Shown: positions 1 through 64,000 of the stretch, piece by piece | Layout of the letters: each line of letters begins with the position of its first letter | Numbering within the stretch: position 1 is the first letter of the stretch | Origin: Terriglobia bacterium | GTDB taxonomy: Bacteria; Acidobacteriota; Terriglobia; JAJPHL01; JAPKYU01 | Length of the DNA stretch: 64,000 bases | Direction: 5' to 3' | Assembly (NCBI GenBank): GCA_965223005.1 | Contig: CBDCVK010000002.1 | Coordinates: 320,001 to 384,000 of the forward strand | Translations under genes and position numbers: made by a program | The notes under the pieces: generated by a model | The model's input: only the letters and a program-made list of their open reading frames with translations | Told to the model about the DNA's origin: nothing | The model's database searches: none

Positions 1-347
1 TCGGCCCAGGTGTAGAGCGGCGTGATGGCCCGGCCCTCCGCGCCGACTCCCACCATGCTGTGCCAGAAGGTGCAAAGCGCCACGGCGGCGACGCCGTGGT
101 TGGCTACCGCCTCGGCCCCGAGCTCCAGCAGCCCATCCATCAGGCTGCAGATGCTCTCCAGGAGCTGGTCGGCATCCAATTCTGCCGCCCCTTCTGCGCT
201 GGTTCGAACCTGGTATTCCTGTCTCGCCGAAAGTTCCTCGAGCGCGCGTCCCAGCCGATCGTAGAGCAGCCCGCGGGCCGAAGACGTGCCTACGTCCAGT
301 GCCAGCACCAGAGGCGGTTCCGCCTGATTCGGAAGTACGAGCGACAT
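1..347 (-). CDS. FGGY-family carbohydrate kinase (gluconokinase-like), N-terminal part; runs off the window start
   Basis: Manual translation from ATG at 347: MSLVLPNQAEPPLVLALDVGTSSARGLLYD...ALCTFWHSMVGVGAEGRAITPLYTWA. It has the DxGTSS phosphate-1 motif and FGGY-type HS/TW motifs. Not in the ORF track. Confidence 0.85.
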   Translation of the reverse strand, partial: MSLVLPNQAEPPLVLALDVGTSSARGLLYDRLGRALEELSARQEYQVRTSAEGAAELDADQLLESICSLMDGLLELGAEAVANHGVAAVALCTFWHSMVGVGAEGRAITPLYTWA

Positions 348-555
348 GGTAAACCGACATTGTACTCTGCCCCGCAGGCCAGCGCACCCACGGCAGTCAG
401 GTGGCCCGTCAGGACCAGATTTAGTTCAAGAAGGAGGCAGACGGCTTCCCCATCTCTGAGTCGCTTCAAGATCTTGCGGTATTCTCGAGCATCTTGCTGT
501 ATCCTTTCTTGTCCCCAGGACCGCCACTACAGGAGTATGCAGAAAGGAGACCCGA

Positions 556-1164
556 ATGTCCTATAAACTCCCCGAGCTCCCGTACGCGTTCGACGCGCTG
601 GAACCATACATCGATGCCAGGACGATGGAAATCCATCACGGGAAGCACCACGCGACTTATGTAAGTAATGTGAACGCAGCTCTTGAGCCTCAGTCGGAAC
701 TGCAAAAGAAATCCATCGGCGAACTGGTTGCTGATCTGAACAAGGTGCCGGAAGGGATCCGCACCGCCGTCCGCAACAACGGGGGTGGTCATTACAACCA
801 CTCGCTCTTCTGGGCGGTCATGAAGAAGGGCGGGGGAGGCGAGCCCAAAGGCGACTTAGCCCAGGCCATCAACTCCACCTTCGGTTCCTTTGCAGGCTTC
901 AAAGAGAAGTTTTCCGGAGCGGCCAAAACTCGCTTTGGTTCGGGTTGGGCATGGCTGTATCTGGCGGGTGGGAAGCTGGTCGTAGGTTCCACGCCCAACC
1001 AAGACAGCCCCTTGATGGAGGGAGGAGCACCTATCCTGGGTCTCGACGTTTGGGAACACGCCTACTACCTCAAGTACCAGAACCGTCGACCTGAGTACAT
1101 CGAGGCTTGGTGGAACCTCGTCAACTGGGATCGGGTTGCGGAGAACTACGCGGGGGCAAAGTAG
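556..1164 (+). CDS. sodA: Superoxide dismutase, Fe/Mn family (Mn-type signature)
   Basis: [41 protein letters not shown] and DVWEHAYY motifs; AAGGAG SD upstream. Confidence 0.95.
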
Positions 1165-1188
1165 CCGCAGGAATGCCAGCCCCTTGAC

Positions 1189-1875
1189 CTATTTCTTTTT
1201 CTTTTTTTTCTTGGGTCGCTTTTTCTGCAGGTCCATGCCTTCGGGTTCCTCCAGGACCGCCAGGTAGCGGGTTCCACCGCTCTTGGCAAGCCAGGCACCG
1301 ACCGTCTTGCCCACCACCTCTTCCAGCCGGGGAAAGTTGTCAATTGGCGGACCGGCCCGCTTCCATACCGAAGGCGCTCCCACCAGGTATTCTTTTTCCC
1401 CCCGATCCGTCTCCAGCGTGATCTCCCGCTGGCCGCGGACGGGCTTGGTCACGCGATAGACGCGCCCGCTGGTGTAGATCATCTCCGTCACCCGTCTGTT
1501 GCCGCTGCCGTCCGGCCCGGAATAGCTGATGCGGTTGGTGCGCCGGTTGATGGTGTAGTGGTTGCCACCGGAGGTGAACACGATCCGGTCAGCGTCCATG
1601 TGGCCGGAGTCGATGGGGAAAAAGTCGTGCCGCTGAATCCACCCGGTCACCGTTGTCCCAGATCCTGCATTCGTCCCGGCATCGCTGGAGCTTTCCAACA
1701 GGATGGTGGTCCCAATGGTCTTTCCCTCTAGGGAGACAATGCCTTCGTAAACGATGTGCTGTCCGGGCCCGGCCGCCGGGGTCTGCCCCGGGGATACGGG
1801 CGCTGCCAGTGCCATTAGGGCCGCAGCGAGCAGAACCGCCGGCAGGAGTATCCACAAACAATTCAGCCGCTTCAT
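1189..1875 (-). CDS. Hypothetical exported protein with lysine-rich C-terminal tail
   Basis: MKRLNCLWILLPAVLLAAALMALAA signal peptide from ATG 1875; ends KKRPKKKKKKK; TACCAT -10-like hexamer 6 nt upstream. Confidence 0.65.
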   Translation of the reverse strand: MKRLNCLWILLPAVLLAAALMALAAPVSPGQTPAAGPGQHIVYEGIVSLEGKTIGTTILLESSSDAGTNAGSGTTVTGWIQRHDFFPIDSGHMDADRIVFTSGGNHYTINRRTNRISYSGPDGSGNRRVTEMIYTSGRVYRVTKPVRGQREITLETDRGEKEYLVGAPSVWKRAGPPIDNFPRLEEVVGKTVGAWLAKSGGTRYLAVLEEPEGMDLQKKRPKKKKKKK

Positions 1876-1969
1876 ACGATAATGGTACACCAGTGCGGTT
1901 GCGGTTGTCCGACTGCTCGAGGCCGTATAGTGGGCCGTCGGTGGAGCAGTAGGGAGAAAGAGGGAACGT

Positions 1970-3271
1970 ATGCGGGTGGTGGTCCTGGGAGCGGGCTTCG
2001 GAGGTCTGGAGGCCGTGGCGCACCTGGAGTCGCGTTGGCGGGCGCGCCGTGATGTCACCCTGACCCTGGTCAGCGATCAGAACTACCTGCTATTCACCCC
2101 GCTGCTTCCTCAGATTGTTTCCTGCTACATCGAGCCGCGCCACATCATTCAGACGGTTCGCGACGTCCGGCGCCAGCGCCGTTTTGACTTTCGCCGGGAA
2201 GAAGTCGCGGCGGTGAACTTGCCCGGCAAAAAGCTGCGGTTCCGCGACGGCGGCGAGATGGAGTACGACTTTCTGGTGCTGGCGCCGGGCAGCGTCACCG
2301 ACTACTTCGGCATTCCCGGGGCAGCCGAGCACTGCTTTCCCCTGAAGGCGTTGGAAGGAGCCATCCAGCTCCGCGACCGCCTGCTGGACCTGTTCGAGCA
2401 CGCCGATCACGAGCCGGACCCGGAGCGACGGCGCCGCCTGCTGCGCCTGGTGGTCATCGGCGGCGGCTATACAGGCGTGGAGACCGTCGCCGAACTGCAG
2501 GACCTGATCTTCGGGCACGTGCTTCGGCGTTACCGGGGCATCTCCCCGGCCGATGTCCGCTTGCTGTTGGTGGAAGCCAGTCCGAACATTCTGGCTGGTG
2601 TCGACCCCCGGCTGGCCCGGCGCGCCGCGCGGAAGCTGGAAGCACAAGGGATTACTGTGCTCACCTCAACCGCGGTCACGCGGTGTCTGCCTGAGGCAGT
2701 GGAATTGAATGGCAGCCGAGTGGAGCCGGCTGGGCTGATGATCTGGACTGCCGGGGTTCGTGCGCACCCTCTGGTAGAGACCTTGCCCGGACCCCACGAC
2801 CGTCTTGGCCGTGCTGTGGTCAATCCCTTTCTGCAATTGGAAGGGCATCCGGAAGTGTTTCTCATCGGGGACAATGCGGTGGTCGCGGGTTGGCCTCCGG
2901 AGCAGTCGCCGCGCGTGGCGCCCCTGGCAATCGTCCACGGACGGGTGGCGGCGGAGAACATTCTGCGGCTTGCGGACGGCGCTTCGCAGCAGGGATTGTT
3001 CGCCGTGGATTTTCAGCCGCCGGGCTACCTGGTTTCGCTGGGCATGAACGACGCCGTTGTGGACCTGATGGGGATTCAATTCAGCGGTTTCCTAGCCTGG
3101 CTGTTCTGGAACGCCGTGCACCTGTACAAGCTCGTCGGCTTGAAGAAGCAAATTCAGGTGGCCCTGGACTGGTCGCTGGCGTCCCTGTTCCCCAGGGACA
3201 CCACCATCATCCGCAGGCCCGTGGGATGCCCCATGTGCGGTCCTGCACCTCCTAATCCTCCCGCTGTCTAA
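1970..3271 (+). CDS. ndh: Type II NADH dehydrogenase-like NAD(P)/FAD-dependent oxidoreductase
   Basis: Two Rossmann motifs (VVVLGAGFGG; VVIGGGYTGVE), LFTPLL, WTAGV, FLIGD, C-terminal AWLFWNAVHL membrane helix. Confidence 0.85.
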   Translation: MRVVVLGAGFGGLEAVAHLESRWRARRDVTLTLVSDQNYLLFTPLLPQIVSCYIEPRHIIQTVRDVRRQRRFDFRREEVAAVNLPGKKLRFRDGGEMEYDFLVLAPGSVTDYFGIPGAAEHCFPLKALEGAIQLRDRLLDLFEHADHEPDPERRRRLLRLVVIGGGYTGVETVAELQDLIFGHVLRRYRGISPADVRLLLVEASPNILAGVDPRLARRAARKLEAQGITVLTSTAVTRCLPEAVELNGSRVEPAGLMIWTAGVRAHPLVETLPGPHDRLGRAVVNPFLQLEGHPEVFLIGDNAVVAGWPPEQSPRVAPLAIVHGRVAAENILRLADGASQQGLFAVDFQPPGYLVSLGMNDAVVDLMGIQFSGFLAWLFWNAVHLYKLVGLKKQIQVALDWSLASLFPRDTTIIRRPVGCPMCGPAPPNPPAV

Positions 3272-3358
3272 TTTCCCTGACAGAACCGAGGCAGGGCAGC
3301 AGCATCATCGGAAGGACCACGGACCGGAAAGGACTAGGGAAAGGAGTAGAGGCGCAAA

Positions 3359-4624
3359 GTGAAGGGTCCTGGAGAAGGCACCGAGGCACTGGCGCATGAC
3401 AACGGACTTGGCGCTGTTCCCAATGCCGAGCAACTTTTGGCGCGGCGGCGCAATGTTCCGGCGCTTGGGTTTGCCAGTTTCTTCAACGACACCGCAACCG
3501 AGATGGCCTATTGGCTCCTGCCGCTTTTCCTGGTGGGACCGCTAGGCGCCGGCCCGGCGGCCTTGGGCTGGATTGAAGGAATTGCCGAGGCTTGCGCCAA
3601 CTTCTCACGGCTGCTGTCAGGTTGGTGGACCGACCGGGTGGGTCGCCGCAAGCCCTTCGTAGTGGCGGGCTACGTGGGGGCCAATGCGGTGAAGCCGCTG
3701 CTGGCCTGGGCCGCAACACCGCTTCACGTTCTGACGATTCGCACCACCGACCGATTTTCCAAAGGAATCCGCACAGCGCCGCGCGACGCGATGCTGGCCG
3801 AATCCGTCGAGCAGGCTCGGCGGGGCTCTGCCTTCGGCTTTCGTCAGGCGATGGATTCGGCAGGAGCCATCCTCGGTCCCTTGCTCGCTTTACTGCTGCT
3901 GCGACATCACTTTGATCTGCGAATGATCTTCCTGCTAGCGGCGATCCCCGGCGCCCTGAGCGTGCTGGTGGTGGTCTGGGCGGTGCGCGAGACAGGCCCC
4001 GGCCGGAGGCAGGCTCCACAACCAGCAGGGCACGCCGATCCGCCTTCTTCCGAGCGCCTGCCCCGGCGGTTTCGCTGGTTGCTGCTGGCCGTAGGGGTGT
4101 TTGCCCTGGGTAATTCCAGCGACCTGTTCCTGGTGTTGCGTGCGCACGAGTTGGGTATGACGTCCTGGGCTCCCGCGCTCGGCCTGGTGTTCAACCTCAC
4201 CTACACCTCGCTGGCCTGGCCGCTGGGCCACCTCTCGGACCGCCTGCCCCGAAAATGGCTGCTGGCTGGGGGCTACCTGGTGTTCGCGTGTGTGTACGCC
4301 GGGTTCGCTCTGGTCGAGGCCCCCTGGCAGGTTTGGACGTTGTTCGCTTTCTATGGCTTGTACTACGCCCTGTCCGAAGGGGTGCTGAAGGCGATGGTGG
4401 CGGACGTCGTTCCCGCGCACTTGCGAGGACAGGCTTATGGGATTCTGGCCTCCGTCAACGGGTCCCTGGTGCTGGCTGCCAGCCTGATTACCGGGCAACT
4501 CTGGGAGCGCTTTGGGCCCATCGTGCCCTTCGCGCTGTCGGCCGCCCTGGGGATGTTGGGGGCTTTGCTGGTGCTTTTCCTGCGCCTAGGCAGTGGGGAG
4601 CAAGACCGGCCTGGCGCAACGTAG
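3359..4624 (+). CDS. MFS transporter
   Basis: About 12 hydrophobic helices; motif A (GWWTDRVGRRK; GHLSDRLPRK); RTAPRDA...RGSAFGFRQAMD. Confidence 0.9.
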   Translation: MKGPGEGTEALAHDNGLGAVPNAEQLLARRRNVPALGFASFFNDTATEMAYWLLPLFLVGPLGAGPAALGWIEGIAEACANFSRLLSGWWTDRVGRRKPFVVAGYVGANAVKPLLAWAATPLHVLTIRTTDRFSKGIRTAPRDAMLAESVEQARRGSAFGFRQAMDSAGAILGPLLALLLLRHHFDLRMIFLLAAIPGALSVLVVVWAVRETGPGRRQAPQPAGHADPPSSERLPRRFRWLLLAVGVFALGNSSDLFLVLRAHELGMTSWAPALGLVFNLTYTSLAWPLGHLSDRLPRKWLLAGGYLVFACVYAGFALVEAPWQVWTLFAFYGLYYALSEGVLKAMVADVVPAHLRGQAYGILASVNGSLVLAASLITGQLWERFGPIVPFALSAALGMLGALLVLFLRLGSGEQDRPGAT

Positions 4625-4663
4625 TCCGACTGCCAGCATAGTCTAGCTGCCAGCCTAACTGTG

Positions 4664-6130
<1,467 letters not shown>

Positions 6131-6306
6131 GTTGCATTGTACCACGGCGGCAGGCTACCAACAGGCTACCAAGGGGCAGCACGGCAGATCGTAGAGGCAG
6201 CGACGAAGCGCAGGTTCCGGGAGAAAAAGCCGGAGGCCCGCGTGCGCCTTGCAGGGCTGCACAGGCAGCGGTACAATATTCGCAGGAAAAGATCCGGGAG
6301 AAGCGT

Positions 6307-6618
6307 ATGGACAGGGCAGCTCAAAACATACAGGATTCCTTTCTCAACGCGGCGCGCAAGGAGAAAACGCCAGTCGCAATTTACCTGGTCAGTGGCGTCA
6401 AGCTGTCGGGAAGGATCAAGAGCTTCGACAAATATTCGCTGATCCTGGAGACCAGCAGCCAGGAGCAGTTGATTTTCAAGCACGCGATCTCGACGGTGGT
6501 GATGACCCGGACGCATGCGTCTGTGCCCACCCCGCCGGCTGCCGAGACGCCGGAGCAGCCCCATCCGACGCCATCCAAAGTCGGAGTGACCGAGGGCGCC
6601 GAAGTGACCGAGGGCTGA
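6307..6618 (+). CDS. hfq: RNA chaperone Hfq with Pro/Thr-rich tail
   Basis: NIQDSFLN...[19 protein letters not shown]...[10 protein letters not shown] Sm1/Sm2 motifs; upstream of hflX. Confidence 0.95.
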
Positions 6619-7940
6619 TTATTCGCTCCAACAATCCGCAAAATGATCGTCGCCACCTGGACGCGCAGCAGCGGGAAAAAGCGATCCTGATCGGCTTGAA
6701 GCTGAAGCGCCCTCGTAGGGCCGCGGCCACGGCCGATGTTTCCGCTGAGGAGTCTCTGGCGGAATTGCAGCAATTGGCCGGCAGCGCCGGAGCGCAGGTG
6801 CTCCATGCCTCACTCCAGGCGCGGGAAACTCCCGAACCGGCCACCCTGATCGGCGGTGGCAAACTTCAGGAGCTGGCTGGCCTGATCCCCGCCCTTTCCG
6901 CTGACGTGGTCATTTTCGACCACGATCTGTCTCCTACCCAGTTGCGCAATGTGGAGCGGAAGCTGGAATGCAAGGTGGTGGACCGCACGCAGCTCATCTT
7001 GGACATTTTCGCTCGGCACGCCCGCACGCGGGAGGGCCAGCTTCAGGTGGAACTGGCGCAGTTGAACTACCTGCTGCCGCGCCTGACCGGCCGAGGGACG
7101 GAGATGTCGCGGTTGGGCGGCGGCATCGGAACACGCGGGCCGGGCGAGACGCAGCTAGAAATGGACCGTCGCCGCATCCACCACCGGATCAGCCGTGTAG
7201 AGGAGGCTCTGGAACGTGTCCGCGCTCAGCGCGCCCGCCAGCGCAGCAAACGGGCGTCGGTGCCCCTTCTGCCTGTAGCTCTGGTGGGCTACACTAATGC
7301 CGGCAAGTCCACTCTGTTCAACCGGCTGACCGGCGCCGGGGTGTACACCTCGCCGAAAATGTTCGCCACGCTGGACCCCACACTTCGGGCTCTGACTCTC
7401 CCCAGCGGACGACGCGCGTTGCTCTCTGACACGGTTGGCTTTCTGCGGAAGCTGCCCACTACCCTGATCCAGGCATTTCGCGCCACCCTGGAAGAAGTTC
7501 GGGAGGCCGCCCTGATCCTGCACGTCACCGACGCCAGTTCTGCTCTCCTGGAGGAGCAGGACCAGCACGTGGTGAAGGTGCTGGAAGAGCTTGGGGCGAG
7601 TGACAAACCACGACTTAGAGTGTTAAACAAGATTGACCTGCTGCCCCAGGAACAGCGCCACCCGCTGTGGATCGAGCCGGAAGGCTGCGCGCTCTCAGCG
7701 CTGACCGGGGAGAATCTGCCCGCTTTGCTGGAGGCCATAGATGCGCGGCTCGAAGCGGATGCGGTCTCGCTGGCGCGGTTCTCCTTTCCTCCCACTGCGG
7801 GGAGCGCGCTTTCCTTTCTCTACGACCATGCCCGAGTTGTGCGCCGGGATTTTGTCGACGGGCGAGTGCAGGTCGAAGCCGAAGTCCCCGCGTCCGTCTT
7901 GCAGCGCCTGAAGAAGTATGCCTTGGTCGAACTGGAATAA
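6615..7940 (+). CDS. hflX: GTPase HflX (start uncertain, probably non-canonical CTG/ATT between 6615 and 6657)
   Basis: [62 protein letters not shown]. Confidence 0.93.
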
Positions 7941-8030
7941 GACGAGCTCGAATAGCCTTCTCGTTCAGAACTTCTCTTGGTTCACTGGGTTCTCCTGTCC
8001 GGGAGATGCCCTTCGGGAACTGGTTTGCGG

Positions 8031-8075
8031 GTCTCCGCTTACCGGGTCTGCGCTTACCGTGCCTGGACTTACCGG
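8031..8075. repeat. 3 x 15-bp degenerate tandem repeat (core CTTACCG) between hflX and pgsA
   Basis: gtctccgcttaccgg / gtctgcgcttaccgt / gcctggacttaccgg. Confidence 0.7.
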
Positions 8076-8226
8076 GAGAGAAGGGCAGAACCGGGCCTGC
8101 GGTCACCTAAACCGAAGAGTTGGCCTGGCCCGGCGCTGTTACGGCTCTCCTAGGTCTTTCTCACGGCTAAGAGCGGTCGTTGCTGGTTTGGCGGCGGTTT
8201 GGTATATTGCGGGGTAAATCGGGCCA

Positions 8227-8832
8227 ATGAATCTTCCCAACGCCCTGACGGTTTCGCGAATCTTTCTGATCCCGGTCCTTCTTGCGGTGTTGCTAACGCG
8301 AAACCTGGTCCCGGGCAAAGAATTGTGGGCCAGTGCCATCCTGCTGATTGCAGGGGCCACCGATTCGCTGGACGGCTACTTTGCGCGCCGCCGCGATCAG
8401 GTCACCACGTTGGGCATGTTGCTGGATCCGGTGGCCGACAAGATGCTGATTTCCGCAGCATTCATTTCCCTTGTGGAACTCGGGGCAGTGCAGGCCTGGA
8501 TGGCGGTAGTCATCATCGGGCGAGAATTTGCCGTGGCTGGCTTGCGCAACATCGCTTCCACGCAGGGATTTACCATTCAGGCCTCCGAATTGGGCAAGGC
8601 CAAGATGGTGACGCAAATCATCGCCGTGATCCTAATTCTTTTAGGGTTGCGCGACGAGCGGATTAGCCTGCTCGGCACGGTCGCACTGTGGTTGGTGGTG
8701 ATCTTTGCAATTGCCTCGGCGGTTGGCTATTTTTACCGCTTCTGGCGGCAGATTGATCTGCGCGTGAAAGAAAGCATTCGTGGCCGGCAAGGCTTACTGA
8801 AGAGGCGCAAGAGCGATGGCACCGCCCAGTGA
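8227..8832 (+). CDS. pgsA: CDP-diacylglycerol--glycerol-3-phosphate 3-phosphatidyltransferase
   Basis: MNLPNALTVSR; CDP-alcohol phosphotransferase motif DSLDGYFARR...GMLLDPVADK; GKAKMVTQ. Confidence 0.93.
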   Translation: MNLPNALTVSRIFLIPVLLAVLLTRNLVPGKELWASAILLIAGATDSLDGYFARRRDQVTTLGMLLDPVADKMLISAAFISLVELGAVQAWMAVVIIGREFAVAGLRNIASTQGFTIQASELGKAKMVTQIIAVILILLGLRDERISLLGTVALWLVVIFAIASAVGYFYRFWRQIDLRVKESIRGRQGLLKRRKSDGTAQ

Positions 8833-9445
8833 AGCGATCCCGCCGCCGGCTGCCCCGGCCCTGCCCTCGCCACTAGGAGAAGAGGAGCGCAGGCGCCTGT
8901 TGCAGGTTGCCCGGCAGGCGATCGCCACCACGGTCCGTGAAAACCAGGTACCGCAACTGCACGATCCGGGAGGACGGCTCAGTATCTTTGCTGGCGTATT
9001 CGTCAGCCTCCACAAGCAGCAACAGCTACGAGGGTGTATCGGCCACCTCGCCGCACGCCAGCCTCTGTACCGCGCCGTGATTGAGGCAGCGACCTCGGCC
9101 GCACTTCATGACCCACGGTTTCCTCCATTGACCAGAGAAGAGTTGAGCGAGGTGGACATTGAGATCTCCATTCTCTCACCCATGACGGAGCTGGACTCCC
9201 AAATCGCCGAGGAGCGGATCGTCATCGGCCAGCACGGACTGATGGTTAGCCAGGGAAATTATCGGGGTTTGCTGCTGCCACAGGTGGCCGTCCAGTTCGG
9301 GTGGGATGCGCGGAAATTCCTGGAAGAAACTTGCTTGAAAGCCAACCTTGCCCCCAATGCCTGGTGTGCCGGGGTCCGGCTGGAGATGTTCACCGCTGAA
9401 GTCTTTGGAGAGACGAGTCGGGAAGCCTATTCCAATTCCACCTGA
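8816..9445 (+). CDS. AMMECR1-domain protein (AmmeMemoRadiSam system protein A)
   Basis: GVFVSLHK..LRGCIG, DPRFPPL, EISILS, GLLLPQVA, FLEETCLKA. Confidence 0.9.
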   Translation: MAPPSEAIPPPAAPALPSPLGEEERRRLLQVARQAIATTVRENQVPQLHDPGGRLSIFAGVFVSLHKQQQLRGCIGHLAARQPLYRAVIEAATSAALHDPRFPPLTREELSEVDIEISILSPMTELDSQIAEERIVIGQHGLMVSQGNYRGLLLPQVAVQFGWDARKFLEETCLKANLAPNAWCAGVRLEMFTAEVFGETSREAYSNST

Positions 9446-10380
9446 TCGCCCGCAAAAATTTCCCTCCGAGAAAAGGAGACCAGACCCGTAGCTGAGCGCC
9501 CTTCCACGTGCAGGATCACCAGTTCGCCCAGCACGCCGCGGGGCAGCCGCCGTTGCTCGAATCGGTTCAGCCGCAGGCCCATGCGCTGCCCCATGACGTG
9601 GGTCGGATAGCGGGGGTTGGTGAGGAGGTGCCCACCTGCCTGGCCCCTGAAGGACTGGACGAGATCGTCCGGGTGCGTGCTCCTCCGGTCCGAGTTTCCG
9701 AAGGGACGGAAGATCCGGTAGTTTTGGCCAATCGCCACGCCGTGGTTGCTGCCAATGTCTAAATAGACTATGTGGCCCGTCCCAATGAGGCTCGCGTATT
9801 CCTTCCCGGTCACGATGGTGCCTACCGTCCTGCCTGAAGCTGGCGCGAAACGGTCGAACCCGGCGGCCGGCTTTAGTGGCACCGCAGCTTTCACGTTGAA
9901 CGGAATCAGGAAATCCCCTGCGGAAATCGACTCGCAGGCACGCAAAACCGTGGCCGTGACCGACTCCCGATGCACGATATTGATCTTGATCCGGCCCACC
10001 TGCTTGTACATGGTGCCCAGCTGCTTCAGCATGCGCTTCTGCCCTGGGAAGGCTTCCTGCCTGATGACGTCGCGGGTGGGACGGTAGACAATGTACTCGC
10101 CGCCCGGGTTGACAATCCAACCCGTGCCTTTGCTCAGGTACACAATATCTCCGGTGGCGAATTCGTTCTGGTCTCCCGCCTCGTCGCCCGACATTACGAA
10201 CAAGCCTTTCTGCAGGACACGGTCGCTGATAAATCCAGAGCAGTAAAGCGAGTTGTACGCGCTCACCTCTCCCAACTCGGCAGGGGAAACCTGAGCCGGA
10301 GCCTGGGCCTGCCCGGGTGTTGTGCTGAGCAAACCAGCGCAAACCAACACCACAATCGCTATGGTTCGTGGCCGTTTCAT
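9427..10380 (-). CDS. Hypothetical exported protein
   Basis: Signal peptide; LYCSGFI, GDIVYL and VYLDIGSNHGVAIGQ beta-rich segments; overlaps the convergent AMMECR1 gene by 19 nt. Confidence 0.7.
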   Translation of the reverse strand: MKRPRTIAIVVLVCAGLLSTTPGQAQAPAQVSPAELGEVSAYNSLYCSGFISDRVLQKGLFVMSGDEAGDQNEFATGDIVYLSKGTGWIVNPGGEYIVYRPTRDVIRQEAFPGQKRMLKQLGTMYKQVGRIKINIVHRESVTATVLRACESISAGDFLIPFNVKAAVPLKPAAGFDRFAPASGRTVGTIVTGKEYASLIGTGHIVYLDIGSNHGVAIGQNYRIFRPFGNSDRRSTHPDDLVQSFRGQAGGHLLTNPRYPTHVMGQRMGLRLNRFEQRRLPRGVLGELVILHVEGRSATGLVSFSRREIFAGDQVELE

Positions 10381-10478
10381 GCCCTAGACAGTAGCAAACT
10401 GAAAGGCTTGCGTCAACGGGAGCCGGGGTTACTGGAAAGAAACTCTGGCTTATGCTAGCCTAGGCCAATTGGGCACAA

Positions 10479-11987
10479 ATGCCACATTTTCCAAGAGTTT
10501 GCTGGACTCTGGCGGCGGCTACGGCCGAGCGAGTGCTGGCACGTTCCAGGCAGATTCGGCCCCCTTCGGCCCGCTTCGTGGAGGTACGACTCGATTACCT
10601 GGAGAGCCCTGAGCAAGGGCCCAAGGTCATGCAGGCTCTCCGGCGCCGCCGGATTCCGGCCATTGCCACACTGCGCACCACTGTGGCCGAGGGGAAATAC
10701 TCAGGCTCGCTGGAAGAGCAACTGCGCATTCTGCAAGCGTGCGGAAAGGCCGGGGCCGACATTGTGGACCTGGAAATCGAGTCCGCCGAGCGGGCCGGAC
10801 GCGAGGCCGTCGCCCAGCTACGCCGAGATGCCCGCCTCCTGCTGTCTTTCCACGACTATCGACAGGCCCCAGAACCGGCGGAGGCTGTGCTTCGCCGGCT
10901 GACAGTGTTTCCCGCGGACCTGTACAAAGTCGTGGGCCGGAGTTGGCAGCACAGCGAAAACGTCGCGTTGCTGCGGCTGAATGCGGGTGGCCGCGGCAAG
11001 GGCAAAGTTCTGGCCTTTGCCCTGGGAGAGGTGGGCGTACCAACGAGGGTGCTATCGGTGGCCTGGGGCGCCCCGTTCACCTACGGAGCCCTCTCGAGCG
11101 ACGAAGCTGTAGCCGCGGGCCAATTGACCGGGCAGGAGTTGCTGGAACGCTACCGGCTGGGCCGTCTATCGAGCCGCACGGCGGTGTACGGGCTCATCGG
11201 CAACCCCGTGGCCCATTCCCTCTCCCCGGCGGTGCACAATGCCGCCTTTGCCGCCAGGCGACGCGATGCCGTCTACCTGCCGTTTCGCGTGGAGTCTCTG
11301 GGAGATTTCCTGGAAACGGTGGAGACCTACGGGCTGTCGGGATTCAGCATTACCCTGCCGCACAAGGAAGCGATGGCGTGCGCCGCCACACGGGTGGATC
11401 CCGAAGCACGGGAAGTGGGCGCGATCAACACCATTGTCCGGCGCGGCGGAAAGCTGCTCGGCTTCAACACGGACCTGACGGGAATCACCATCCCGCTGGA
11501 GAAGCGCTTGCGGTTGGCCGGCGCGCGAGTGCTGGTGGCCGGCGCCGGGGGCGCAGCGCGCGCGGCCGCCTTTGCCCTGGCACGGAGGCAGGCGCGAGTG
11601 ACGGTTGTGGCCCGGCGCCCCGAGCAGGCCGCCGAGCTGGCACAGCAGGTGGATGCCGAAGTGGTGGAGCGCAATGTACTTTCCACCGAGCGGTTTGACG
11701 CCATCATTCACGCCACTCCGCTGGGGATGCATCCGGATACCGAAGCTTGTTTCTTCAGCCCCGGCGAACTGAATGCACGAGTCGTGTTCGATACCGTGTA
11801 CAACCCCCTCGAGACCAAACTGGTCCGAATGGCCCGGCAGCGGCGCATCCAAATCATTACCGGCCTGGAGATGTTCCTGGAACAGGCAGCGAGGCAATTC
11901 GAACTGTGGAGGGGAGAGAAAGCTCCCCGCTCTGTCATGCAACGGGCCGCCTTTTGCGCCCTGGGAGGAAAGCCGCCTTGGTGGTGA
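10479..11987 (+). CDS. aroE: Bifunctional type I 3-dehydroquinate dehydratase / shikimate dehydrogenase (AroD-AroE fusion)
   Basis: N-terminal EVRLD, SFHDY, AAGQ (DHQase I); C-terminal GNPVAHSLSP, TLPHKE, GAINT, NTD, GAGGAA, DTVYNP. Confidence 0.92.
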   Translation: MPHFPRVCWTLAAATAERVLARSRQIRPPSARFVEVRLDYLESPEQGPKVMQALRRRRIPAIATLRTTVAEGKYSGSLEEQLRILQACGKAGADIVDLEIESAERAGREAVAQLRRDARLLLSFHDYRQAPEPAEAVLRRLTVFPADLYKVVGRSWQHSENVALLRLNAGGRGKGKVLAFALGEVGVPTRVLSVAWGAPFTYGALSSDEAVAAGQLTGQELLERYRLGRLSSRTAVYGLIGNPVAHSLSPAVHNAAFAARRRDAVYLPFRVESLGDFLETVETYGLSGFSITLPHKEAMACAATRVDPEAREVGAINTIVRRGGKLLGFNTDLTGITIPLEKRLRLAGARVLVAGAGGAARAAAFALARRQARVTVVARRPEQAAELAQQVDAEVVERNVLSTERFDAIIHATPLGMHPDTEACFFSPGELNARVVFDTVYNPLETKLVRMARQRRIQIITGLEMFLEQAARQFELWRGEKAPRSVMQRAAFCALGGKPPWW

Positions 11988-13453
11988 CGCCCGATCTGAA
12001 AACCTTCCTGGAATGCGCGCAGCGAGGCAACGTCATTCCCGTCTACAAGGCGGTGCTGGCGGACACGCTCACGCCGGTGTCGGCCTACCTGCTCCTGTCG
12101 CGCGGCTGCCGCTATTCCTTCTTGCTGGAAAGCGTGGAAGGAGGCGAACGCGTCGGCCGCTACACCTTCCTTGGCACGGACCCGTACTTAGTGCTGCGTG
12201 CCCGGGGTGAACGGGTCGAGCTGGAGAGCCGGGGCGCTCGCCGCCGCCGGGGCCGCCTACTCGATCTGTTGCGCGAGATCACCTCGCGGTATCGGCCGGT
12301 GGCAGTCCCCGGGCTCCCACCGTTCGCTGGGGGCGGGGTGGGGTATCTCGGCTACGATCTGGTCCGCCAGTTCGAGCGCTTGCCTCCGCCCCCCCGCGAT
12401 GACGTTGGCTTGCCCGACGCCCTGTTGATGTTCTTTTCCAAATTGTTGGTGTTCGACCACGTCAAGCACCAAATTCTGATCATCGCCAACGTCTTCCTGG
12501 ACCAGGGACAGCACGACGCGGAGAGCCGCTACCGCGCCGCCCAGAAGGAGATCGAGCGGATGGAAAAGCGTCTGGCCGGTGCAGCGCGCCCCTTAAAGGA
12601 AACGCGCAGCCGGAAACCGCTGCGCGTCCGATCCAAGTTCTCCCGGCCAGACTTTGAGCGTGCGGTGGAACGAGCCAAAGAGTACATCAGCGCCGGCGAC
12701 ATTTTTCAGGTGGTCCTTTCACTGCGCCTGCAGACGCGCATTTCGAAGGCGCCGTTCTCCATCTACCGCGCCCTGCGCATGGTCAATCCCTCGCCCTACA
12801 TGTTTTTCCTCAACCTCGGAGGCGACACGGTCCTGGGTTCCTCGCCGGAGATGCTGGTGAAGGTGCAGGAGCGCTCGGTCGAATACCGGCCCATTGCCGG
12901 GACCCGTCGCCGGGGGGCCACCGAAGAGGAAGACCGCTCGCTGGAACAGGAGATGACACACGACGAGAAAGAGCGTGCCGAGCACATTATGCTGGTGGAC
13001 CTGGGCCGCAATGACCTGGGCCGGGTGTGCGAATTCGGCTCCGTCGAGGTGACCGACCTGATGTCGGTCGAGCGCTACTCCCACGTCATGCACCTGGTCT
13101 CCAGCATCCGCGGCACCCTGCGACCGGGGCTGGATATGTACGACGCGCTGGCCGCTTGTTTTCCAGCCGGAACCGTTTCCGGCGCGCCCAAAGTGCGCGC
13201 CATGGAAATTATCCGCGAGCTGGAGCCAACCCACCGCGGCATTTACTCCGGCAGCGTGTTCTACTTGGATTTCTCCGGCAACCTGAACTCCTGCATCGCG
13301 ATTCGCACCATGGTGGTCCGTCGTGGCAACGCTTACATTCAGGTGGGCGCCGGCATTGTGGCCGACTCCTCACCGGCGCGCGAATACGAGGAGTGCATGA
13401 GTAAGGGCCGCGCCTTGTTGAATGCCATCGAAATCGCCCACGCCGGACTGTAG
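11984..13453 (+). CDS. trpE: Anthranilate synthase component I
   Basis: GTGA overlap with the aroDE stop and GGAGG SD; LLESVEGG, GDIFQVV, NPSPYM, PIAGT, AEHIMLVDLGRND, GTVSGAPK. Confidence 0.93.
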   Translation: MTPDLKTFLECAQRGNVIPVYKAVLADTLTPVSAYLLLSRGCRYSFLLESVEGGERVGRYTFLGTDPYLVLRARGERVELESRGARRRRGRLLDLLREITSRYRPVAVPGLPPFAGGGVGYLGYDLVRQFERLPPPPRDDVGLPDALLMFFSKLLVFDHVKHQILIIANVFLDQGQHDAESRYRAAQKEIERMEKRLAGAARPLKETRSRKPLRVRSKFSRPDFERAVERAKEYISAGDIFQVVLSLRLQTRISKAPFSIYRALRMVNPSPYMFFLNLGGDTVLGSSPEMLVKVQERSVEYRPIAGTRRRGATEEEDRSLEQEMTHDEKERAEHIMLVDLGRNDLGRVCEFGSVEVTDLMSVERYSHVMHLVSSIRGTLRPGLDMYDALAACFPAGTVSGAPKVRAMEIIRELEPTHRGIYSGSVFYLDFSGNLNSCIAIRTMVVRRGNAYIQVGAGIVADSSPAREYEECMSKGRALLNAIEIAHAGL

Positions 13454-13494
13454 CGGTCTAAAACTGCAAACTGAAGACTTGGGGCCAGGATTCG

Positions 13495-14067
13495 ATGATC
13501 TTCGTGCTCGATAACTACGATTCGTTCACCTACAACCTGGTGCAATACCTGGGCGAATTAGGCCAGCAGCTCGCGGTACACCGCAATGATCAAGTGACGG
13601 TAGGTGAGATCGAGCGGATGAACCCGGAGCGGATCGTCATTTCCCCTGGACCCTGCACGCCGCGGGAAGCCGGCATCAGCATTGAGCTAGTCCGCCACTT
13701 CGCGGGAAAGAAGCCGGTGCTCGGGGTCTGCCTGGGGCATCAGGCAATCGGTGAGGCCTTTGGGGGAAAAGTCGTCCGGGCGCCCTACCTAATGCACGGC
13801 AAGCTCAGCCAGATCCACCACGACGGCCGCACCGTTTTTCGCGGCCTGCCCCAGGATTTCGCCGCCACCCGCTATCACTCATTGATCGTGGAGAAGGACA
13901 ATCTCCCCGAAGAACTGGAGGTCTCCGCCACCACCTCGGACGGACTCATCATGGGTCTGCGCCACCGCCGCTTCCCGATCGAAGGCGTGCAGTTCCACCC
14001 CGAATCCATCCTGACCGACGTCGGCAAGCAACTGCTGCAAAATTTCCTTGAACCTGTAAGGGAGTGA
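13495..14067 (+). CDS. trpG: Anthranilate synthase component II (glutamine amidotransferase)
   Basis: [32 protein letters not shown]. Confidence 0.93.
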
Positions 14068-14118
14068 AGTTTGTTTCGGGCTGCCGGGTAGTTTTCGCGA
14101 GAGGTGAGTCCCTTTCAC

Positions 14119-15186
14119 CTATTGCCCGGTGCTGGCCGCTGCTCTTTGGCTGAATTCAACCAGAGCCTTAAGCTTTGCCAGTGCGGCTCCGGAATCGAGC
14201 GACTGGCGAGCCAGCTCCATCGCCTGGGAGAAATTTTCACCGCGCCCGGCGGCGACCAGAGCGGCGGCGGCGTTCACCAGCACCACGTCCCGGTGTGGTC
14301 CGGCCTCCCCATCCAGAACCTGATGCACCAGGAGCGCGTTTTCCTTTGCGTCTCCGCCTGCCAAGTCCTCCGGCCGCGCGCGTGATACCCCAAAATCCTC
14401 AGGCGCCACCCAGTAGGTTTCCACTCCTGCATCAGAAACTTCGGCGACCAGCGTGCGGGCGGTGGTGGTGATCTCGTCCAGTCCGTCGTCGCCGTGCACC
14501 ACGAAGCCGCGACGCAACCCCAGCTCCCGCAGCGCGCTGGCTACCTTGCGCACCACCGCCTTCTCGTACACTCCAACGATCTGCGCAGTGGCCCCGGCGG
14601 GATTCGTCAGCGGGCCGAGCATGTTGAAGACCGTTCGCAACTGCAACTGCTTCCGGGCAGGCGCGGCATACTTCATCGCCGTGTGGACCGCCGGGGCGAA
14701 CAGAAACCCGATGCCGACCGTGCGGATGGCTTCTCTCATGCGAGCGGGCGGCAAGTCAATGTTCACTCCCAACTGCTCCACGACGTCGGCGCTGCCGCAG
14801 CGGCTGGTGACCGACCGGTTGCCATGTTTGGCGACTCGCACGCCCGCGCCGGCCACCGTCAACGCAGTGGCGGTGGAAATGTTGAAGGTGCTGCTGGCGT
14901 CTCCGCCCGTGCCGCAGGTGTCCACCAGCGCGTCCCGCTCGGTGCCTGCTAGGTACTCTTCGGCTCCTGCGCCGCCCAAGGGAGCTGCCCGCTCGCGGAT
15001 GGCCAGTGCAAAGCCGACCAACTCCTCCACCGTTTCTCCCTTCATGGTCAAGGCGGTGACGAAGGCGGCGATCTGCGCGTCGGTAGCTTTGCCCTCCAGC
15101 ACCTCTTCCATCACCTCGCGAGCTTCCCCGCGAGTCAGGCCCGCCTTGCGGTGGACGATTCGGTGCAACGCTTCCAGCAGCTTCAT
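14119..15186 (-). CDS. trpD: Anthranilate phosphoribosyltransferase
   Basis: [45 protein letters not shown]. Start placed at ATG 15186. Confidence 0.95.
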
Positions 15187-15204
15187 GGTCAGAAAAAAGC
15201 TCTG

Positions 15205-15238
15205 TGCTATACTGCTCGCTCTCCGCGCGTTCATTATA
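15205..15238. promoter_or_regulatory. Putative face-to-face -10 elements for sucC (+, TGCTATACT 15205-15213) and trpD (-, TATAAT 15233-15238)
   Basis: Near-consensus sigma70 -10 hexamers on opposite strands within the 69-bp divergent gap. Confidence 0.45.
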
Positions 15239-15255
15239 TAGCAGACCCTGAAGCC

Positions 15256-16449
15256 GTGAAGATTCACGAATATCAAGCCAAAGAACTCCTCAGGCGCTTC
15301 GATGTTCCGGTGCCTCGCGGTGAGGTGGCGGAGTCAGCTCAGCAGGCCGGAGAAATCGCTCAGCGGCTGGGCGGACCGGTGGTGGTCAAGGCGCAGATTC
15401 ACGCCGGCGGGCGCGGGAAAGGCGGCGGTGTCAAGCTGGCCTCGAGTGTCGCGGAGACCCGGGAAATCGCCGCGGGCATGCTAGGCACGAAGCTGGTAAC
15501 GCACCAGACCGGCCCCGAGGGCCGGGAGGTGCGGCGCGTACTGGTGGAAGAAACCCTGCCTATCCAAAGCGAACTGTATCTGGGTGTGGTGGTGGACCGC
15601 GCGCGCGCTTGCCCGGTCTTCATGGCCAGTTCGGCCGGCGGGGTGGAAATTGAGGAAGTGGCAGCCAAAACACCAGAACGGATCTTGCTGGAGCCCGTTG
15701 ATGTGGGCCTGGGTCTGCAGCCGTTTCAGGCCCGCAAGCTGGCGTTTGGCCTGGGGTTGCCGGAAGGCCTGCATCGCCCCGCGGTCCGATTGATGACCGC
15801 CCTGGCCCGATCTTTCCTGGAGACGGATGCTTCTCTGGCCGAAATCAACCCTCTGATTGTGACCGCCCCGATTGTAACCAGTAACAATGGGAACGAGGAA
15901 GCGCGACTTGTGGCGCTGGACGCCAAGATTAATTTCGACGACAACGCCCTCCATCGCCACAAAGAGTTCCTGCTCCTGCGTGACCTGAACGAGGAGGAGC
16001 CGCTGGAGATTGAAGCTGGCCGATACGGGCTCAGCTACATCAAGCTGGACGGCAACGTGGGTTGCATGGTCAACGGAGCGGGGTTGGCCATGGCCACCAT
16101 GGATATCATCCAGTACGCCGGAGGCAGCCCGGCCAATTTCCTGGACGTGGGAGGTGGGGCGAGCGCCGAGCAGGTAACGCACGCGTTTAAGATTCTGCTA
16201 TTGGACCAGAATGTACAGGCTGTACTCATCAACATCTTCGGCGGCATTCTACGGTGCGACCGGCTGGCACGGGGCGTGGTGCAGGCGGCAAAGGCGGTGG
16301 CCGTTCAGGTGCCGGTGGTGGTGCGGTTGGAAGGCACCAATGTGGAGCAAGGCCGCACCATCCTGCGCGAGTCGGGCTTGAACTTCACCGTGGCCGACGA
16401 CATGAAAGACGCGGCAGGGAAAGTCGTAGCCTTGGCCGCGGGCCGGTAG
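15256..16449 (+). CDS. sucC: Succinyl-CoA synthetase beta subunit
   Basis: GTG start [10 protein letters not shown]; [15 protein letters not shown]; [11 protein letters not shown]; ANFLDVGGG; NIFGGI. Confidence 0.97.
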
Positions 16450-16491
16450 CCGGGCGCGGGCCGACTTGGACCTTGGGCTTTGGACTAAAGC

Positions 16492-17382
16492 ATGAGCATT
16501 TTGGTGGACGAACACACACGGTTGCTGGTTCAAGGACTCACTGGACGTGAGGGGACCTTCCACACCCAGCAGGCCGTCGCCTACGGAACCAAGGTCGTTG
16601 GCGGCGTGACTCCCGGCAAGGGAGGAACCAGACACGAGGGCGTTCCGGTCTTTCACACGGTGGCCGAAGCGGTGCGGCAAACAGGCGCCAATGTCTCGGT
16701 GATTTTTGTTCCTGCGTCCTACGCCGCCGACGCCATCCTGGAGGCAGCCGAGGCCGGGCTGCCGCTGGTGGTCTGCATTACCGAAGGCATCCCGACGCTG
16801 GACATGGTCCGCGTCCGCGCCTTTTTGGAAAAACACTCCACCCGGCTGATTGGCCCCAACTGCCCCGGCATCATTTCACCGGGCAAATGCAAGATCGGCA
16901 TCATGCCCGGGCACATCCACAAGCCGGGCCGCGTGGGCGTGGTGTCGCGCAGCGGCACGCTGACCTACGAGGCAGTCCACCAGCTCAGCGGGCTGGGCAT
17001 CGGACAGTCCACCTGCATCGGCATTGGTGGAGACCCGATCATTGGGACCAGCTTCCTGGATGCCGTCCGGTTATTCAATGACGACCCAGAAACCGAGGCC
17101 ATCGTGCTGATCGGGGAAATCGGCGGCAGTGCCGAAGAGACCGCCGCGGCGTTCATCCGGGAGCACGTCCGCAAGCCGGTGGTGGGCTTTGTGGCCGGAC
17201 AGACCGCGCCGCCCGGCCGGCGCATGGGGCATGCCGGCGCCATCATTGCCGGGGGGCAGGGCACTGCCGCGGAAAAGATTCGCGCGCTGGAGTCTGCGGG
17301 CATTCAGGTGGCCAAAACACCGGCCGTGATCGGCGAAGCGGTCGCCGCCGCGCTGCGGGCGCGCTCCGCCATGGCGCAGTGA
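16492..17382 (+). CDS. sucD: Succinyl-CoA synthetase alpha subunit
   Basis: [37 protein letters not shown] phospho-His. Confidence 0.97.
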
Positions 17383-17421
17383 GTCGAGTTTGTACTCTGA
17401 AGTTTTCAAGTGAGGCACAGG

Positions 17422-17856
17422 ATGGCGAACGTTGAACGCACATTGAGCATCATCAAGCCGGATGCGGTTAGCGGTGGCTTCATCGGCAACATCATCCAGC
17501 GGCTGGAGCAGGAGAAGTTCCGAATCGTGGCCATGAAAATGGTGCGGCTTTCGTTGCCCGAGGCCGAAGGCTTTTACGCCGTGCACCGCCAGCGTCCGTT
17601 TTTCTCTAGCCTCACCCGCTTCATGACCGAGGACCGGGTGGTGGTCATCGTGCTCGAAGCTGAGGACGCCATCCGGCGGCTGCGCGAAGTGATGGGAGCG
17701 ACCAACCCGGCGCAGGCTGCCGAAGGCACCCTGCGCAAGCTCTACGGCTCTTCGATCGAGCGCAACGTCATTCACGGCTCCGACGCCCCCGAGACCGCCC
17801 GCTTCGAAATCGGTTACTTCTTCAACGCACTGGAAATCTTCGACTCCTCGGGATAA
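17422..17856 (+). CDS. ndk: Nucleoside diphosphate kinase
   Basis: ERTLSIIKPD, MGATNP, GTLR, NVIHGSD. Confidence 0.95.
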   Translation: MANVERTLSIIKPDAVSGGFIGNIIQRLEQEKFRIVAMKMVRLSLPEAEGFYAVHRQRPFFSSLTRFMTEDRVVVIVLEAEDAIRRLREVMGATNPAQAAEGTLRKLYGSSIERNVIHGSDAPETARFEIGYFFNALEIFDSSG

Positions 17857-17937
17857 GGTCCAAAGCCGAAAGTCCAAGACCGGCGAACGGCGTGCTCTTG
17901 GTTTAGACTTTGGACGTTGGATACTTTGGACTTTTCC

Positions 17938-19323
17938 ATGGCAGAGCAATTAACCCTCGACTGGACGCGGATTCCGGAGCGGACCGTCTACACGGTCACG
18001 GACTTGACGGCGCGGATCCGGGAGCTGCTGGAAGGCGAATTCGGCGAGGTGTGGGTGCAGGGCGAGATCTCCAACTGCAAGCCTGCCCCTTCCGGCCACT
18101 TTTACTTCACGTTGAAGGACCAGGGCGCGCAGTTGCGGGCCGTGTTGTTCAAGAACGCGCTGCGTCTGGTGAAGTTCAAGCCGAAGAACGGGCTGGCCGT
18201 GACCGCGCGCGGCCGCGTCAGCGTGTACGACCCGCGGGGCGAGTACCAGCTCATCGTCGAATACCTGGAGCCGGCCGGCTACGGCGCGCTGCAACTAGCC
18301 TTCGAGCAGCTCAAGACGCAGCTTGCGGCCGAGGGCCTGTTCGACTCGGCGCGGAAGAAGCCGCTGCCGATGCTGCCCCAGCGCATCGGGCTGATCACCT
18401 CGCCGCGGGGCGCGGTGATCGCTGACATGCTGCGCATCCTGCGGCGTCGCTTCGAGAACCTCCACCTGCTGCTCTACCCGGTGCGCGTGCAGGGCGAGGC
18501 CGCTGCCGGCGAAATTGTGGAAGCCCTCCACTACTTCAACCTGCCACCCAATCGCCAGGTGCACGGCCCGGTGGACGTGCTGATTCTGGCCCGCGGCGGA
18601 GGTTCGCTCGAAGACCTCTGGGCGTTCAACGAAGAACAGGTGGCGCGGGCGATTGCCCAGTCCCGAGTCCCGGTGATCTCCGCGGTGGGGCACGAGACCG
18701 ACGTCACTATTTCGGATTTTGTAGCGGACCTCCGCGCGCCCACTCCTTCGGCTGCAGCGGAGCTGGTAGTTCAGACCAAGGCGCAACTGGTTGAACGCAT
18801 CGCGGTGTTCCAGCAAAGCTTGCGGGAGCGCGTCGCCTTCCGCCTGCTGGGTCTCCGGCACCGCTTGGGGGAACTGGCGCGCCATCGCGCTTTCGAGAGC
18901 GTCGCCCGCCTGGTCCGGCTCCAGATGCAACGCACCGACGAGCTAGCCTACCGGCTGACGGAGCTAGCCCGTGGCCAGGTTGCTGACCGACTGCGGCGTC
19001 TGCAAGCCGTGCAGGGACGCCTGAGCCGCCTGGAGGTCAGGCGGCGGCTGGAGAGTGACCGCGCCCGGACGGCCGCCGCCGCGGCCGCCCTTCACCACGC
19101 GCTGCGCCGGCAACTGGACTGGCGCGCCGCCCGCCTGCAATCGCTGCTGGCGCAGTTGGGAGACCTGAGCCCGCTCAACGTGCTGGAGCGCGGCTATGCG
19201 CTGGCCTACGGCCCCGACGGCCGCCTGCTGCGCGATGCAGCCCGGGTGCGGCCCGGCGATGAAGTAGCTGTGCGCTTGGCTCGGGGCCGCCTCACCGCCG
19301 AAGTGAAAAAAAGGGAGCAGTAG
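17938..19323 (+). CDS. xseA: Exodeoxyribonuclease VII large subunit
   Basis: VWVQGEISN, GHFYFTLKD, ARGGGSLEDLWAFN, VGHETD, ADLRAPTPSAAAE, LERGYA. Confidence 0.96.
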   Translation: MAEQLTLDWTRIPERTVYTVTDLTARIRELLEGEFGEVWVQGEISNCKPAPSGHFYFTLKDQGAQLRAVLFKNALRLVKFKPKNGLAVTARGRVSVYDPRGEYQLIVEYLEPAGYGALQLAFEQLKTQLAAEGLFDSARKKPLPMLPQRIGLITSPRGAVIADMLRILRRRFENLHLLLYPVRVQGEAAAGEIVEALHYFNLPPNRQVHGPVDVLILARGGGSLEDLWAFNEEQVARAIAQSRVPVISAVGHETDVTISDFVADLRAPTPSAAAELVVQTKAQLVERIAVFQQSLRERVAFRLLGLRHRLGELARHRAFESVARLVRLQMQRTDELAYRLTELARGQVADRLRRLQAVQGRLSRLEVRRRLESDRARTAAAAAALHHALRRQLDWRAARLQSLLAQLGDLSPLNVLERGYALAYGPDGRLLRDAARVRPGDEVAVRLARGRLTAEVKKREQ

Positions 19324-19370
19324 CACTGTAGGGACAGGTGCCCTCGCCTGACCAAAGCTCTCATCGACTC

Positions 19371-20879
19371 TCAGCGCGGCAATGGAAATACGGGCAGCTC
19401 CGGAATGGCGCTGCTGGCGGCGCCCGCGCCTTGCGGTGGCTGCAGCAACTCGTTGTGGCGGATGGCGCGAGGGAAGGGGGCGTCGGTACTCATGGCAAAG
19501 CCCAGGGAAGCGCGGCGCGAGAGGCTGCCGTGCGAACTTTGGAGCTCGACGAAATGCTCGAACCAACCACGGCCAAGGTAGTACCCGTCGGCCAGACTCA
19601 CCAGCAGGTCGGCGCGGTTCTCGACCAGGCCCAGCGGGGGGTCCTGCATCGAATGCCACAGCCGGAACAGCGCATCTGGATATGGACCTTTCAGAGTCGC
19701 GCTGAATAGCTCTTCTTCGAGGGCAAAGCCGGCTGAGTTTAGCTTGCCAGCCTCCTCCAACTGATTCCACAGCGGCAGCAGGCGGAGCGGGTCGCCGCGT
19801 TCGGCGCGATAGAGGAAGCGCGCTCTGTCTGCGTCGGCTTGAACTGTCGCTTCTCCATTGCGGGATTGGATGCGCACCAGTTCCCCGTCGCGATAGACAA
19901 CGGCTTCGACCCCTTCCGTCGCGGCCAGCACGCGCGCCGCTTCCGGCACCACTGCGGGATCGGCGTAGACCGCGGCGAAGCTCACCAGCCCAAATTCCGG
20001 AATGGCGACCGCGAGCGGCTCGTCAAGCTGCTCTTGCACCTGGAATCCAGCCTGTTCCAGCGATTCACGCAGGGGTGCCGGCCGGCCGGGCACCAGGTCG
20101 TTGCCATGGTCGGAGAACATTACGATTCGCAGCTTGCCCGCGGCTTCGAAGTAGAGGTCGCGTAGCAGCGCTTCCAGCTCCTCGAGCAGTGCTCGCACTT
20201 CACCGGAGGGCAGAACGTGGTACATCGCATCAGTGCTGGACATGTGGGCAACATAGACGGGAGTGCGTGAAGCCAGGAACCGCTTGCATAGCCGCCCCAG
20301 GTCTGCCCGAAAGGCCTTCCGGGACACGACGAAGTGGATGCCCTTGAAAATTGCGGGCGCGTCGTAGTCTAGCTTCTTCAGGTAGGGCGACGATTGCTGC
20401 AAGGTAACGCGGATGCCCCCGGTCACTTTTCCTTGGCCGCGGTCGAAATACTCGTTCTCGTAGCCGGGAACGGGCGCCGCGTGCAGCAGCGCCGTTATGG
20501 CGGTCTCGGAATCCGAAGGAAAGGTGCTGACCATCTGCACCGGCGTGAAAAATTCCCTGAAGTGCCCCTGGTCCCAGAGATTGCGCATTTGGGAATACGG
20601 CACGCCGTCGAGGCACAGGATCAGCAGACGGCTATCGGCCGTGGCGGCAGTGGGGCGCACGAAGAAGCCACTGGCCTGGCTGAACCGGTCGTAGACGCCA
20701 TCGCCGTCCAGGTCGGCGGCCTGAATCTGCCGCCCGTCGGAGGCGCGCCATCGGTGCTCCCCGGCCGGGTGGAACACCTTCGGGACAGGCTGTCCCCAGC
20801 GATGGATGTGCAAGGCGATATAGCCGGCGAGAATCGCCAGTAGCAGCGCGGCAGCGCGCCACCGGGCGGCTCTGCTCAT
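19371..20879 (-). CDS. Alkaline phosphatase / nucleotide pyrophosphatase superfamily protein, N-terminally anchored
   Basis: LILCLDGVPY, STFPSDS, MFSDHG and SSHG metal-site pattern; DLDGDG Ca-binding-like loop; ATGA overlap with the upstream gene. Confidence 0.7.
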   Translation of the reverse strand: MSRAARWRAAALLLAILAGYIALHIHRWGQPVPKVFHPAGEHRWRASDGRQIQAADLDGDGVYDRFSQASGFFVRPTAATADSRLLILCLDGVPYSQMRNLWDQGHFREFFTPVQMVSTFPSDSETAITALLHAAPVPGYENEYFDRGQGKVTGGIRVTLQQSSPYLKKLDYDAPAIFKGIHFVVSRKAFRADLGRLCKRFLASRTPVYVAHMSSTDAMYHVLPSGEVRALLEELEALLRDLYFEAAGKLRIVMFSDHGNDLVPGRPAPLRESLEQAGFQVQEQLDEPLAVAIPEFGLVSFAAVYADPAVVPEAARVLAATEGVEAVVYRDGELVRIQSRNGEATVQADADRARFLYRAERGDPLRLLPLWNQLEEAGKLNSAGFALEEELFSATLKGPYPDALFRLWHSMQDPPLGLVENRADLLVSLADGYYLGRGWFEHFVELQSSHGSLSRRASLGFAMSTDAPFPRAIRHNELLQPPQGAGAASSAIPELPVFPLPR

Positions 20880-21862
20880 TTCCCGGCCTGGGAGGCTTCG
20901 GTCAACAAAGCTGCCAGGAGCGGAACCATGATTTCGTGATGGCCGGTGAGAGCCCAGCCCTTGCCGCCCGCGGCCGTGGGCCGCCGCACCACATTCTGCA
21001 TCGGGCGGTAGTGCTGAAAGAAATCGAGGTTGGCCGTGTAAAACTGGTGGAGCGAGTGGCCCAGGTTGTGGACCACCGTGACCGCCTTCAGGAACACTTC
21101 CGGCAACATGACGGCGGAGCCGACATTCAGGTAAACGCCGCCGCCCTCCAACTTGCGGACCAGCTCACAAAGAAGGCGGAAGTCGTGATGAGTGGCGGCG
21201 CCTTGGGCAGCCGGGTCCAGGCATGGATGCATGTGCGGCGTATCGGCCCCGAGCGCCACGTGGACGGTAACCGGCACGCGCGCCCGGGAGGCGCCCGCCA
21301 ACAGACTCACGTCCAGCCGGCTGTTGCCCGAGGAACCAGGTGCGGTCGCCAGTGACAGAATCTCCCGGCCCAGCCCTTCGCCCAGGCCGATCTGCTCGCG
21401 CGCCGCCGTCTCGGCTGCCGATTGCAGCAACCTCGCGGTTTCTTCCGCCATTCCAAAGGACCCATCGTCGAGCACCGCTTCGACTTCCTCGGAAGTGCTG
21501 CCGCAAAGGGCGATCTCCACGTCGTGGATGGCGGCTGAGCCATTCATGGCCATTCCGCTCACAAATCCCTGGCGCATCAATCCCAGCAGTACCGGTGCCA
21601 GCCCGCACTTGACCACGTGGCCTCCCAGGCCCCAGATAATCGGCTTGCCAAGCCGCCGGGCTTCCATCATGGCCTGGACTAATTCCACCAGCGAATTGGC
21701 CGCCAAGATCATGGGCAAGGAATCCAACCAGCCCTGAAATCCATGGCCGGGCCGGTATTCCTGGGCAAAATCCTCCGCTGACACCTTGGCGGCGCGGTTG
21801 GTCAGAGAGACCGTTTGGATGCCGGACAGCTCGATGGGTTTGTCGTCGTAGTTGCTGGACAT
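20876..21862 (-). CDS. Deoxyhypusine-synthase-like (DHS-like fold) protein of unknown function
   Basis: IIWGLGGHVVKCGLAPVLLGLMRQGFVSGMAMNGSAAIHD resembles the DHS N-terminal NAD-binding segment. YLNVGSAVMLPE and the terminal GHHEIMVPLLAA parallel DHS secondary elements. The canonical GSxSGA/WGK motif is not evident. Confidence 0.6.
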   Translation of the reverse strand: MSSNYDDKPIELSGIQTVSLTNRAAKVSAEDFAQEYRPGHGFQGWLDSLPMILAANSLVELVQAMMEARRLGKPIIWGLGGHVVKCGLAPVLLGLMRQGFVSGMAMNGSAAIHDVEIALCGSTSEEVEAVLDDGSFGMAEETARLLQSAAETAAREQIGLGEGLGREILSLATAPGSSGNSRLDVSLLAGASRARVPVTVHVALGADTPHMHPCLDPAAQGAATHHDFRLLCELVRKLEGGGVYLNVGSAVMLPEVFLKAVTVVHNLGHSLHQFYTANLDFFQHYRPMQNVVRRPTAAGGKGWALTGHHEIMVPLLAALLTEASQAGK

Positions 21863-21986
21863 GAGCGTGGACACCAGTGTGCCACAAGTTGTGTCAAGAC
21901 AGCATCCTTAGCAAGTTCATGGAAGTCTTTTTCCGGTGTAACGGCTACAGATTGGCCAAGGGGAAGCGTGGCCTCTGCTGGGAGAG

Positions 21987-22547
21987 CTACTGGGCGCGTT
22001 CCTGATAGGTCCCTTCTGCGGTGTTCACGCGGACCCTGTCCCCGGTGTTGACGAACGGGGGAACCTGCACGACGAGTCCAGTCTCCAACTTGGCGGGCTT
22101 CATCATGTTGGAGGCGGTGGCGCCTTTCAGCGACGGCTCCGTCTCCACCACTTCCAGGTCCACGGTGGCCGGCAGTTGGATGCCGACCGGTTTCCCGTCG
22201 TAGAACTCCACAGTGATCTTGATGTTGGGTACCAAGTACTCTGTCGTTTCACCCAGTGTCTCGTTTCTCAGGTGGGTCTGTTCGTAGGTCTCCGTGTTCA
22301 TGAAGTGGTAGTCCTCACCATCCCGGTACAGGTACTCCATCTCCTGCGCGTCCAGGATGGCTCGCTCCACGCGGTCTTCTGAACTGAACCGGTAATCCAC
22401 CATCGCCCCAGAGCGGAGGTTGCGCATGCGAGTCTGTACAAAACCTCGTTTGTTCCCGGGAGTGCGGTGGGAAGCGCTGAAGATGGAGTACAACTCGCCC
22501 TCATGTTTGATGAGGACACCTGGCCGCAACTGGGTTGCCTGAAGCAT
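21987..22547 (-). CDS. efp: Elongation factor P
   Basis: HRTPGNKRGFVQ loop, YLYRDG..HFMNTETYEQ, KPAKLETGLVVQVPPFV..GD. Confidence 0.96.
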   Translation of the reverse strand: MLQATQLRPGVLIKHEGELYSIFSASHRTPGNKRGFVQTRMRNLRSGAMVDYRFSSEDRVERAILDAQEMEYLYRDGEDYHFMNTETYEQTHLRNETLGETTEYLVPNIKITVEFYDGKPVGIQLPATVDLEVVETEPSLKGATASNMMKPAKLETGLVVQVPPFVNTGDRVRVNTAEGTYQERAQ

Positions 22548-22771
22548 GAACGGTAGAACTCCTCTGGGTTTCCGGGGCTCGACGACCCGCCGATGGCGGG
22601 CCTTGACCTACGCAATTCTTCATTATAGTCGGAAGCCATGCCGGGCGCAACGCAGGCCCGGGAGCAATTCCGCGGCTCTGCCGGGACGGATCGTTTTGCG
22701 AGCGGAACTCGCGTCGCTCGCACGGGCTGGCCATCAGGGCACTTAAGATAAGGAGGGCAGGGAAGCCGAGG

Positions 22772-23446
22772 CTAGCGGAGGCGGTCGGTCGGTTCTGAGT
22801 CGGGACTTTGCAGTCGCGAGGAGCGCGAGGAGAAAAGAAACGACAGGTGGTCCAGCCGTGCGGAAAACTCCAGAAATTCGGCTTGCTTCTCGCGTGTGGG
22901 GAAGAATACGGTGCCTTCGCGGAATTCGCCGGGGGGAACTTCCGTCCGTTGCAGCACCAACGCGGAAACAGTGGCGGCCGCTCGAAACCGCCCGCCGCCT
23001 GAGGCCTGCGCGATCTGTTTCCGCTTCTGGTAGTAGCCGACCGCCTGGGGGTTCTTAAACCCGTAGAGGTTGCGTTCATAGGCGCGCACCAGCGACAGGA
23101 CATCGTCATAGCGCGCCCGCCGCATCACTTCCCTCACCACCCGGTCCTCCGGCAGCCCGACAACCTTGACCGGCTGTGGCACCATGGGACTGCGTGTCTT
23201 CGTGGTGAAGGCCTGTGGCCCGACCTGGATGGGGCATGACGAACCGTTCGTGATCCACACATGGGCGGCCGAATATCCCAGGATGGTGAGTTCCAGAGGT
23301 GCGACCATCACGGTCACCCCTCCTTTGCTCAGCACCGAGTAGTTCAGCCCGCGGTAAGGGACTTCAATTGTCCGAGCGGGCGTCTGGGCTTGCGCGCAGA
23401 CCACAAGCAGCGCTTCGAGACCGATCGCGCACCATGCCAACCGCAT
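22772..23446 (-). CDS. Hypothetical exported protein
   Basis: Signal-peptide-like N-terminus MRLAWCAIGLEALLVVCAQA; VPPGEFREGTVFF-type beta-sandwich C-terminus. Confidence 0.6.
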   Translation of the reverse strand: MRLAWCAIGLEALLVVCAQAQTPARTIEVPYRGLNYSVLSKGGVTVMVAPLELTILGYSAAHVWITNGSSCPIQVGPQAFTTKTRSPMVPQPVKVVGLPEDRVVREVMRRARYDDVLSLVRAYERNLYGFKNPQAVGYYQKRKQIAQASGGGRFRAAATVSALVLQRTEVPPGEFREGTVFFPTREKQAEFLEFSARLDHLSFLFSSRSSRLQSPDSEPTDRLR

Positions 23447-23479
23447 CGGAGAACTCGCGTTCTGTCTCAAGTATAACGG

Positions 23480-23965
23480 CTAGGGAGCCGAATGGGCGGC
23501 GGCAAGTTCTGGCACCAGCGCCCATTCCAGTTCCCAGGCGTCAGAATGCTGCCGGGCCAGGCAGACTACGCCCCCCATCCGGAAGCGCACGACCGGCCGC
23601 TCAGTAGTGCCTGTCAGCAAGTGCGCCGCCAGGCGGCTCAGATGGGGTAGATGTCCCACCAGCATCAGGTCACCCGAGCTGCCGGCGACCAATTCCAGGG
23701 CTGCTCCGGGAGGGTCATTGGGTGCCAGTCCGCCAACGGCCTCCGGCGTGGCAGTCAAACCGAGGCAAGAACACAGAATTTCGGCAGTCTGCGCCGCCCG
23801 CAGCTTGCCGCTGTGCCGGATGGGCAGGCCGCCTGGCAACAAGCCGGTTTTCACCAGATGCCTGCCGACGGTTCCTACGGTCTTGCGTCCTGCTTCGGAA
23901 AGCGGCCGCTCCGGGTCCTCGGATTCCGACTTGCTCTCGCCGTGCTGGACCAAGTACAGCTTCAT
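23480..23965 (-). CDS. sixA: Phosphohistidine phosphatase SixA
   Basis: LYLVQHGES (QHG variant of RHG), RPLS, HSGKLRAAQTAE, LVGHLP. Confidence 0.88.
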   Translation of the reverse strand: MKLYLVQHGESKSESEDPERPLSEAGRKTVGTVGRHLVKTGLLPGGLPIRHSGKLRAAQTAEILCSCLGLTATPEAVGGLAPNDPPGAALELVAGSSGDLMLVGHLPHLSRLAAHLLTGTTERPVVRFRMGGVVCLARQHSDAWELEWALVPELAAAHSAP

Positions 23966-24051
23966 CGGAACTACCTTTCTTGGACTGGCCGAGCGGCCAG
24001 TCCGAATTACTCTTTGCGCTGCTGTTTCACAACGAGGCCCACGGAGACCGC

Positions 24052-25380
24052 CTACGCCAGCAGCAAGAGCACGAGCGAAGACAGCACCGTACTCAGCAGG
24101 AAGGTCATCACGCAGTAACCCATGATGTCGCGGATGCCCAGCCCGGCGATGGCCAGGACGGGCAGCGCAAAGAAGGGTTGCAGCATGTTGCCGGTTTGGT
24201 CGCCAAAAGCAACGGCCATGGCGGTGACCGATGGCGCGACGCCGAGCTCAATACTGGGCGGGATCATGAACGGCCCCTGCACCGCCCATTGCCCTCCTCC
24301 GGAAGGAATGAACACGGTGATCACCGTCGCGGAGAAGAAGCTCCACAGAGGCAAGGTGCGCGGGGTGGAAACCGCGACGACTCCGCTGGAAATCCAGTCG
24401 GCCAATCCGGCTCCCATCAGACCCATAATGCCACCGTAGAGAGGGTACTGGAGCGCCAAGGGGCCGGCCACGTGGGCGGATTGATAGAAGGCACGAGCAT
24501 AGGCGATCGGACGAACGTGAAAGATCAGACCCGCTACCAGGAACCCCAGGATGAGCACGTCAAAGTTAATGGAGAAGCCATTGCGGTAGAAATGACGGGC
24601 CAGGTATGCTGCGCCCATCGCCGCCAGCAGCAGGCCTAACACCGGACTGTTTTCCAGCCGCGCTGCGGGAGTGCGTTCCGGCGTCGCCGGCGGCTCCTCC
24701 GGGTCGGGCAGCAGGTTGGGGTCGGCGGGCCGCGTCTGTTCCGGCGTCGGCATCATGGCCCAGAACAGCAGCGGCAAGAGCACCAGCGTGGCGGCCACCA
24801 GGGCCAAGTTGTAGGGTGCCAGCAGAGTCTCGCTCACCGGCGTCACAGCGCGTCCGGTATAGGTGGCAATGACGTTCATCGGACTGCCTTCGGTGGCCGA
24901 AACCAGGGCGATCGAACTGGATAGCCCCGAACCCCAGACCACGAAACCGGAGTAGGCGCACGCAACCAGGAAGGCGAAGTCCACCCGAACCCGGCGCCCC
25001 ACTTCCCGCGCCACCAACGCACCGACCACCAGACCGAATCCCCAGTTCAACAGCGAACTGAACGTGGCCACCAGCACCACCAGGATCGCAGCGCTGGCCG
25101 GCCTGCGAGGGCGAGACGCCACCCAACCCAACAAACGTCGCACCGGGGTCGACTTGGCCAGCGTGTAGCCGGTCAGCAGGGTCAGGATCATCTGCATGGC
25201 AAACGTCAGGATTTTCCACAGCCCCGCATACCAGAATCCCAACAGGTCCATGGGTCCGTGCGGAGTCACGGCCAGGGCCAGACCGAAGGTCACAAACGTC
25301 AGCAACAACGCCAGCAAGAATGGGTCCGGCATGTAGCGTTGTGCCAGCCCGACGAAGAAGGCAGCCAGTCGGCGAAGCAT
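24052..25380 (-). CDS. atoE: Short-chain fatty acid transporter (AtoE family)
   Basis: YMPDPF, FAMQM, NWGFGLV, GLSSSIAL, PSGGGQWAVQGP, NMLQPF..LPVLAIAGL..RDIMGYC. Confidence 0.9.
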   Translation of the reverse strand: MLRRLAAFFVGLAQRYMPDPFLLALLLTFVTFGLALAVTPHGPMDLLGFWYAGLWKILTFAMQMILTLLTGYTLAKSTPVRRLLGWVASRPRRPASAAILVVLVATFSSLLNWGFGLVVGALVAREVGRRVRVDFAFLVACAYSGFVVWGSGLSSSIALVSATEGSPMNVIATYTGRAVTPVSETLLAPYNLALVAATLVLLPLLFWAMMPTPEQTRPADPNLLPDPEEPPATPERTPAARLENSPVLGLLLAAMGAAYLARHFYRNGFSINFDVLILGFLVAGLIFHVRPIAYARAFYQSAHVAGPLALQYPLYGGIMGLMGAGLADWISSGVVAVSTPRTLPLWSFFSATVITVFIPSGGGQWAVQGPFMIPPSIELGVAPSVTAMAVAFGDQTGNMLQPFFALPVLAIAGLGIRDIMGYCVMTFLLSTVLSSLVLLLLA

Positions 25381-25537
25381 AGGCGGCGGTCTTAGCTCTC
25401 AGGTGTCAGGTTGCGGTCGCGAGCCTCACGACCAAAGTCTCAAGCCTAAAGGCTCACGCCTCCAGGCTCAAGCCCCATGTGCACCCACAACCGGCACCTG
25501 TTATAGTGGCCTGCCCAATCTTCCAAGGAGACTGCCC

Positions 25538-26524
25538 ATGCACGAGTTCAACGCCGCGTTGCTGATTGCGTCGTTATTGCTGTTTTCGACCCTGGCCGGC
25601 GCCGCGCCAGAAGTGAAGATTGAGAAAGCGCCTTACAAAGGCTGGTCGAACTGCTACCGGATGACCAACGGTCAGATCGAGCTGATTCTGACGGCCGATG
25701 TGGGACCGCGGATTATCCGGTTTGGTTTCGTCGGCGAGGAGAACGAGTTCAAGGAATATGCGGACCAGGTGGGTAAAACCGGCGGCAGCGAGTGGCGAAT
25801 CTACGGCGGGCACAGGCTCTGGCACGCTCCCGAGCTGCGGCCTCGCAGTTACGCACCGGATAATTCGCCCATTGAGGTGCGCGCTGGGGACGGACGGCTG
25901 CACGCGATCCAGCCGGTGGAGGAGACCACGGGTATCCAAAAGGAGATCGAGATCCGGATGGCAGCCGATGCCCCGCGGGTCGAGGTAATTCACAGGCTCC
26001 GCAACAAGAACGCCTGGGCAATAGAAATAGCGCCCTGGTCGATCAGCGTGCTGGCACAGGGAGGCCGGGTCATCGTCCCGATGCCGCCGCGCGCCAAGCA
26101 CACCGAGATGGTGGTACCAACGCACCCGCTGGTGTTGTGGGCCTATACCGATTTTCGCGATCCACGCTGGACCCTGGGCTTCAAGTACATCACCCTGCAG
26201 CAGGACCCTGGGGGCGTTCCGCAGAAGGCGGGCGCCACGGTCCCGGATGGCTGGTCAGCCTATCTGCGCAACGGACACCTGTTCGTAAAGAAGTTTGATT
26301 TTGTTAAAGAGGGCACTTATCCCGATTTTGGCAGCTCGGTGGAGATCTTCACCAACGCCGACATGCTTGAACTGGAGACTCTGAGCCCCCTGGGCACACT
26401 CGCCCCGGGAGCTACCGTGGAACACACCGAGCGTTGGTCGCTGCACAAGGGGGTAGCACTGGAAAGCTGGGACGAGGAGGCCATTGACCGGGTGGTGCTG
26501 CCCCGCATCGCTGATTCCCGTTAA
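25538..26524 (+). CDS. Exported hypothetical protein, galactose-mutarotase-like beta-sandwich family
   Basis: Signal peptide from ATG 25538; DVGPRII, GGHRLWHAPE, YPDFG, ELETLSPL. Confidence 0.7.
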   Translation: MHEFNAALLIASLLLFSTLAGAAPEVKIEKAPYKGWSNCYRMTNGQIELILTADVGPRIIRFGFVGEENEFKEYADQVGKTGGSEWRIYGGHRLWHAPELRPRSYAPDNSPIEVRAGDGRLHAIQPVEETTGIQKEIEIRMAADAPRVEVIHRLRNKNAWAIEIAPWSISVLAQGGRVIVPMPPRAKHTEMVVPTHPLVLWAYTDFRDPRWTLGFKYITLQQDPGGVPQKAGATVPDGWSAYLRNGHLFVKKFDFVKEGTYPDFGSSVEIFTNADMLELETLSPLGTLAPGATVEHTERWSLHKGVALESWDEEAIDRVVLPRIADSR

Positions 26525-26596
26525 CGCTCCTGCTCCGTAGGAGCAACGCCGCTCGGTGCCGTCTCCGCGAGAACCGGACAAACCACCTCCGTGGGT

Positions 26597-29119
26597 TTAC
26601 ACGCGTAGTTCCACGATGGTGGCGCCCGTGCCGCCCTCCTGCTGCGGCGCCGGGTAAAAGCGCTCTACCTGGGGGTGGATGCCGAAAAACTCGTGCAGGG
26701 TCTTGCGTAGCACACCCATCCCGTGGCCGTGGATGACGCGCACCTTTGGCATGGCGGCCAGGACAGCCGAGTCCAGGAACTTGTCCACCCGCTCGCGAGC
26801 TTCCTCCGCGGTGCTGCCGATCACGTTGATCTCGGAAGAGGAAACGTCGGTGCGGGCCTCCAGGTGGACGGTGACGTTTTCGGGGACCTGGCTCGATTGA
26901 GGTTCGGCGACCGCCTCGATCTGATCCAGGGAGACCTTCATTTTCATGGCGCCAACCTCTACCTCCAGGTGGTTCCAGTCCAGGCGCCGCCGCACCACTC
27001 CCTGACGTCCCAAAGCCCGGACACGAACCCTGTCGCCCTCGCGGAGGGCAAGCAGCGGGCGGGGCGCTTTCTCGGTTCTGGCCTGTGCTTCCTCCGCCGT
27101 ACCCCCTAACTGCTGCACCACTGCCGTGTCGAACTCCTCTCGCAGTTGGCTCCGGGCACGGGCGACGCGGCGCTCGGCCTGCTTTTGCAGGCGCCGGTCG
27201 TCAATCTGCTGCAGCACGGCGCGCGCCTGCTGGTCAAACTCGCCCAGCAGCGACTCCACCCGCTGCTCCATGTCATCCAGTCGGCGCCTTTCGCGCTTTT
27301 CCCACTGGGCGGCCACCTGTGCAGTGCGCTCCCGCAGTTGCCGCTCTCGCGCCGCCACCTCTGCCCGGAGCCGCTCTGCTTCCTCGGTGCTCTGGTGGAG
27401 TTCGGTTAGCAGGCGCGACACCTCCTCGTCCTGCGTGCTGAGCGCCTGACGCGCCCGGGCCAGAATCTCCCGCTGCAAACCCAACCGCTGGGCAATCGCA
27501 ATCCCGCTGGATTTTCCAGGGATTCCGATATTCAGCCGGTAAGTGGGTCGCAGTGTGCGCTCATCGAATCCCACCGACGCGCTGAGCACTCCGGAGGTGT
27601 TGGTGGCGTACGCTTTCAGAGCCAGGTGGTGGGTAGATGCCAGCACCAGGGCGCCGGACCGCAGGAAGTAATCCGCAATCGCCACTGCCAGTGCGCCGCC
27701 CTCTTGTGGATCGGTGGCGGCGCCGAGCTCGTCCAGCAAGACCAGGGTGCGCTCGCTGGGTGTTCCCGGCGGTGTCTGCTCAACCATCCGCTGGATGTTG
27801 GTGAGGTGAGCGGAAAACGTGCTGAGGCTCTCCTGGATGGATTGGTAGTCGCCGATGTCGGCCAACACCTGCTCCAGCAGGGGCAAGTCAGCCTCGGCGG
27901 CCGGCACCGGGATGCCGGCCTGCGCAGCCAGCACCAGCAGCCCCAAGGTTTTTAGCGCCACGGTCTTGCCGCCGGCATTGGGGCCGCTGATGACCATCAC
28001 GCGATGTTCCCGGTCCAGCTCAAGGGACAGCGGGACGATGCCGGAGGGCGCGGTGGAGGGTCGCCCGGGCGCCCCTGTCGGCGTGCCGGGGCGAGCTTGC
28101 GCACGACTGCGACGGCGCAGCACTTCCTGAAGCAGCGGATGGCGCGCCTCACGCAAGCAGAGGCGCGGCTCGGTGTTGAAGCGCGGCGTCACGCAGGCGA
28201 ACTCGACGGCATAACGTCCCTTGGCGAAAGCGACATCCAGTTCCGTGATGATTTCCAGCGCCAGTTGCACGCCGCCGGCCTGTTCGCGCAACCGGGCGGT
28301 CATCTCGCGCAGGATGCGGTGCACCTCCTGCAACTCCTCTTCGACCAGCGCCACCAGTTCGTTGTTGAGCTCGATAGTCTGCATCGGCTCCACGAACAGG
28401 GTCTGGCCGCTGGAACTGGACCCATGCACCACGCCGTCCAGCCGCCGCCGGGCGCCCACCTTCACGGGCACCACAAAACGCTCGTTGCGGATGGTGACCA
28501 GCTCCTCTTGCAGGATGTCTTCTTCCGCGTGCCGCCGCAGGAACGAGTTCAGTGACTCCTGCACAGCTCTTTTCTGCTTTTCGATTTCCCGGCGAAGTCG
28601 CCACAATTCCAGCGAGGCGTGGTCCTCCAGGGTGCCGTCTGGCCGAATTTTGCCGCTGAGTTCGCGCAGGAGGCGGCGAAATTCGCCAATGCCGGCGGCC
28701 AGCTCGGCCAACACCGGGAAGCGATCGCGACGGGCCGTCAAAACGTGTTTGCAGTCGCCGGCGCGGTCCAGCAGCTGCAGCACGGCGGAGATTTCCGAGG
28801 GCTCCAGTTCAGCGCCCTCCATACGCAGGTTGGCCAGCACCGGCTCCAGGTCGCCGATGCCCCCAAAGTCCAGCCGCAGCAGAGGGGCGGATTTGCCGGG
28901 TCCCGACCCACCCTTGCTGGATTCGGCAGGGGCGGGCGGAGCCGCCGCGCGCAGGTATTCGGTTGCCTCCCGCGACCGGTCCAGTTGGACTTCCAACTGT
29001 TCCCGATCGTGATGGGGGCGCAATGCCAGCAGTCGCTTGCGGCCGCCCGGCGTGCGCGCGTAGCGCCCGAGCAGGGCCAGCAGCGCCGGAAATTCCAATA
29101 CTTCCAGATCGGCGCGCAT
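26597..29119 (-). CDS. mutS2: Endonuclease MutS2
   Basis: SSSGQTLFVEP, ISGPNAGGKT Walker A, DIGDYQSIQESLSTFS, LLDELGAATDP, C-terminal Smr domain (IHGHGMGVLR, GGTGAT). Confidence 0.95.
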   Translation of the reverse strand: MRADLEVLEFPALLALLGRYARTPGGRKRLLALRPHHDREQLEVQLDRSREATEYLRAAAPPAPAESSKGGSGPGKSAPLLRLDFGGIGDLEPVLANLRMEGAELEPSEISAVLQLLDRAGDCKHVLTARRDRFPVLAELAAGIGEFRRLLRELSGKIRPDGTLEDHASLELWRLRREIEKQKRAVQESLNSFLRRHAEEDILQEELVTIRNERFVVPVKVGARRRLDGVVHGSSSSGQTLFVEPMQTIELNNELVALVEEELQEVHRILREMTARLREQAGGVQLALEIITELDVAFAKGRYAVEFACVTPRFNTEPRLCLREARHPLLQEVLRRRSRAQARPGTPTGAPGRPSTAPSGIVPLSLELDREHRVMVISGPNAGGKTVALKTLGLLVLAAQAGIPVPAAEADLPLLEQVLADIGDYQSIQESLSTFSAHLTNIQRMVEQTPPGTPSERTLVLLDELGAATDPQEGGALAVAIADYFLRSGALVLASTHHLALKAYATNTSGVLSASVGFDERTLRPTYRLNIGIPGKSSGIAIAQRLGLQREILARARQALSTQDEEVSRLLTELHQSTEEAERLRAEVAARERQLRERTAQVAAQWEKRERRRLDDMEQRVESLLGEFDQQARAVLQQIDDRRLQKQAERRVARARSQLREEFDTAVVQQLGGTAEEAQARTEKAPRPLLALREGDRVRVRALGRQGVVRRRLDWNHLEVEVGAMKMKVSLDQIEAVAEPQSSQVPENVTVHLEARTDVSSSEINVIGSTAEEARERVDKFLDSAVLAAMPKVRVIHGHGMGVLRKTLHEFFGIHPQVERFYPAPQQEGGTGATIVELRV

Positions 29120-29201
29120 CAGAGAATCTCGGATTGGTGCACCGTGTAACTGTGTTTCATCCTCGTTATCACGAATTCGAAATATGCGGTTTGCAATCCA
29201 C

Positions 29202-31127
29202 TCACAAAATAACTCGGTCGTTGCCCACCCGCCGCGTGACTCGTTCGCGGTCCAGATACTCCAGCAAGGGAATGGCGTACTTGCGACTGATGCAGGCCAG
29301 GTCCTTGAAGCTGGACACGTTCAGCCGGTCGCTCCGCGCTTTGTAGTGTGCGAGCTGCGCGCGCAATCGCTCGATGGCGCTGCGGTGAAACACCAGCTCC
29401 TCGCTCACCTTGACCAGCACCAATTCCTTGATCAGGATTCGCAGAATCTTCTGAGCGCGCTGCGACTCGACCGGCAATTTCCCCAGCACTTCTTTGACCG
29501 AGGGCACCGTCAGCCCGGCGTTTCCAAACGCGGCGGTGATCCGCTGCTTCGCCTGCTCTTCTTCCTCGGTGAGGACAATCCGGCGCCCGGCCTGCTTGAC
29601 AATCTCGCCCTGAGCTTCCAGGCGGCCTTCGGCCGCCAGGCGGGCCAGCGCCGCCTCGAAGACCAGCGGCGACAGGCGGCCGAAACTGCGGTCGCGGAGT
29701 TCCTCCTTTGGGATGCCGGGCAGCAGCGGGTTGGCGGCGTGAAATTGCTCGACAAGTGCTGTCGCTTCCGCCAGCAGCCCGCGGAACCGCTTGCCATGTG
29801 CCAGAACCAGCGGCGAGTCCGACAAAATCTCGACTTTCTTCTGCCGGGCCAGCGCGCCTGCCGTTTCGCGCAGCTCGCTTTCCAGCCAGCCGGTGCGAGC
29901 GATCAGTTGCGACGCGGCGACAGCCGGCTCCCCGCGCTGGAGCACCGCCAGTAGGACTTCCTCCCGGGACCCGGTCTCTAGAATCTTCAGGAATTCAGCC
30001 GCGTTTCCTCCCGTGCCTGACCTGGCGCGTCTGGGTGAAGCTTGATTGTCCAGCACGCGCCCGCCGCCGATGGTGATGACCGGCGAGAACTGCCGGATGA
30101 TGAACCGGTCGCCGGGCAGCAGCAACGTCGGTTCTCGCAGAAGGAGTTGGGCGTAGCTGCTGCTGCCCGGCTCCAGCTTTTCCATTCCCGTCCCCAGGCG
30201 CACTTCAGAAACGACCGCTGCTGTCCCACAGTGGAAATGCACGCGGGCGCGGTGTTTCAGAGGCCGGACTGAAGGCAGCAGGTGCAGCAGCGTCTCGATG
30301 CGCTGGGTCGGCTCAAACACGCCTGGCGCCGCCAGGGTCATCCCGCGCTCGAGCTCCGCGAGCTCGATGCCGGCCAGGTTCAACGCGGTGCGCTGTCCAG
30401 CCAGCGCGCGCTCGGCCGGCTGGCCGTGCACCTGGATGCCGCGGACGCGCAGCCGCCGGCGCGTCGGAAACAGTTCCACTTCGTTGTCCTTCGTTAGCGT
30501 GCCGGAGACCAGGGTGCCGGTAACCACCGGGCCAAAGCCCTTCATCACGAAGGAGCGATCAACGGGCAGGCGGAAGTGGCGCGAGGAGTCCTTCGCCGGC
30601 GCCGCCGCGGCCAGGCGGGCCAGTTCCGCCCTCAGCCGGTCGAGGCCTTCGCCGGTGCGCACGCTCACCGGAACAATGGGCGTCCCGGCAAGAAATGAGC
30701 CGCCGACGAACTCCTCCACCTCCAGCCGCACCAACTCAACCAGGTCGCGGTCCACCAGGTCGGTTTTGGTCAGCGCCACCAGGCCACGGCGCACGTCCAG
30801 CAAGCGGCAGATGTCGAAGTGCTCGCGCGTCTGGGGCTTGATGGACTCGTCCGCGGCCACCACGAACAGCACCAAGTCAATGCCGCCGATGCCGGCCAGC
30901 ATGTTCTTCACAAAGCGCTCGTGGCCCGGAACGTCCACGAATGCCAGGCGCAGCACGGGGCGGTCTGCCTGCGCCGGGATCTCCAGGTGCGCGAAGCCCA
31001 GGTCAATGGTGATGCCGCGTCGCTTCTCCTCAGCCAGCCGGTCGGGGTCGGTGCCGGTCAGCGCCTTGACCAGGGCGCTCTTGCCGTGGTCAATGTGCCC
31101 GGCCGTGCCAACAATGACGTGCTTCAT
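29202..31127 (-). CDS. selB: Selenocysteine-specific translation elongation factor
   Basis: GTAGHIDHGKS, RGITIDLGFA, DVPGHERFVKNM, C-terminal winged-helix SRKYAIPLLEYLD. Confidence 0.97.
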   Translation of the reverse strand: MKHVIVGTAGHIDHGKSALVKALTGTDPDRLAEEKRRGITIDLGFAHLEIPAQADRPVLRLAFVDVPGHERFVKNMLAGIGGIDLVLFVVAADESIKPQTREHFDICRLLDVRRGLVALTKTDLVDRDLVELVRLEVEEFVGGSFLAGTPIVPVSVRTGEGLDRLRAELARLAAAAPAKDSSRHFRLPVDRSFVMKGFGPVVTGTLVSGTLTKDNEVELFPTRRRLRVRGIQVHGQPAERALAGQRTALNLAGIELAELERGMTLAAPGVFEPTQRIETLLHLLPSVRPLKHRARVHFHCGTAAVVSEVRLGTGMEKLEPGSSSYAQLLLREPTLLLPGDRFIIRQFSPVITIGGGRVLDNQASPRRARSGTGGNAAEFLKILETGSREEVLLAVLQRGEPAVAASQLIARTGWLESELRETAGALARQKKVEILSDSPLVLAHGKRFRGLLAEATALVEQFHAANPLLPGIPKEELRDRSFGRLSPLVFEAALARLAAEGRLEAQGEIVKQAGRRIVLTEEEEQAKQRITAAFGNAGLTVPSVKEVLGKLPVESQRAQKILRILIKELVLVKVSEELVFHRSAIERLRAQLAHYKARSDRLNVSSFKDLACISRKYAIPLLEYLDRERVTRRVGNDRVIL

Positions 31128-31310
31128 GGCGGAGTTTCATTCTAGCATCCGCAGGATTTGCCGGCGGGCTGCGGAGGTGCCAGTCCATCGGCCAGCCCCC
31201 TAGGCCTCTTCTGCTGCGTTCCCATGTTAGACTCACTGTTGCCGGGACGTACGCAACGCCGCCGGGACCTAAGCAACCCGGCGCCCGACACCTGAAACCC
31301 GGCATCTCTG

Positions 31311-32660
31311 ATGATTACTCGCTACACACGGCCAGCGATGGGCCGCATCTGGAGTGACGAGAACCGCTTGCGCCGCTGGCTGGACGTGGAGCTGGCCACG
31401 GCGGAAGTCGAAGCCGAGGCCGGCTTGATCCCGGCCGAAGCCGCTCGCATTCTGCGCAAGAAGGCGCGCTTCGATGTGGCCCGCATTGCTGAAATCGAGC
31501 GCGAGGTGAAGCACGACGTGGTCGCTTTCACCACCGCGGTGGCCGAGTCGCTGGACGGCGAACCGGGGAACGTGTCGCGCTACCTGCATTACGGGCTTAC
31601 TTCCTACGACGTGGTAGATACGGCGCTTGGGCTGCAGTTCTCGGAGGCTTCGGCCCTGCTGCGGGAGGGCCTCGAGCGGCTGGGCGCAGTGCTGGAGCGC
31701 CGCGCGCACGAGTTCCGCCACACCGTAATGGTGGGACGCACTCATGGCGTGCACGCCGAGCCCACCACTTTTGGCCTGAAGCTGGCCGTCTGGTTTACCG
31801 AAAACCGCCGCAATCTGGCGCGCCTAGAAGCCGCCGCCGAGCAGATGCGGGTGGGCAAGCTGTCGGGCGCCGTCGGCACCTTCGCGCACCTGGGTCCGGA
31901 GATCGAAGAGAAGGTGTGCGCGCGCCTGGGGTTGAAGGCGGCTGAAGTTTCCAGCCAGATCCTGCAGCGCGACCGCCACGCCTACTACATGACAACGCTG
32001 GCCGTAGCGGCCAGTACGCTGGAAAAGATTGCGCTGGAAATCCGTAACCTGCAGCGCACGGAAGTGCGCGAGGCCGAGGAGTATTTCAGTGCCGGCCAGA
32101 AGGGCTCCTCCGCCATGCCGCACAAGCGGAATCCGGTAACCTGCGAGCAAATCTGCGGGCTGGCGCGGCTGGTACGGTCGAACGCCCAGGCGGCGCTTGA
32201 AAACGTGGCCCTGTGGCACGAGCGCGACATTTCCCACTCCTCGGTCGAGCGCGTCATCCTGCCGGATTCCACCATCCTGCTGGATTACCTACTTGCACGC
32301 ACCACGAGCCTCATTGACAAGCTGGTGGTCTACCCGGAGCGCATGCGCCAGAACCTGGAGATGACGCGCGGGCTGATCTTTTCCGGGCAGCTCTTGTTGG
32401 ACCTGGCGGAGAAGGGTACGCGGCGCGAGGACGCCTATCGCTGGGTCCAGCGCAACGCCATGCAGGCGTCGGATAGCGGCGGCGATTTTCGCCAGTTGTT
32501 GTTGGCCGACCCCGACATTGCGGCTGCGTTGAGCCGCAAGCAAATCGAAGCGGCCTTCGATCTCGACCGCCACCTGCGCCACGTGGACACCATCTTCCAG
32601 CGCGTGTTTGGTTTCACAAAGCCGGTTAAGGCGGGAACTCGGCGGCGCACCGGCCGTTAG
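31311..32660 (+). CDS. purB: Adenylosuccinate lyase
   Basis: [51 protein letters not shown]. Confidence 0.97.
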
Positions 32661-32693
32661 CCCTGCCCGGCGTCCCCTGCGGCGAGCTAGGCG

Positions 32694-35351
32694 CTACAGC
32701 ATCGCGCTGACGATGTCGCAGACCTCGGCGATGGCCGAGTCCAGCTTTTCAGGATTCTTGCCGCCAGCTTCGGCCAGGTCAGGGCGGCCGCCGCCGGTGC
32801 CGCCCACTTTCTTAGCTACTGCCTGGGCAATCTTGCCGGCGTGCAGGCGTGAGGTGAGGTCTTTGGTGACTCCGACCACCAGCGCCACCTTTCCATCACC
32901 GGCTGCCCCCAGCACCACCACCCCGGACTTCAGCTCTGTCTTGAGGGCATCTACCATGTCGCGCAGGTGGGTGCGGTCCATTTCCTCCACGCGGGAGGAG
33001 AGCACCTGAACGTCCTTGACCGAGCGCACCCCGCCGGCCACCAGCTCGCCGCGCTCGGTGCGAGCCAGCCGGGAGCGCATTTGCGACAGCTTTTTCTCCA
33101 GCGCCCGCTGTTGCTGGAGCAGCCGCTCGACTACCTCCACGACTTCCGGCTCGTTGGTGCGCAGCGCCTGCTGGAGGCGCTGAATGGCCCCTACGGCGTC
33201 GCGGTAGTGGCGGTAGGCCGCCTCGCCGGTGAGGGCCTCAATGCGGCGCACACCGGCCGCGATGCTGGACTCGGAGACGATCTTGAACACTCCGATCTCA
33301 CCGGTGCGCCGCACGTGGGTGCCGCCGCACAGCTCGGTGGAAAAGCCCGGCACCTCGACCACGCGCACGCGCTCGCCATACCTCTCGCCGAACAGCGCCA
33401 TGGCGCCGGTCTCCAGGGCCGCCTCCAGGTCCATGATTTCGGTGCGGACCTCGGTGTCCTCGAGGACGTGCTTGTTGACCAGCCGCTCGACTTCCTCGAT
33501 TTCCGATTCGTCCAGCGCCGCGTAGTGGGTGAAGTCGAAGCGCAGCCGGGCCGGCTCGACCACCGAGCCGGCCTGCTTGACGTGCGGCCCCAGCACCTGC
33601 CGCAGGGCGGCGTGCATCAGGTGCGTGGCGGTGTGGTTGCGCATGGTCGAGCGCCGGCTGCTCTCTTCAACGGCCGCCGCCACGGTGTCACCGACCCGCA
33701 GCGGCGCCCGCGCCACCACGCGGTGCGCGATGAGGCCGGGAACCGGCGCCGCCGTATCCTCGACCACGGCCAACTCCTCGGCAAGGGCGTTGTTCAGCAA
33801 CGCGCCTTTGTCGCCCACTTGGCCGCCCGCCTCGGCGTAAAACGGCGTGTGGTCCAGCATCACTTCGGCGTGCTGACCAGGTACCAGTGCCTCAACCGGG
33901 CGGTCGCCTGCAAGCAGGCCTACGATCCGGCAATCCGGGGACAGAAGACGCTGGTAGCCGTCGAATTGGGTAGTCCCGTGCACGAGCAACTCGCGGTAGA
34001 CGGGCACGGCGGCCGCTTTTTCGCCACCTTTCCAACTAGCGCGGGCGCGCGCGCGCTGCTTCTGCATTTCCGCTTCAAAGCCGTCTTCGTCAATGAGCAG
34101 GCTGCGCTCCCGAGCGATCTCCTGCATCAGGTCCAGGGGCAGGCCGAAGCTGTCGTAGAGGTAAAAGACCTTGGGACCGGGCAGCGTCCCGGACGAAGCG
34201 ACCTCGGCCACGGCACGGTCAAACTCCTTTAAGGCGATGGCCAGGGTGTGCCCGAAGCGCTGCTCCTCCTCCTTCACCACGCGGGCCACGCGCGACACGC
34301 TTTCCCGCAGCTCCGGGTAGGCCTGCTGCATCTGGTCGGCGACCGCACCGGTCAGCTCGAACAGGAAGGGCTTCTCCAGACCCAGCAGGCGCCCATGGCG
34401 GATGGCACGCCGCAGGATTTTGCGCAGCACGTAGCCGCGTCCTTCGTTGGAGGGCAGCACGCCGTCGTGGATCAGAAAGGCGGCGGCGCGGGCGTGGTCG
34501 GCCAGGATGCGCAGCGAGACGTCGGCCGTGGAGCTTTCCCCGTAGGCCTGGCCACACAGCTCAGCGGAGCGATCCACCAGCGGGCGCAACAGGTCGGTGT
34601 CGAAGTTCGACAGCTTCCCTTGCAGCACCGCCGCCACGCGTTCCAGCCCCATACCGGTGTCAATCGAGGGGCGGGGCAGCGGCGTCATCTTGCCGTCGGC
34701 GTCGCGGCTGAACTGCATGAACACCAGGTTCCAGATTTCGACGTAGCGGCCACACTCGCAGGGGAAGCGGCAGTCGGCGTGGCCTTCGTCGCTGGCTTCC
34801 GGCCCCATGTCGTAGTGGATTTCCGAGCAGGGCCCGCACGGCCCGGTGTCCCCCATGGCCCAGAAGTTGTCCTTCTCGTCCAAGCCAAAGATGCGGTCAG
34901 CTGCAACTGCAGCTTCGCTCTGCCACAGCTTGCCGGCCTCAGGGTCGTCGCGGAAGATGGTCACGTAGAGGCGCTGTTTGGAGAGACCGTAGCCAGTCGG
35001 TGGGGGCGCCGTCACCAGTTCCCAGGCGTAGGTAATGGCTTCCTGCTTGAAGTAGTCGCCGAAGGAAAAATTGCCCAGCATTTCGAAGAAGGTATGGTGG
35101 CGGCGAGTGCGGCCGACGTTCTCCAGGTCGTTATGCTTACCCCCGGCCCGCAGGCATTTCTGAGCGCTACAGGCCCGCGCGTAAGTGCGCTTCTCCAGCC
35201 CGAGGAAAACCTCCTTGAACTGGTTCATCCCGGCGTTGGTGAACAGAAGGGTGGGGTCGTTTACCGGCACCAGCGACGAGCTTCGCACGACTTGGTGGCC
35301 GCGCGCGGCGAAGTAATCGAGGAAGCGCTGACGGATGGCGTTGCCGGTCAT
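32694..35351 (-). CDS. alaS: Alanine--tRNA ligase
   Basis: LLFTNAGMNQFK, HHTFFEMLGNFSFGDYFK, DTGMGLER, NHTATHL, ELCGGTHV, GGGRPD. Confidence 0.98.
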   Translation of the reverse strand: MTGNAIRQRFLDYFAARGHQVVRSSSLVPVNDPTLLFTNAGMNQFKEVFLGLEKRTYARACSAQKCLRAGGKHNDLENVGRTRRHHTFFEMLGNFSFGDYFKQEAITYAWELVTAPPPTGYGLSKQRLYVTIFRDDPEAGKLWQSEAAVAADRIFGLDEKDNFWAMGDTGPCGPCSEIHYDMGPEASDEGHADCRFPCECGRYVEIWNLVFMQFSRDADGKMTPLPRPSIDTGMGLERVAAVLQGKLSNFDTDLLRPLVDRSAELCGQAYGESSTADVSLRILADHARAAAFLIHDGVLPSNEGRGYVLRKILRRAIRHGRLLGLEKPFLFELTGAVADQMQQAYPELRESVSRVARVVKEEEQRFGHTLAIALKEFDRAVAEVASSGTLPGPKVFYLYDSFGLPLDLMQEIARERSLLIDEDGFEAEMQKQRARARASWKGGEKAAAVPVYRELLVHGTTQFDGYQRLLSPDCRIVGLLAGDRPVEALVPGQHAEVMLDHTPFYAEAGGQVGDKGALLNNALAEELAVVEDTAAPVPGLIAHRVVARAPLRVGDTVAAAVEESSRRSTMRNHTATHLMHAALRQVLGPHVKQAGSVVEPARLRFDFTHYAALDESEIEEVERLVNKHVLEDTEVRTEIMDLEAALETGAMALFGERYGERVRVVEVPGFSTELCGGTHVRRTGEIGVFKIVSESSIAAGVRRIEALTGEAAYRHYRDAVGAIQRLQQALRTNEPEVVEVVERLLQQQRALEKKLSQMRSRLARTERGELVAGGVRSVKDVQVLSSRVEEMDRTHLRDMVDALKTELKSGVVVLGAAGDGKVALVVGVTKDLTSRLHAGKIAQAVAKKVGGTGGGRPDLAEAGGKNPEKLDSAIAEVCDIVSAML

Positions 35352-35493
35352 GGTCGCAAAGGAGAATTATAGCCGCGTCTTCGAGTAGCAGGGCGTGGCG
35401 TTTTCCGGCGCAGCTTCGAAGGTGTCGGGTTTCGAAGCACGGCCCCCGGATGCGCAGGTTCGCGGCTGGGCGGCCAGAACTCTACGGAATCGG

Positions 35494-35775
35494 TTAACAA
35501 CTGCGCATCGCCTGTTTACAGTGCAGGCAGAGTTGCTCGCCTGCGTGATCCGCCGAGCGCCTGCAAAATCTCCAGCTCCACCATGGGCCGTCGCTATCGG
35601 GCCACTCGACTGCTTCCAGGTAAACGTTCTCAGCGAGTATGCGGACCACTTTCAGCGGTCCTGGGAATTGAGCGCGACCATTTTTCAGGCCCCATGTTCT
35701 TACCAAGAAAACCATGTCTCCTGTTTGGAAGGGGTTATCAGCAAGGCTTCGAGTGTTTGTTTCAGTCTTCCCCAT
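35494..35775 (-). CDS. Putative small hypothetical protein (93 aa) with Cys-rich C-terminus
   Basis: ATG overlaps the recX end; MGKTETNTRSLADNPFQTGDMVFLV...KVVRILAENVYLE...FCRR...LCLHCKQAMRSC; fills the recX-alaS gap. Confidence 0.45.
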   Translation of the reverse strand: MGKTETNTRSLADNPFQTGDMVFLVRTWGLKNGRAQFPGPLKVVRILAENVYLEAVEWPDSDGPWWSWRFCRRSADHAGEQLCLHCKQAMRSC

Positions 35776-36343
35776 GGCTGTGCTGGTCTGAACTCTGCTC
35801 TTCTGTCTCCTCCTCGAGGTGTTCCAGTAGCTCGGGGTCGGCCTGCTGAAGGCGCTGCAACTCGGCCAGGATAGCGCCATGGGCGAAGCCGGCACGGCGT
35901 AGGGCCCGGTACAGGGAAGCTACTTTCTGGGGGTTCTGGGGAGGGCCGCCGGTGCGCAGGCGGCGGGCCAAGTGTTGCCGAAGCAGCCTGACTTCGTCCA
36001 CACCTTCGTAAGCGGTGCGGACCGCGCGCTGCGCCACTTCCGGGGCCACGAGGCGCAGGCGCAAGTCATGGACTACGCGCACCCTGCCCAGGCGCTGGTT
36101 TTCCAGCCGAGCCGCAGCAAAGTTTTCGGCAAAGCGCTCGTCGTTCAGGTAGCCGCGTTTCTTCAGGCGACCCAGCACCCGAGGCACGTCTTGGCGGCTC
36201 AGGGCGCGGCGCTCCAGCAGGCGGCGGAGTTCGGCCACCGAACGCGCCCGCACCGCCAGTTGCTTCACCGCGTGCCAATACAGCTCTTCCTCCGCCAGGT
36301 GCTTTGGAGCTCGCGGCTTTCGCGCCCGTCGGCCCCCACTCAT
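35762..36343 (-). CDS. recX: Regulatory protein RecX
   Basis: LAVRARSVAELR, GYLNDERFA, LGRVRVVHDL, LRRAGF. Confidence 0.88.
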   Translation of the reverse strand: MSGGRRARKPRAPKHLAEEELYWHAVKQLAVRARSVAELRRLLERRALSRQDVPRVLGRLKKRGYLNDERFAENFAAARLENQRLGRVRVVHDLRLRLVAPEVAQRAVRTAYEGVDEVRLLRQHLARRLRTGGPPQNPQKVASLYRALRRAGFAHGAILAELQRLQQADPELLEHLEEETEEQSSDQHSHGED

Positions 36344-36487
36344 GGTGAGATTCTATCCTTTTTGGCTGCGGCCCATGGGCGGTAGCTGTTGCATGGGCAG
36401 GTTATCAGTTTGGAGAAGCAGGGCTCCACGCCCGGTGGAGTGTTGGTCCTCCACCACGCCCGAAGCCGCAGGACTGGAGATTGGAGT

Positions 36488-37621
36488 CTACCGCTGGTAG
36501 TCCGCGCCGCCGATGGCCGCCTGCATCTGGTCGCGGGCCACATCGGCCGTGGAGCTGATGCCCTGGACGCGCAGTTTGAACTCGTCGGGGTTGCTCGCCT
36601 GAGCCAGGCATTCCTCGTAGGTGACCAGTCCCTGGGTGTAGAGGTCGTAGAGCGACTGGTCGAACGTCTGCATTCCGTACTGAGAGGTGCCGGTAGAGAT
36701 CGCCTCCCTGATCATCCGGGTCTTGTCCGGGTTGACGAGACAGTCGCGAACAAAGGCGGTGGTGATCAGCACTTCAACTGCGGGGACCCGCCCAATATCA
36801 TCCGCCTTCCGTACCAGCCGCTGCGAGATCACGGCCTTCAGCGTGCTAGCTAGCTGCAAACGGATCTGCTTCTGCTCCGGGGGCGGAAAGACGGCAATGA
36901 TGCGCTGGATGGTCTCAGCGGCATCCAGGGTGTGCAAGGTAGAGAACACCAAATGGCCGGTTTCAGCGGCCAGCAGCGCGGTGCCGATGGTTTCCAGGTC
37001 GCGCATTTCGCCCACCAGAATCACGTCCGGGTCCTGCCGCAAGGCAGCCCGCAAAGCCGCCGAGAAGTTGTGCGTGTCCACCTCCACTTCGCGCTGGTTG
37101 ACGAACCCTTTCTTGTCCCGGTGCAGGTATTCGATCGGGTCCTCGATAGTGATGATGTGGTCGGTGCGCGAGGAATTGATGCGGTCAATCATGGACGCCA
37201 AAGTGGTGGACTTGCCGCTGCCGGTCGTGCCGGTCACCAGCACCAGCCCGCGGCGCTCGTTGCAGATCAATCCCACGATGCGGGGCATGTTCAACTCCTC
37301 GGTCGTGCGGATCTTAGTGGGTACCACCCGCAGCACCAGCCCCAGGTTCCCTCGCTGCTGAAACACGTTCACTCGAAAGCGGCCCAGCCCGGCTACCCCG
37401 TAGGCCATGTCCAGCTCGGCCGTCTCTTTGAACTTCTGCTTCTGCCGGTTGGACATCATGCTGAAGGCCATGTTCAACATGTCCTCGGCAGTGAGTCGCG
37501 GGATATCGCTCAGCGGCGCCAGTTGCCCGTCAATCCGCAGGTAGGGCTGGTTGCCGACCTTCAGGTGCAGGTCGCTCGCCTTCCGTTCCACTGCAGTCCG
37601 CAACAACTCGTCGATATGCAT
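36488..37621 (-). CDS. pilT: Type IV pilus retraction ATPase PilT/PilU
   Basis: ASDLHL, GRFRVNVF, VTGTTGSGKSTT, TIEDPIE, ALRQDPDVILVGEMRD, AETGHLVFSTLHT, GMQTFDQ. Confidence 0.93.
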   Translation of the reverse strand: MHIDELLRTAVERKASDLHLKVGNQPYLRIDGQLAPLSDIPRLTAEDMLNMAFSMMSNRQKQKFKETAELDMAYGVAGLGRFRVNVFQQRGNLGLVLRVVPTKIRTTEELNMPRIVGLICNERRGLVLVTGTTGSGKSTTLASMIDRINSSRTDHIITIEDPIEYLHRDKKGFVNQREVEVDTHNFSAALRAALRQDPDVILVGEMRDLETIGTALLAAETGHLVFSTLHTLDAAETIQRIIAVFPPPEQKQIRLQLASTLKAVISQRLVRKADDIGRVPAVEVLITTAFVRDCLVNPDKTRMIREAISTGTSQYGMQTFDQSLYDLYTQGLVTYEECLAQASNPDEFKLRVQGISSTADVARDQMQAAIGGADYQR

Positions 37622-37892
37622 AGCTGCTCCCTGGGGACAAAATCCCGGCTTGCTTTCCCATTAAGCCACAGCGCAAAGGAGAGTGTCAATTTAGATTCCA
37701 ACTCGGCCCGGCAATGACACTTACCGGGGAGACTCTCCGCTTCTATGCTGGAGCGGCACCGCGATCGAGCCACCGCGTTCACTCACTCCCGTAGGCGCTA
37801 GGCTGCTGGCAGGCGCACCTGGAAAGTGGCACCACAACCTGGGCTGGAGCGCACGCCGATGCCACCCTGGTTGGCTTCCACCAGTTCCCGGG

Positions 37893-38897
37893 TCAGCGCT
37901 CGAGAGCCTGCAGCACGGCCTCAGTAAATTGGGATGTGGAGGCCTGCCCGCCCACCTCGCGGGTCAATGCGCGACCTTCCGCATACACAGTATGGATGGC
38001 GCGTTCGGCACGGTCGGCGGACTCTCGCTCGCCCAGGTGCCGGAGCATCAGCACCGCCGAGAGCATCATGGCGGTAGGGTTGGCCACGTTCTTGCCGGCG
38101 ATGTCGGGGGCGCTGCCGTGTACCGCCTCGAAAATTGCCCTGTGGTCGCCCAGGTTGGCGCCCGGCACCAATCCCAGGCCTCCAACCAGCCCGGCGCAGA
38201 GGTCGGAGATGATGTCGCCGTATAGGTTTTCCAGCAGGAGCGTGTCGAACTGGTGGGGATTCATCACCAACTGCATGCAGGTGTTGTCCACGATCAGCTC
38301 GTCGTAGACGATGTCGGGATACTGGCGGGCCACGGCCCGGCTCGACTGCAGGAACAGCCCGTCGCTCAGCTTCATGATGTTGGCCTTGTGGATGCAGGAG
38401 ATTTTCTTCCTCCCCACGCGGCGGGCGTATTCGAACGCGTAGCGGGAAATCCGGGTGGAAGCGCGCTCGGTGATGATCTTTAAGCTCTCGACTACCCCGG
38501 GGATCACCTCGTGTTCCAGCCCGGAGTACAGGCCCTCGGTATTCTCGCGGAAGATGACCAGGTCCACGTCTCCGAAGCGGGTAGTCAGTCCCGGCAAGTT
38601 GCGCACTGGCCGGAAGTTCGCGTACAGGTCCAGCGCCTTGCGCAGCGCAACGTTGATGCTGGGGAAACCGCCGCCGATGGGCGTGGCGATGGGCCCCTTC
38701 AGCCCCACCCCGTTGCGGCGCAGTGACTCCAGCAGCGAGTCCGGCAGGAAGGTGCCGTACTCGGACAACGCGTCCGCCCCCGCCTTGATGGTTTCCCACT
38801 CCACCCGCACCCCGGTGGCCTCCACCAGACGCACCGTGGCTGCGGAGACTTCCGAGCCAATGCCGTCGCCAGGAATCAAGGTAACGCGATGCGCCAT
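37893..38897 (-). CDS. Isocitrate/isopropylmalate dehydrogenase family protein (NAD-IDH-like)
   Basis: IPGDGIGSEV, SINVALRK, RENTEGLY, HKANIMK, ENLYGDIISD, FEAVHGSAPDIAG. Confidence 0.92.
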   Translation of the reverse strand: MAHRVTLIPGDGIGSEVSAATVRLVEATGVRVEWETIKAGADALSEYGTFLPDSLLESLRRNGVGLKGPIATPIGGGFPSINVALRKALDLYANFRPVRNLPGLTTRFGDVDLVIFRENTEGLYSGLEHEVIPGVVESLKIITERASTRISRYAFEYARRVGRKKISCIHKANIMKLSDGLFLQSSRAVARQYPDIVYDELIVDNTCMQLVMNPHQFDTLLLENLYGDIISDLCAGLVGGLGLVPGANLGDHRAIFEAVHGSAPDIAGKNVANPTAMMLSAVLMLRHLGERESADRAERAIHTVYAEGRALTREVGGQASTSQFTEAVLQALER

Positions 38898-38905
38898 AGT
38901 AGCAG

Positions 38906-39875
38906 TTAGACCCAGTACATGGTCACGGGGCCGTCCAAACGCTTGCACACCTGGCCGGCGTCCTCCATCAGGTCCAGGTGGGCGAAGACTTCCGAGATGG
39001 CCAGGAACATCGAAGAAGTGCGCGCCTGTGGGAACAGACAGGCGGAGAGCTCAAAAACCGTTTGTTCCTTATGCCGTAGGCATTCGAGGAGACGGCCCTT
39101 GCGCTTTTCATGGTGATGGACTAGTTGATCGTGCCATTCCGGGTAGCTCGTCACTGGCTCCCCGTGCCCGGTGTAGATAACAGCCGGACTCAGTTGCCGA
39201 ATTCGCTGGAGGCTTTCCAGATACGCCCCTAAAGCGGGGAAACGCAGCCGCGGCGAGGTCCGGTCCAGGCTGAGCATGGGATTGGGAGTGATGTTCCGTA
39301 ACACGGTGTCGGAAGAGAGCAGAACGCGCCGGGACGGCTCAAAGAAAAAAAAAGCTGCCCGGCGTGTGCCCCGGTGTGGTTACCGCCTGAAATTCCACCG
39401 GGCCGCATGGCAGCGGGCCCAATTGCTCAACGGGCTGATACTTCTCCAGCGGCTCGGCCAGGCCACGCAGCGCCGTGATTCTCTCCCACATGACGCGCTG
39501 CGCCGACTCTAGCGTGCCGGCCTGCTCCAGCATGGAGCGGTAGAAGTCGTCCAACCGCTCCTGATGGTGGCTGAAATATAACCCGTCCCGGGGGCTTGCA
39601 TAGATTGGTGCACCTGAGCGGCCAGCCACCGCCCGGGCCAGTCCGTAGTGATCCACGTGCCCGTGGGTCACCACGACCTTCTTTAACTGCTCCAGGCGCA
39701 AGCCAGCCTCGCTCATCAGCTTCTCCAGCAAGTCCAGGGTTTCCTGCATTCCGGGACCGGTATCCACCAGCACCGCTTCCGGCTCGGTCACCAGGTACAC
39801 GTTCACCGGGCCCACCGGAAACGGAGTGGGCAGCTCCAGCCGATACAGCGGCAGGTCCAGCAGTCGTTCGATCAT
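38906..39875 (-). pseudogene. MBL-fold metallo-hydrolase split by a +1 frameshift in a T9 run (phase-variable, pseudogene or sequencing error)
   Basis: The 5' part has PTPFPVGPVNVY, VDTG, THGHVDHYG and TPGHTPG. Removing one T at 39345-39353 continues in frame to FEPSRRVLLSSDTVLRNITPNP...YLESL...IYTGHG. Confidence 0.85.
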
Positions 39876-41707
39876 GTTTCGCCGTAAAGCGATTCCACCG
39901 CGTCGCGATATTGTTGCTCCACCGTCCGGCGCCGGATTTTCATCGTTGGCGTCAGTTCCCCGGATTCGATCGAAAAATCGCGCTCCAGCACGACAAAACG
40001 CTTGATCTGCTCAAAGCGAGCTAGGTCGGCGTTTACCGCGTCCACTTCCCGTTGCAGCAGCGCGCGCACCTGCTCGTGGCGCGCCAGCTCGCCGGGGGAG
40101 CTGCAAGGCAGGCCGCGCTGCCGGGCGAATTCCGCCAGCCTGTCGAAGTTGGGCACCAGCAGGGCGACCACGTACGGACGCCGGTCGCCCACCAGCACCG
40201 CATTGAGCAGATAGGGACAGGCGCACAGTCGGTTCTCGATGGGCTGAGGTGCGACGTATTTGCCGCCGGCGGTTTTCAACAGGTCCTTCTTGCGATCGGT
40301 GACGCGCAGCTCGCCACCGGGGGTGAGCTCACCAATATCACCGGTATGGAACCATCCATCCTTGACCACGTGGGCGGTTTCCTCCGGCTGGTTATAGTAG
40401 CCCTTCATCACGTTCGGCCCCCGCACCAGAATTTCGCCGTCCTCCGCGATCCGCACCTCAACCCCAGCTAGGGGCCTGCCCACTGTTCCTGGGCGGTTGT
40501 GCCCGGGAACATTGGTGGCCACCACCGGTGAGGTTTCTGTCAGGCCGTAGCCCTCGCAGACCGTCACGCCGGCAGCATTGAAGAATTCCGACAGCGCTGG
40601 CGATAGCGGAGCGCTGCCGGAGAGAAAGAAACGGATGCGGCCGCCGAGCCGGGCACGCAAGCGACCGAACACCAGCCGCTCAGCCAAAGCGTGGCGCAGC
40701 GACAGGCCGGTGGGTAACTGCTGGTCGGCCACGCGGCGGCGCAGGGCCTGCTGCCCGACACCCACGGCCCACCGGAACAGCCAGCGCCGTGGCGCGGGCG
40801 CCTGGCGCACGGCATCCATCACACGGCCGTGCATCTTCTCAAAAAAGCGTGGAACGGCGGCCAGCACCGTCGGGCGCACCTCCAGCAAGTTCTGGGACAC
40901 TGCCTCGATGCTTTCCGCGTAGGCAATGGGCACATCGTTGTACAGGTAGGTGTAATCCACCATCCGTTCATAAATGTGGGCCAGCGGCAGGAACGATAGG
41001 GCCAAGTCGTCGGGCTGAAACAGGTTCGCCGAAGCCAGCACGTTGGAGACGATATTGGCGTGAGTGAGCATCACTCCCTTGGGTGTGCCGGTGGTACCCG
41101 AGGTGTAGATGATGCTGGCAAGGTCTTCCGGGCGCACCGCCCGAGCCGTCTGCTCGAATCGCGCCCCTTCCGCCGAAGCCATCGCCGCGTCCCCGACCAG
41201 ATCTCGCCAGGCCAGCTGACGTTTCTCGTCGGCATCGTCCGAAAATGGGCGGAAGGGGGCGGCGCTGATGGGCACCCCTTCCATCGCGACGGCCCAACGC
41301 AGCCGCGGCAGCCGGTCCCAAACACTGCAAATCTTTTCCAGCTGGGCTTTGTTGGAGACCACGATGCCGCAGGCGCCCGAATCCTGAAGGATGTACTCGC
41401 AAGAGTGCGCCGGCAAGGTGGGATAAAGCGGGACCGTGACGCCGCCGCGGCCCAGGATGCCAAAATCGGCCACCGCCCATTCCGGCCGGTTCTCCGACAG
41501 CAACGCCACACGATCTCCGGGCACGACACCCAGCCGTTCCAGTCCTCGGGCCAGCCACACCACCTGGCGGAACATTTCGCGCGCCTGGATCGAGACCCAG
41601 GCGCCCGCCCGTTTGTGCCGCAGCATCTCGCGATATTCGCGCCCGGCGATCTGCAAGATGATGTCGTTGAGCGTCCGCAAGGCAGAGGTAGGAGTTTCGG
41701 CTGCCAT
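39872..41707 (-). CDS. fadD: Long-chain fatty acid--CoA ligase
   Basis: IIYTSGTTGTPKGVMLTH, FLPLAHIYER, EGYGLTETSP, GWFHTGDIG, DRKKD, LTPTMK. Confidence 0.9.
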   Translation of the reverse strand: MAAETPTSALRTLNDIILQIAGREYREMLRHKRAGAWVSIQAREMFRQVVWLARGLERLGVVPGDRVALLSENRPEWAVADFGILGRGGVTVPLYPTLPAHSCEYILQDSGACGIVVSNKAQLEKICSVWDRLPRLRWAVAMEGVPISAAPFRPFSDDADEKRQLAWRDLVGDAAMASAEGARFEQTARAVRPEDLASIIYTSGTTGTPKGVMLTHANIVSNVLASANLFQPDDLALSFLPLAHIYERMVDYTYLYNDVPIAYAESIEAVSQNLLEVRPTVLAAVPRFFEKMHGRVMDAVRQAPAPRRWLFRWAVGVGQQALRRRVADQQLPTGLSLRHALAERLVFGRLRARLGGRIRFFLSGSAPLSPALSEFFNAAGVTVCEGYGLTETSPVVATNVPGHNRPGTVGRPLAGVEVRIAEDGEILVRGPNVMKGYYNQPEETAHVVKDGWFHTGDIGELTPGGELRVTDRKKDLLKTAGGKYVAPQPIENRLCACPYLLNAVLVGDRRPYVVALLVPNFDRLAEFARQRGLPCSSPGELARHEQVRALLQREVDAVNADLARFEQIKRFVVLERDFSIESGELTPTMKIRRRTVEQQYRDAVESLYGET

Positions 41708-41760
41708 CCAGGGCCTTTTACTCTAGCAACGAAGGACGGATGTGCGCAATGAATCCGTAT

Positions 41761-42201
41761 TCATTCCCGCCCAGATGGTTCTGCTTGCTTCGTTTTGGGA
41801 ATGTCGCGGAGCAGTTCGAGGATATGGCCGCGCAGTTCATCACGGGCGCGACGGAAAGCCTGCCGCACCTGTTCGGGCGATCCCGTGCTGGCGGCCGGGT
41901 CGTCCACCGGCCAATGCAGCCGGCGCACGTTGCCCGGAAACACGGGGCACTCGCGCGCCGCATTGTCGCAAACGGTTATGGTCAGATCTGGATCGGCCGG
42001 CACCTCGACCAGTCCTTTGGAGCGCTGGCCGGAAATGTCCCGCCCCAACTCGGCCATCACGGCGACCGCGTGCGGATTCAAGCCCACGGGTCGCGTCCCG
42101 GCGCTGTAGACCTGCCAGTCGGCCGGCCCGAGCGTCCGCAAGAGTCCCTCGGCCATCTGGCTGCGCGCCGAATTGCCGGTGCAAAGAAACAGGACTCTCA
42201 T
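41761..42201 (-). CDS. arsC: Thioredoxin-type arsenate reductase (LMW-PTP fold)
   Basis: LFLCTGNSARSQMAEG P-loop, SAGT, TVCDNAARECPVFPG redox Cys pair, HW..DDP. Confidence 0.88.
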   Translation of the reverse strand: MRVLFLCTGNSARSQMAEGLLRTLGPADWQVYSAGTRPVGLNPHAVAVMAELGRDISGQRSKGLVEVPADPDLTITVCDNAARECPVFPGNVRRLHWPVDDPAASTGSPEQVRQAFRRARDELRGHILELLRDIPKTKQAEPSGRE

Positions 42202-42235
42202 TCGTGGTAATCCCCTTCTCTGGGCAGTATATCTT

Positions 42236-42286
42236 CAGGAGGCACACTGCGACAGGAGGCACAGTGCGACAGGAGGCACACTACAG
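42236..42286. repeat. 3 x 17-bp tandem direct repeat upstream of arsC
   Basis: caggaggcacactgcga / caggaggcacagtgcga / caggaggcacactacag. Confidence 0.9.
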
Positions 42287-42341
42287 CGCGCCGCTGGAGT
42301 CGCTGCTGCTGACCCCTGGGCGTCCGCAGGAATCCGATCTT

Positions 42342-42875
42342 CTATTCCGACTGATCCACGGACGTCCAGCGCTCGACGCTTAGCCCCGGCGGTTTGTCAG
42401 CGTGCGAGGGATGCAGCTTTCCGGAGACGCGCAGCCGCTTTCCCAGCAGGTCGCGGCGCTTCCTGATTTCGTCAATTTTTGCACCGCCAGCCAGGACGAA
42501 TTGCCGCGGCCGGCCCGGCATCACAAGCAACAGCAACTCGTCTTCTAGGGTGAGAGTTCCGGCCGCAGTTACCTCGATTTCCCGTGGCGAGAAGCCGGCA
42601 TCTCTTATGGCTTTGGGAATCCTGGTCGGGTCGAAGCTTTTGTCCTTCGCCGGCAGCACGATCCCCTGGCCGCTTTTCAGCTCTACCTTGACTTTGCCGA
42701 CGCCTTCCAGGCGCCGCAGGGCCTTTTCGGCCCCGTAGGCTCAAAGCGGTCAAACCATCCCGTCTATTCGCACTGCGGCCTTTTCGATTTGTGCGGCCAA
42801 GGGCACCGCCTCCGTGAGCCAGAATACGCTCAAAAGCGCCGCCGAAAAGATTGTCCTCCGAACCTTGCTGTTCAT
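42342..42875 (-). CDS. Predicted exported HMA-domain (MerP/CopZ-like) selenoprotein with UxxU motif (Sec42, Sec45), 177 aa
   Basis: AGGAGG SD and ATG at 42875 (ATGA overlap with the NHL gene). Translation MNSKVRRTIFSAALLSVFWLTEAVPLAAQIEKAAVRIDGMV[TGA]PL[TGA]AYGAEKALRRLEGVGKVKVELKSG...IPKAIRDAGF is in frame with ORF 42342..42659. The TGAs at 42750-42752 and 42741-42743 occupy the Cys positions of GMxCxxC. Confidence 0.88.
42699..42740 (-). promoter_or_regulatory. Two tandem candidate bacterial SECIS hairpins immediately 3' of the UGA codons
   Basis: GGGGCC-GAAAA-GGCCCU (42718-42734; loop 21 nt after UGA1) and GGCGCC-UGGAA-GGCGUC (42699-42715; loop 31 nt after UGA2). Each has a G in the first two loop positions. 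Folded by eye. Confidence 0.6.
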
Positions 42876-43834
42876 TTCTGCCTCCTTGCCACCACCTGCA
42901 ACTTAATGATGCGGTTATTGGCAGCATCGCTGACGTAGAGAAATCCCTGCCCATCAACCGCCAGCCCCTGGGGCGACTGGAACTTCGGACCGGCGCGATC
43001 CGGCACGGACCATTCGGCCAGATAGTTGCCTTCCGCGTCGAGCCATTGCACACGGTAGTTGCCGCTATCGGCCACATGCAAGTACCCGTTCTCGTCCACC
43101 ACTACGTCGGTGGGGTCCTGAAACTGCCCGTGCCAAGTGCCTGAGGTTCCCCACGCTGCCAGAAACTTTCCCCCGGGATCAAACTTCTGCACACGGTAGT
43201 TGTGGGCGTCGGCGACATAGACGCTGCCGTCGGAAGAAATGGTGAGCTTGGCCGGATAGTGCAACTGCCCTTTCGCTTGCCCGTCCTCGCCCCAACTGGC
43301 GAGAAACTTCCCCTCCGTAGAAAATTTCTGCACCCGGTGGTTGTAGAACTCGGTGACGTACACATTGGCCTCCGCGTCCACCACCACACCGGCCGGCGCG
43401 GAGAATTCCCCGTGGCGCTGCCCAGGGCGGCCCCACTGGCGCAGCAAGAGCCCTTCCCGGTCAAACACCATCAGGCGATCAAGCATGAAGTCCACTACGA
43501 AGATTTCGTCCCTGGGGCCCACCGCGACGTCCACCGGCTTGCGTAACTCGCCGCGCCCCTCTCCGCACGCCCCCCAGGTGCGGAGAAATTGACCTGTGCT
43601 AGCAAATACTTGTACGCGGCAGTTCCCGGCGTCGGCCACGTAGACCGCTCCCTCCGAATCCACCGCTAAGCCTTGCACGCTGTCGAGCTGGCCCGGCCCC
43701 TTGCCGGGCGTACCCCATTGCGTCACCACGCGGTAGTGAGGCCCGGCGGGCGCAACCGGAGGCGCTGGTTCCTGGGTGCACGCCCCGAGCAAGGCGGCCA
43801 GCAAAGTCAGCAAGCTGAGCCTTGTCCGAATCAT
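42872..43834 (-). CDS. NHL-repeat (6-bladed beta-propeller) lipoprotein
   Basis: Lipobox LLGAC; six repeats of WG..G.G.GQ/E..P..VAVD..G.VYVAD..N.RVQ.F. Confidence 0.9.
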   Translation of the reverse strand: MIRTRLSLLTLLAALLGACTQEPAPPVAPAGPHYRVVTQWGTPGKGPGQLDSVQGLAVDSEGAVYVADAGNCRVQVFASTGQFLRTWGACGEGRGELRKPVDVAVGPRDEIFVVDFMLDRLMVFDREGLLLRQWGRPGQRHGEFSAPAGVVVDAEANVYVTEFYNHRVQKFSTEGKFLASWGEDGQAKGQLHYPAKLTISSDGSVYVADAHNYRVQKFDPGGKFLAAWGTSGTWHGQFQDPTDVVVDENGYLHVADSGNYRVQWLDAEGNYLAEWSVPDRAGPKFQSPQGLAVDGQGFLYVSDAANNRIIKLQVVARRQK

Positions 43835-44697
43835 TAGAACAACCAGCGGAAGCCAATGATGAAGCTCGAAGCGGGCTTGATTTGCGAGCCGTTCAGGTCC
43901 CGTCCGACCGGAATGGGCGAGGAGAATTCCAGCACCATGCGATTGGACACGATGAACTCAATTCCCGGCGAGAAGAATAGCAGGTTGCCGCCGGTGTCGG
44001 GCAGCTGCATGCCATTGAGCCGAGCCCGACGAACGTGTGCCCCGTTTAGCTCCAGCACGAGCATCACGCTGGGGATGCCCAGACCGTTGCGGGGCAGCAG
44101 GCGGTAGAGGTAGGCAAGGTCGTAGTTCCAGCTGTTACCCCGGCGGAGACCGTCGTTGCCGGTTGTCGTGTAGGTGAATTGGGTGTCAGCGATCAGCCAG
44201 TGGGGGTCGCGAATATGGGAAAAGATGAGCGCGCCGATGGGGTCGGTCGAGCCGGTGCCAAAGGCCCCCCCACTGGGCACCTTCAGCCCGATTTCCGGCG
44301 AGAGCCGAGTGTATCCCCCAGGAACCATTTTGCGCAGCAGGTCGTAGCGGGCGAACACGGCGCTATCGGCAAAGCTGGTGGTAGTAAAGTCGCGGGCGGG
44401 GAGGCTGGGTGCCTCGCTCTGGAGGCTCACCAGCGGGGCCACGAAGCTTAGGCTCAGATGGGGATAGGCGCCCCAGACAACCGCATAGGGATTGGTGGTG
44501 CGGCGCAACCGCAGCCCGGGCACCCCTTCGTCGAAGTTGTCGATGCGCACGAAGCTGCGGAACATCACCGCGCGGTTGAACAAGGTCCGTCCCGCTGAGG
44601 CAACGATCTGGGGCTGGGCCGTGGGACACAGGAACAGCCAGCAACCAAGCAGAGCGATCCTCGTCAGCGTGCGGCCCATATCCCCGGTTCGGTTCAT
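43834..44697 (-). CDS. Putative outer-membrane beta-barrel channel (MetA-pathway/'transporter'-like)
   Basis: Signal peptide; FADSAVFARY, GLKVPSG, GTGSTD, LELNG, DTGGNLLFFSPGI; amphipathic strands; C-terminal GFRWLF with terminal Phe. Confidence 0.7.
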   Translation of the reverse strand: MNRTGDMGRTLTRIALLGCWLFLCPTAQPQIVASAGRTLFNRAVMFRSFVRIDNFDEGVPGLRLRRTTNPYAVVWGAYPHLSLSFVAPLVSLQSEAPSLPARDFTTTSFADSAVFARYDLLRKMVPGGYTRLSPEIGLKVPSGGAFGTGSTDPIGALIFSHIRDPHWLIADTQFTYTTTGNDGLRRGNSWNYDLAYLYRLLPRNGLGIPSVMLVLELNGAHVRRARLNGMQLPDTGGNLLFFSPGIEFIVSNRMVLEFSSPIPVGRDLNGSQIKPASSFIIGFRWLF

Positions 44698-44893
44698 GCG
44701 TCACGCTCATCCCCCACCTGCAGCGCGCATCCGGACACTGGTAAACCCCACCTTGTTTCAGGGTATCACCGGCTTGGAGGAATCAGAAGGAGCTTACCGC
44801 GGCCGTAAGGTTCGAGAAGGATTTTTACCCGTGAGAAGAAGAGCCGTGCGCTAGCTGGGATTCCACCGCATCTGGTCGAGCGAAAGCAGGATG

Positions 44894-45151
44894 TCACGTG
44901 CGAGGAGAAGCGATGCGCCGAAGCACGTGCGGCGGTCCTTGGACCGGGATCTGGCCACCCTCCCGTTGGTCCAGCACCTTCCGGCGTTGGTCCAGCACCT
45001 TCCGGATAGTTACGCGCTGGCGCTCCAGAGTCCGCGATTGGTGCAGGTTCACACTTAAAAGCAGGGCCAGTGCTGCCAGCAGCATGGCGATCACAACCCA
45101 CTTGCCGCCGCACGGCTTCGACTTGATTCGTTTCAGTGTCGCTCCCAGCAT
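44894..45151 (-). CDS. Putative small single-TM protein with duplicated RKVLDQR
   Basis: MLGATLKRIKSKPCGGKWVVIAMLLAALALLLSVN...; starts 14 nt after the stop of the 41-aa ORF. Confidence 0.4.
   Translation of the reverse strand: MLGATLKRIKSKPCGGKWVVIAMLLAALALLLSVNLHQSRTLERQRVTIRKVLDQRRKVLDQREGGQIPVQGPPHVLRRIASPRT
44964..45005. repeat. Perfect 2 x 21-bp tandem duplication
   Basis: cgttggtccagcaccttccgg x2. Confidence 0.9.
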
Positions 45152-45164
45152 TTTTCCGGTCGCT

Positions 45165-45290
45165 TCATCTGCGCTTCCGACCGCTGGGGAGCAACCGCAG
45201 CACGCGGCCGTGATGCTCGGTTTGCTGGCGGAACCAGTAGACGGTGAGGCCAAAGCCAACCCAAATTGCTACCATCGCTATCGCAATCAT
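45165..45290 (-). CDS. Putative 41-aa membrane peptide
   Basis: GGGAGG/GGAG SD-like sequence upstream; MIAIAMVAIWVGFGLTVYWFRQQTEHHGRVLRLLPSGRKRR (one TM helix plus basic tail). Confidence 0.45.
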   Translation of the reverse strand: MIAIAMVAIWVGFGLTVYWFRQQTEHHGRVLRLLPSGRKRR

Positions 45291-45548
45291 TTCTCCGTTC
45301 CTCCCAGGTCTAGGTCCAGTCCGGTTTCTCCCGGCGTCCTGCTCGATGCGATCCACCGGGAACTGTTCTGGCCCTGTATACTCAGATGCACGCCAGACGA
45401 AGTGGGTTTCAGGCGAGAGGAACAGTCGAGTTTGAAAAGTCTTGTAACTCCTGTTCCCTCTGAAGCATCTCAGTGATCAGTCAGAAACAGAGGGAAATGC
45501 GCATCGACCCGGGTCGTCCGTGCGCATCCGGGTCGCCATGCATATACA

Positions 45549-47447
45549 ATGGTCGTTCAAGTGCTGACTTCCAGAGCGAACGTGCACCGCATCCTCTCCG
45601 CCTTCGTATTATTCCTGCTGTCGAGCCCGCTGCTGGCCCAGGAGCTGCGGCTTCCCCTCCAGGGAGACTCGCTGCGCTTCGCAGTCATCGGCGACGCTGG
45701 TACGGGCAAGCGAGCTCAATATGAGGTGGCCGAGCAGCTAGCGCTGTTTCACCGGAAATCTTCCTTCGAGCTGGTTTTGATGCTTGGAGACAACCTGTAC
45801 GGGGGAGAAGGTCCGGGCGATTATAAGAAGAAATTTGAACTGCCCTACAAGCCGCTCTTGGATGCTGATGTCAAGTTTTATGCTGCGCTGGGCAATCACG
45901 ACAATCCCAAACAGCGTTTTTATTCCCTGTTCAACATGGACGGCAAACGGTTTTACGAATTTCGGCCCGCGCCGCAAGTCCAGCTCTTTGCGCTCGACAG
46001 CACTCGCATGAACCAGGCTCAGTTGAGTTGGCTGGAGGAGGCGCTGCGTAGCTCCGGCAGTCGGTGGAAAATTTGCTTCTTCCACAAGCCGATCTATTCA
46101 TCCGGGAAAAGGCACGGCTCCTCAATGAAGCTGCGCCGAAAACTGGAACCGCTTTTTGTGAAGTACGGGGTCAATGTCGTCTTTGCCGGTCACGATCATG
46201 TCTACGAGCGGCTCAAGCCCCAGAACGGCATTTACTACTTTGTCAGTGGAGCTGCCGGAAAATTGCGCAAGGGGAACGTCCGTAGGACCAACTGGACTGC
46301 CAAAGCATTCGACACGGACCGTCATTTCCTGCTGGTGGAAATCGCGGGCGACAAACTGCATTTTCAGGCGGTTTCGAGGACCGGCGAAACCGTTGACTCT
46401 GGGGTCCTCGTGCACCCGGGTTCCGCGCCAGCTTCTGCTGAGGAGGTCGCCGCGGCTGGCCAGCGGCCCGCTCAGTCGTTGGCGCTACCTGGCGAGCGCC
46501 ATTTGAAGAACATCCGCCAGCTCACCTTCGGCGGCCAGAACGCGGAAGCTTATTTTTCGCCCGACGGCAAACGGATCATTTTTCAGGCCACCCGCGACGG
46601 CCTGAAGTGCGACCAAATCTTCATCATGAACACGGACGGGTCCGACGTGCGCATGGTCTCGACCGGCAAGGGGCGTACCACCTGCGGCTACTTTCTGCCC
46701 GACGGCAAGCACTTCCTCTACGCCTCCACCCACGAGGCCGGCACCGAGTGTCCCCCGCGGCCCGATCGCAGCCGCGGCTACGTCTGGCCGATCTATTCCG
46801 GCTACGATGTCTACCTGGCCCGCGATAACGGGAAAATCGTCCGCAAGCTGACCGACCAGCCCGGCTACGACGCCGAGGCCACGGTGAGCTGGGGCACTGG
46901 CAGGATCGTCTGGACGGCGCTGCGCGAGGGCGACCTGGACATGTATTCGATGGACCTGGCCGGGAAGCATGTGAAGCGACTGACGCACAAGCCGGGCTAC
47001 GATGGGGGCGCCTTCTATTCGCCTGACGGAACCAGGCTCGTCTGGCGCGCTCACCATCCCGCCGGCACCTCCGCCCTGGCCGACTACCGCAGCCTGCTGG
47101 ACCGGAACCTCACCGCTCCCATGAAGATGGAACTGTTCGTGGCTGATGCCGACGGCCTGAACCCGCGCCAAATCACTTCATTCGGCTGTGCCAGCTTTGC
47201 TCCGTTCTTCACCCCCGACGGCCGCAACATCATCTTCTCCTCCAACAAGAACCGCTGCGACAGCCGGTTTTTCGAGCTGTTTCTGGTGAACACGGATGGC
47301 AGCGGCCTGGAGCAGGTGACCCGCTCAGGCGGCTTCAATTCCTTCCCGGTGTTTTCCCCCGATGGCAAGAAGCTGCTGTTTGTGTCGGACCGCAACGCCC
47401 GCGAGCGTTACGAATTCAACATTTTTATTGCCGATTGGCAGCCCTAG
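45549..47447 (+). CDS. Exported calcineurin-like metallophosphoesterase fused to a TolB-like PD40 beta-propeller
   Basis: GDAG, GDNLY, GNHD, FHKP and GHDH motifs, then RQLTFGGQNAEAYFSPDG and further SPDG/TPDG repeats. Confidence 0.85.
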   Translation: MVVQVLTSRANVHRILSAFVLFLLSSPLLAQELRLPLQGDSLRFAVIGDAGTGKRAQYEVAEQLALFHRKSSFELVLMLGDNLYGGEGPGDYKKKFELPYKPLLDADVKFYAALGNHDNPKQRFYSLFNMDGKRFYEFRPAPQVQLFALDSTRMNQAQLSWLEEALRSSGSRWKICFFHKPIYSSGKRHGSSMKLRRKLEPLFVKYGVNVVFAGHDHVYERLKPQNGIYYFVSGAAGKLRKGNVRRTNWTAKAFDTDRHFLLVEIAGDKLHFQAVSRTGETVDSGVLVHPGSAPASAEEVAAAGQRPAQSLALPGERHLKNIRQLTFGGQNAEAYFSPDGKRIIFQATRDGLKCDQIFIMNTDGSDVRMVSTGKGRTTCGYFLPDGKHFLYASTHEAGTECPPRPDRSRGYVWPIYSGYDVYLARDNGKIVRKLTDQPGYDAEATVSWGTGRIVWTALREGDLDMYSMDLAGKHVKRLTHKPGYDGGAFYSPDGTRLVWRAHHPAGTSALADYRSLLDRNLTAPMKMELFVADADGLNPRQITSFGCASFAPFFTPDGRNIIFSSNKNRCDSRFFELFLVNTDGSGLEQVTRSGGFNSFPVFSPDGKKLLFVSDRNARERYEFNIFIADWQP

Positions 47448-47575
47448 CATGCTTCCTCCGCGGCGGCGAAGAAAGATCTGTCCACAGGCCTTGCCGATTT
47501 CGCTGGTCCGGTGGTTTGGCTCTGCGCAATCTGGCGACGATGAGCCCTTGGTTGATTTTCTTCGCTTCCGGGACT

Positions 47576-48259
47576 TTACTGGCGGAACAACAGCCACCCG
47601 AAGACTTGTGGGACGTGGAAATTCGGTTTCGAGGTGTAGGTGGGCTTCCAGGCGATTGAGCGGCGCGGCGGGCCGTGCTCGATGCGGAAGAAATTCAACC
47701 GCCACCGCGTTCCATCCGTAGGCGGGGGAACTTCGAAAGCCTTCAAGGGGATGGTCAGCTCCGCCCACCAGGTGTGCTTGGCCGAGTCAATGCGTGCTAC
47801 GCTGCGAATTCCGGAGTTCCAGGTTGCATCGTAGTTGTTGGTTTCGCGGTCAACGTGCACGTCGACCCACTCCCCCACCGGGCTCACCTGGAATGTCTTG
47901 TAGCGAAGCAGGTCGCTGGGATCGGGTGCGATGAGGACCAGGGCTACGTCAGAGGTGGTCGACAGTTGCTCTGTTTCTTTGGCTGTCCGCGGGTTCGGGC
48001 CGATGGTCACGCTGTCGAAGTCGCACTGGAACAGCAGCCACAGCTCGTCGGCAGTCCACAGGGCGCGGATAGTAGTTCTGTGGCCCACCAGCTCCTCGCC
48101 TCGCCAATTATGCTGGAAAACGACGGGCCTCGCCTTCTTCCACATGCCCTTGTCCGGACGCGCGCCCGGCGTCGCCTCTTTTTCCCAGAATCGTGCCTGG
48201 ATGACGTCTTGTGCCGAAGCGGGCACCAACAGCAACAAGAAAGCGATGACGAAGCGCAT
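47576..48259 (-). CDS. Carbohydrate-binding family 9-like (DOMON-like) exported protein
   Basis: Signal peptide; TTIRALW, FQVSPVG, WWAELTIP, WRLNFFR, NFHVPQVFG. Confidence 0.75.
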   Translation of the reverse strand: MRFVIAFLLLLVPASAQDVIQARFWEKEATPGARPDKGMWKKARPVVFQHNWRGEELVGHRTTIRALWTADELWLLFQCDFDSVTIGPNPRTAKETEQLSTTSDVALVLIAPDPSDLLRYKTFQVSPVGEWVDVHVDRETNNYDATWNSGIRSVARIDSAKHTWWAELTIPLKAFEVPPPTDGTRWRLNFFRIEHGPPRRSIAWKPTYTSKPNFHVPQVFGWLLFRQ

Positions 48260-48539
48260 TTCAAACAAGCCTTCAACGAGTATAGCACCTCGTTGTGGCC
48301 TTTGTGATGTAGCTGCGCCGGGAGTAGTTCTGCTTATGTAACCCTCGGGCCTTTTGCTGAATCGGCCTTTGCCGAATCGGATAGCTACCGCAATTCCTCC
48401 TAGGGATCCCGGTCTACATCGAATACTTCAAGGCCGGGCCATCGGCCCGCGCAGATGGCCTGGCTGGGCAGGTGGCGGGGCTGGTTGGACCGGGGCGGAT
48501 TGAAACCTCCACCGTAGCCCCAGAAGTTAGGAAGAGGCT

Positions 48540-50867
48540 TCAGCGTGTGGCGTGGCTTTCGCTGACCCGGGCGCGCAGGGTGCGCGCAGCCTGCACCATG
48601 TTCTGTAGCGAGGGCGTCACCTCCGCCCAGCGACGCGTCTTCAGTCCGCAGTCCGGGTTGACCCAAATCTGCTGGGGCGCCAGCACGGCACAGGCCTTCT
48701 CCAGCAAGCCTTCCATCTCCTCCGGCGAAGGCACGCGTGGAGAATGGATGTCATAGACACCCGGGCCGATCTCATTCGGGTAGCGGTAGCGGGCGAACAC
48801 GTCCAGCAATTCCATCTGGGAGCGGGAGCACTCGATCAGGATCACGTCGGCGTCCATCGCCGCGATGGACTCGATGATGTCATGGAAATCGGCGTAGCAC
48901 ATGTGGGTCTGGATCTGCGTTTCGTCTCGCACGCCGCTGGAAGTCAGCCGGAAGCATTCGACAGCCCAGGCCAGGTAGGCGGCCCAGTCGGGGTGCCGCA
49001 GCGGCAGTCCTTCCCTCAGCGCAGGCTCGTCAATCTGGATGATGCGCATGCCGGCCTTTTCCAGGTCCACCACCTCGTCACGCAGGGCCAGGGCAATCTG
49101 CCGGGCCGTTTCACTGCGTGGCTGGTCGTCGCGCACGAACGACCATTGCAGGATGGTGATCGGTCCGGTCAGCATGCCCTTCATTGGCTTGCTGGTTAGC
49201 GACTGGGCGTATTGGGTCCAGGGGACCGTCATGGGCTTGGGCCGCGAGACGTCGCCATAGAGGATGGGCGGCTTGACGTAGCGCGAGCCGTAGGACTGCA
49301 CCCAGGCGTTTTGGGTGAAGACGAAGCCGTGCATTTGCTCCCCGAAGTACTCCACCATGTCATTGCGTTCAGCCTCGCCGTGCACGAGCACGTCCAACCC
49401 CATTTCTTCCTGCTTCCGCACCACGGCTGCGATCTCCGCTTTCATCCGGTCTGCGTATTCGCCCTCGTTGATCTCGCGGCGCCGGAAGGCCAGGCGGCTG
49501 GCGCGGATTTCTGGGGTCTGCGGAAACGATCCGATGGTGGTGGTGGGGAAAGCTGGCAATTGCAGGCGGGCCCGCTGCCCGGCTTGCCGGACGGAGAAGG
49601 AGTTCCGACGCTTGGCATCCTCGGGACGAACGGCAGCCACCCGGGCTTTCACCTGGGGATCGTGAATGCGCGAGGAAGTCCGCCGACTGGCATTGGCGCG
49701 GCCATTGGAGTCCAGCAGCTCGCGCATCGCCTGCTCTCCTTCGTTGAGCGCCCGGACCAGAGTCACCACCTCGACCAGCTTTTGTTTGGCAAACGAGAGC
49801 CACTGGCGCAACTCGGGGTCCAGCTTCTGTTCCAGATCCAGATCCAGCGGAACATGGAGCAGCGAGCAGGAGGGCGAGACGAGCAAGCGCTCGGCCCCCA
49901 GTTGCGCTCGGGCGTGCCGCAAAACTTTCAACGCCGACTCAAGGTCAGTCTTCCAGATATTCCGCCCGTCCACGACCCCCATCGAAAGGCTCATGGAATC
50001 GGGGACGGCCTTGAGGGCCGACTCAAGCTGTTGCGGCGCGCGCACCAGGTCAAGGTGGAGGGCGGCAACCGGCAGTTGTGCGGCAGTGGCCAGGTTCTGG
50101 CCTAGGCTCTCAAAATAGGTCGCCAGCAACAGCCTGCCTCCCTGGACTCCGGCCAGACGCTTATAGGCTCTCTGATAAGCCTTTAATTCTTCCGATTCAC
50201 GGTCCAGGGCCAGGCACGGTTCGTCCACCTGAATCCACTCCGCTCCCTCGGCCACCAGCCGCCGCAGGACTTCCTCGTAGACCGGCAGCAGAGCGTCCAG
50301 AAGGCTCAGCCGGTTGAATTGCGTGCCATGCGTTTTGCCCAGCAGCAGGAACGACACCGGGCCCAGCAACACAGGGCGGGTCTGGATCCCCAGCTCGCGC
50401 GCTTCCCGGAACTCGGCGAACGGTTTTTCAGAGCTGAGCCGGAAGCCTTGCCCCGGCTGAAATTCGGGAACGATGTAGTGGTAGTTGGTATCAAACCACT
50501 TGGTCATTTCCATGGCGGGCGCATCCACCGCCGCGCTGCCGGATTTTTTCTGGACGCCGCGCGCCATGGCGAAGTAAGTGTCCGGGTCCACCTGCTCGCC
50601 CCGCCAGCCAAACCGTTCCGGGACAGCGCCCACCAGAGCACAGGTGTCCAGGACGTGGTCGTAGAAGGAAAAGTCGTTGGATGGGATGTGGTGGATGCCC
50701 ATTTGCTGCTGCAGGCGCCAGTTTTGCGCGCGCAACTCTCGCCCGCAGGCCACCAGCGTCTCCTGGTCGGTCTTGCCGGACCAGTAGCCCTCCGAGGCCT
50801 TCTTCAGTTCGCGCCTGAGTCCAATGCGAGGAAATCCCAGGTTTGTGGCGTTCACCATAGCTGTCAT
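48540..50867 (-). CDS. metE: Cobalamin-independent methionine synthase
   Basis: LGFPRIG..RELK, MTKWFDTNYHY, PTTTIGSFPQ, HGEAERNDMVEYF, THMCY, WVNPDCGLKTR. Confidence 0.98.
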   Translation of the reverse strand: MTAMVNATNLGFPRIGLRRELKKASEGYWSGKTDQETLVACGRELRAQNWRLQQQMGIHHIPSNDFSFYDHVLDTCALVGAVPERFGWRGEQVDPDTYFAMARGVQKKSGSAAVDAPAMEMTKWFDTNYHYIVPEFQPGQGFRLSSEKPFAEFREARELGIQTRPVLLGPVSFLLLGKTHGTQFNRLSLLDALLPVYEEVLRRLVAEGAEWIQVDEPCLALDRESEELKAYQRAYKRLAGVQGGRLLLATYFESLGQNLATAAQLPVAALHLDLVRAPQQLESALKAVPDSMSLSMGVVDGRNIWKTDLESALKVLRHARAQLGAERLLVSPSCSLLHVPLDLDLEQKLDPELRQWLSFAKQKLVEVVTLVRALNEGEQAMRELLDSNGRANASRRTSSRIHDPQVKARVAAVRPEDAKRRNSFSVRQAGQRARLQLPAFPTTTIGSFPQTPEIRASRLAFRRREINEGEYADRMKAEIAAVVRKQEEMGLDVLVHGEAERNDMVEYFGEQMHGFVFTQNAWVQSYGSRYVKPPILYGDVSRPKPMTVPWTQYAQSLTSKPMKGMLTGPITILQWSFVRDDQPRSETARQIALALRDEVVDLEKAGMRIIQIDEPALREGLPLRHPDWAAYLAWAVECFRLTSSGVRDETQIQTHMCYADFHDIIESIAAMDADVILIECSRSQMELLDVFARYRYPNEIGPGVYDIHSPRVPSPEEMEGLLEKACAVLAPQQIWVNPDCGLKTRRWAEVTPSLQNMVQAARTLRARVSESHATR

Positions 50868-50916
50868 GCAATCCTCCTCAGGGTCGCGCGTTTGTTGGTG
50901 CTGTGTGGCCTGGGGC

Positions 50917-51657
50917 TCAGGCTCTTGCCGCCCGGGCTTGAGGCGCTGCGGTAACCCGGCGCGGCATTCGCCGCCTGCCGTTGGCGTCAGGTTCCGAAGC
51001 GGCCGGGATGCGGATGGCTAAAGGCAGGAAATGGTAGGGCGGCCAGGGCCCGCTGAGCAGCAATTGGCAGTCCTTCATCCGTCCAGCCGCAGCGGAATGG
51101 ATACGCTGGTAGTGACTCACTTGGCGGCCTTCAATCAGGTGAGCAAAATGCACCAGCGCGTCGCCGTTTTGCAGCGGCCGCACCGAAATCTGCTCTTCCA
51201 GCGGCTCGAACAAGCCGGCCAGCCGGCGGGTGGCCCGGCGCGTCAACTCCGGTTCGGGCGGCGGGTGATGAGCCTTAGAGGCCTTCCCCGTGGCCCTGGT
51301 CCCGTCAGTGGCGAACAGCAGCTTGACGTGCATTTCGACTTTGTCGCGCAGCCGGTTCATCGCTTCCCGGAATTCGGCCCGATTGGCCAGCAGAACCTGG
51401 CGGACCTGCTTCTCGCTCTCAAATATGGTTCCGAACCGGAAAGGCAGCACCGTGTGTTTCTCGAAGACGCGGTGCACCGCGCGGCCGTGCTGGATGATGC
51501 TGTGAGCGTTGGCGCTGAAGTTGCCTTCCAGGCGGCTGACCAGCATCACCAGCCGGCCTTCGCGGACCGGGAACACCGGCCGCTCGGCCACGCCTGGGAA
51601 AACGGTCCACTCTTGGTCTGGGGCAAGTCGAAGGATGCAATAGGCGTAATAAGGCAT
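50917..51657 (-). CDS. GvpL/GvpF family protein (orphan)
   Basis: YAYCI, H..AV, TVLPFRFGT, VEMHVK, AHLI, SGPWPPYHF family motifs. Confidence 0.85.
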   Translation of the reverse strand: MPYYAYCILRLAPDQEWTVFPGVAERPVFPVREGRLVMLVSRLEGNFSANAHSIIQHGRAVHRVFEKHTVLPFRFGTIFESEKQVRQVLLANRAEFREAMNRLRDKVEMHVKLLFATDGTRATGKASKAHHPPPEPELTRRATRRLAGLFEPLEEQISVRPLQNGDALVHFAHLIEGRQVSHYQRIHSAAAGRMKDCQLLLSGPWPPYHFLPLAIRIPAASEPDANGRRRMPRRVTAAPQARAARA

Positions 51658-51816
51658 GCTTTGACTATGCTAACCGGCTTGCTGGAAAATGTCTACAGTT
51701 AGGCTTTTTTTGGCTGAAGGCTGCGAGCGGTGCCGGCTCTGTCTCATATTGATTCTTGGAGAAGCCAAAGCTTCAGGACGCCTCTTAACGAGGAATTTGC
51801 CTACTCCTGTTGTTGC

Positions 51817-53184
51817 CTACTCCTGCTGTTGTTTCGCGGCAGGTGCCTCAAACGGCCACTCACGCTGGGAGTAGGCGTGCAGCAGGAAAGCCGCCAAGCC
51901 GGCGACCAGCAGGGCCACGGCCCACAGCATGTAGGTCCTCTGCGTCACGAAGATATAGATCCACAACAAGATACTTACCAAGGCGGGCAGTGGGTAGGCC
52001 CACATTCGGAAGGGGCGAGGCAGGTCGCGACGGTGGCGTCGCAGCAGCAGCAAGCCCACCGTTTGTCCCAGGAACTGCACCACCACTCGGATCACGATGA
52101 GCGTCTTGATCACCGCCCCCAGCGAGAACAGGCTGAAAACCGCGGCCGTGCCGCCGATCACCACTAGCGAGACTTGCGGGAAGCGCTCCTTTGGGTGAAG
52201 CCGGGCGAAGGAACGGAAGAAATTGCCGTCCAGCGCGGCCGCATAAGGGATCCTCGAGCTGCCCAGCAGAACCGAGAAGATTGAGGCGAAAGCGGTCCAC
52301 AGGATTAACACGGTAACCAACTGCGCTGCCCCCGGCCCGAATGCGCGCTCCATGAGGACCGACATCGGGAACTGGATTTGTTCCAGCTCCTGCCAGGGGA
52401 TGCTGCCCAACAGAGTGAAGTTCATCACCAGGTAGATCACGGCCACAACCGCCACCGAAGCCAAGATGGACCGGGGAAAGGTACGCTCGGGGTTTTTGAC
52501 CTCCCCACCCACGTAGCACACGTTGTAATAGCCCAAGTAATCGTAGACAGCGATCAGCGACGCGCTCCCCAGCCCGAGCCAGAACGCCCCGCTGAGCTCG
52601 AAGGCGCCGGGCGGAAAATCCAACGCCCGGGCCAGTTCAAAATTCTTCAGGCCGGCCACAATCGTCATGCCCAGGGTGAGCAGCACTCCCGCCAGCATGA
52701 ACACCGCCATTTTGCCGATCGTAGTGATGCGACGGTAGAGCAACAGGGTCACCAACAGCGCCACAGCCACAGCCACGCCCTTCTTCTGGTTTCCCGTTAA
52801 CCACGGTAGTAAGTAGCCAAGGTAGAGCGAAAAGCCGATGCTGCCCGAGGCGAACGAAAGCGGCGCGTGAAAGCAGACCTGCCAGATGAACAGGAACGAC
52901 ATCAGGCGCCCGCCGCGCCTCCCATAGGCTTCGCGCAGGTAGACATAAGTGCCGCCGGAGCCCGGCAGCGACGTGCTCAGCTCAGCCCACACAAGGCCAT
53001 CGCATATGGCCAGCAGAGCTCCCACAATCCAGCCGAGCATGGCCTGCGGACCGTGCATCGAGGACACCAGTAGGGGGATCGTGATGAACGGCCCGATGCC
53101 GATCATGTTGTTGACGTTCAGCGCGATCGCTTCACGCAGCCCGATGCCGCGAATCAGCTCCGGTTGCTCTTGTGGGTCAGCCAT
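51817..53184 (-). CDS. APC-family amino acid permease
   Basis: NMIGIGPF, WAELSTSLPGSGGTYVYLREAYG, GGEVKNP, SRIPYA, RPFR. Confidence 0.92.
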   Translation of the reverse strand: MADPQEQPELIRGIGLREAIALNVNNMIGIGPFITIPLLVSSMHGPQAMLGWIVGALLAICDGLVWAELSTSLPGSGGTYVYLREAYGRRGGRLMSFLFIWQVCFHAPLSFASGSIGFSLYLGYLLPWLTGNQKKGVAVAVALLVTLLLYRRITTIGKMAVFMLAGVLLTLGMTIVAGLKNFELARALDFPPGAFELSGAFWLGLGSASLIAVYDYLGYYNVCYVGGEVKNPERTFPRSILASVAVVAVIYLVMNFTLLGSIPWQELEQIQFPMSVLMERAFGPGAAQLVTVLILWTAFASIFSVLLGSSRIPYAAALDGNFFRSFARLHPKERFPQVSLVVIGGTAAVFSLFSLGAVIKTLIVIRVVVQFLGQTVGLLLLRRHRRDLPRPFRMWAYPLPALVSILLWIYIFVTQRTYMLWAVALLVAGLAAFLLHAYSQREWPFEAPAAKQQQE

Positions 53185-53302
53185 TACGGGGAGAGGTGAC
53201 TCAGCGCAAGACAACACGAAGACACCAAGACACGAAGATCACGAAATTTGCTGCGCCGAATCTTCTTGGCCTTTGAGTCTTTGTGCTTTTGTGGTGTCTT
53301 TG

Positions 53303-55831
53303 TCATTTTTTAAGCTTTGCGGCGCTCAGCAGATTAGCCCAGATCCGATAAGCTCCGGGCACGCCGGCAGGCAGTTGCCGGAACCAGGAATAGCCGGTGT
53401 AGACATAGAGCCCTTTGCCGAAGCGGGCGACGAGCATGCCACCCTTTTGTGGCGGCTCACCGGGATCGTGTGAGGCCAGCAGCGGTGTGTACTCGGGGGC
53501 CCATTCGCTCATGAAATAGAGGCCGCGCTCTTGTACCCAACCGGCAAAGTCGGCGGCGGTGATGCGGTTAGGCGTGGTCAGCAAGTGGTGCTCTGGGACC
53601 AGGCTCTCGACCGGTTGCTCTTCCCGCGAGACGCGAGGGGCGCGTCGCTGCTGGCGCATCCAGTAGGGGCCGAAAGGGAACAGCCCGTCCTGTCTCCGGC
53701 CTGGCCACCTGCTGTTGTATTGGACGATGTAGACCCCACCCTGGCGCACGTAGTCCAGCAGGCGGCGACTGGCAGCCACCAGGTCTTTGCGGACCGCATA
53801 GGCTCGGATGCCGGCAACAATCGCATCGAAGCGCCCCAACTCCCCTGCCAGCAGTTCCTCTTCAGCAAGCAGGTGGACGGAAACACCCAACTGGCCCAGC
53901 GCTTCCGGGACCTGGTCGCCCGCTCCCATGATGTAGCCAACTCGCAGCTTCTCGGCCACCTTCGCCGCCACCGGGACCAGGCGGGTCTGGGCGGGCCGAA
54001 ACCAGTACTGTGGCCGGATATGTGGGTACTGGATCGCCTGGTATCCGGTGGCGACAGCTCCGTTGACCAACACCCGGAGCATGCCCGGCGCTGGTCCCGT
54101 CGGTCGCACGAGTAACTTTGCGATCAGTTCTTCACCCTGAGGAGGAGGCGTCAACTTCCGTGGCGTGACTTGCCAACCAGGCGAGGCCTGGACCTCCGGC
54201 GCCCACGGGACGGTGCGGTTGTTGCGCAGGCGGAGGGTGATCTCACGCTCGGCAGGCCTGTCTCCACTTTCAGGGAAAACGGTCACCGCCGGATGCAGCC
54301 AGGCTGCCAGAGGGGGAACGACCATGACCGGCCGATGCGCTTGGCCGTAGATCTGATCCACGTATCGGTGCTCCACAGGAACCCGGACGTGCGCCTCCAC
54401 GTCGGCGGTGCGAAACCGCACCCGAGCTTCGAGCAGTGGCGGGTTGTGAGGCTGCCCGATCAGCGAGGGGTCAGCAACCTCGTAGGAATCGCCCTGGCGC
54501 GCCAGTTGCAACCAGTAGGGCTGCCAGGGAGGCGCGTCCAGCGGCAGCGTCACCGTGAACAGGCGTGAGGCGGCGCGGTTGTACTCCAGAGTAGTGGGCG
54601 TCCAATCGGAAGGCTCCACTGGCCAGCTGGCGGGGGCGTCCAACGCGATTTCCTTCACCTCCAGGGACACAGGTGCGCGGTTCCAGGCGGTGACGCTGAT
54701 CTGGTAGGAGTCGCCGGGGACCAGTTCTGCGCCGCCGGTGAGGGCTTCGACCGCCAGGCCGTGGGCCAGCGCCAGGGCATTGCTGAACTCGGCTTCCTTT
54801 TGTGCGCGCAAGGGAGTCGGCAGTTGGCGCGCCAGTTCCAGCCCCCGTGCCAGCGCACCGATCAGTTCGGCGCTGTCGCCGGCGCCCAGGGCGGCTTTGG
54901 CTCGCTCGATCTGGTCCAGCAAAAGCCCAGGCGCAATCTTGGCGTCCACCCCATCCAGCAGGTCTTGCTCCTGCGCGCGCCGTGTCTCCAGGTTCGCAGA
55001 CGGCTCTCCCGGAAGCACCGTATCCATCAGCAGCAGGGCTAGGCGCCTTGGGCCCTTTCTTTGCTGCGCGCCCATAGCCTGGCTGCGGTGGAGGCTGCGG
55101 CCTTCCATAGCCAGCTCGGCGTAGGAGCGGCCCAGAAGGGGGCTGTAGTCGCCCACCTCAATTTCGAGCGCGCCTTCGGGCAGCGGCAAGCTGGCCGCCC
55201 GGCCGTAGCGATTGACAGTGATGTAGAGCTTGGCGGCCTGCCAGGGTTCCAGCCCCGCTTGGATCTGCGCGGGGAAACGCGCTGGGTCCGCCGCGGCACG
55301 GAAGGCTTCCCGCGCCAGTAGACCTGCAGCGGCGTGCTGCCCGTGGCCGTCCTGCGGCCCGCCGGCAAAGCGGGAGATAATCACTTGCGGGCGGAATCGC
55401 CGGATGACCCGGACAAAATCAGACAGCGTCCGCTCATGACCCCAGCGGGCGAGCGCTTCCTCGGCGTCGCGCGAGTAACCGAAGTCGTAGGCGCGGGTAA
55501 AGAACTGCTCGGCTCCATCCAGGCGCCGGGCCGCCAGCAGCTCCTCGGTGCGCAGTAGGCCCAGAGCTTCGTACTGCTCGGCCCCCAGAAGGTTTTGCCC
55601 GCCTTCTCCGCGAGTCACTGAAAGGTAGGCGGTCCGCACGCCCCGGCCACGGGCCAGGTAAGCCAGCAGCGCTGTGTGTTCATCATCCGGGTGCGCGCCG
55701 ATGTGTAGAACGGCTGCGGTGACCGGGAGGCGATTCAACGCCAGTGCCAGCGCTGCCTGTCCCTGAGGCTCGGCACCATGACAAAGGACAGCAATCAGAA
55801 GCCCGAGAAGGTGCACGAAAACACGTCGCAT
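53303..55831 (-). CDS. Exported PIG-L/LmbE family deacetylase with C-terminal GATase-like domain
   Basis: AHPDDE, TRGEGGQN, RTEELLAAR, DFGYS, HGQH, HRSQ; C-terminal GWVQERGLY, FRQLPAGVPGAYR. Confidence 0.88.
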   Translation of the reverse strand: MRRVFVHLLGLLIAVLCHGAEPQGQAALALALNRLPVTAAVLHIGAHPDDEHTALLAYLARGRGVRTAYLSVTRGEGGQNLLGAEQYEALGLLRTEELLAARRLDGAEQFFTRAYDFGYSRDAEEALARWGHERTLSDFVRVIRRFRPQVIISRFAGGPQDGHGQHAAAGLLAREAFRAAADPARFPAQIQAGLEPWQAAKLYITVNRYGRAASLPLPEGALEIEVGDYSPLLGRSYAELAMEGRSLHRSQAMGAQQRKGPRRLALLLMDTVLPGEPSANLETRRAQEQDLLDGVDAKIAPGLLLDQIERAKAALGAGDSAELIGALARGLELARQLPTPLRAQKEAEFSNALALAHGLAVEALTGGAELVPGDSYQISVTAWNRAPVSLEVKEIALDAPASWPVEPSDWTPTTLEYNRAASRLFTVTLPLDAPPWQPYWLQLARQGDSYEVADPSLIGQPHNPPLLEARVRFRTADVEAHVRVPVEHRYVDQIYGQAHRPVMVVPPLAAWLHPAVTVFPESGDRPAEREITLRLRNNRTVPWAPEVQASPGWQVTPRKLTPPPQGEELIAKLLVRPTGPAPGMLRVLVNGAVATGYQAIQYPHIRPQYWFRPAQTRLVPVAAKVAEKLRVGYIMGAGDQVPEALGQLGVSVHLLAEEELLAGELGRFDAIVAGIRAYAVRKDLVAASRRLLDYVRQGGVYIVQYNSRWPGRRQDGLFPFGPYWMRQQRRAPRVSREEQPVESLVPEHHLLTTPNRITAADFAGWVQERGLYFMSEWAPEYTPLLASHDPGEPPQKGGMLVARFGKGLYVYTGYSWFRQLPAGVPGAYRIWANLLSAAKLKK

Positions 55832-56065
55832 GAGCAAGGTAGTTTAAACTGCGCTGGTGAGGAACTAAAGGTGCTTGGCGCAGGAGCAAGCGGCGGGACC
55901 TCTTGCCAACATTGCCGACTTCGTTCGTGTCTGCAATCTGAGAGGGAACTGCGCCTGAGGCGGGCGACGTTGACATCGGCGCGATTTCCGGTAAAATCAA
56001 TTGTTTAGGCAGCCCCAAGAGATTTCCAGCAGCGTTCTCGAGCGGCCCTGGATCGGGCTGGGACC

Positions 56066-56572
56066 ATGTTCATCGCTGTTCAAGAGTTACAAGACCATCG
56101 GGTCAAGTTCGACGAGTCGTTTCCCCCGGGCCATGTAGACTATCTCACCGAGGGAATCCAGCAGGTAGCACGGCTTGAGGTTCACGGAGCGGCCAGCTTG
56201 CTGGCCGGGGAAATTGAAATCCGAGGCCAGGTGAGCACGACGATGGAAATGCCTTGCGCGCGCTGCCTGGATCCGGTGCTGCAACCGGTGGACCGGGAGT
56301 TCGATCTGGCCTACCGGTCCATCAGAACCATGGCCCGGGGCGATGAATTTGAGGTGCCGCGCGGGGAAGAGGAACTGGGCTTCTACCATGGGGATGGGTT
56401 GCTGTTGGAGGACGTGGCCAAGGAGCAGGTGCTGCTTTCACTCCCCATGAAGAGCGTCTGTCGCAGCGACTGCCGCGGGCTGTGCCCCCAATGCGGCTGC
56501 AATTTGAACCACTCATCTTGCGGCTGCGCCAGCCGTAAAGTCGACCCGAGATGGGAAAGGCTGCGCAGGTAG
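56066..56572 (+). CDS. yceD: YceD/DUF177 family protein
   Basis: CARCL, EQVLLSLPMK, CRSDCRGLCPQCG, DPRW; upstream of rpmF. Confidence 0.9.
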   Translation: MFIAVQELQDHRVKFDESFPPGHVDYLTEGIQQVARLEVHGAASLLAGEIEIRGQVSTTMEMPCARCLDPVLQPVDREFDLAYRSIRTMARGDEFEVPRGEEELGFYHGDGLLLEDVAKEQVLLSLPMKSVCRSDCRGLCPQCGCNLNHSSCGCASRKVDPRWERLRR

Positions 56573-56774
56573 CAGCCGCTGCGGTTTTTGGAAGATCTCT
56601 AAGTTTTGCGAAACAAGCCAAATCAAGCCATTAAGAATCAGCGGCTTGGGCCTTGACAGATGACCTTTTACCTTAGCTGCCCAGATGCCGCGCCGCGGCC
56701 GCTGCCAACCGAGCGACAGTGGCAGCTCGTGAGCTGGCTCAGCAGGCGAGATTCGATATTTCGGGAGTAACCTT

Positions 56775-56957
56775 ATGCCCAATCCTAAACGCCGCCATTC
56801 CAAGCGGAGAAAAAACAGCCGTCGCGCCCATGACCATCTATCGGCGATTCCATTGAGCGAATGTTCCAATTGTCATGAAAAGAAATTGCCGCATCAGGTC
56901 TGCCCTCATTGCGGCTACTACAAAGGGCGCGCAATCGTGGAGGCAGCGTCGGAGTAG
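56775..56957 (+). CDS. rpmF: 50S ribosomal protein L32 (Zn-ribbon type)
   Basis: MPNPKRRHSKRRKNSRRAHD..CSNC...PHQVCPHCGYYKG. Confidence 0.95.
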   Translation: MPNPKRRHSKRRKNSRRAHDHLSAIPLSECSNCHEKKLPHQVCPHCGYYKGRAIVEAASE

Positions 56958-57031
56958 GCCGTGATGGGCGTCCTCCAGGCTCTCAGCCATTGCTTCGGGT
57001 GAGGTGCTTCGGGTGAGGTAGCCGACTTCTC

Positions 57032-57997
57032 ATGTCCCGATTAGCTTTTCTGTTTCCCGGGCAGGGGTCGCAGTCTCCGGGCATGGGCCGCGAGCTGGCC
57101 GAGCGGTATGCTGTGGGCGGCGCGGTCTTCGAGGAAGCCGACCGCGCCCTCGGGTTCTCGCTCTCATCGCTGTGCTTCCACGGTCCCGAGGCGCAGCTCA
57201 AGCTGACCGAGCACACGCAGCCGGCGATTCTGGCATGCTCCGTGGCCTGCTTCCGTGTGCTGGAGGACCGCGGTGCGCTGCCGGACTATGTGGCCGGGCA
57301 TAGTCTGGGGGAATATTCAGGGCTTGTAGCGGCGGGTGCGCTTTCATTTGCCGACGCTGTCCAGACGGTTCGAAACCGCGGGCGGTACATGCAGGAGGCA
57401 GTGCCAGTAGGGACTGGCGCCATGGCTGCCATTACGCGGCTGCCCCTGGCGGCCGTGGAGGAGGTCTGCCGCGAGGCGGCGCAGGGGGAAGTGGTTTCGC
57501 CCGCCAACATCAACTCGCCGGAGCAGATCGCCATCTCCGGCCATGACGGCGCCGTGCGCCGCGCCGTGGAACTGGCCAAGCAGCGCGGCGCCAGGCGTGC
57601 AATGCTGTTGCCGGTCAGCGCCCCGTTTCACTGTGCGCTGATGAAGCCGGCGCAGGAGCGGCTGGCTGCCGATCTTGAGAAGTTGAGATTTGGCGACCTG
57701 CGCTTTCCCCTGATCAACAACCTGGGGGCGCAGGAGATTCGCGGCTCGGCCGAAGCCCGGGCCGGGCTGATCGGCCAGGTCTCGGCGCCCGTCCTGTGGG
57801 AGCAGTCGATTCGCAAGCTGGTTTCGCTGGGCGTCAGGCGGTTCGTGGAAGTTGGCCCCGGCAAGGTGCTTTCCGGTCTGCTGCGGCAGATCGACGCATC
57901 GCTGGTCGCCTTCCAGGTCCAGGATGCGGCGAGCCTGGAGGCCACGACGGAGGGCCTGAGAGTTGTCGAACCAGCGCGGGAAGGCTCCGCTTACTGA
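57032..57997 (+). CDS. fabD: Malonyl-CoA:ACP transacylase
   Basis: FPGQGSQ, TQPAI, GHSLGEY, VSAPFH, EVGPGKVL. Confidence 0.96.
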   Translation: MSRLAFLFPGQGSQSPGMGRELAERYAVGGAVFEEADRALGFSLSSLCFHGPEAQLKLTEHTQPAILACSVACFRVLEDRGALPDYVAGHSLGEYSGLVAAGALSFADAVQTVRNRGRYMQEAVPVGTGAMAAITRLPLAAVEEVCREAAQGEVVSPANINSPEQIAISGHDGAVRRAVELAKQRGARRAMLLPVSAPFHCALMKPAQERLAADLEKLRFGDLRFPLINNLGAQEIRGSAEARAGLIGQVSAPVLWEQSIRKLVSLGVRRFVEVGPGKVLSGLLRQIDASLVAFQVQDAASLEATTEGLRVVEPAREGSAY

Positions 57998-58101
57998 GTG
58001 CCAATTAAGTCTGGGACGTTGCAGGAAAACATGAGTCGCATGCCGCCATTCAACCGGGCGACAGTTGATCTCGCCTGCCGCCGCCGAATACGGGACGCAA
58101 C

Positions 58102-58839
58102 ATGAAAGGCCGAGTCGCTTTTGTTACGGGTGCATCGCAAGGTATCGGGCGCGCTTGTGCCCAATCGCTGGCGGAAGCCGGCGCCCGACTGGTGCTGGCC
58201 GCCCGCAATCAGCAGAAACTTGCTGAAGCGGTCCAGCAGGCGGAAAGCCTGGGGGCCGAGGCGCTGGCAGTGCCGATGGATGTGGCCGACCCCGCGCAGA
58301 TCGAGGCAGCCTTCCGCCAGGCGCGCGAGCGCTTCGGCAAAATCGAGATCCTGGTCAACAATGCAGGAATCGCGCGCGACCACCTGGTGCTGCGGATGAA
58401 GCGGGAGGATTGGGATGCAGTGCTGGCCACCAACCTGACCGGGGCGTACCTGTGCATTCAGCAGGTGCTGCCCGGCATGATCCGCCAGCGGTACGGACGA
58501 ATTGTGAACATCACCTCCGTGGTGGCCCAGATGGGCAATGCCGGCCAGGCCAACTACATCGCCTCCAAGGCCGGCCTCATCGGCCTGACCAAGGCTATTG
58601 CCCAGGAGGTGGCCTCGCGCACCGTCACTGCGAATGCGGTGGCGCCGGGGTTCATCGCTACACCGATGACCGAGGGGCTCGGTGAGGAGGCTCGCGGAAA
58701 ACTGTTGGCGAGGATCCCGCTGGGGCGTATAGGAGCTGACCGCGACGTAGCGGTGGCCGTCCGCTTTCTGGCCTCTGAGGCGTCGGGCTATATTACCGGG
58801 CAGGTTCTGCACGTGAATGGCGGCTTGTACATGGCCTGA
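58102..58839 (+). CDS. fabG: 3-oxoacyl-ACP reductase
   Basis: TGASQGIG, NNAGI, GNAGQANYIASKAG, APGFI. Confidence 0.95.
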   Translation: MKGRVAFVTGASQGIGRACAQSLAEAGARLVLAARNQQKLAEAVQQAESLGAEALAVPMDVADPAQIEAAFRQARERFGKIEILVNNAGIARDHLVLRMKREDWDAVLATNLTGAYLCIQQVLPGMIRQRYGRIVNITSVVAQMGNAGQANYIASKAGLIGLTKAIAQEVASRTVTANAVAPGFIATPMTEGLGEEARGKLLARIPLGRIGADRDVAVAVRFLASEASGYITGQVLHVNGGLYMA

Positions 58840-59009
58840 TTGCACGTCCAAGGTCCGAAGTCAGAAACGAAAAAAGTCCACTGGGTTCCTCTTGGAATCT
58901 AGATCACGGACTTCGGACTCCCTTATGGACCTTGGACTTTGGGCCTCCTTGTGCTAAGAATGACGGCTTGTCTGGTAGCGCGTAAGTTCCAAACGGGAGG
59001 AGCAGTGGA

Positions 59010-59249
59010 ATGGCAGATGTCGAAGAGCGAGTGAAGCAGATCATCGTTGAGCAACTTGGCGTGGATGAGGCCGAGGTCACACCCACGGCATCTTTTGTCG
59101 ACGACCTTGGGGCCGACTCGCTGGACACGGTCGAATTGGTCATGGCTTTTGAGGAGGCGTTCGAGATCGAGATCCCGGACGAGGAGGCGGAGAAAATCCA
59201 GACGGTGAAAAACGCCATTGAATACGTCCAGAAACATGCCAAAAAGTAG
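59010..59249 (+). CDS. acpP: Acyl carrier protein
   Basis: [18 protein letters not shown]; GGAGG SD. Confidence 0.97.
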
Positions 59250-59353
59250 GTGGCAGCTTTTGGGGTCGGTGGTGGGTTGCCGCCCGGCCAGCGAGGTGCT
59301 GAATTCTAGGGGCCGGCCGCCGGCGAGCAGCACTGTAGGACACTGAGGGGTTC

Positions 59354-60595
59354 ATGGGACGCAGAGTGGTGGTTACCGGAGTGGGTTTGGTTTCCCCGCT
59401 GGGCGTGGGGACGGAGGAAAGCTGGCAGGCCTTGCTGGCGGGCAAGAGCGGGGTCGCGCCCATCACCCACTTCGATGCTTCGCAATTTTCCTGCAGGATC
59501 GCCGCCGAGGTGAAAGGGTTCGACCCGCTACGTTGGATCCCGAAGAAAGAAGTGAAAAAGATGGGCCGCTTCATTCACCTGGCGATCGCGGCCGGGGACT
59601 TCGCCATGGAGATGGCCGGCCTGAAAGTGACTGCAGAAATCGCCGATCGAGTGGGTGTCTACGTCAGCTCCGGGATCGGCGGGTTCGACGTGATCGAACG
59701 GGAGCATGCCGCCCTGCTGGCTGGCGGGCCGCGCAAGATCTCGCCATTCTTCATCCCGGGTTCCATTGTGAATCTGGCCTCGGGCCATATGTCGATTCGC
59801 TACAACGCCCGGGGGCCGAACTCGGCCACTGCCACCGCCTGCTCTGCCAGCGCGCATGCGGCGGGCGATTCGTTCCGCATCATCAGTCACTGCGACGCCG
59901 ACGTGATGATCTGCGGCGGCGCGGAAGCCGCTATCACTCCAATGGGGGTGGGCGGCTTTGCCGCGATGCGCGCCCTCTCGGTGCGCAATGACGAGGCGGA
60001 ACACGCCTCGCGCCCCTTCGACAAGGACCGCGATGGCTTCGTCATCGGCGAAGGTGCCGGCATGCTGGTGCTGGAGGAACTGGAATTCGCGCGGCGCCGG
60101 GGCGCGCGAATCCTGGCTGAAGTGGTGGGTTACGGAATGAGCAGCGACGCCTTCCATATCACCCAACCCTCCGAGAGTGGCGACGGCGCCTACCGCGTCA
60201 TGCGGAACGCGCTGGCCGACGCCCGTGTGGCACCCGACCAGGTGGGCTATATTAACGCCCACGGTACCTCCACACCCTATAACGACAAGCTGGAAACCCT
60301 GGCCATCAAGCGGGCTTTCGGCGAGCACGCCTACAAGCTGGCGGTCAGCTCCACCAAGTCCATGACTGGGCACCTGCTGGGCGGGGCTGGAGGTCTGGAA
60401 GCCGGCATCACCATGCTGGCGCTCCGCGATCAGCTCCTGCCCCCCACGATCAACTATGAGACACCCGACCCGGAGTGCGACCTGGATTACGTCCCGAACA
60501 ACGCTCGGAAGGCCAAGTTCGAGTATGCGCTGACCAACTCATTCGGGTTCGGAGGCACCAACGCCTCCCTCCTGTTCAAACGCTATTCAGGGTAA
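59354..60595 (+). CDS. fabF: 3-oxoacyl-ACP synthase II
   Basis: TACSAS catalytic Cys, [25 protein letters not shown]. Confidence 0.96.
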
Positions 60596-60607
60596 CGCCG
60601 GGGTTTC

Positions 60608-61399
60608 ATGAAGTTGATCGTCTGCATCAAGCAAGTGCCGGCCCGCGACTCCACTCTCCGCCTGGACGCCGCGCAAACCTGGATCCGCGAGAGCGACATC
60701 AGCTACGAGATCAACGAGCCGGATGCCTACGCTCTGGAAGCTGCCTTGCGCCTGAAGGAGCAGCATGGGGGCGAAGTGGTAGCGATATCGGCAGGTCCGG
60801 CGCGCGTGCTGCAAGTGATCCGCGAGGCTCTGGCCAAGGGTGCCGATCGAGCCATCCACCTGGAGGACGACGCCTTCGTGCAACTCGACGCCTTCAACAC
60901 TGCGCGCCTGCTAGCCACCGGCATGAAGGACGAAGCCTATGACCTGGTATTGGCCGGGTTGCAATCCGACGACTTGGGTTTCGCACAGACGGGTGTCATT
61001 CTGGCCGAACTGCTCGGCGTACCGCACGCCACCATCATCATGGATGTGCAGCCGGCCGAGGGGCGCGTGCGCGTCAAGCGCGAACTTGAGGGAGGTTGGT
61101 TTCAGACGGTGGAGATGCCGCTGCCGGCCGTGCTCACCATTCAGTCGGGGCTGGCCCGGTTGCGCTATGCCACTCTCATGGGAATCAAGAAAGCCAAGAA
61201 CAAGCCGGTCCGCCGCCTCACCAAGGCTAACCTGGGGGCCGACCTGGAGTGGCAGGACGCGGACTGGGGAAACCGGCAGAGCATCCGCCGAGTTTACGTC
61301 CCGCGCAAGACCAAGCAGACCCAATTCCTGGACGGCTCGCCCAAGGAGGTAGCGGTTCAGTTAGTGGAGAAACTGAAATTCGAGGCCCGCGTCTTGTGA
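60608..61399 (+). CDS. etfB: Electron transfer flavoprotein beta subunit
   Basis: VCIKQVP, ALAKGAD, AGLQSDD, RELEGG, RYATLMGIKKAK. Confidence 0.93.
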   Translation: MKLIVCIKQVPARDSTLRLDAAQTWIRESDISYEINEPDAYALEAALRLKEQHGGEVVAISAGPARVLQVIREALAKGADRAIHLEDDAFVQLDAFNTARLLATGMKDEAYDLVLAGLQSDDLGFAQTGVILAELLGVPHATIIMDVQPAEGRVRVKRELEGGWFQTVEMPLPAVLTIQSGLARLRYATLMGIKKAKNKPVRRLTKANLGADLEWQDADWGNRQSIRRVYVPRKTKQTQFLDGSPKEVAVQLVEKLKFEARVL

Positions 61400-61409
61400 G
61401 CAGTTTCCG

Positions 61410-62384
61410 ATGCCAAATGCCATCCTGACGGTCCTTGAGCAGCGGGAGGGCAGGCTGAATCGCATGAGCCTGGAGGCACTGGCGGCAGCCCAGGCCATCG
61501 GCGGGGAGCTGGGTCGGGACTCCGAGGCGGTCGTACCCGGGCAGGGCGGAGCAGGGCTGGCTGTCGAGATCCCGGCCGCCCGCGTCTACACTCTGGAGCA
61601 TCCGCTGCTGGAGCCCTACACGACCGACGCCCATTGCCTGGCATTAAAGCAGGCGGTGGAACAATTGAAGCCTTGGCTGGTGCTGCTGCCGCATACCTAC
61701 CAGGTGCGCGACTTCGCGCCGAAGCTAGCGGCGTCGCTGGGCCGCGGCTTCATCAGCGACTGCATCGGCCACCAGATCCAGGACGGCGAACTGCTGTTTA
61801 CCCGGCAACTGTTTCAGGGCCGCATCAACGCCGACGTGGCCTTCGCTGGCGACCCACCCTATTTCGCCTCCGTTCAGGCAGGGGCCTTCCGCGCCGATCA
61901 GCTTCCCGCCACGACGCCCGCGGTGGAAAAGATCGAGGTGCGGCTCGAGGCTTCCGACATCCGCACCGTCCCCGGCGAACTGTTCCAAGAAGCCAAGCGC
62001 ACGGTGGACCTGAGTCAGGCCGAGGTGATTGTGGCCGTGGGACGGGGCATAAAGGAGAAGGAAAACCTGGCCCTCGCCGAGCAGCTCTGCCAGGTGCTCA
62101 ACGCGGAGCTGGGCGCTTCGCGACCCATTTGTGACAATGGTTGGCTGCCCATGGAGCGGCAGATTGGCAGCTCGGGCCAAACCGTCGCCCCCAAACTGTA
62201 CATCGGCCTGGGCATCTCTGGTGCCATCCAGCACCAGGTGGGCATGAAGAGCTCGCGGACCATCGTTGCAGTCAACAAGGATCGCAACGCTCCCATCTTC
62301 GAGGTGGCCGACTACGGGATCGCCGCCGACCTGTTCACTCTGGTTCCCGCTCTCATTGAGGAAATCAAGAAGGCGAAAGGGTGA
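61410..62384 (+). CDS. etfA: Electron transfer flavoprotein alpha subunit
   Basis: VAVGRG, GASRP, QIGSSGQTVAPKLY, GISGAIQH, AVNKD..APIF. Confidence 0.95.
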   Translation: MPNAILTVLEQREGRLNRMSLEALAAAQAIGGELGRDSEAVVPGQGGAGLAVEIPAARVYTLEHPLLEPYTTDAHCLALKQAVEQLKPWLVLLPHTYQVRDFAPKLAASLGRGFISDCIGHQIQDGELLFTRQLFQGRINADVAFAGDPPYFASVQAGAFRADQLPATTPAVEKIEVRLEASDIRTVPGELFQEAKRTVDLSQAEVIVAVGRGIKEKENLALAEQLCQVLNAELGASRPICDNGWLPMERQIGSSGQTVAPKLYIGLGISGAIQHQVGMKSSRTIVAVNKDRNAPIFEVADYGIAADLFTLVPALIEEIKKAKG

Positions 62385-63796
62385 AACAATTGCCGGTTTC
62401 GAATCGGAGGTCGCGGGTTTTGAAAACCCACACTCCGCGGTCTGGGACTCGAAACTGGCTGAGGATGGTACTGGTCGCCGTCCTGGGCATCGCAATTTGG
62501 CCCGGGCAATACTGTGTCCAAGCAGGTGGACGAGCGGGGGCACAGGCGGGCAATCAGCCCGCAATCGGCAATCCGCAATCGGTAATCGTCCTTCAGGGCG
62601 GGACGCTGTTTGATGGGACCGGCGCGCCACCGCTCGGTGACGCGGTGGTCGTCATTCGTGGCGATCGGATTGTGGCCGTCGGCCGCCGTGGCCAGGTTGC
62701 CACGCCGGCGGGCGCGCGTGTGCTCTCCACGACCGGCCGGACCGTTCTGCCCGGTTTCATTGACTTGCATTTCCATTTCGACCTGCGCCGACACCCCGGC
62801 CTGCCGGTCGCCTTCCTGCTCAACGGCGTCACCACCGTGCGCGACATGGGCAACTGGATCGAGGACGATCAGGAGGTGCTGAAAAAGCTCCGTGCTTACG
62901 GCCTTCCGCTACCCCGCTTCCTGATGTCCGGCCCGCTTCTGGACGGCCCCGACCCCGCTCACCCGCGCGAGGCCATTGTCCTGCTGGATCGGCTGGACGC
63001 CGAGCGCGAGGCCACCCGGCTCATTGATGCCGGAGCCAGCTCACTGAAGGTGTACTTCCGCCTGCCGCTCTCGCTGATGAAGACGGTGATGGAGGTGGCG
63101 CACCGGCGAGGAGTGCACGTTACCGGCCACCTGGAGATTGTGGACGTGCGGGAGGCGGTGAACCTGGGGTTGGACGGCATTGAGCATGTTACTTCGGTGG
63201 GCTTGGCGCTGCTGCCGCCTCCGGAGGCGGAACGCTACAGGCAGGCGGTGCTGAAGAACAACGAGGCACGCCGCAAGGGCCGCTACGATGTTTGGGAAAA
63301 GGTGAATGTCTCCTCGCCGCGGACTCAAGAGCTAATTCGCTTTCTGGTCGCTCGTGGAGTCTACCTGGACCCGACCATTGCCGTGTTCGAGATACCGCGC
63401 CGTTCCCTTGGAGACCGGCAGCCGCGTTCGGTGCGGAACATGGCTGCCTTTGCCGTCGCCTTCCAACGCGCCGGAGGCAGGTTGGTGGTGGGATCGCACG
63501 GCAGCGTGCCTAACGCCGAGACAGGTTTTGCCTTTCACCGGGAACTGGAGGCCTACGTGGAAGCAGGTCTTTCCCCCGCTCAGGCGCTGGTGGCGGCTAC
63601 GCGTGCCGGTGCCGAAGCGCTGCGACTGGATGACGTCGGCACGATCCGACCGGGCAAGGTCGCCGACATCGTGGTGGTCGATGGTGATCCGCTGACCAAC
63701 ATCCGGGACACGCGCAAAATTAAGCTGGTGATCCGCGAGGGCATGGTGTTAGATCGCGCCCAGGTGGCAAGCCGGCTGCGCACCCTGGGAGAATAA
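62381..63796 (+). CDS. Amidohydrolase family protein (probably exported; true start may be further downstream)
   Basis: PGFIDLHFH, NGVTTVRDMG, LKVY, VTGH, GIEH, GTIRPGKVADIVV. Confidence 0.85.
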   Translation: MKQLPVSNRRSRVLKTHTPRSGTRNWLRMVLVAVLGIAIWPGQYCVQAGGRAGAQAGNQPAIGNPQSVIVLQGGTLFDGTGAPPLGDAVVVIRGDRIVAVGRRGQVATPAGARVLSTTGRTVLPGFIDLHFHFDLRRHPGLPVAFLLNGVTTVRDMGNWIEDDQEVLKKLRAYGLPLPRFLMSGPLLDGPDPAHPREAIVLLDRLDAEREATRLIDAGASSLKVYFRLPLSLMKTVMEVAHRRGVHVTGHLEIVDVREAVNLGLDGIEHVTSVGLALLPPPEAERYRQAVLKNNEARRKGRYDVWEKVNVSSPRTQELIRFLVARGVYLDPTIAVFEIPRRSLGDRQPRSVRNMAAFAVAFQRAGGRLVVGSHGSVPNAETGFAFHRELEAYVEAGLSPAQALVAATRAGAEALRLDDVGTIRPGKVADIVVVDGDPLTNIRDTRKIKLVIREGMVLDRAQVASRLRTLGE

Positions 63797-63862
63797 CTGG
63801 GTTAGGCCGGGAGATTGCGAACAAGAGATCCGCAATCCCCAATCCGTATTTGAAATTCTTTC

Positions 63863-64000
63863 ATGCCCCCGCGAGAAGTCCTGGAAGCCGACGTGGTGAT
63901 CGTTGGGGCTGGCCCGGCGGGGCTGGCCTGTGCCCTACGCCTGGCCCAGCGGGCCGCGGCGCAGCCCGGCACGCTCAATCTGGAAAACGTCTACGTGCTG
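63863..64000 (+). CDS. ETF-ubiquinone oxidoreductase / FixC-like flavoprotein, N-terminal fragment
   Basis: MPPREVLEADVVIVGAGPAGLACALRLAQ...VYVL; downstream of etfBA; runs off the window end. Confidence 0.8.
   Translation, partial: MPPREVLEADVVIVGAGPAGLACALRLAQRAAAQPGTLNLENVYVL

Follow-up and report, generated by a model that had tools for sequence, protein, structure and literature searches.

Three genes follow one another on the minus strand of the 64-kb window, by which we mean the whole stretch of Terriglobia DNA that was analysed. They encode a predicted outer-membrane barrel protein (43834..44697; 287 aa, with a signal peptide and the C-terminus RWLF), an NHL-repeat lipoprotein (42872..43834; 320 aa, with the lipobox LLGAC and Cys19) and an exported candidate selenoprotein of 177 aa by TGA read-through (42342..42875), here called HMA-OB. 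The TAA stop of the barrel gene (43836-43834) has one base in common with the ATG of the NHL gene (43834-43832), and the TGA stop of the NHL gene (42874-42872) overlaps the ATG of the HMA-OB gene (42875-42873); these positions, the overlaps and the translational coupling of the genes are as the original prediction had given them. An arsC-like gene (41761..42201; Pfam LMWPc), whose product resembles arsenate reductases of the LMW-phosphatase type, follows after a gap of 140 bp on the same strand.

The 24 neighbouring ORFs scanned (19.4-58.0 kb) include no MerR/ArsR regulator, P-type ATPase, MerA or MerT, which bears out the absence of these genes claimed earlier; no metal regulator, transporter or reductase was found near the module among these ORFs of the Terriglobia genome. 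Between 41600 and 45600, a promoter and terminator scan returned no promoter-like sites and two terminator-like sites, fewer than in shuffled sequences. No MerR-type operator palindrome was found in the 1.2 kb that precede the barrel gene, and tblastx of this stretch against nine relatives showed no conservation (single match with E=0.004).

Conservation of the three-gene unit

The barrel, NHL and HMA-OB genes were found together in 12 loci, including the window, from several Acidobacteriota families. The three had been proposed as one unit, and a check across genomes shows it to be conserved: the genes do co-occur elsewhere, since the trio recurs in 11 other loci, and because of this recurrence the arrangement is more than chance. 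The barrel, NHL and HMA-OB genes are a conserved unit and are predicted to be co-operonic.

The barrel and HMA-OB pair forms a wider core of the module. Of the 42 full-length HMA-OB genes, 30 have a barrel gene at most 1.3 kb away on the same strand (25/37 when the five rows obtained with the barrel as query are excluded), and an NHL gene stands beside 11 of the 42 as well as in L063, where the contig ends inside the HMA gene; the loci are best-scoring matches that are related to one another, and these counts overstate their independence. Four weaker second matches (L031, L033, L034 and L036) are omitted from the context counts, and L068, the same contig as L043, was counted once. The third partner varies by subfamily and is (i) the NHL protein, (ii) a TlpA-like reductase or (iii) a MerT-like protein that replaces the barrel. 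A quick IQ-TREE search placed the NHL-linked HMA proteins in one clade (12 rows, SH-aLRT 98).

The original prediction had also counted arsC as part of the system. The arsC-like protein scores 130.2 bits against TIGR02691 (cut-off 174.3) and has, by inspection, Cys7 (in CTGNSARS), Cys78 and Cys85, a spacing that we take to be that of pI258 ArsC. With arsC as a working partner, the module would handle metalloids or chalcogens (As, Se or Te), and both the position of arsC just downstream on the same strand and the barrel orthologue L069, which adjoins an oxidoreductase of TIGR03169 (a family named for its position N-terminal to SelD), could be cited in favour. However, arsC adjoins only 1 of the 42 HMA-OB genes examined, that of the window, and the link to arsenic or other metalloids is therefore weak. 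In addition, ArsC is a cytoplasmic type of enzyme, L069 has neither an NHL nor an HMA gene, and no ars transporter or ArsR was found among the neighbouring ORFs scanned. We consider a metalloid role very improbable; arsC is a chance neighbour that lies outside the conserved module.

In-frame TGA codons and the HMA-OB protein

The HMA-OB frame is open for 177 codons only when two in-frame TGAs are read through, which yields GMVUPLUAYG. On the minus strand, the first TGA (Sec42; 42750..42752) and the second (Sec45; 42741..42743) stand where HMA domains have their first and second metal-binding Cys, respectively. The Sec42 codon aligns with a TGA in 36 other homologues and with Cys in the CxxC homologues. 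Across orthologues, 18 UxxU and 18 UxxC genes keep a TGA at the motif and five have CxxC (L038-L042, where it aligns with U42 and U45); the second TGA is kept in 18/18 members of the UxxU group.

A SECIS-like hairpin with a 7-bp stem and a GAAAA loop (hairpin 1; 42717..42735, minus strand) begins 14 nt past the first TGA, and hairpin 2 (42699..42715, minus strand) overlies the codons for RRLEGV. The downstream hairpin is 91.5% paired, compared with at most 46% in slid registers, and 8 of its 13 pairs have changed on both sides; none of 500 shuffles matched the observed values. Changes on both sides affect 6 of 7 pairs in helix 1 and 2 of 6 in helix 2, which is 100% paired. Hairpin 2 is also found in UxxC genes and is kept where the peptide is RQSGV or RQAGV (L047, L061); it may assist at the second TGA or simply mirror the coding sequence. 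Over the hairpin stretch the mean fold energy was -12.4 in UxxU genes (n=18), -9.6 in UxxC genes (n=20) and -5.8 in CxxC rows (n=9), and the stretch of hairpin 1 folds less stably in the Cys homologues. Rfam at gathering thresholds gave no matches in the 64-kb window.

The genome has the complete Sec machinery (tRNA-Sec, SelA, SelB and SelD), and selB, which encodes the Sec-specific elongation factor needed for both TGAs, lies within the window (29205..31127, minus strand). Public-run contigs from two studies that cover both TGAs (X1 record 2; X2 records 14 and 15; X5 record 21) show no differences, the X1 run being possibly the source sample of the genome; therefore, the TGAs are not assembly slips. 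Could they nonetheless be plain stops in a decayed gene? Gene callers end at the TGAs, and the 62 relatives of the selenoprotein in the database are without exception fragments, with at most 68% query coverage, as such a reading would have it. In contrast, 18 genes share both TGAs together with the residues on either side of them, conservation extends to the signal peptide and first strand that precede the TGAs, and a covarying hairpin follows in a genome fully equipped for Sec insertion. A decayed gene is thus an extremely improbable explanation. The TGAs are very probably read as selenocysteine, and given the Sec machinery, the conserved TGAs and the covarying hairpin, the UxxU HMA protein originally proposed stands as a genuine candidate bis-selenocysteine protein.

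From its N- to its C-terminus, HMA-OB comprises a signal peptide, an HMA domain that carries U42-P-L-U45, and an OB-like beta domain. Scored with C written for U, it reaches 35.8 bits against Pfam HMA (PF00403), above the gathering cut-off of 24.8. The AF2 model (pLDDT 85.9) has the beta-alpha-beta-beta-alpha-beta fold of HMA domains, with strands at residues 30-38, 59-65, 70-75 and from 96, helices at 43-54 and 83-92, and the metal loop joining strand 1 to helix 1. In Foldseek its best PDB match is MerP (1osd, TMt 0.83), and MerP, CopZ and ATPase HMA domains match at TMt 0.75-0.89. The C-terminal domain matches OB folds by structure (Foldseek) and DUF5818/DUF4431 weakly; its LHPSHAD motif might be a second metal site. 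HMA-OB is thus an exported MerP-like HMA domain fused to an OB-like domain. The genome also holds a second HMA selenoprotein and one P1B ATPase, and Pfam scans around both gave nothing informative.

A U-x-x-U pair could belong to a redox protein rather than a metal binder, cycling between diselenide and diselenol and passing electrons to or from the NHL protein or a channel substrate. According to an excerpt of PMC9312934, a role as redox protein or enzyme is assumed for most selenoproteins known from prokaryotes. Reviews place UxxU also in Prx-like oxidoreductases, and TlpA-type thiol-disulfide reductases adjoin one subfamily of the module. Against this, the fold and motif of HMA-OB are those of HMA metal binders, and modules in relatives have metal sensors and transporters beside them; we know of no redox enzyme with an HMA fold. 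A redox role therefore appears improbable.

The barrel and the NHL lipoprotein

The barrel protein matches Pfam PF13557 weakly (19.2 bits, below the cut-off of 22), and some orthologues carry this domain. For its AF2 model (pLDDT 82.1), the best PDB matches in Foldseek were the COG4313 channel 4rl8 (E 1.5e-11, TM 0.66-0.70) and FapF (5o67); set against 4rl8, the model has a 12-stranded barrel like that of Pput2725. As judged from this model, the protein is a 12-stranded outer-membrane channel of the COG4313/FapF type. The N-terminal segment, which in a COG4313 channel would be folded into the lumen, is modelled with pLDDT <50 (residues 20-36); orthologues strongly conserve the mature N-terminus, QIVAPAGRTLFNR. 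The barrel alignment contains no Cys, His or Met that is invariant. At E<=1e-20, 128 database clusters match the barrel; among the best 120 of these 128, the named ones are all "hypothetical protein" from Acidobacteria or Terriglobia.

The NHL protein scores 139.9 bits against Pfam NHL (PF01436; E=6.6e-42) with five stretches passing, and six D/E-x-x-N-x-R-V/I-Q blade motifs are visible in its sequence. The protein is a six-bladed beta-propeller and, by its lipobox pattern L-G-A-C19, a predicted lipoprotein; among the 11 orthologues with an aligned N-terminus, 10 have Cys at this site. Ten of 12 aligned orthologues retain the Cys72/Cys90 pair; this pair, or the His cluster H166, H211 and H253, might form a metal site. 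A prediction of the barrel and NHL complex from database hits scored 0.00, which is not informative for or against an interaction.

Predicted soft-metal handling and known systems

MerR-family regulators adjoin the module in L037, L046, L050, L053, L056, L065 and L070 and lie near it in L030. In all eight, an invariant Cys stands where the dimerisation helix begins, a residue that we take to be a mark of divalent-metal sensors. For the four that were scanned (L030, L037, L065 and L070), the best match was the MerR(Hg) model, below its cut-off. MerT or MerTP is present in L046, L050, L063 and L066. Thus, the original prediction that the layout is foreign to mer does not extend to relatives, whose modules directly adjoin MerR-family regulators, MerT or MerTP. 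The regulators and the MerT/MerP relatives all fall under NCBIfam cut-offs and so do not single out one metal, which counts against our best explanation below.

Because modules in relatives adjoin MerR-type regulators, MerT/MerTP and copper genes, handling of thiophilic metals is the best reading, and the soft-metal role originally suggested fits these neighbours. We put at about 0.5 the probability that the module is a stand-alone envelope system for thiophilic (soft) metal ions; the metals handled are probably of the Hg or Cu type. In the proposed mechanism, the reduced U-x-x-U pair would clamp a two-coordinate soft metal in the periplasm, most likely an ion of the Hg(II) class and possibly Cu(I), Ag(I) or Cd(II), and would be expected to do so more tightly than any thiol site. 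The OB-like domain and the NHL lipoprotein would keep the binder at the channel, and the barrel would be the path of the metal species through the outer membrane; which way transport runs and what the propeller does are inferred.

The genome (96% complete) has no match to MerT and no metal-type MerR, and its best match to a MerA model reaches 339.5 bits (cut-off 454.45); a MerP-type partnership with MerT and MerA in the same genome was not found. These absences weigh against the soft-metal explanation, as do the lack of metal genes among the ORFs scanned near the module, the lack of an invariant Cys, His or Met in the barrel and the redox role assumed for most prokaryotic selenoproteins. Because MerT, MerA and a MerR-type sensor are lacking from this genome, we prefer for it capture and removal of the metal, a form of periplasmic protection, to import followed by reduction. 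The core as found in relatives is plugged into gene sets of the MerR-MerT-MerP type or into copper gene sets.

The copper genes and TlpA-like reductases of some loci favour Cu over Hg, and to that extent speak against the best explanation. They allow a different role, copper acquisition and delivery, in which the Sec-HMA protein would scavenge periplasmic Cu(I) that has entered through the channel and supply cuproenzymes with it, as Sco/PCuAC do with TlpA. CopZ is the top NCBIfam match of HMA-OB (44.4 bits, under the cut-off). A TlpA-like reductase lies directly 3' of the HMA gene in L023, L024 and L047 and adjoins the barrel in L061; further, there is a multicopper oxidase in L023, a YHS protein in L024, CopB with DUF1775 in L056, CusB-type and RND genes in L046 and L050, and a CsoR/RicR-like repressor gene in L063. 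However, the NHL clade to which the window belongs has no adjacent TlpA or copper gene except the CsoR-like gene of L063, the regulators of this clade (L065 and L070) resemble MerR/ZntR/CadR-type sensors with the helix-start Cys, and MerTP lies upstream of the module in L063 and L066. We therefore regard copper delivery as unlikely, while keeping it ahead of the other alternatives to soft-metal handling.

If the soft-metal reading is true, the periplasm of abundant soil bacteria has a two-selenolate metal site, whose affinity for Hg(II) and Cu(I) would far exceed that of the thiol sites of MerP or CopZ, and both metal tolerance and the cycling of mercury in soils would be coupled to selenium supply. 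A further claim is more tentative, and we hold it as a possibility on the doubtful side: that Acidobacteriota hold an unrecognised class of envelope metal system with selenium as the ligand, an obligate bis-selenolate periplasmic metallochaperone, and its own channel and propeller lipoprotein, with no MerA, MerT, RND pump or dedicated sensor. If so, it would be the first case of a COG4313-type channel taking part in metal traffic, and tolerance of mercury or copper would be linked to the selenium available in soil. The annotation gap is systematic, with fragments for every one of the 62 selenoprotein relatives and "hypothetical protein" for all named barrel orthologues among the 120 listed. 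With three genes, the module is small and thus directly testable.

Compared with known systems, HMA-OB resembles MerP (TIGR02052; PDB 1osd, 1afi) in being exported, in its ferredoxin-like HMA fold and in having its metal site in the place of GMxCxxC; its score against TIGR02052 is 31.8 bits (cut-off 92.55). Unlike MerP, it has a predicted Sec for both ligands, an extra OB-like domain, and a dedicated outer-membrane channel and NHL protein as partners. UxxU HMA selenoproteins are already known in silico. The NCBIfam model NF041115 (UxxU_metal_bind), "metal-binding (seleno)protein", likewise describes an HMA domain with U-x-x-U and a predicted selenoprotein; HMA-OB has U-x-x-U at the HMA metal site and scores 39.2 bits (cut-off 95). 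Whereas NF041115 is a single domain of 74 residues, HMA-OB adds a signal peptide, the OB-like domain and the envelope partners. Because UxxU HMA (seleno)proteins are covered by NF041115 and appear in two reviews, as "putative mercuric reductase", the idea of a selenolate chaperone is not new in kind.

The Pco/Cop and Cus systems (PcoB/CopB, CusF) combine a periplasmic soft-metal binder with an outer-membrane protein, a logic common to the module, and CopB- and CusB-type genes lie near some of its relatives. The module differs in that its locus has no RND pump or membrane-fusion protein and in its predicted selenolate ligand chemistry; the Pfam scan gave no sign of homology between the barrel and CopB. 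The barrel is instead like the COG4313 channels (Pput2725, TcpY and SphA) and FapF, which are 12-stranded with about 270-320 residues. In an excerpt of PMC4493636, known members are linked to uptake of hydrophobic organics or to amyloid secretion and none is described with a metal-binding partner; the tie of COG4313 channels to hydrophobic organic molecules, not metals, counts against our best explanation. If that explanation is true, this poorly understood channel family would gain a cargo of a new kind.

Layout and predicted proteins of the three-gene module

Three genes on the minus strand of the window encode an outer-membrane barrel (43834..44697; 287 aa, RWLF at the C-terminus), an NHL lipoprotein (42872..43834; 320 aa) and a probable heavy-metal-associated (HMA) selenoprotein (42342..42875; 177 codons, open only if two TGAs are read through). 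Their layout and coordinates are exactly those of the original prediction: the TAA stop of the barrel gene and the ATG of the NHL gene have one base in common, and the TGA stop of the NHL gene overlaps the ATG of the selenoprotein gene. The in-frame TGAs lie at 42752-42750 and 42743-42741, 9 nt apart, and the read-through translation reads MNSKVRRTIFSAALLSVFWLTEAVPLAAQ and then IEKAAVRIDGMVUPLUAYGAEKALRRLEGVG, with more residues following. Housekeeping genes surround the module in the window: AlaRS, RecX, isocitrate/isopropylmalate dehydrogenase, acyl-CoA synthetase and MetE. A small minus-strand ORF upstream of the barrel gene (44894-45259) encodes a C-C-G-C cluster and one membrane helix; within it, 21 bp are perfectly duplicated in tandem (44964-45005), so that RKVLDQR appears two times. 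No conservation of this ORF was found by tblastx against nine related loci.

Signal peptides and the L-G-A-C lipobox were assigned by eye from the sequence. The barrel protein is sub-threshold for Pfam PF13557 (19.2 bits vs a cut-off of 22), and the nearest structures to its model (pLDDT 82.1) are the COG4313 channel Pput2725 (4rl8, E 1.5e-11, TM 0.66-0.70) and also FapF. PMC4493636 describes the COG4313 channel as a 12-stranded barrel with its lumen filled by the N-terminus and ties the family to hydrophobic-molecule uptake (TcpY, SphA). The sequence of the NHL protein is that of a generic propeller with six blades (Pfam NHL, 6.6e-42). Its 12 module-linked orthologues share 44-72% identity with it; a Cys at the lipobox position is retained in 10 of the 11 with an aligned N-terminus, and a Cys72/Cys90 pair in 10 of the 12.

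With C written for U, the selenoprotein matches Pfam HMA (1e-8, 35.8 bits vs a cut-off of 24.8). In its AF2 model (pLDDT 85.9, again with C for U), residues 30-100 adopt the classical HMA fold, and a small beta domain occupies roughly residues 96-172. MerP of Ralstonia metallidurans is the top Foldseek match to the model (1osd, E 3.8e-5, TMt 0.83), with CopZ and ATPase HMA domains ranking below. The C-terminal domain resembles OB folds in Foldseek (LysRS/AspRS anticodon-binding domains, Stn1-Ten1) and matches Pfam DUF4431 or DUF5818 weakly (E 0.003 and 0.03); we call the two-domain architecture HMA-OB. An orthologue at another locus (L066:3034-3759) has a further, significant C-terminal DUF5818 domain (E 9.9e-12), and a related fragment is entered at NCBI as 'DUF5818 domain-containing protein, partial'.

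Probable reading of the in-frame TGAs as selenocysteine

The genome of the window (10 contigs, 96.3% complete) contains tRNA-Sec, SelA, SelB and SelD. The selB gene lies within the window (29205-31127, minus strand), 11 kb from the selenoprotein gene and flanked by mutS2 and purB-like genes. The SelD gene (G000:C10:916629-917552, minus strand) has one in-frame TGA and thus encodes a selenoprotein form of SelD. In public run data of two studies, one perhaps made on the source sample itself, contigs span both TGAs of the HMA-OB gene with no mismatch.

Six-frame searching with the read-through protein gave matches in 21 of 61 related genomes, and 16 of the 27 matches listed carry one or two in-frame TGAs. 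When a profile built from 11 TGA-bearing proteins was searched against 401 genomes of the phylum, 277 had matches, ordinary HMA domains of ATPases counted in, and by hand count 40 of the 150 matches listed carry a TGA; these tallies include three genomes flagged as unpublished (G083, G106, G205), from which no loci were taken. In the read-through homologues TGA always takes the place of the first metal-binding Cys of the HMA site, or of both (GITUxxC, FGMDUxxC, GMxUxxU), and in all of them a hairpin starts 11-15 nt past the first TGA. The minimal SECIS hairpin of E. coli fdhF is situated 11 nt past its UGA.

Two helices were scored on an in-register alignment of 18 UxxU genes, with 500 shuffles as control. 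Together they are 91.5% paired, vs 29.5-46.2% with the partner slid by 1-3 columns, and 8 of 13 pairs show two-sided changes; none of the 500 shuffles equalled the observed pairing or covariation. Most of the covariation (6 of 7 pairs) is in helix 1 (window 42717-42735). Helix 2 (window 42699-42715) is kept despite an altered peptide at two loci (L047, L061); because it overlaps the conserved RLEGV codons and is present in UxxC genes too, it is a candidate element only. For the 30 nt holding helix 1, fold energy averages -12.4 kcal/mol over the 18 UxxU genes and -9.6 over 20 UxxC genes. The average is -5.8 over nine CxxC rows, of which eight are HMA genes of these loci and the ninth is a chance occurrence of the motif in the window. 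The Mann-Whitney p of 3e-5 is overstated because the rows are kin. Judged from these sequence features, the TGAs are very probably read as selenocysteine, and the third protein of the module is very probably a bis-selenocysteine metal-binding protein. A second exported HMA selenoprotein of the same genome (L071; G000:C8:205387-205635, plus strand) has a single domain with the UxxC motif GMTUNACAS; Pfam scans of the neighbouring genes yielded nothing informative.

A conserved core with changing partners

Loci were drawn from three sources: 20 stretches around matches of the six-frame search, 20 around the best full-length TGA-bearing profile matches, and eight found independently with the barrel alignment in named genome records, all of these Acidobacteriota MAGs (Terriglobia, Candidatus Acidiferrales, Solibacteraceae). 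Four weaker second matches (L031, L033, L034, L036) and one duplicate (L068, of L043) were excluded, and context counts rest on 42 full-length HMA-OB genes (UxxU 18, UxxC 18, CxxC 5, irregular 1) from several families of the phylum that are nevertheless kin and picked from top matches. A same-strand gene for a barrel of this family lies within 1.3 kb of 30 of the 42 (25 of 37 without the five rows found via the barrel itself), an NHL orthologue beside 11 and a TlpA-like reductase beside four; in five, the barrel is replaced by a MerT-like protein of the membrane that carries a UU or CC pair. The TlpA variant is seen at L023, L024, L047 and L061.

Counting L063, where the HMA gene is cut at a contig end, the NHL set occurs at 12 loci, bearing out the expectation that the three genes co-occur in other genomes. 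The order is barrel-NHL-HMA in all but two: L049 has barrel-HMA-NHL, and L044 has an Hsp20 gene upstream and no barrel. Among the eight loci found via the barrel, seven have barrel-NHL-HMA(UxxU), and the eighth, L069, has neither NHL nor HMA. In a quick maximum-likelihood tree, the NHL-linked HMA proteins form a single clade (12 rows, SH-aLRT 98), whose one member without NHL is on a short contig, and the TlpA-linked and MerT-linked proteins form separate clades (99 each). The trio is thus a real, conserved three-gene envelope module, and the neighbour counts and tree together show that its core is barrel plus HMA-OB, with a third partner that goes with the subfamily.

Several individual loci vary this arrangement. 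In L069 (5052-8251), the barrel orthologue, 55% identical, adjoins an oxidoreductase that exceeds the cut-off of TIGR03169 (344.7 bits), a family named for its position N-terminal to SelD. L024, from the same genus, has barrel, HMA with GMTUNFU and TlpA-like reductase, with NHL and arsC absent, in what looks like the chromosomal spot of window 39875-44697, beside an acyl-CoA synthetase gene. L025-L029 (e.g. L029:7530-8821) have no barrel and combine a MerT-like protein with a U-U pair (APSUUVLPQ) with HMA-OB UxxC; L029 adds a NifU_N/IscU-like protein. In L037 (7810-8340), where a MerR regulator and the barrel come first, a frameshift past the metal loop splits the HMA-OB gene (GLTUPLC); either the gene is a pseudogene or the frameshift is an error of sequencing.

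The original prediction had also counted ArsC into the system. The arsC-like gene (41761..42201, minus strand; Pfam LMWPc, LMW-phosphatase type) has a CX5R loop and Cys7, Cys78 and Cys85, and its product scores under the TIGR02691 cut-off. It adjoins one of the 42 HMA-OB genes, that of the window, at a distance of 140 bp. In this gap, 2.8 copies of a 17-bp unit (42236-42282; plus strand CAGGAGGCACACTGCGA) lie shortly before the arsC start. The gene lies beside the module nowhere else, and we regard it as a mere neighbour. The repeat could be an operator or leader element.

Metal context and relation to known systems

At 40 loci, 214 flanking ORFs were scanned with Pfam and NCBIfam, short or overlapping ORFs excluded. 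MerR-family regulators adjoin the module at seven loci (L037, L046, L050, L053, L056, L065, L070) and lie about 3 kb away at L030; MerT or MerTP fusions occur at L046, L050, L063 and L066, and L050 reads MerR-MerT-HMA ... HMA-barrel-HMA(U) on a single strand. For all four regulators scanned, the best NCBIfam model is MerR(Hg), in each case under its cut-off and with CadR, ZntR and CueR close behind. In all eight regulators the dimerisation helix begins with an invariant Cys, and a second one lies in a CP[LIM]I motif of the C-terminal part; a Cys at the helix start reportedly marks divalent-ion sensors, and CueR is said to have Ser there. These regulator features favour metals of the Hg(II) class at the regulated loci. 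Copper is a serious alternative, with copper-type neighbours at several loci: multicopper oxidase (L023), CopB and DUF1775 (L056), CusB-type and RND genes (L046, L050), cupredoxin (L050), a CsoR/RicR-like repressor (L063) and zf_CopZ (L046).

In the window's own genome (96.3% complete), genome-wide searches found no MerT, no match above the MerA cut-off and no metal-type MerR; one P1B ATPase is present, far from the module. Thus, the module cannot feed a mer-type import-and-reduce pathway there, and because that route is missing we favour a role in which it would capture metal in the periplasm and remove it outward. Soft-metal handling is the best-supported reading of module function, with a probability of about one half.

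In full-text literature that includes few subscription journals, we found no report that links an exported selenoprotein of the HMA-OB type with an outer-membrane channel or NHL lipoprotein. In public protein sets the selenoprotein family appears as fragments only (62 of 62 matches cover <=68% of the query), labelled hypothetical, 'heavy-metal-associated domain-containing' or 'DUF5818, partial'; among 120 barrel orthologues listed, every named one is a 'hypothetical protein'. The selenocysteine HMA site itself is already known as a prediction, since NCBIfam has the models NF041115 ('UxxU_metal_bind, metal-binding (seleno)protein') and NF045683 ('MerT/CopZ fusion-like selenoprotein') and a preprint mentions MerT-family selenoproteins (10.1101/2022.07.06.499078). 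The window selenoprotein scores below the cut-offs of both NF041115 (39.2 vs 95) and the MerP model (31.8 vs 92.55).

Follow-up and report, generated by a model that had tools for sequence, protein, structure and literature searches.

The window, as the whole 64,000-nucleotide stretch of analyzed DNA is called here, carries on its minus strand three adjacent genes that form a strain-variable cassette. These encode a predicted outer-membrane beta-barrel, an NHL-repeat beta-propeller and a small protein of which only the C-terminal part appears in a standard gene call. The genes and their signals are as follows.

42250..44893, strand not assigned: strain-variable cassette (barrel, NHL and HMA-UxxU-OB genes), boundaries approximate
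43834..44697, minus strand: outer-membrane beta-barrel gene, first in the cassette; 287 aa ending in ...RWLF, predicted to be 12-stranded, COG4313/FapF-like
42872..43834, minus strand: upstream NHL-repeat beta-propeller gene, 320 aa (Pfam NHL, 139.9 bits)
42881..42886, minus strand: Shine-Dalgarno sequence AGGAGG, 5 nt ahead of the ATG, read directly
42342..42875, minus strand: whole predicted selenoprotein gene of 177 codons, two of them in-frame UGA (Sec), followed by a TAG stop
42750..42752, minus strand: UGA 1, codon 42, predicted Sec42 at the first metal-ligand position
42741..42743, minus strand: UGA 2, codon 45, predicted Sec45 at the second metal-ligand position
29211..31118, minus strand: selB, encoding the Sec-specific elongation factor and lying within this window (TIGR00475 match of 341.3 bits, cut-off 242.25)

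When TGA was translated as selenocysteine (U), the frame opening at the ATG (42875..42873) yielded a protein of 177 aa that ends at the TAG at 42344..42342 and is free of stops or frameshifts other than the two TGAs, and full-length orthologues from genome and metagenome loci support this frame. The motif across both UGAs is GMVUPLU. Translation table 11 lists only a 105-aa ORF (42342..42659). The ATG shares bases with the NHL gene's TGA stop (ATGA), and the two genes are translationally coupled. A first-pass annotation had pointed to a strong AGGAGG and an ATG overlapping the upstream stop, and to an ORF track recovering only the C-terminal 105 aa; the former was borne out by direct reading and the latter by the table 11 translation. 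Both TGAs were also unchanged in assembled contigs from public runs belonging to three studies, and one run, X1, possibly represents the source sample itself. None of the public runs listed is of RNA.

The encoded protein is divided as follows.

42789..42875, minus strand: probable Sec-pathway signal peptide, residues 1-29, with a basic N-terminus, a hydrophobic core and ...PLAAQ
42591..42773, minus strand: HMA domain (ferredoxin-like beta-alpha-beta-beta-alpha-beta), residues 35-95
42360..42590, minus strand: predicted C-terminal OB-like five-stranded barrel, residues 96-172 (AF2 model)
42396..42413, minus strand: HPSHAD loop, residues 155-160, near-invariant in the close orthologue group

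Residues 35-95 matched Pfam HMA (PF00403) with 35.8 bits against a gathering threshold of 24.8, and the two TGAs aligned to the two Cys ligand columns of that family. In an alignment of relatives (A3), columns 42 and 45 were C or U in 31/31 rows. The AF2 model (pLDDT 90.3) exhibited the elements of an HMA fold (E30-38, H43-54, E59-65, E70-75, H83-92 and a strand from E96), with U42 and U45 between E30-38 and H43-54, and Foldseek matched it to HMA7, MerP and CopZ domains with TM (target) values of 0.80-0.89. The N-terminal region was modeled as a helix (residues 4-23) of lower pLDDT and had a layout common to 31/31 rows of the alignment, consistent with a signal peptide; its cleavage site, as read from the sequence, is putative.

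The C-terminal domain was predicted to have the topology beta-beta-beta-alpha-beta-beta (E96-111, E114-118, E125-129, H132-139, E147-155, E164-172), which fits an OB fold. Weak Foldseek matches to OB domains of LysRS, AspRS and Stn1-Ten1 (7f6w, 4joi, 6wom; E values of 4.5e-4 to 1.6e-3, TM by query 0.28-0.31) point the same way, and on the strength of these and the model we refer to the domain as OB-like. It belongs to no Pfam family, the only hits being subthreshold ones to DUF4431 (E value of 0.012) and DUF5818 (E value of 0.14), and a sequence search of the PDB produced no match at E values up to 10. In the model, the HPSHAD loop falls between the final two strands; each of H155, P156, H158, A159 and D160 occurred in 90% or more of 29 rows, and the loop is a possible second metal site. 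CusF, a small periplasmic chaperone for Cu(I)/Ag(I) hand-over, is itself a five-stranded OB fold. The likeness of the C-terminal barrel to CusF may be attractive as an analogy only, and CusF was absent among the Foldseek matches shown for the HMA-OB model. In outline, the architecture proposed in the first-pass annotation, with a signal peptide, an HMA/MerP-type domain whose two metal-ligand Cys positions are both occupied by TGA, and an extra C-terminal beta-rich, possibly OB-fold, domain, was recovered by these analyses.

The UxxU motif recurred in 41 distinct relatives, down to approximately 28% identity. That relatives with UxxU, CxxU, UxxC and CxxC would exist had been predicted, and all four forms were found. 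Among 12 genome orthologues that include the N-terminus (50-68% identity), 10 were UxxU and 2 were CxxU, and the 21 metagenome orthologues comprised 19 UxxU and 2 CxxU forms; CxxC was seen in 0/33 of these close orthologues read at the motif, so that Sec appears obligatory in the orthologue group. Across 13 close orthologues, codon 45 was TGA in 13/13 and codon 42 was TGA in 11/13 and TGT in 2/13. Three more UxxU subfamilies carry the motifs GATUATU, GMTUNFU and GMAUHLU, and the UxxU sequences as a whole come from Acidobacteriota and others in soil, groundwater and sediment. Conservation at the protein level extended to the stretches ahead of the TGAs, between them and on to the first downstream start codon: A28, Q29, A33 and G39 were kept in 13/13 close orthologues despite the use of two to four different codons for each. 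This pattern argues for selection on the protein to either side of the TGAs. The hidden UxxU gene at 42875..42342 is confirmed as real, and its two TGAs are far beyond chance, since they recur in 41 distinct relatives.

Behind the UGAs lie two adjacent RNA hairpins.

42717..42735, minus strand: hairpin H1, 7-bp stem with loop GAAAA, beginning 14 nt past UGA 1 and 5 nt past UGA 2
42698..42716, minus strand: hairpin H2, 7-bp stem with loop UGGAA, beginning 24 nt past UGA 2 and 33 nt past UGA 1

In 48 aligned sequences, 83.3% of the cells of H1 and 95.2% of those of H2 were paired. Compensatory pairs were seen in H1 at 30:42 (GC28/CG12/AU2) and 31:41 (GC29/CG12), the H2 pair 47:63 varied as AU30/GC14/GU3/CG1, and double changes occurred in seven pairs altogether. 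Taking both hairpins together, 89.3% of cells paired versus 80.8% in shuffled alignments, a value reached by 0/500 shuffles, and pairing fell to 30-43% when the register was slid; RNAalifold independently recovered H1 and H2. Mean codon entropy was 0.45 in codons 46-59 (9 columns) versus 1.44 elsewhere (52 columns; Mann-Whitney p = 2.9e-5), and within H2 the synonymous codons CGC, CTG and GGC were frozen in 13/13 close orthologues. Covariation and codon usage thus indicate that an RNA structure behind the UGAs is under selection. A conserved, covarying stem-loop directly past the UGA, the mark of a bacterial SECIS element, is present here in the form of two hairpins.

With at least 6 of its 7 pairs, H2 was present in 41/41 UxxU, 2/2 CxxU and 5/7 UxxC forms and in 0/31 CxxC forms. 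Its loop consensus is NGGNN, and of the two hairpins it is the stronger candidate for the SECIS core bound by SelB, although it starts 24-33 nt past the UGAs versus 13 nt for the hairpin behind the UGA of the genome's own selD. One hairpin for each UGA would agree with known spacing rules and with the weaker H1 of the CxxU forms; in its simple form this scheme was not supported, as UxxC forms retain H2 and CxxU forms 5/7 of the H1 pairs. When 42300..42900 was scanned against Rfam, no SECIS-type family was matched and the lone hit was a chance miRNA (E value of 1.7). A genome-wide search with an H2-core pattern, which differs by one base from the window's own copy and so does not match it, returned three unrelated sites, none of them behind an in-frame UGA of a recognizable gene.

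The presence of selB in the window had been taken as a sign of a Sec-decoding system, and this was substantiated: the genome contains selA (551 bits), selD (357 bits, itself carrying one TGA) and a tRNA-Sec with a tca anticodon (78.5 bits) in addition to selB. One carrier of the Sec form, a genome that is 95% complete (G033), gave no selA match even though selB and tRNA-Sec were present. The features by which bacterial selenoproteins are recognized computationally, namely alignment of UGA with Cys, conservation of the flanks, a stem-loop and sel genes, were all found at this locus, and we predict from them that the gene product is a genuine selenoprotein.

The barrel, NHL and HMA genes recur as a trio across phyla. 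Among the other loci searched, 46 had an NHL homologue next to the HMA gene and 69 a barrel homologue, including loci of CxxC forms from other phyla; the barrel gene adjoined 12/12 genome orthologues for which upstream sequence was available. The AF2 model of the barrel (pLDDT 86.1) matched FapF (5o67, E value of 2e-11) and the COG4313 channel (4rl8) in Foldseek with TM values of 0.67-0.72, with which it would share a 12-stranded fold at an identity of only 12-14%. Its match to PF13557 was weak (19.2 bits, gathering score 22), and a C-terminal aromatic residue was present in all but 1 of 30 barrel homologues listed. Known members of the COG4313/FapF group pass hydrophobic compounds or amyloid subunits and are not known to pass metals.

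In three same-genus genomes (G001, G002 and G003) the flanks aligned at 76-95% identity and the cassette stretch was missing in all three, with approximately 143 unrelated bases in its place in G001. A database protein (P0063) retains only residues 1-38 followed by an unrelated tail, which, together with the missing cassettes, shows the gene to be dispensable and subject to occasional loss. Elsewhere in G001, at another locus (L018), a secreted UxxU HMA gene adjoins an outer-membrane barrel gene. The cassette in the window has no regulator, inner-membrane transporter, reductase, merT or merA, and thus gives no local pointer to the metal. A metal context does appear in some orthologous loci, with a MerR-family regulator in only 8/22 and fragments resembling P-type ATPases, read by eye, in two (L044 and L106). 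A search for promoter-like sites gave none, and the one terminator-like site was below shuffle expectation.

UxxU selenoproteins of the HMA type are already catalogued, in NCBIfam (NF041115) and in reviews, and the HMA-OB protein is a two-domain variant of them. The first-pass annotation had called two Sec residues three codons apart unusual. This is not unprecedented, given the catalogued family, but the present protein misses the cut-off of that family, scoring 39.2 bits against 95, with eight relatives at 20.3-45.9 bits. The NF041115 members ('UxxU_metal_bind', predicted selenoproteins) likewise have an HMA-type fold with Sec at both metal-loop ligands; their profile, however, covers a single domain of 74 positions, whereas here there are also a signal peptide, an OB-like domain and the barrel and NHL module. 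MerP (TIGR02052), the periplasmic Hg(II) binder, is similarly a secreted HMA protein with a GMxCxxC-type loop, and its structures 1osd and 1afi were matched. MerP differs from the UxxU two-domain protein in its Cys ligands, its one-domain architecture and its place in operons with merT and merA. The protein scored 31.8 bits against the TIGR02052 cut-off of 92.55, and the neighbors of its gene are those for the NHL propeller, the barrel and an ArsC-like protein rather than a mer operon. A further Sec-bearing HMA-type module occurs in NF045683, a MerT/CopZ fusion-like heavy-metal transport selenoprotein, but NF045683 spans 235 positions and describes a membrane fusion protein (29.8 bits here against a cut-off of 375). 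Other than Pfam HMA, no curated cut-off was reached by this protein, and the eight relatives likewise stayed under every such cut-off. In open-access full text, neither an HMA-OB selenoprotein nor a barrel-NHL-HMA module was found; supplementary selenoproteome tables may list such.

We consider it probable that the intact gene has Sec inserted at both UGAs and encodes an exported soft-metal-binding HMA-OB protein which works with the barrel and NHL proteins. Both UGAs would be read as Sec by the genome's SelA, SelB, SelD and tRNA-Sec together with the conserved pair of hairpins past UGA 2. The product would then be directed to the periplasm, where an HMA domain with a diselenolate U-x-x-U in place of C-x-x-C, fused to the OB-like barrel, would most likely bind a soft thiophilic metal ion such as Hg(II), Cu(I) or similar. 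The co-transcribed 12-stranded outer-membrane channel and NHL propeller would most likely be its partners, the trio capturing the metal in the cell envelope or handing it over, in whichever direction. Which of Hg, Cu, Ag or Au is bound, and whether the protein acts as a chaperone or scavenger, we can infer only in these terms.

An unlikely alternative, though the most probable of three, is that U-x-x-U is a redox center and the protein a periplasmic selenol/diselenide oxidoreductase or chalcogen carrier for which the HMA fold is a mere scaffold. Two papers (PMC9312934, PMC13188914) describe the majority of catalogued UxxC, CxxU and UxxU selenoproteins as resembling thiol oxidoreductases, one of the fold matches is an oxidized MerP structure (1osd), and a TPR plus thioredoxin/redoxin-domain protein is encoded just downstream in four orthologous loci (L041, L042, L046 and L099). 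Such a neighbor could equally hold the selenols reduced, however, and fold and motif both match metal-binding HMA domains, not thioredoxin folds. In addition, every family match was to a metal chaperone, MerP or ATPase domain, and MerR-type metal regulators were found in 8/22 orthologous loci. Less probable still is a role in handling arsenic or some other metalloid, an idea prompted by the ArsC-like gene directly downstream (41761..42201), which scored 130 bits to the thioredoxin-type arsenate reductase TIGR02691 (below the cut-off of 174), and by ArsR-like ORFs read by eye in two loci (L043 and L101). The arsenic link was rejected on position: the ArsC-like gene is not part of the variable cassette. 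It persists (86-95% identity) in same-genus genomes without that cassette, and beside the HMA gene it was found at this locus only and in none of the other loci searched.

The remaining alternative, a pseudogene in which two chance nonsense mutations fell on Cys codons, leaving at most the 105-aa C-terminal ORF to be translated, might draw on that ORF being the only one open under table 11, on database entries that are all such truncated calls and on close relatives without the cassette, but it is already contradicted by two TGAs common to 41 sequences in an otherwise undecayed frame, by protein conservation before, between and past them, by covarying downstream hairpins that occur only in Sec forms and by the model, in which the 105-aa ORF would start inside the HMA fold. 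The earlier preference for Sec recoding over two independent nonsense mutations has thus held, and the contrary expectation, of TGA in this genome only with further decay downstream, was not what the relatives displayed.

Returning to the selenoprotein reading, none of the 62 homologues in protein databases was full-length or contained the UxxU region, since gene callers truncate them; as all 62 are without the active site, the family is invisible to current annotation. A more far-reaching version, which we advance only tentatively and hold somewhat more doubtful than even, is that the trio is an unrecognized, horizontally mobile envelope system. Its diselenolate would take up soft metals (Hg, Cu, Ag, Au) at or beneath the limit of affinity that thiolate proteins attain and transfer them to or from the outer-membrane channel, a composite two-hairpin SECIS would let SelB decode UGAs 9 nt apart, and Sec would be obligatory in the orthologue group.

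The surprise is limited by the UxxU HMA selenoprotein idea being already known. The present work nevertheless adds a large, environmentally widespread selenoprotein family, with 41 distinct UxxU sequences. Two Sec residues in a metal-binding rather than a redox fold could be used to test what selenolates gain in metal affinity or exchange kinetics, and the adjacent, independently covarying hairpins offer a natural system for the study of how SelB decodes closely spaced Sec codons. Finally, the barrel-NHL-HMA module points to an undescribed route for metal across the outer envelope, which may bear on mercury and copper cycling in soil.

The gene predicted at 42342..42875 (-), referred to here as HMA-UxxU-OB, was re-read in the sequence, and its Shine-Dalgarno element, start codon and frame, as well as the partial ORF call at the locus, were exactly as the first-pass annotation had described them. 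The ATG at 42875 overlaps the TGA stop of the preceding ORF and follows a strong ribosome-binding element.

42886..42881, (-) strand: Shine-Dalgarno sequence AGGAGG, 5 nt upstream of the ATG at 42875

When TGA was translated as selenocysteine (Sec, U), the frame ran for 177 codons without interruption to a TAG stop at 42344..42342 (-), with codons 42 and 45 (UGA1 and UGA2) as its sole in-frame TGAs and a resulting motif of GMVUPLU. The table 11 ORF listing for the locus holds just a 105-aa ORF (42342..42659). Both TGAs had been placed at the two Cys-ligand positions of the HMA pattern, and this was borne out by a Pfam HMA match over residues 35 to 95 (35.8 bits, above the gathering score of 24.8) and by a 31-row family alignment in which both positions are C or U in all rows.

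Among species-representative genomes, 13 close orthologues (50 to 68% identity) were found by scanning, in Acidiferrales, Terriglobia, Blastocatellia, Thermoanaerobaculia and 'HR08/HR10' assemblies. Where the N-terminus was present (12 orthologues), the two ligand positions were UxxU in 10 and CxxU in 2. A metagenome scan added 21 further close orthologues (19 UxxU, 2 CxxU) and a second subfamily of 14 loci with the motif GATU(A/V)TU. Relatives of the window's genome included a UxxU form (GMTUNFU), several UxxC forms and also CxxC forms, all with a common layout of signal peptide, HMA domain and C-terminal domain. All four forms anticipated by the annotation were found, and the distinct motif contexts tabulated (41 UxxU, 2 CxxU, 7 UxxC and 31 CxxC) contradict a confinement of the TGAs to one genome. 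In a quick tree, the CxxU pair was nested within a UxxU clade beside a UxxU sister, which suggests that one TGA-to-TGT change gave rise to it. Before the TGAs, A28, Q29, A33 and G39 are invariant in 13 of 13 orthologues with 2 to 4 synonymous codons each, and the stretch from the second TGA to the first possible restart codon is conserved too. At one locus (L030, G053 C1:309315-309715), the match of a GLTUPLC homologue to the query shifts frame after about residue 50, which points to a frameshift in this copy or to a fault in the assembly; this locus also has a second, intact UxxC gene (GMTUEGC). A 117-aa database protein from a 959-kb contig (P0063) has residues 1 to 38 in common with the HMA-UxxU-OB protein at 87% identity; its unrelated tail after residue 38 was not found in the window's genome, and the protein probably comes from a truncated or rearranged version of the gene in a close relative.

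The Sec-decoding system predicted from selB in the window was found to be complete, the genome having selA (551 bits), selD (357 bits) and tRNA-Sec (78.5 bits, anticodon tca). The expectation that TGA forms would be restricted to sel-carrying genomes held for selA in 9 of the 10 genomes with a Sec-form motif read, a count that leaves out G049 (a TGA-containing match in which the motif was not seen); the exception, the 95% complete G033, has selB and tRNA-Sec and no selA above the cut-off. The selD of the window's genome (G000 C10:916629-917552, L002) is itself a selenoprotein gene with one in-frame TGA (...SGUASKL...), followed after 13 nt by a hairpin whose loop begins with GG. In another genome (G017), selA (C3:1330816-1332174) lies about 6 kb from a UxxC family member (C3:1338416-1338727).

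Sequencing error as the source of the TGAs was excluded, as contigs assembled from runs of three studies, one run among which may be the window's own source, carry both TGAs unchanged. In two of the public runs, X3 and X7, summed contig depth climbed by a factor of about 3 to 7 precisely across 42697..42755, which spans the UGAs and hairpins and where their assemblies fragment into short unitigs, as expected if several organisms in these samples share a near-identical nucleotide stretch.

Codon choice directly behind the TGAs was found to be frozen, with GGG for G48 in 12 of 12 sequences and GCC for A52, CGC for R55, CTG for L56 and GGC for G58 in 13 of 13 each, whereas in the rest of the gene conserved residues with four or six synonymous codons draw on 3 to 5 of them. 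Mean codon entropy was 0.45 in this stretch versus 1.44 elsewhere (p = 2.9e-5). The frozen bases pair into two adjacent hairpins.

42735..42717, (-) strand: hairpin H1, 7-bp stem, loop GAAAA
42716..42698, (-) strand: hairpin H2, 7-bp stem, loop UGGAA

With 48 sequences drawn from every Sec-bearing subfamily, H1 and H2 cells were paired in 89.3%, compared with 80.8% in shuffles (0/500 reaching the observed value) and 30 to 43% in slid registers. Compensatory pairs were observed at 30:42 (GC28/CG12/AU2), 31:41 (GC29/CG12), 33:39 (CG30/GC4/UA3) and 47:63 (AU30/GC14/GU3/CG1), and RNAalifold, unprompted, recovered both hairpins; Rfam has no family matching either. In the GATUATU subfamily, the H2 stem is kept despite the peptide K-R-Q-A-G-V instead of R-R-L-E-G-V, and an H1 of wholly different sequence occupies the same place. 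H2 (at least 6 of 7 pairs) was present in 41/41 UxxU, 2/2 CxxU, 5/7 UxxC and 0/31 CxxC contexts. H1 starts 14 nt after UGA1, a spacing similar to that of the selD hairpin in this genome (13 nt), and H2 starts 24 nt after UGA2. SECIS-search rules place the apical loop about 16 to 37 nt from the UGA, by which H1 would presumably serve UGA1 and H2 would serve UGA2. In CxxU forms H1 is weaker (5/7 pairs), but the retention of H2 in UxxC forms runs against this pairing, and we therefore commit only to both hairpins being under selection, with H2 and its NGGNN loop as the invariant element. On four independent lines of sequence evidence, namely TGA conservation, flanking protein constraint, RNA constraint and complete decoding machinery, we conclude that this is a genuine, conserved double-Sec gene, predicted to be read through as Sec.

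A confident AlphaFold2 model built from the 31-row alignment (pLDDT 90.3, pTM 0.81) shows residues 30 to 100 as an HMA fold of beta-alpha-beta-beta-alpha-beta topology. U42 and U45 occupy the loop and the beginning of the helix, and the fold superposes on HMA7, MerP, CopZ and ATP7B domains (TM by target 0.80 to 0.89). Continuing from the last HMA strand, residues 96 to 172 were modelled as a beta-beta-beta-alpha-beta-beta barrel with no Pfam family and no sequence relative in the PDB. The C-terminal beta-rich domain of the annotation thus reappeared in the model; its identity as an OB fold is plausible on this prediction, in which the barrel resembles, with weak scores, only the OB domains of Stn1-Ten1 and of the Lys- and Asp-tRNA synthetases. 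The loop HPSHAD at residues 155 to 160 hardly varies among the close orthologues and may form a second metal site. The 29 N-terminal residues have the signal-peptide shape in every family member, as had been read in this one, and we infer that the protein is exported. Two orthologues carry an additional C-terminal DUF5818 domain (L038:3001-3759, 41.5 bits; L093:1702-2451, 29.9 bits; cut-off 27), a Cys-rich extension also present in database proteins P0011 and P0048.

HMA-UxxU-OB is the last of three tightly packed genes, with an ArsC-like gene directly downstream.

43834..44697, (-) strand: first gene, outer-membrane barrel, 12-stranded model, pLDDT 86.1
42872..43834, (-) strand: second gene, propeller with NHL repeats
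41761..42201, (-) strand: ArsC-like gene, low-molecular-weight phosphatase family, TIGR02691 at 130 bits, below the cut-off of 174

The barrel gene has no significant family match (PF13557 weakly); its model resembles FapF and the COG4313 channel 4rl8 (TM 0.67 to 0.72), and its homologues end in an aromatic residue. It adjoins all 12 genome orthologues with upstream sequence, and of the 133 loci searched, 69 others had a barrel homologue next to the HMA gene and 46 others an NHL homologue. These loci extend to CxxC forms in Thermodesulfobacteriota, Nitrospirota, Planctomycetota and Salinibacter, and their gene order varies. From this recurrence, CxxC forms of other phyla included, we regard the trio as an old, conserved module. 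In three same-genus genomes (loci L086, L087, L088) the flanks align at 76 to 95% identity and ~42250..44893 is missing (~143 unrelated bases stand in its place in one of the genus, G001), so that the trio in the window has the behaviour of an accessory cassette that was either inserted here or deleted there. The stretch examined showed neither an integrase nor any hallmark of a mobile element. The ArsC-like gene lies outside the cassette and is conserved in the same-genus genomes. Between it and the selenoprotein stop, at the cassette's right-hand junction, is a 17-bp tandem repeat (42236..42282, 2.8 copies, 93% matches); at this position G001 has a different short repeat.

Orthologous loci often combine the module with metal-homeostasis genes. 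A MerR-family regulator was present in 8 of 22 loci (best family MerR, 113 bits, below cut-off), and reading by eye found P-type ATPase-like ORFs in two and a small CC-motif membrane protein in three (L104:960-1427, L106:336-818, L109:624-1106). The latter protein (155 to 160 aa, FCCALPA motif and a second Cys pair), encoded directly upstream of the barrel gene, has no match in Pfam or NCBIfam and may be a MerT/MerC-like partner.

The gene most likely encodes a periplasmic HMA protein in which two selenolates bind a soft metal, and which acts with the channel and propeller. After export to the periplasm, it would hold the metal ion between the selenolates and cooperate, possibly by physical contact, with the outer-membrane channel and propeller protein, in a transfer that might serve uptake, scavenging or detoxification. 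The chief alternative gives the diselenide a redox function; a redoxin-domain neighbor in four loci and a general bias of Sec motifs toward redox proteins speak for it. What the analysis itself establishes is the modelled fold, where the ligands sit, the conservation of the trio and the metal regulators near it in other loci, whereas export, metal binding, the choice of metal, the direction of transfer and physical contact are inferred.

UxxU HMA selenoproteins are already known as a kind: NCBIfam covers them with NF041115 ('UxxU_metal_bind') and lists a MerT/CopZ fusion selenoprotein as NF045683. The reference cited for the NCBIfam UxxU family is, in a 2022 review, the one given for its Olavius-named families; term searches in passages of the Olavius symbiont paper did not find the UxxU family. 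Against NF041115 (cut-off 95 bits) the HMA-UxxU-OB protein scored 39.2 bits, and it is not a member; eight relatives representing all subfamilies scored 20 to 46 bits, and neither it nor they reached any curated family cut-off, those of NF041115 and NF045683 included. The UxxU region is absent from all 62 homologues in a 5.8-billion-protein collection, which are 98- to 124-aa truncations or start past that region. Open-access main text yielded no publication describing the HMA-OB family or the module of barrel, NHL and HMA genes. Among the known HMA-type UxxU selenoproteins, HMA-UxxU-OB is a two-domain variant that forms a family not yet catalogued, and it represents a double-Sec gene embedded in a conserved envelope module without assigned function.
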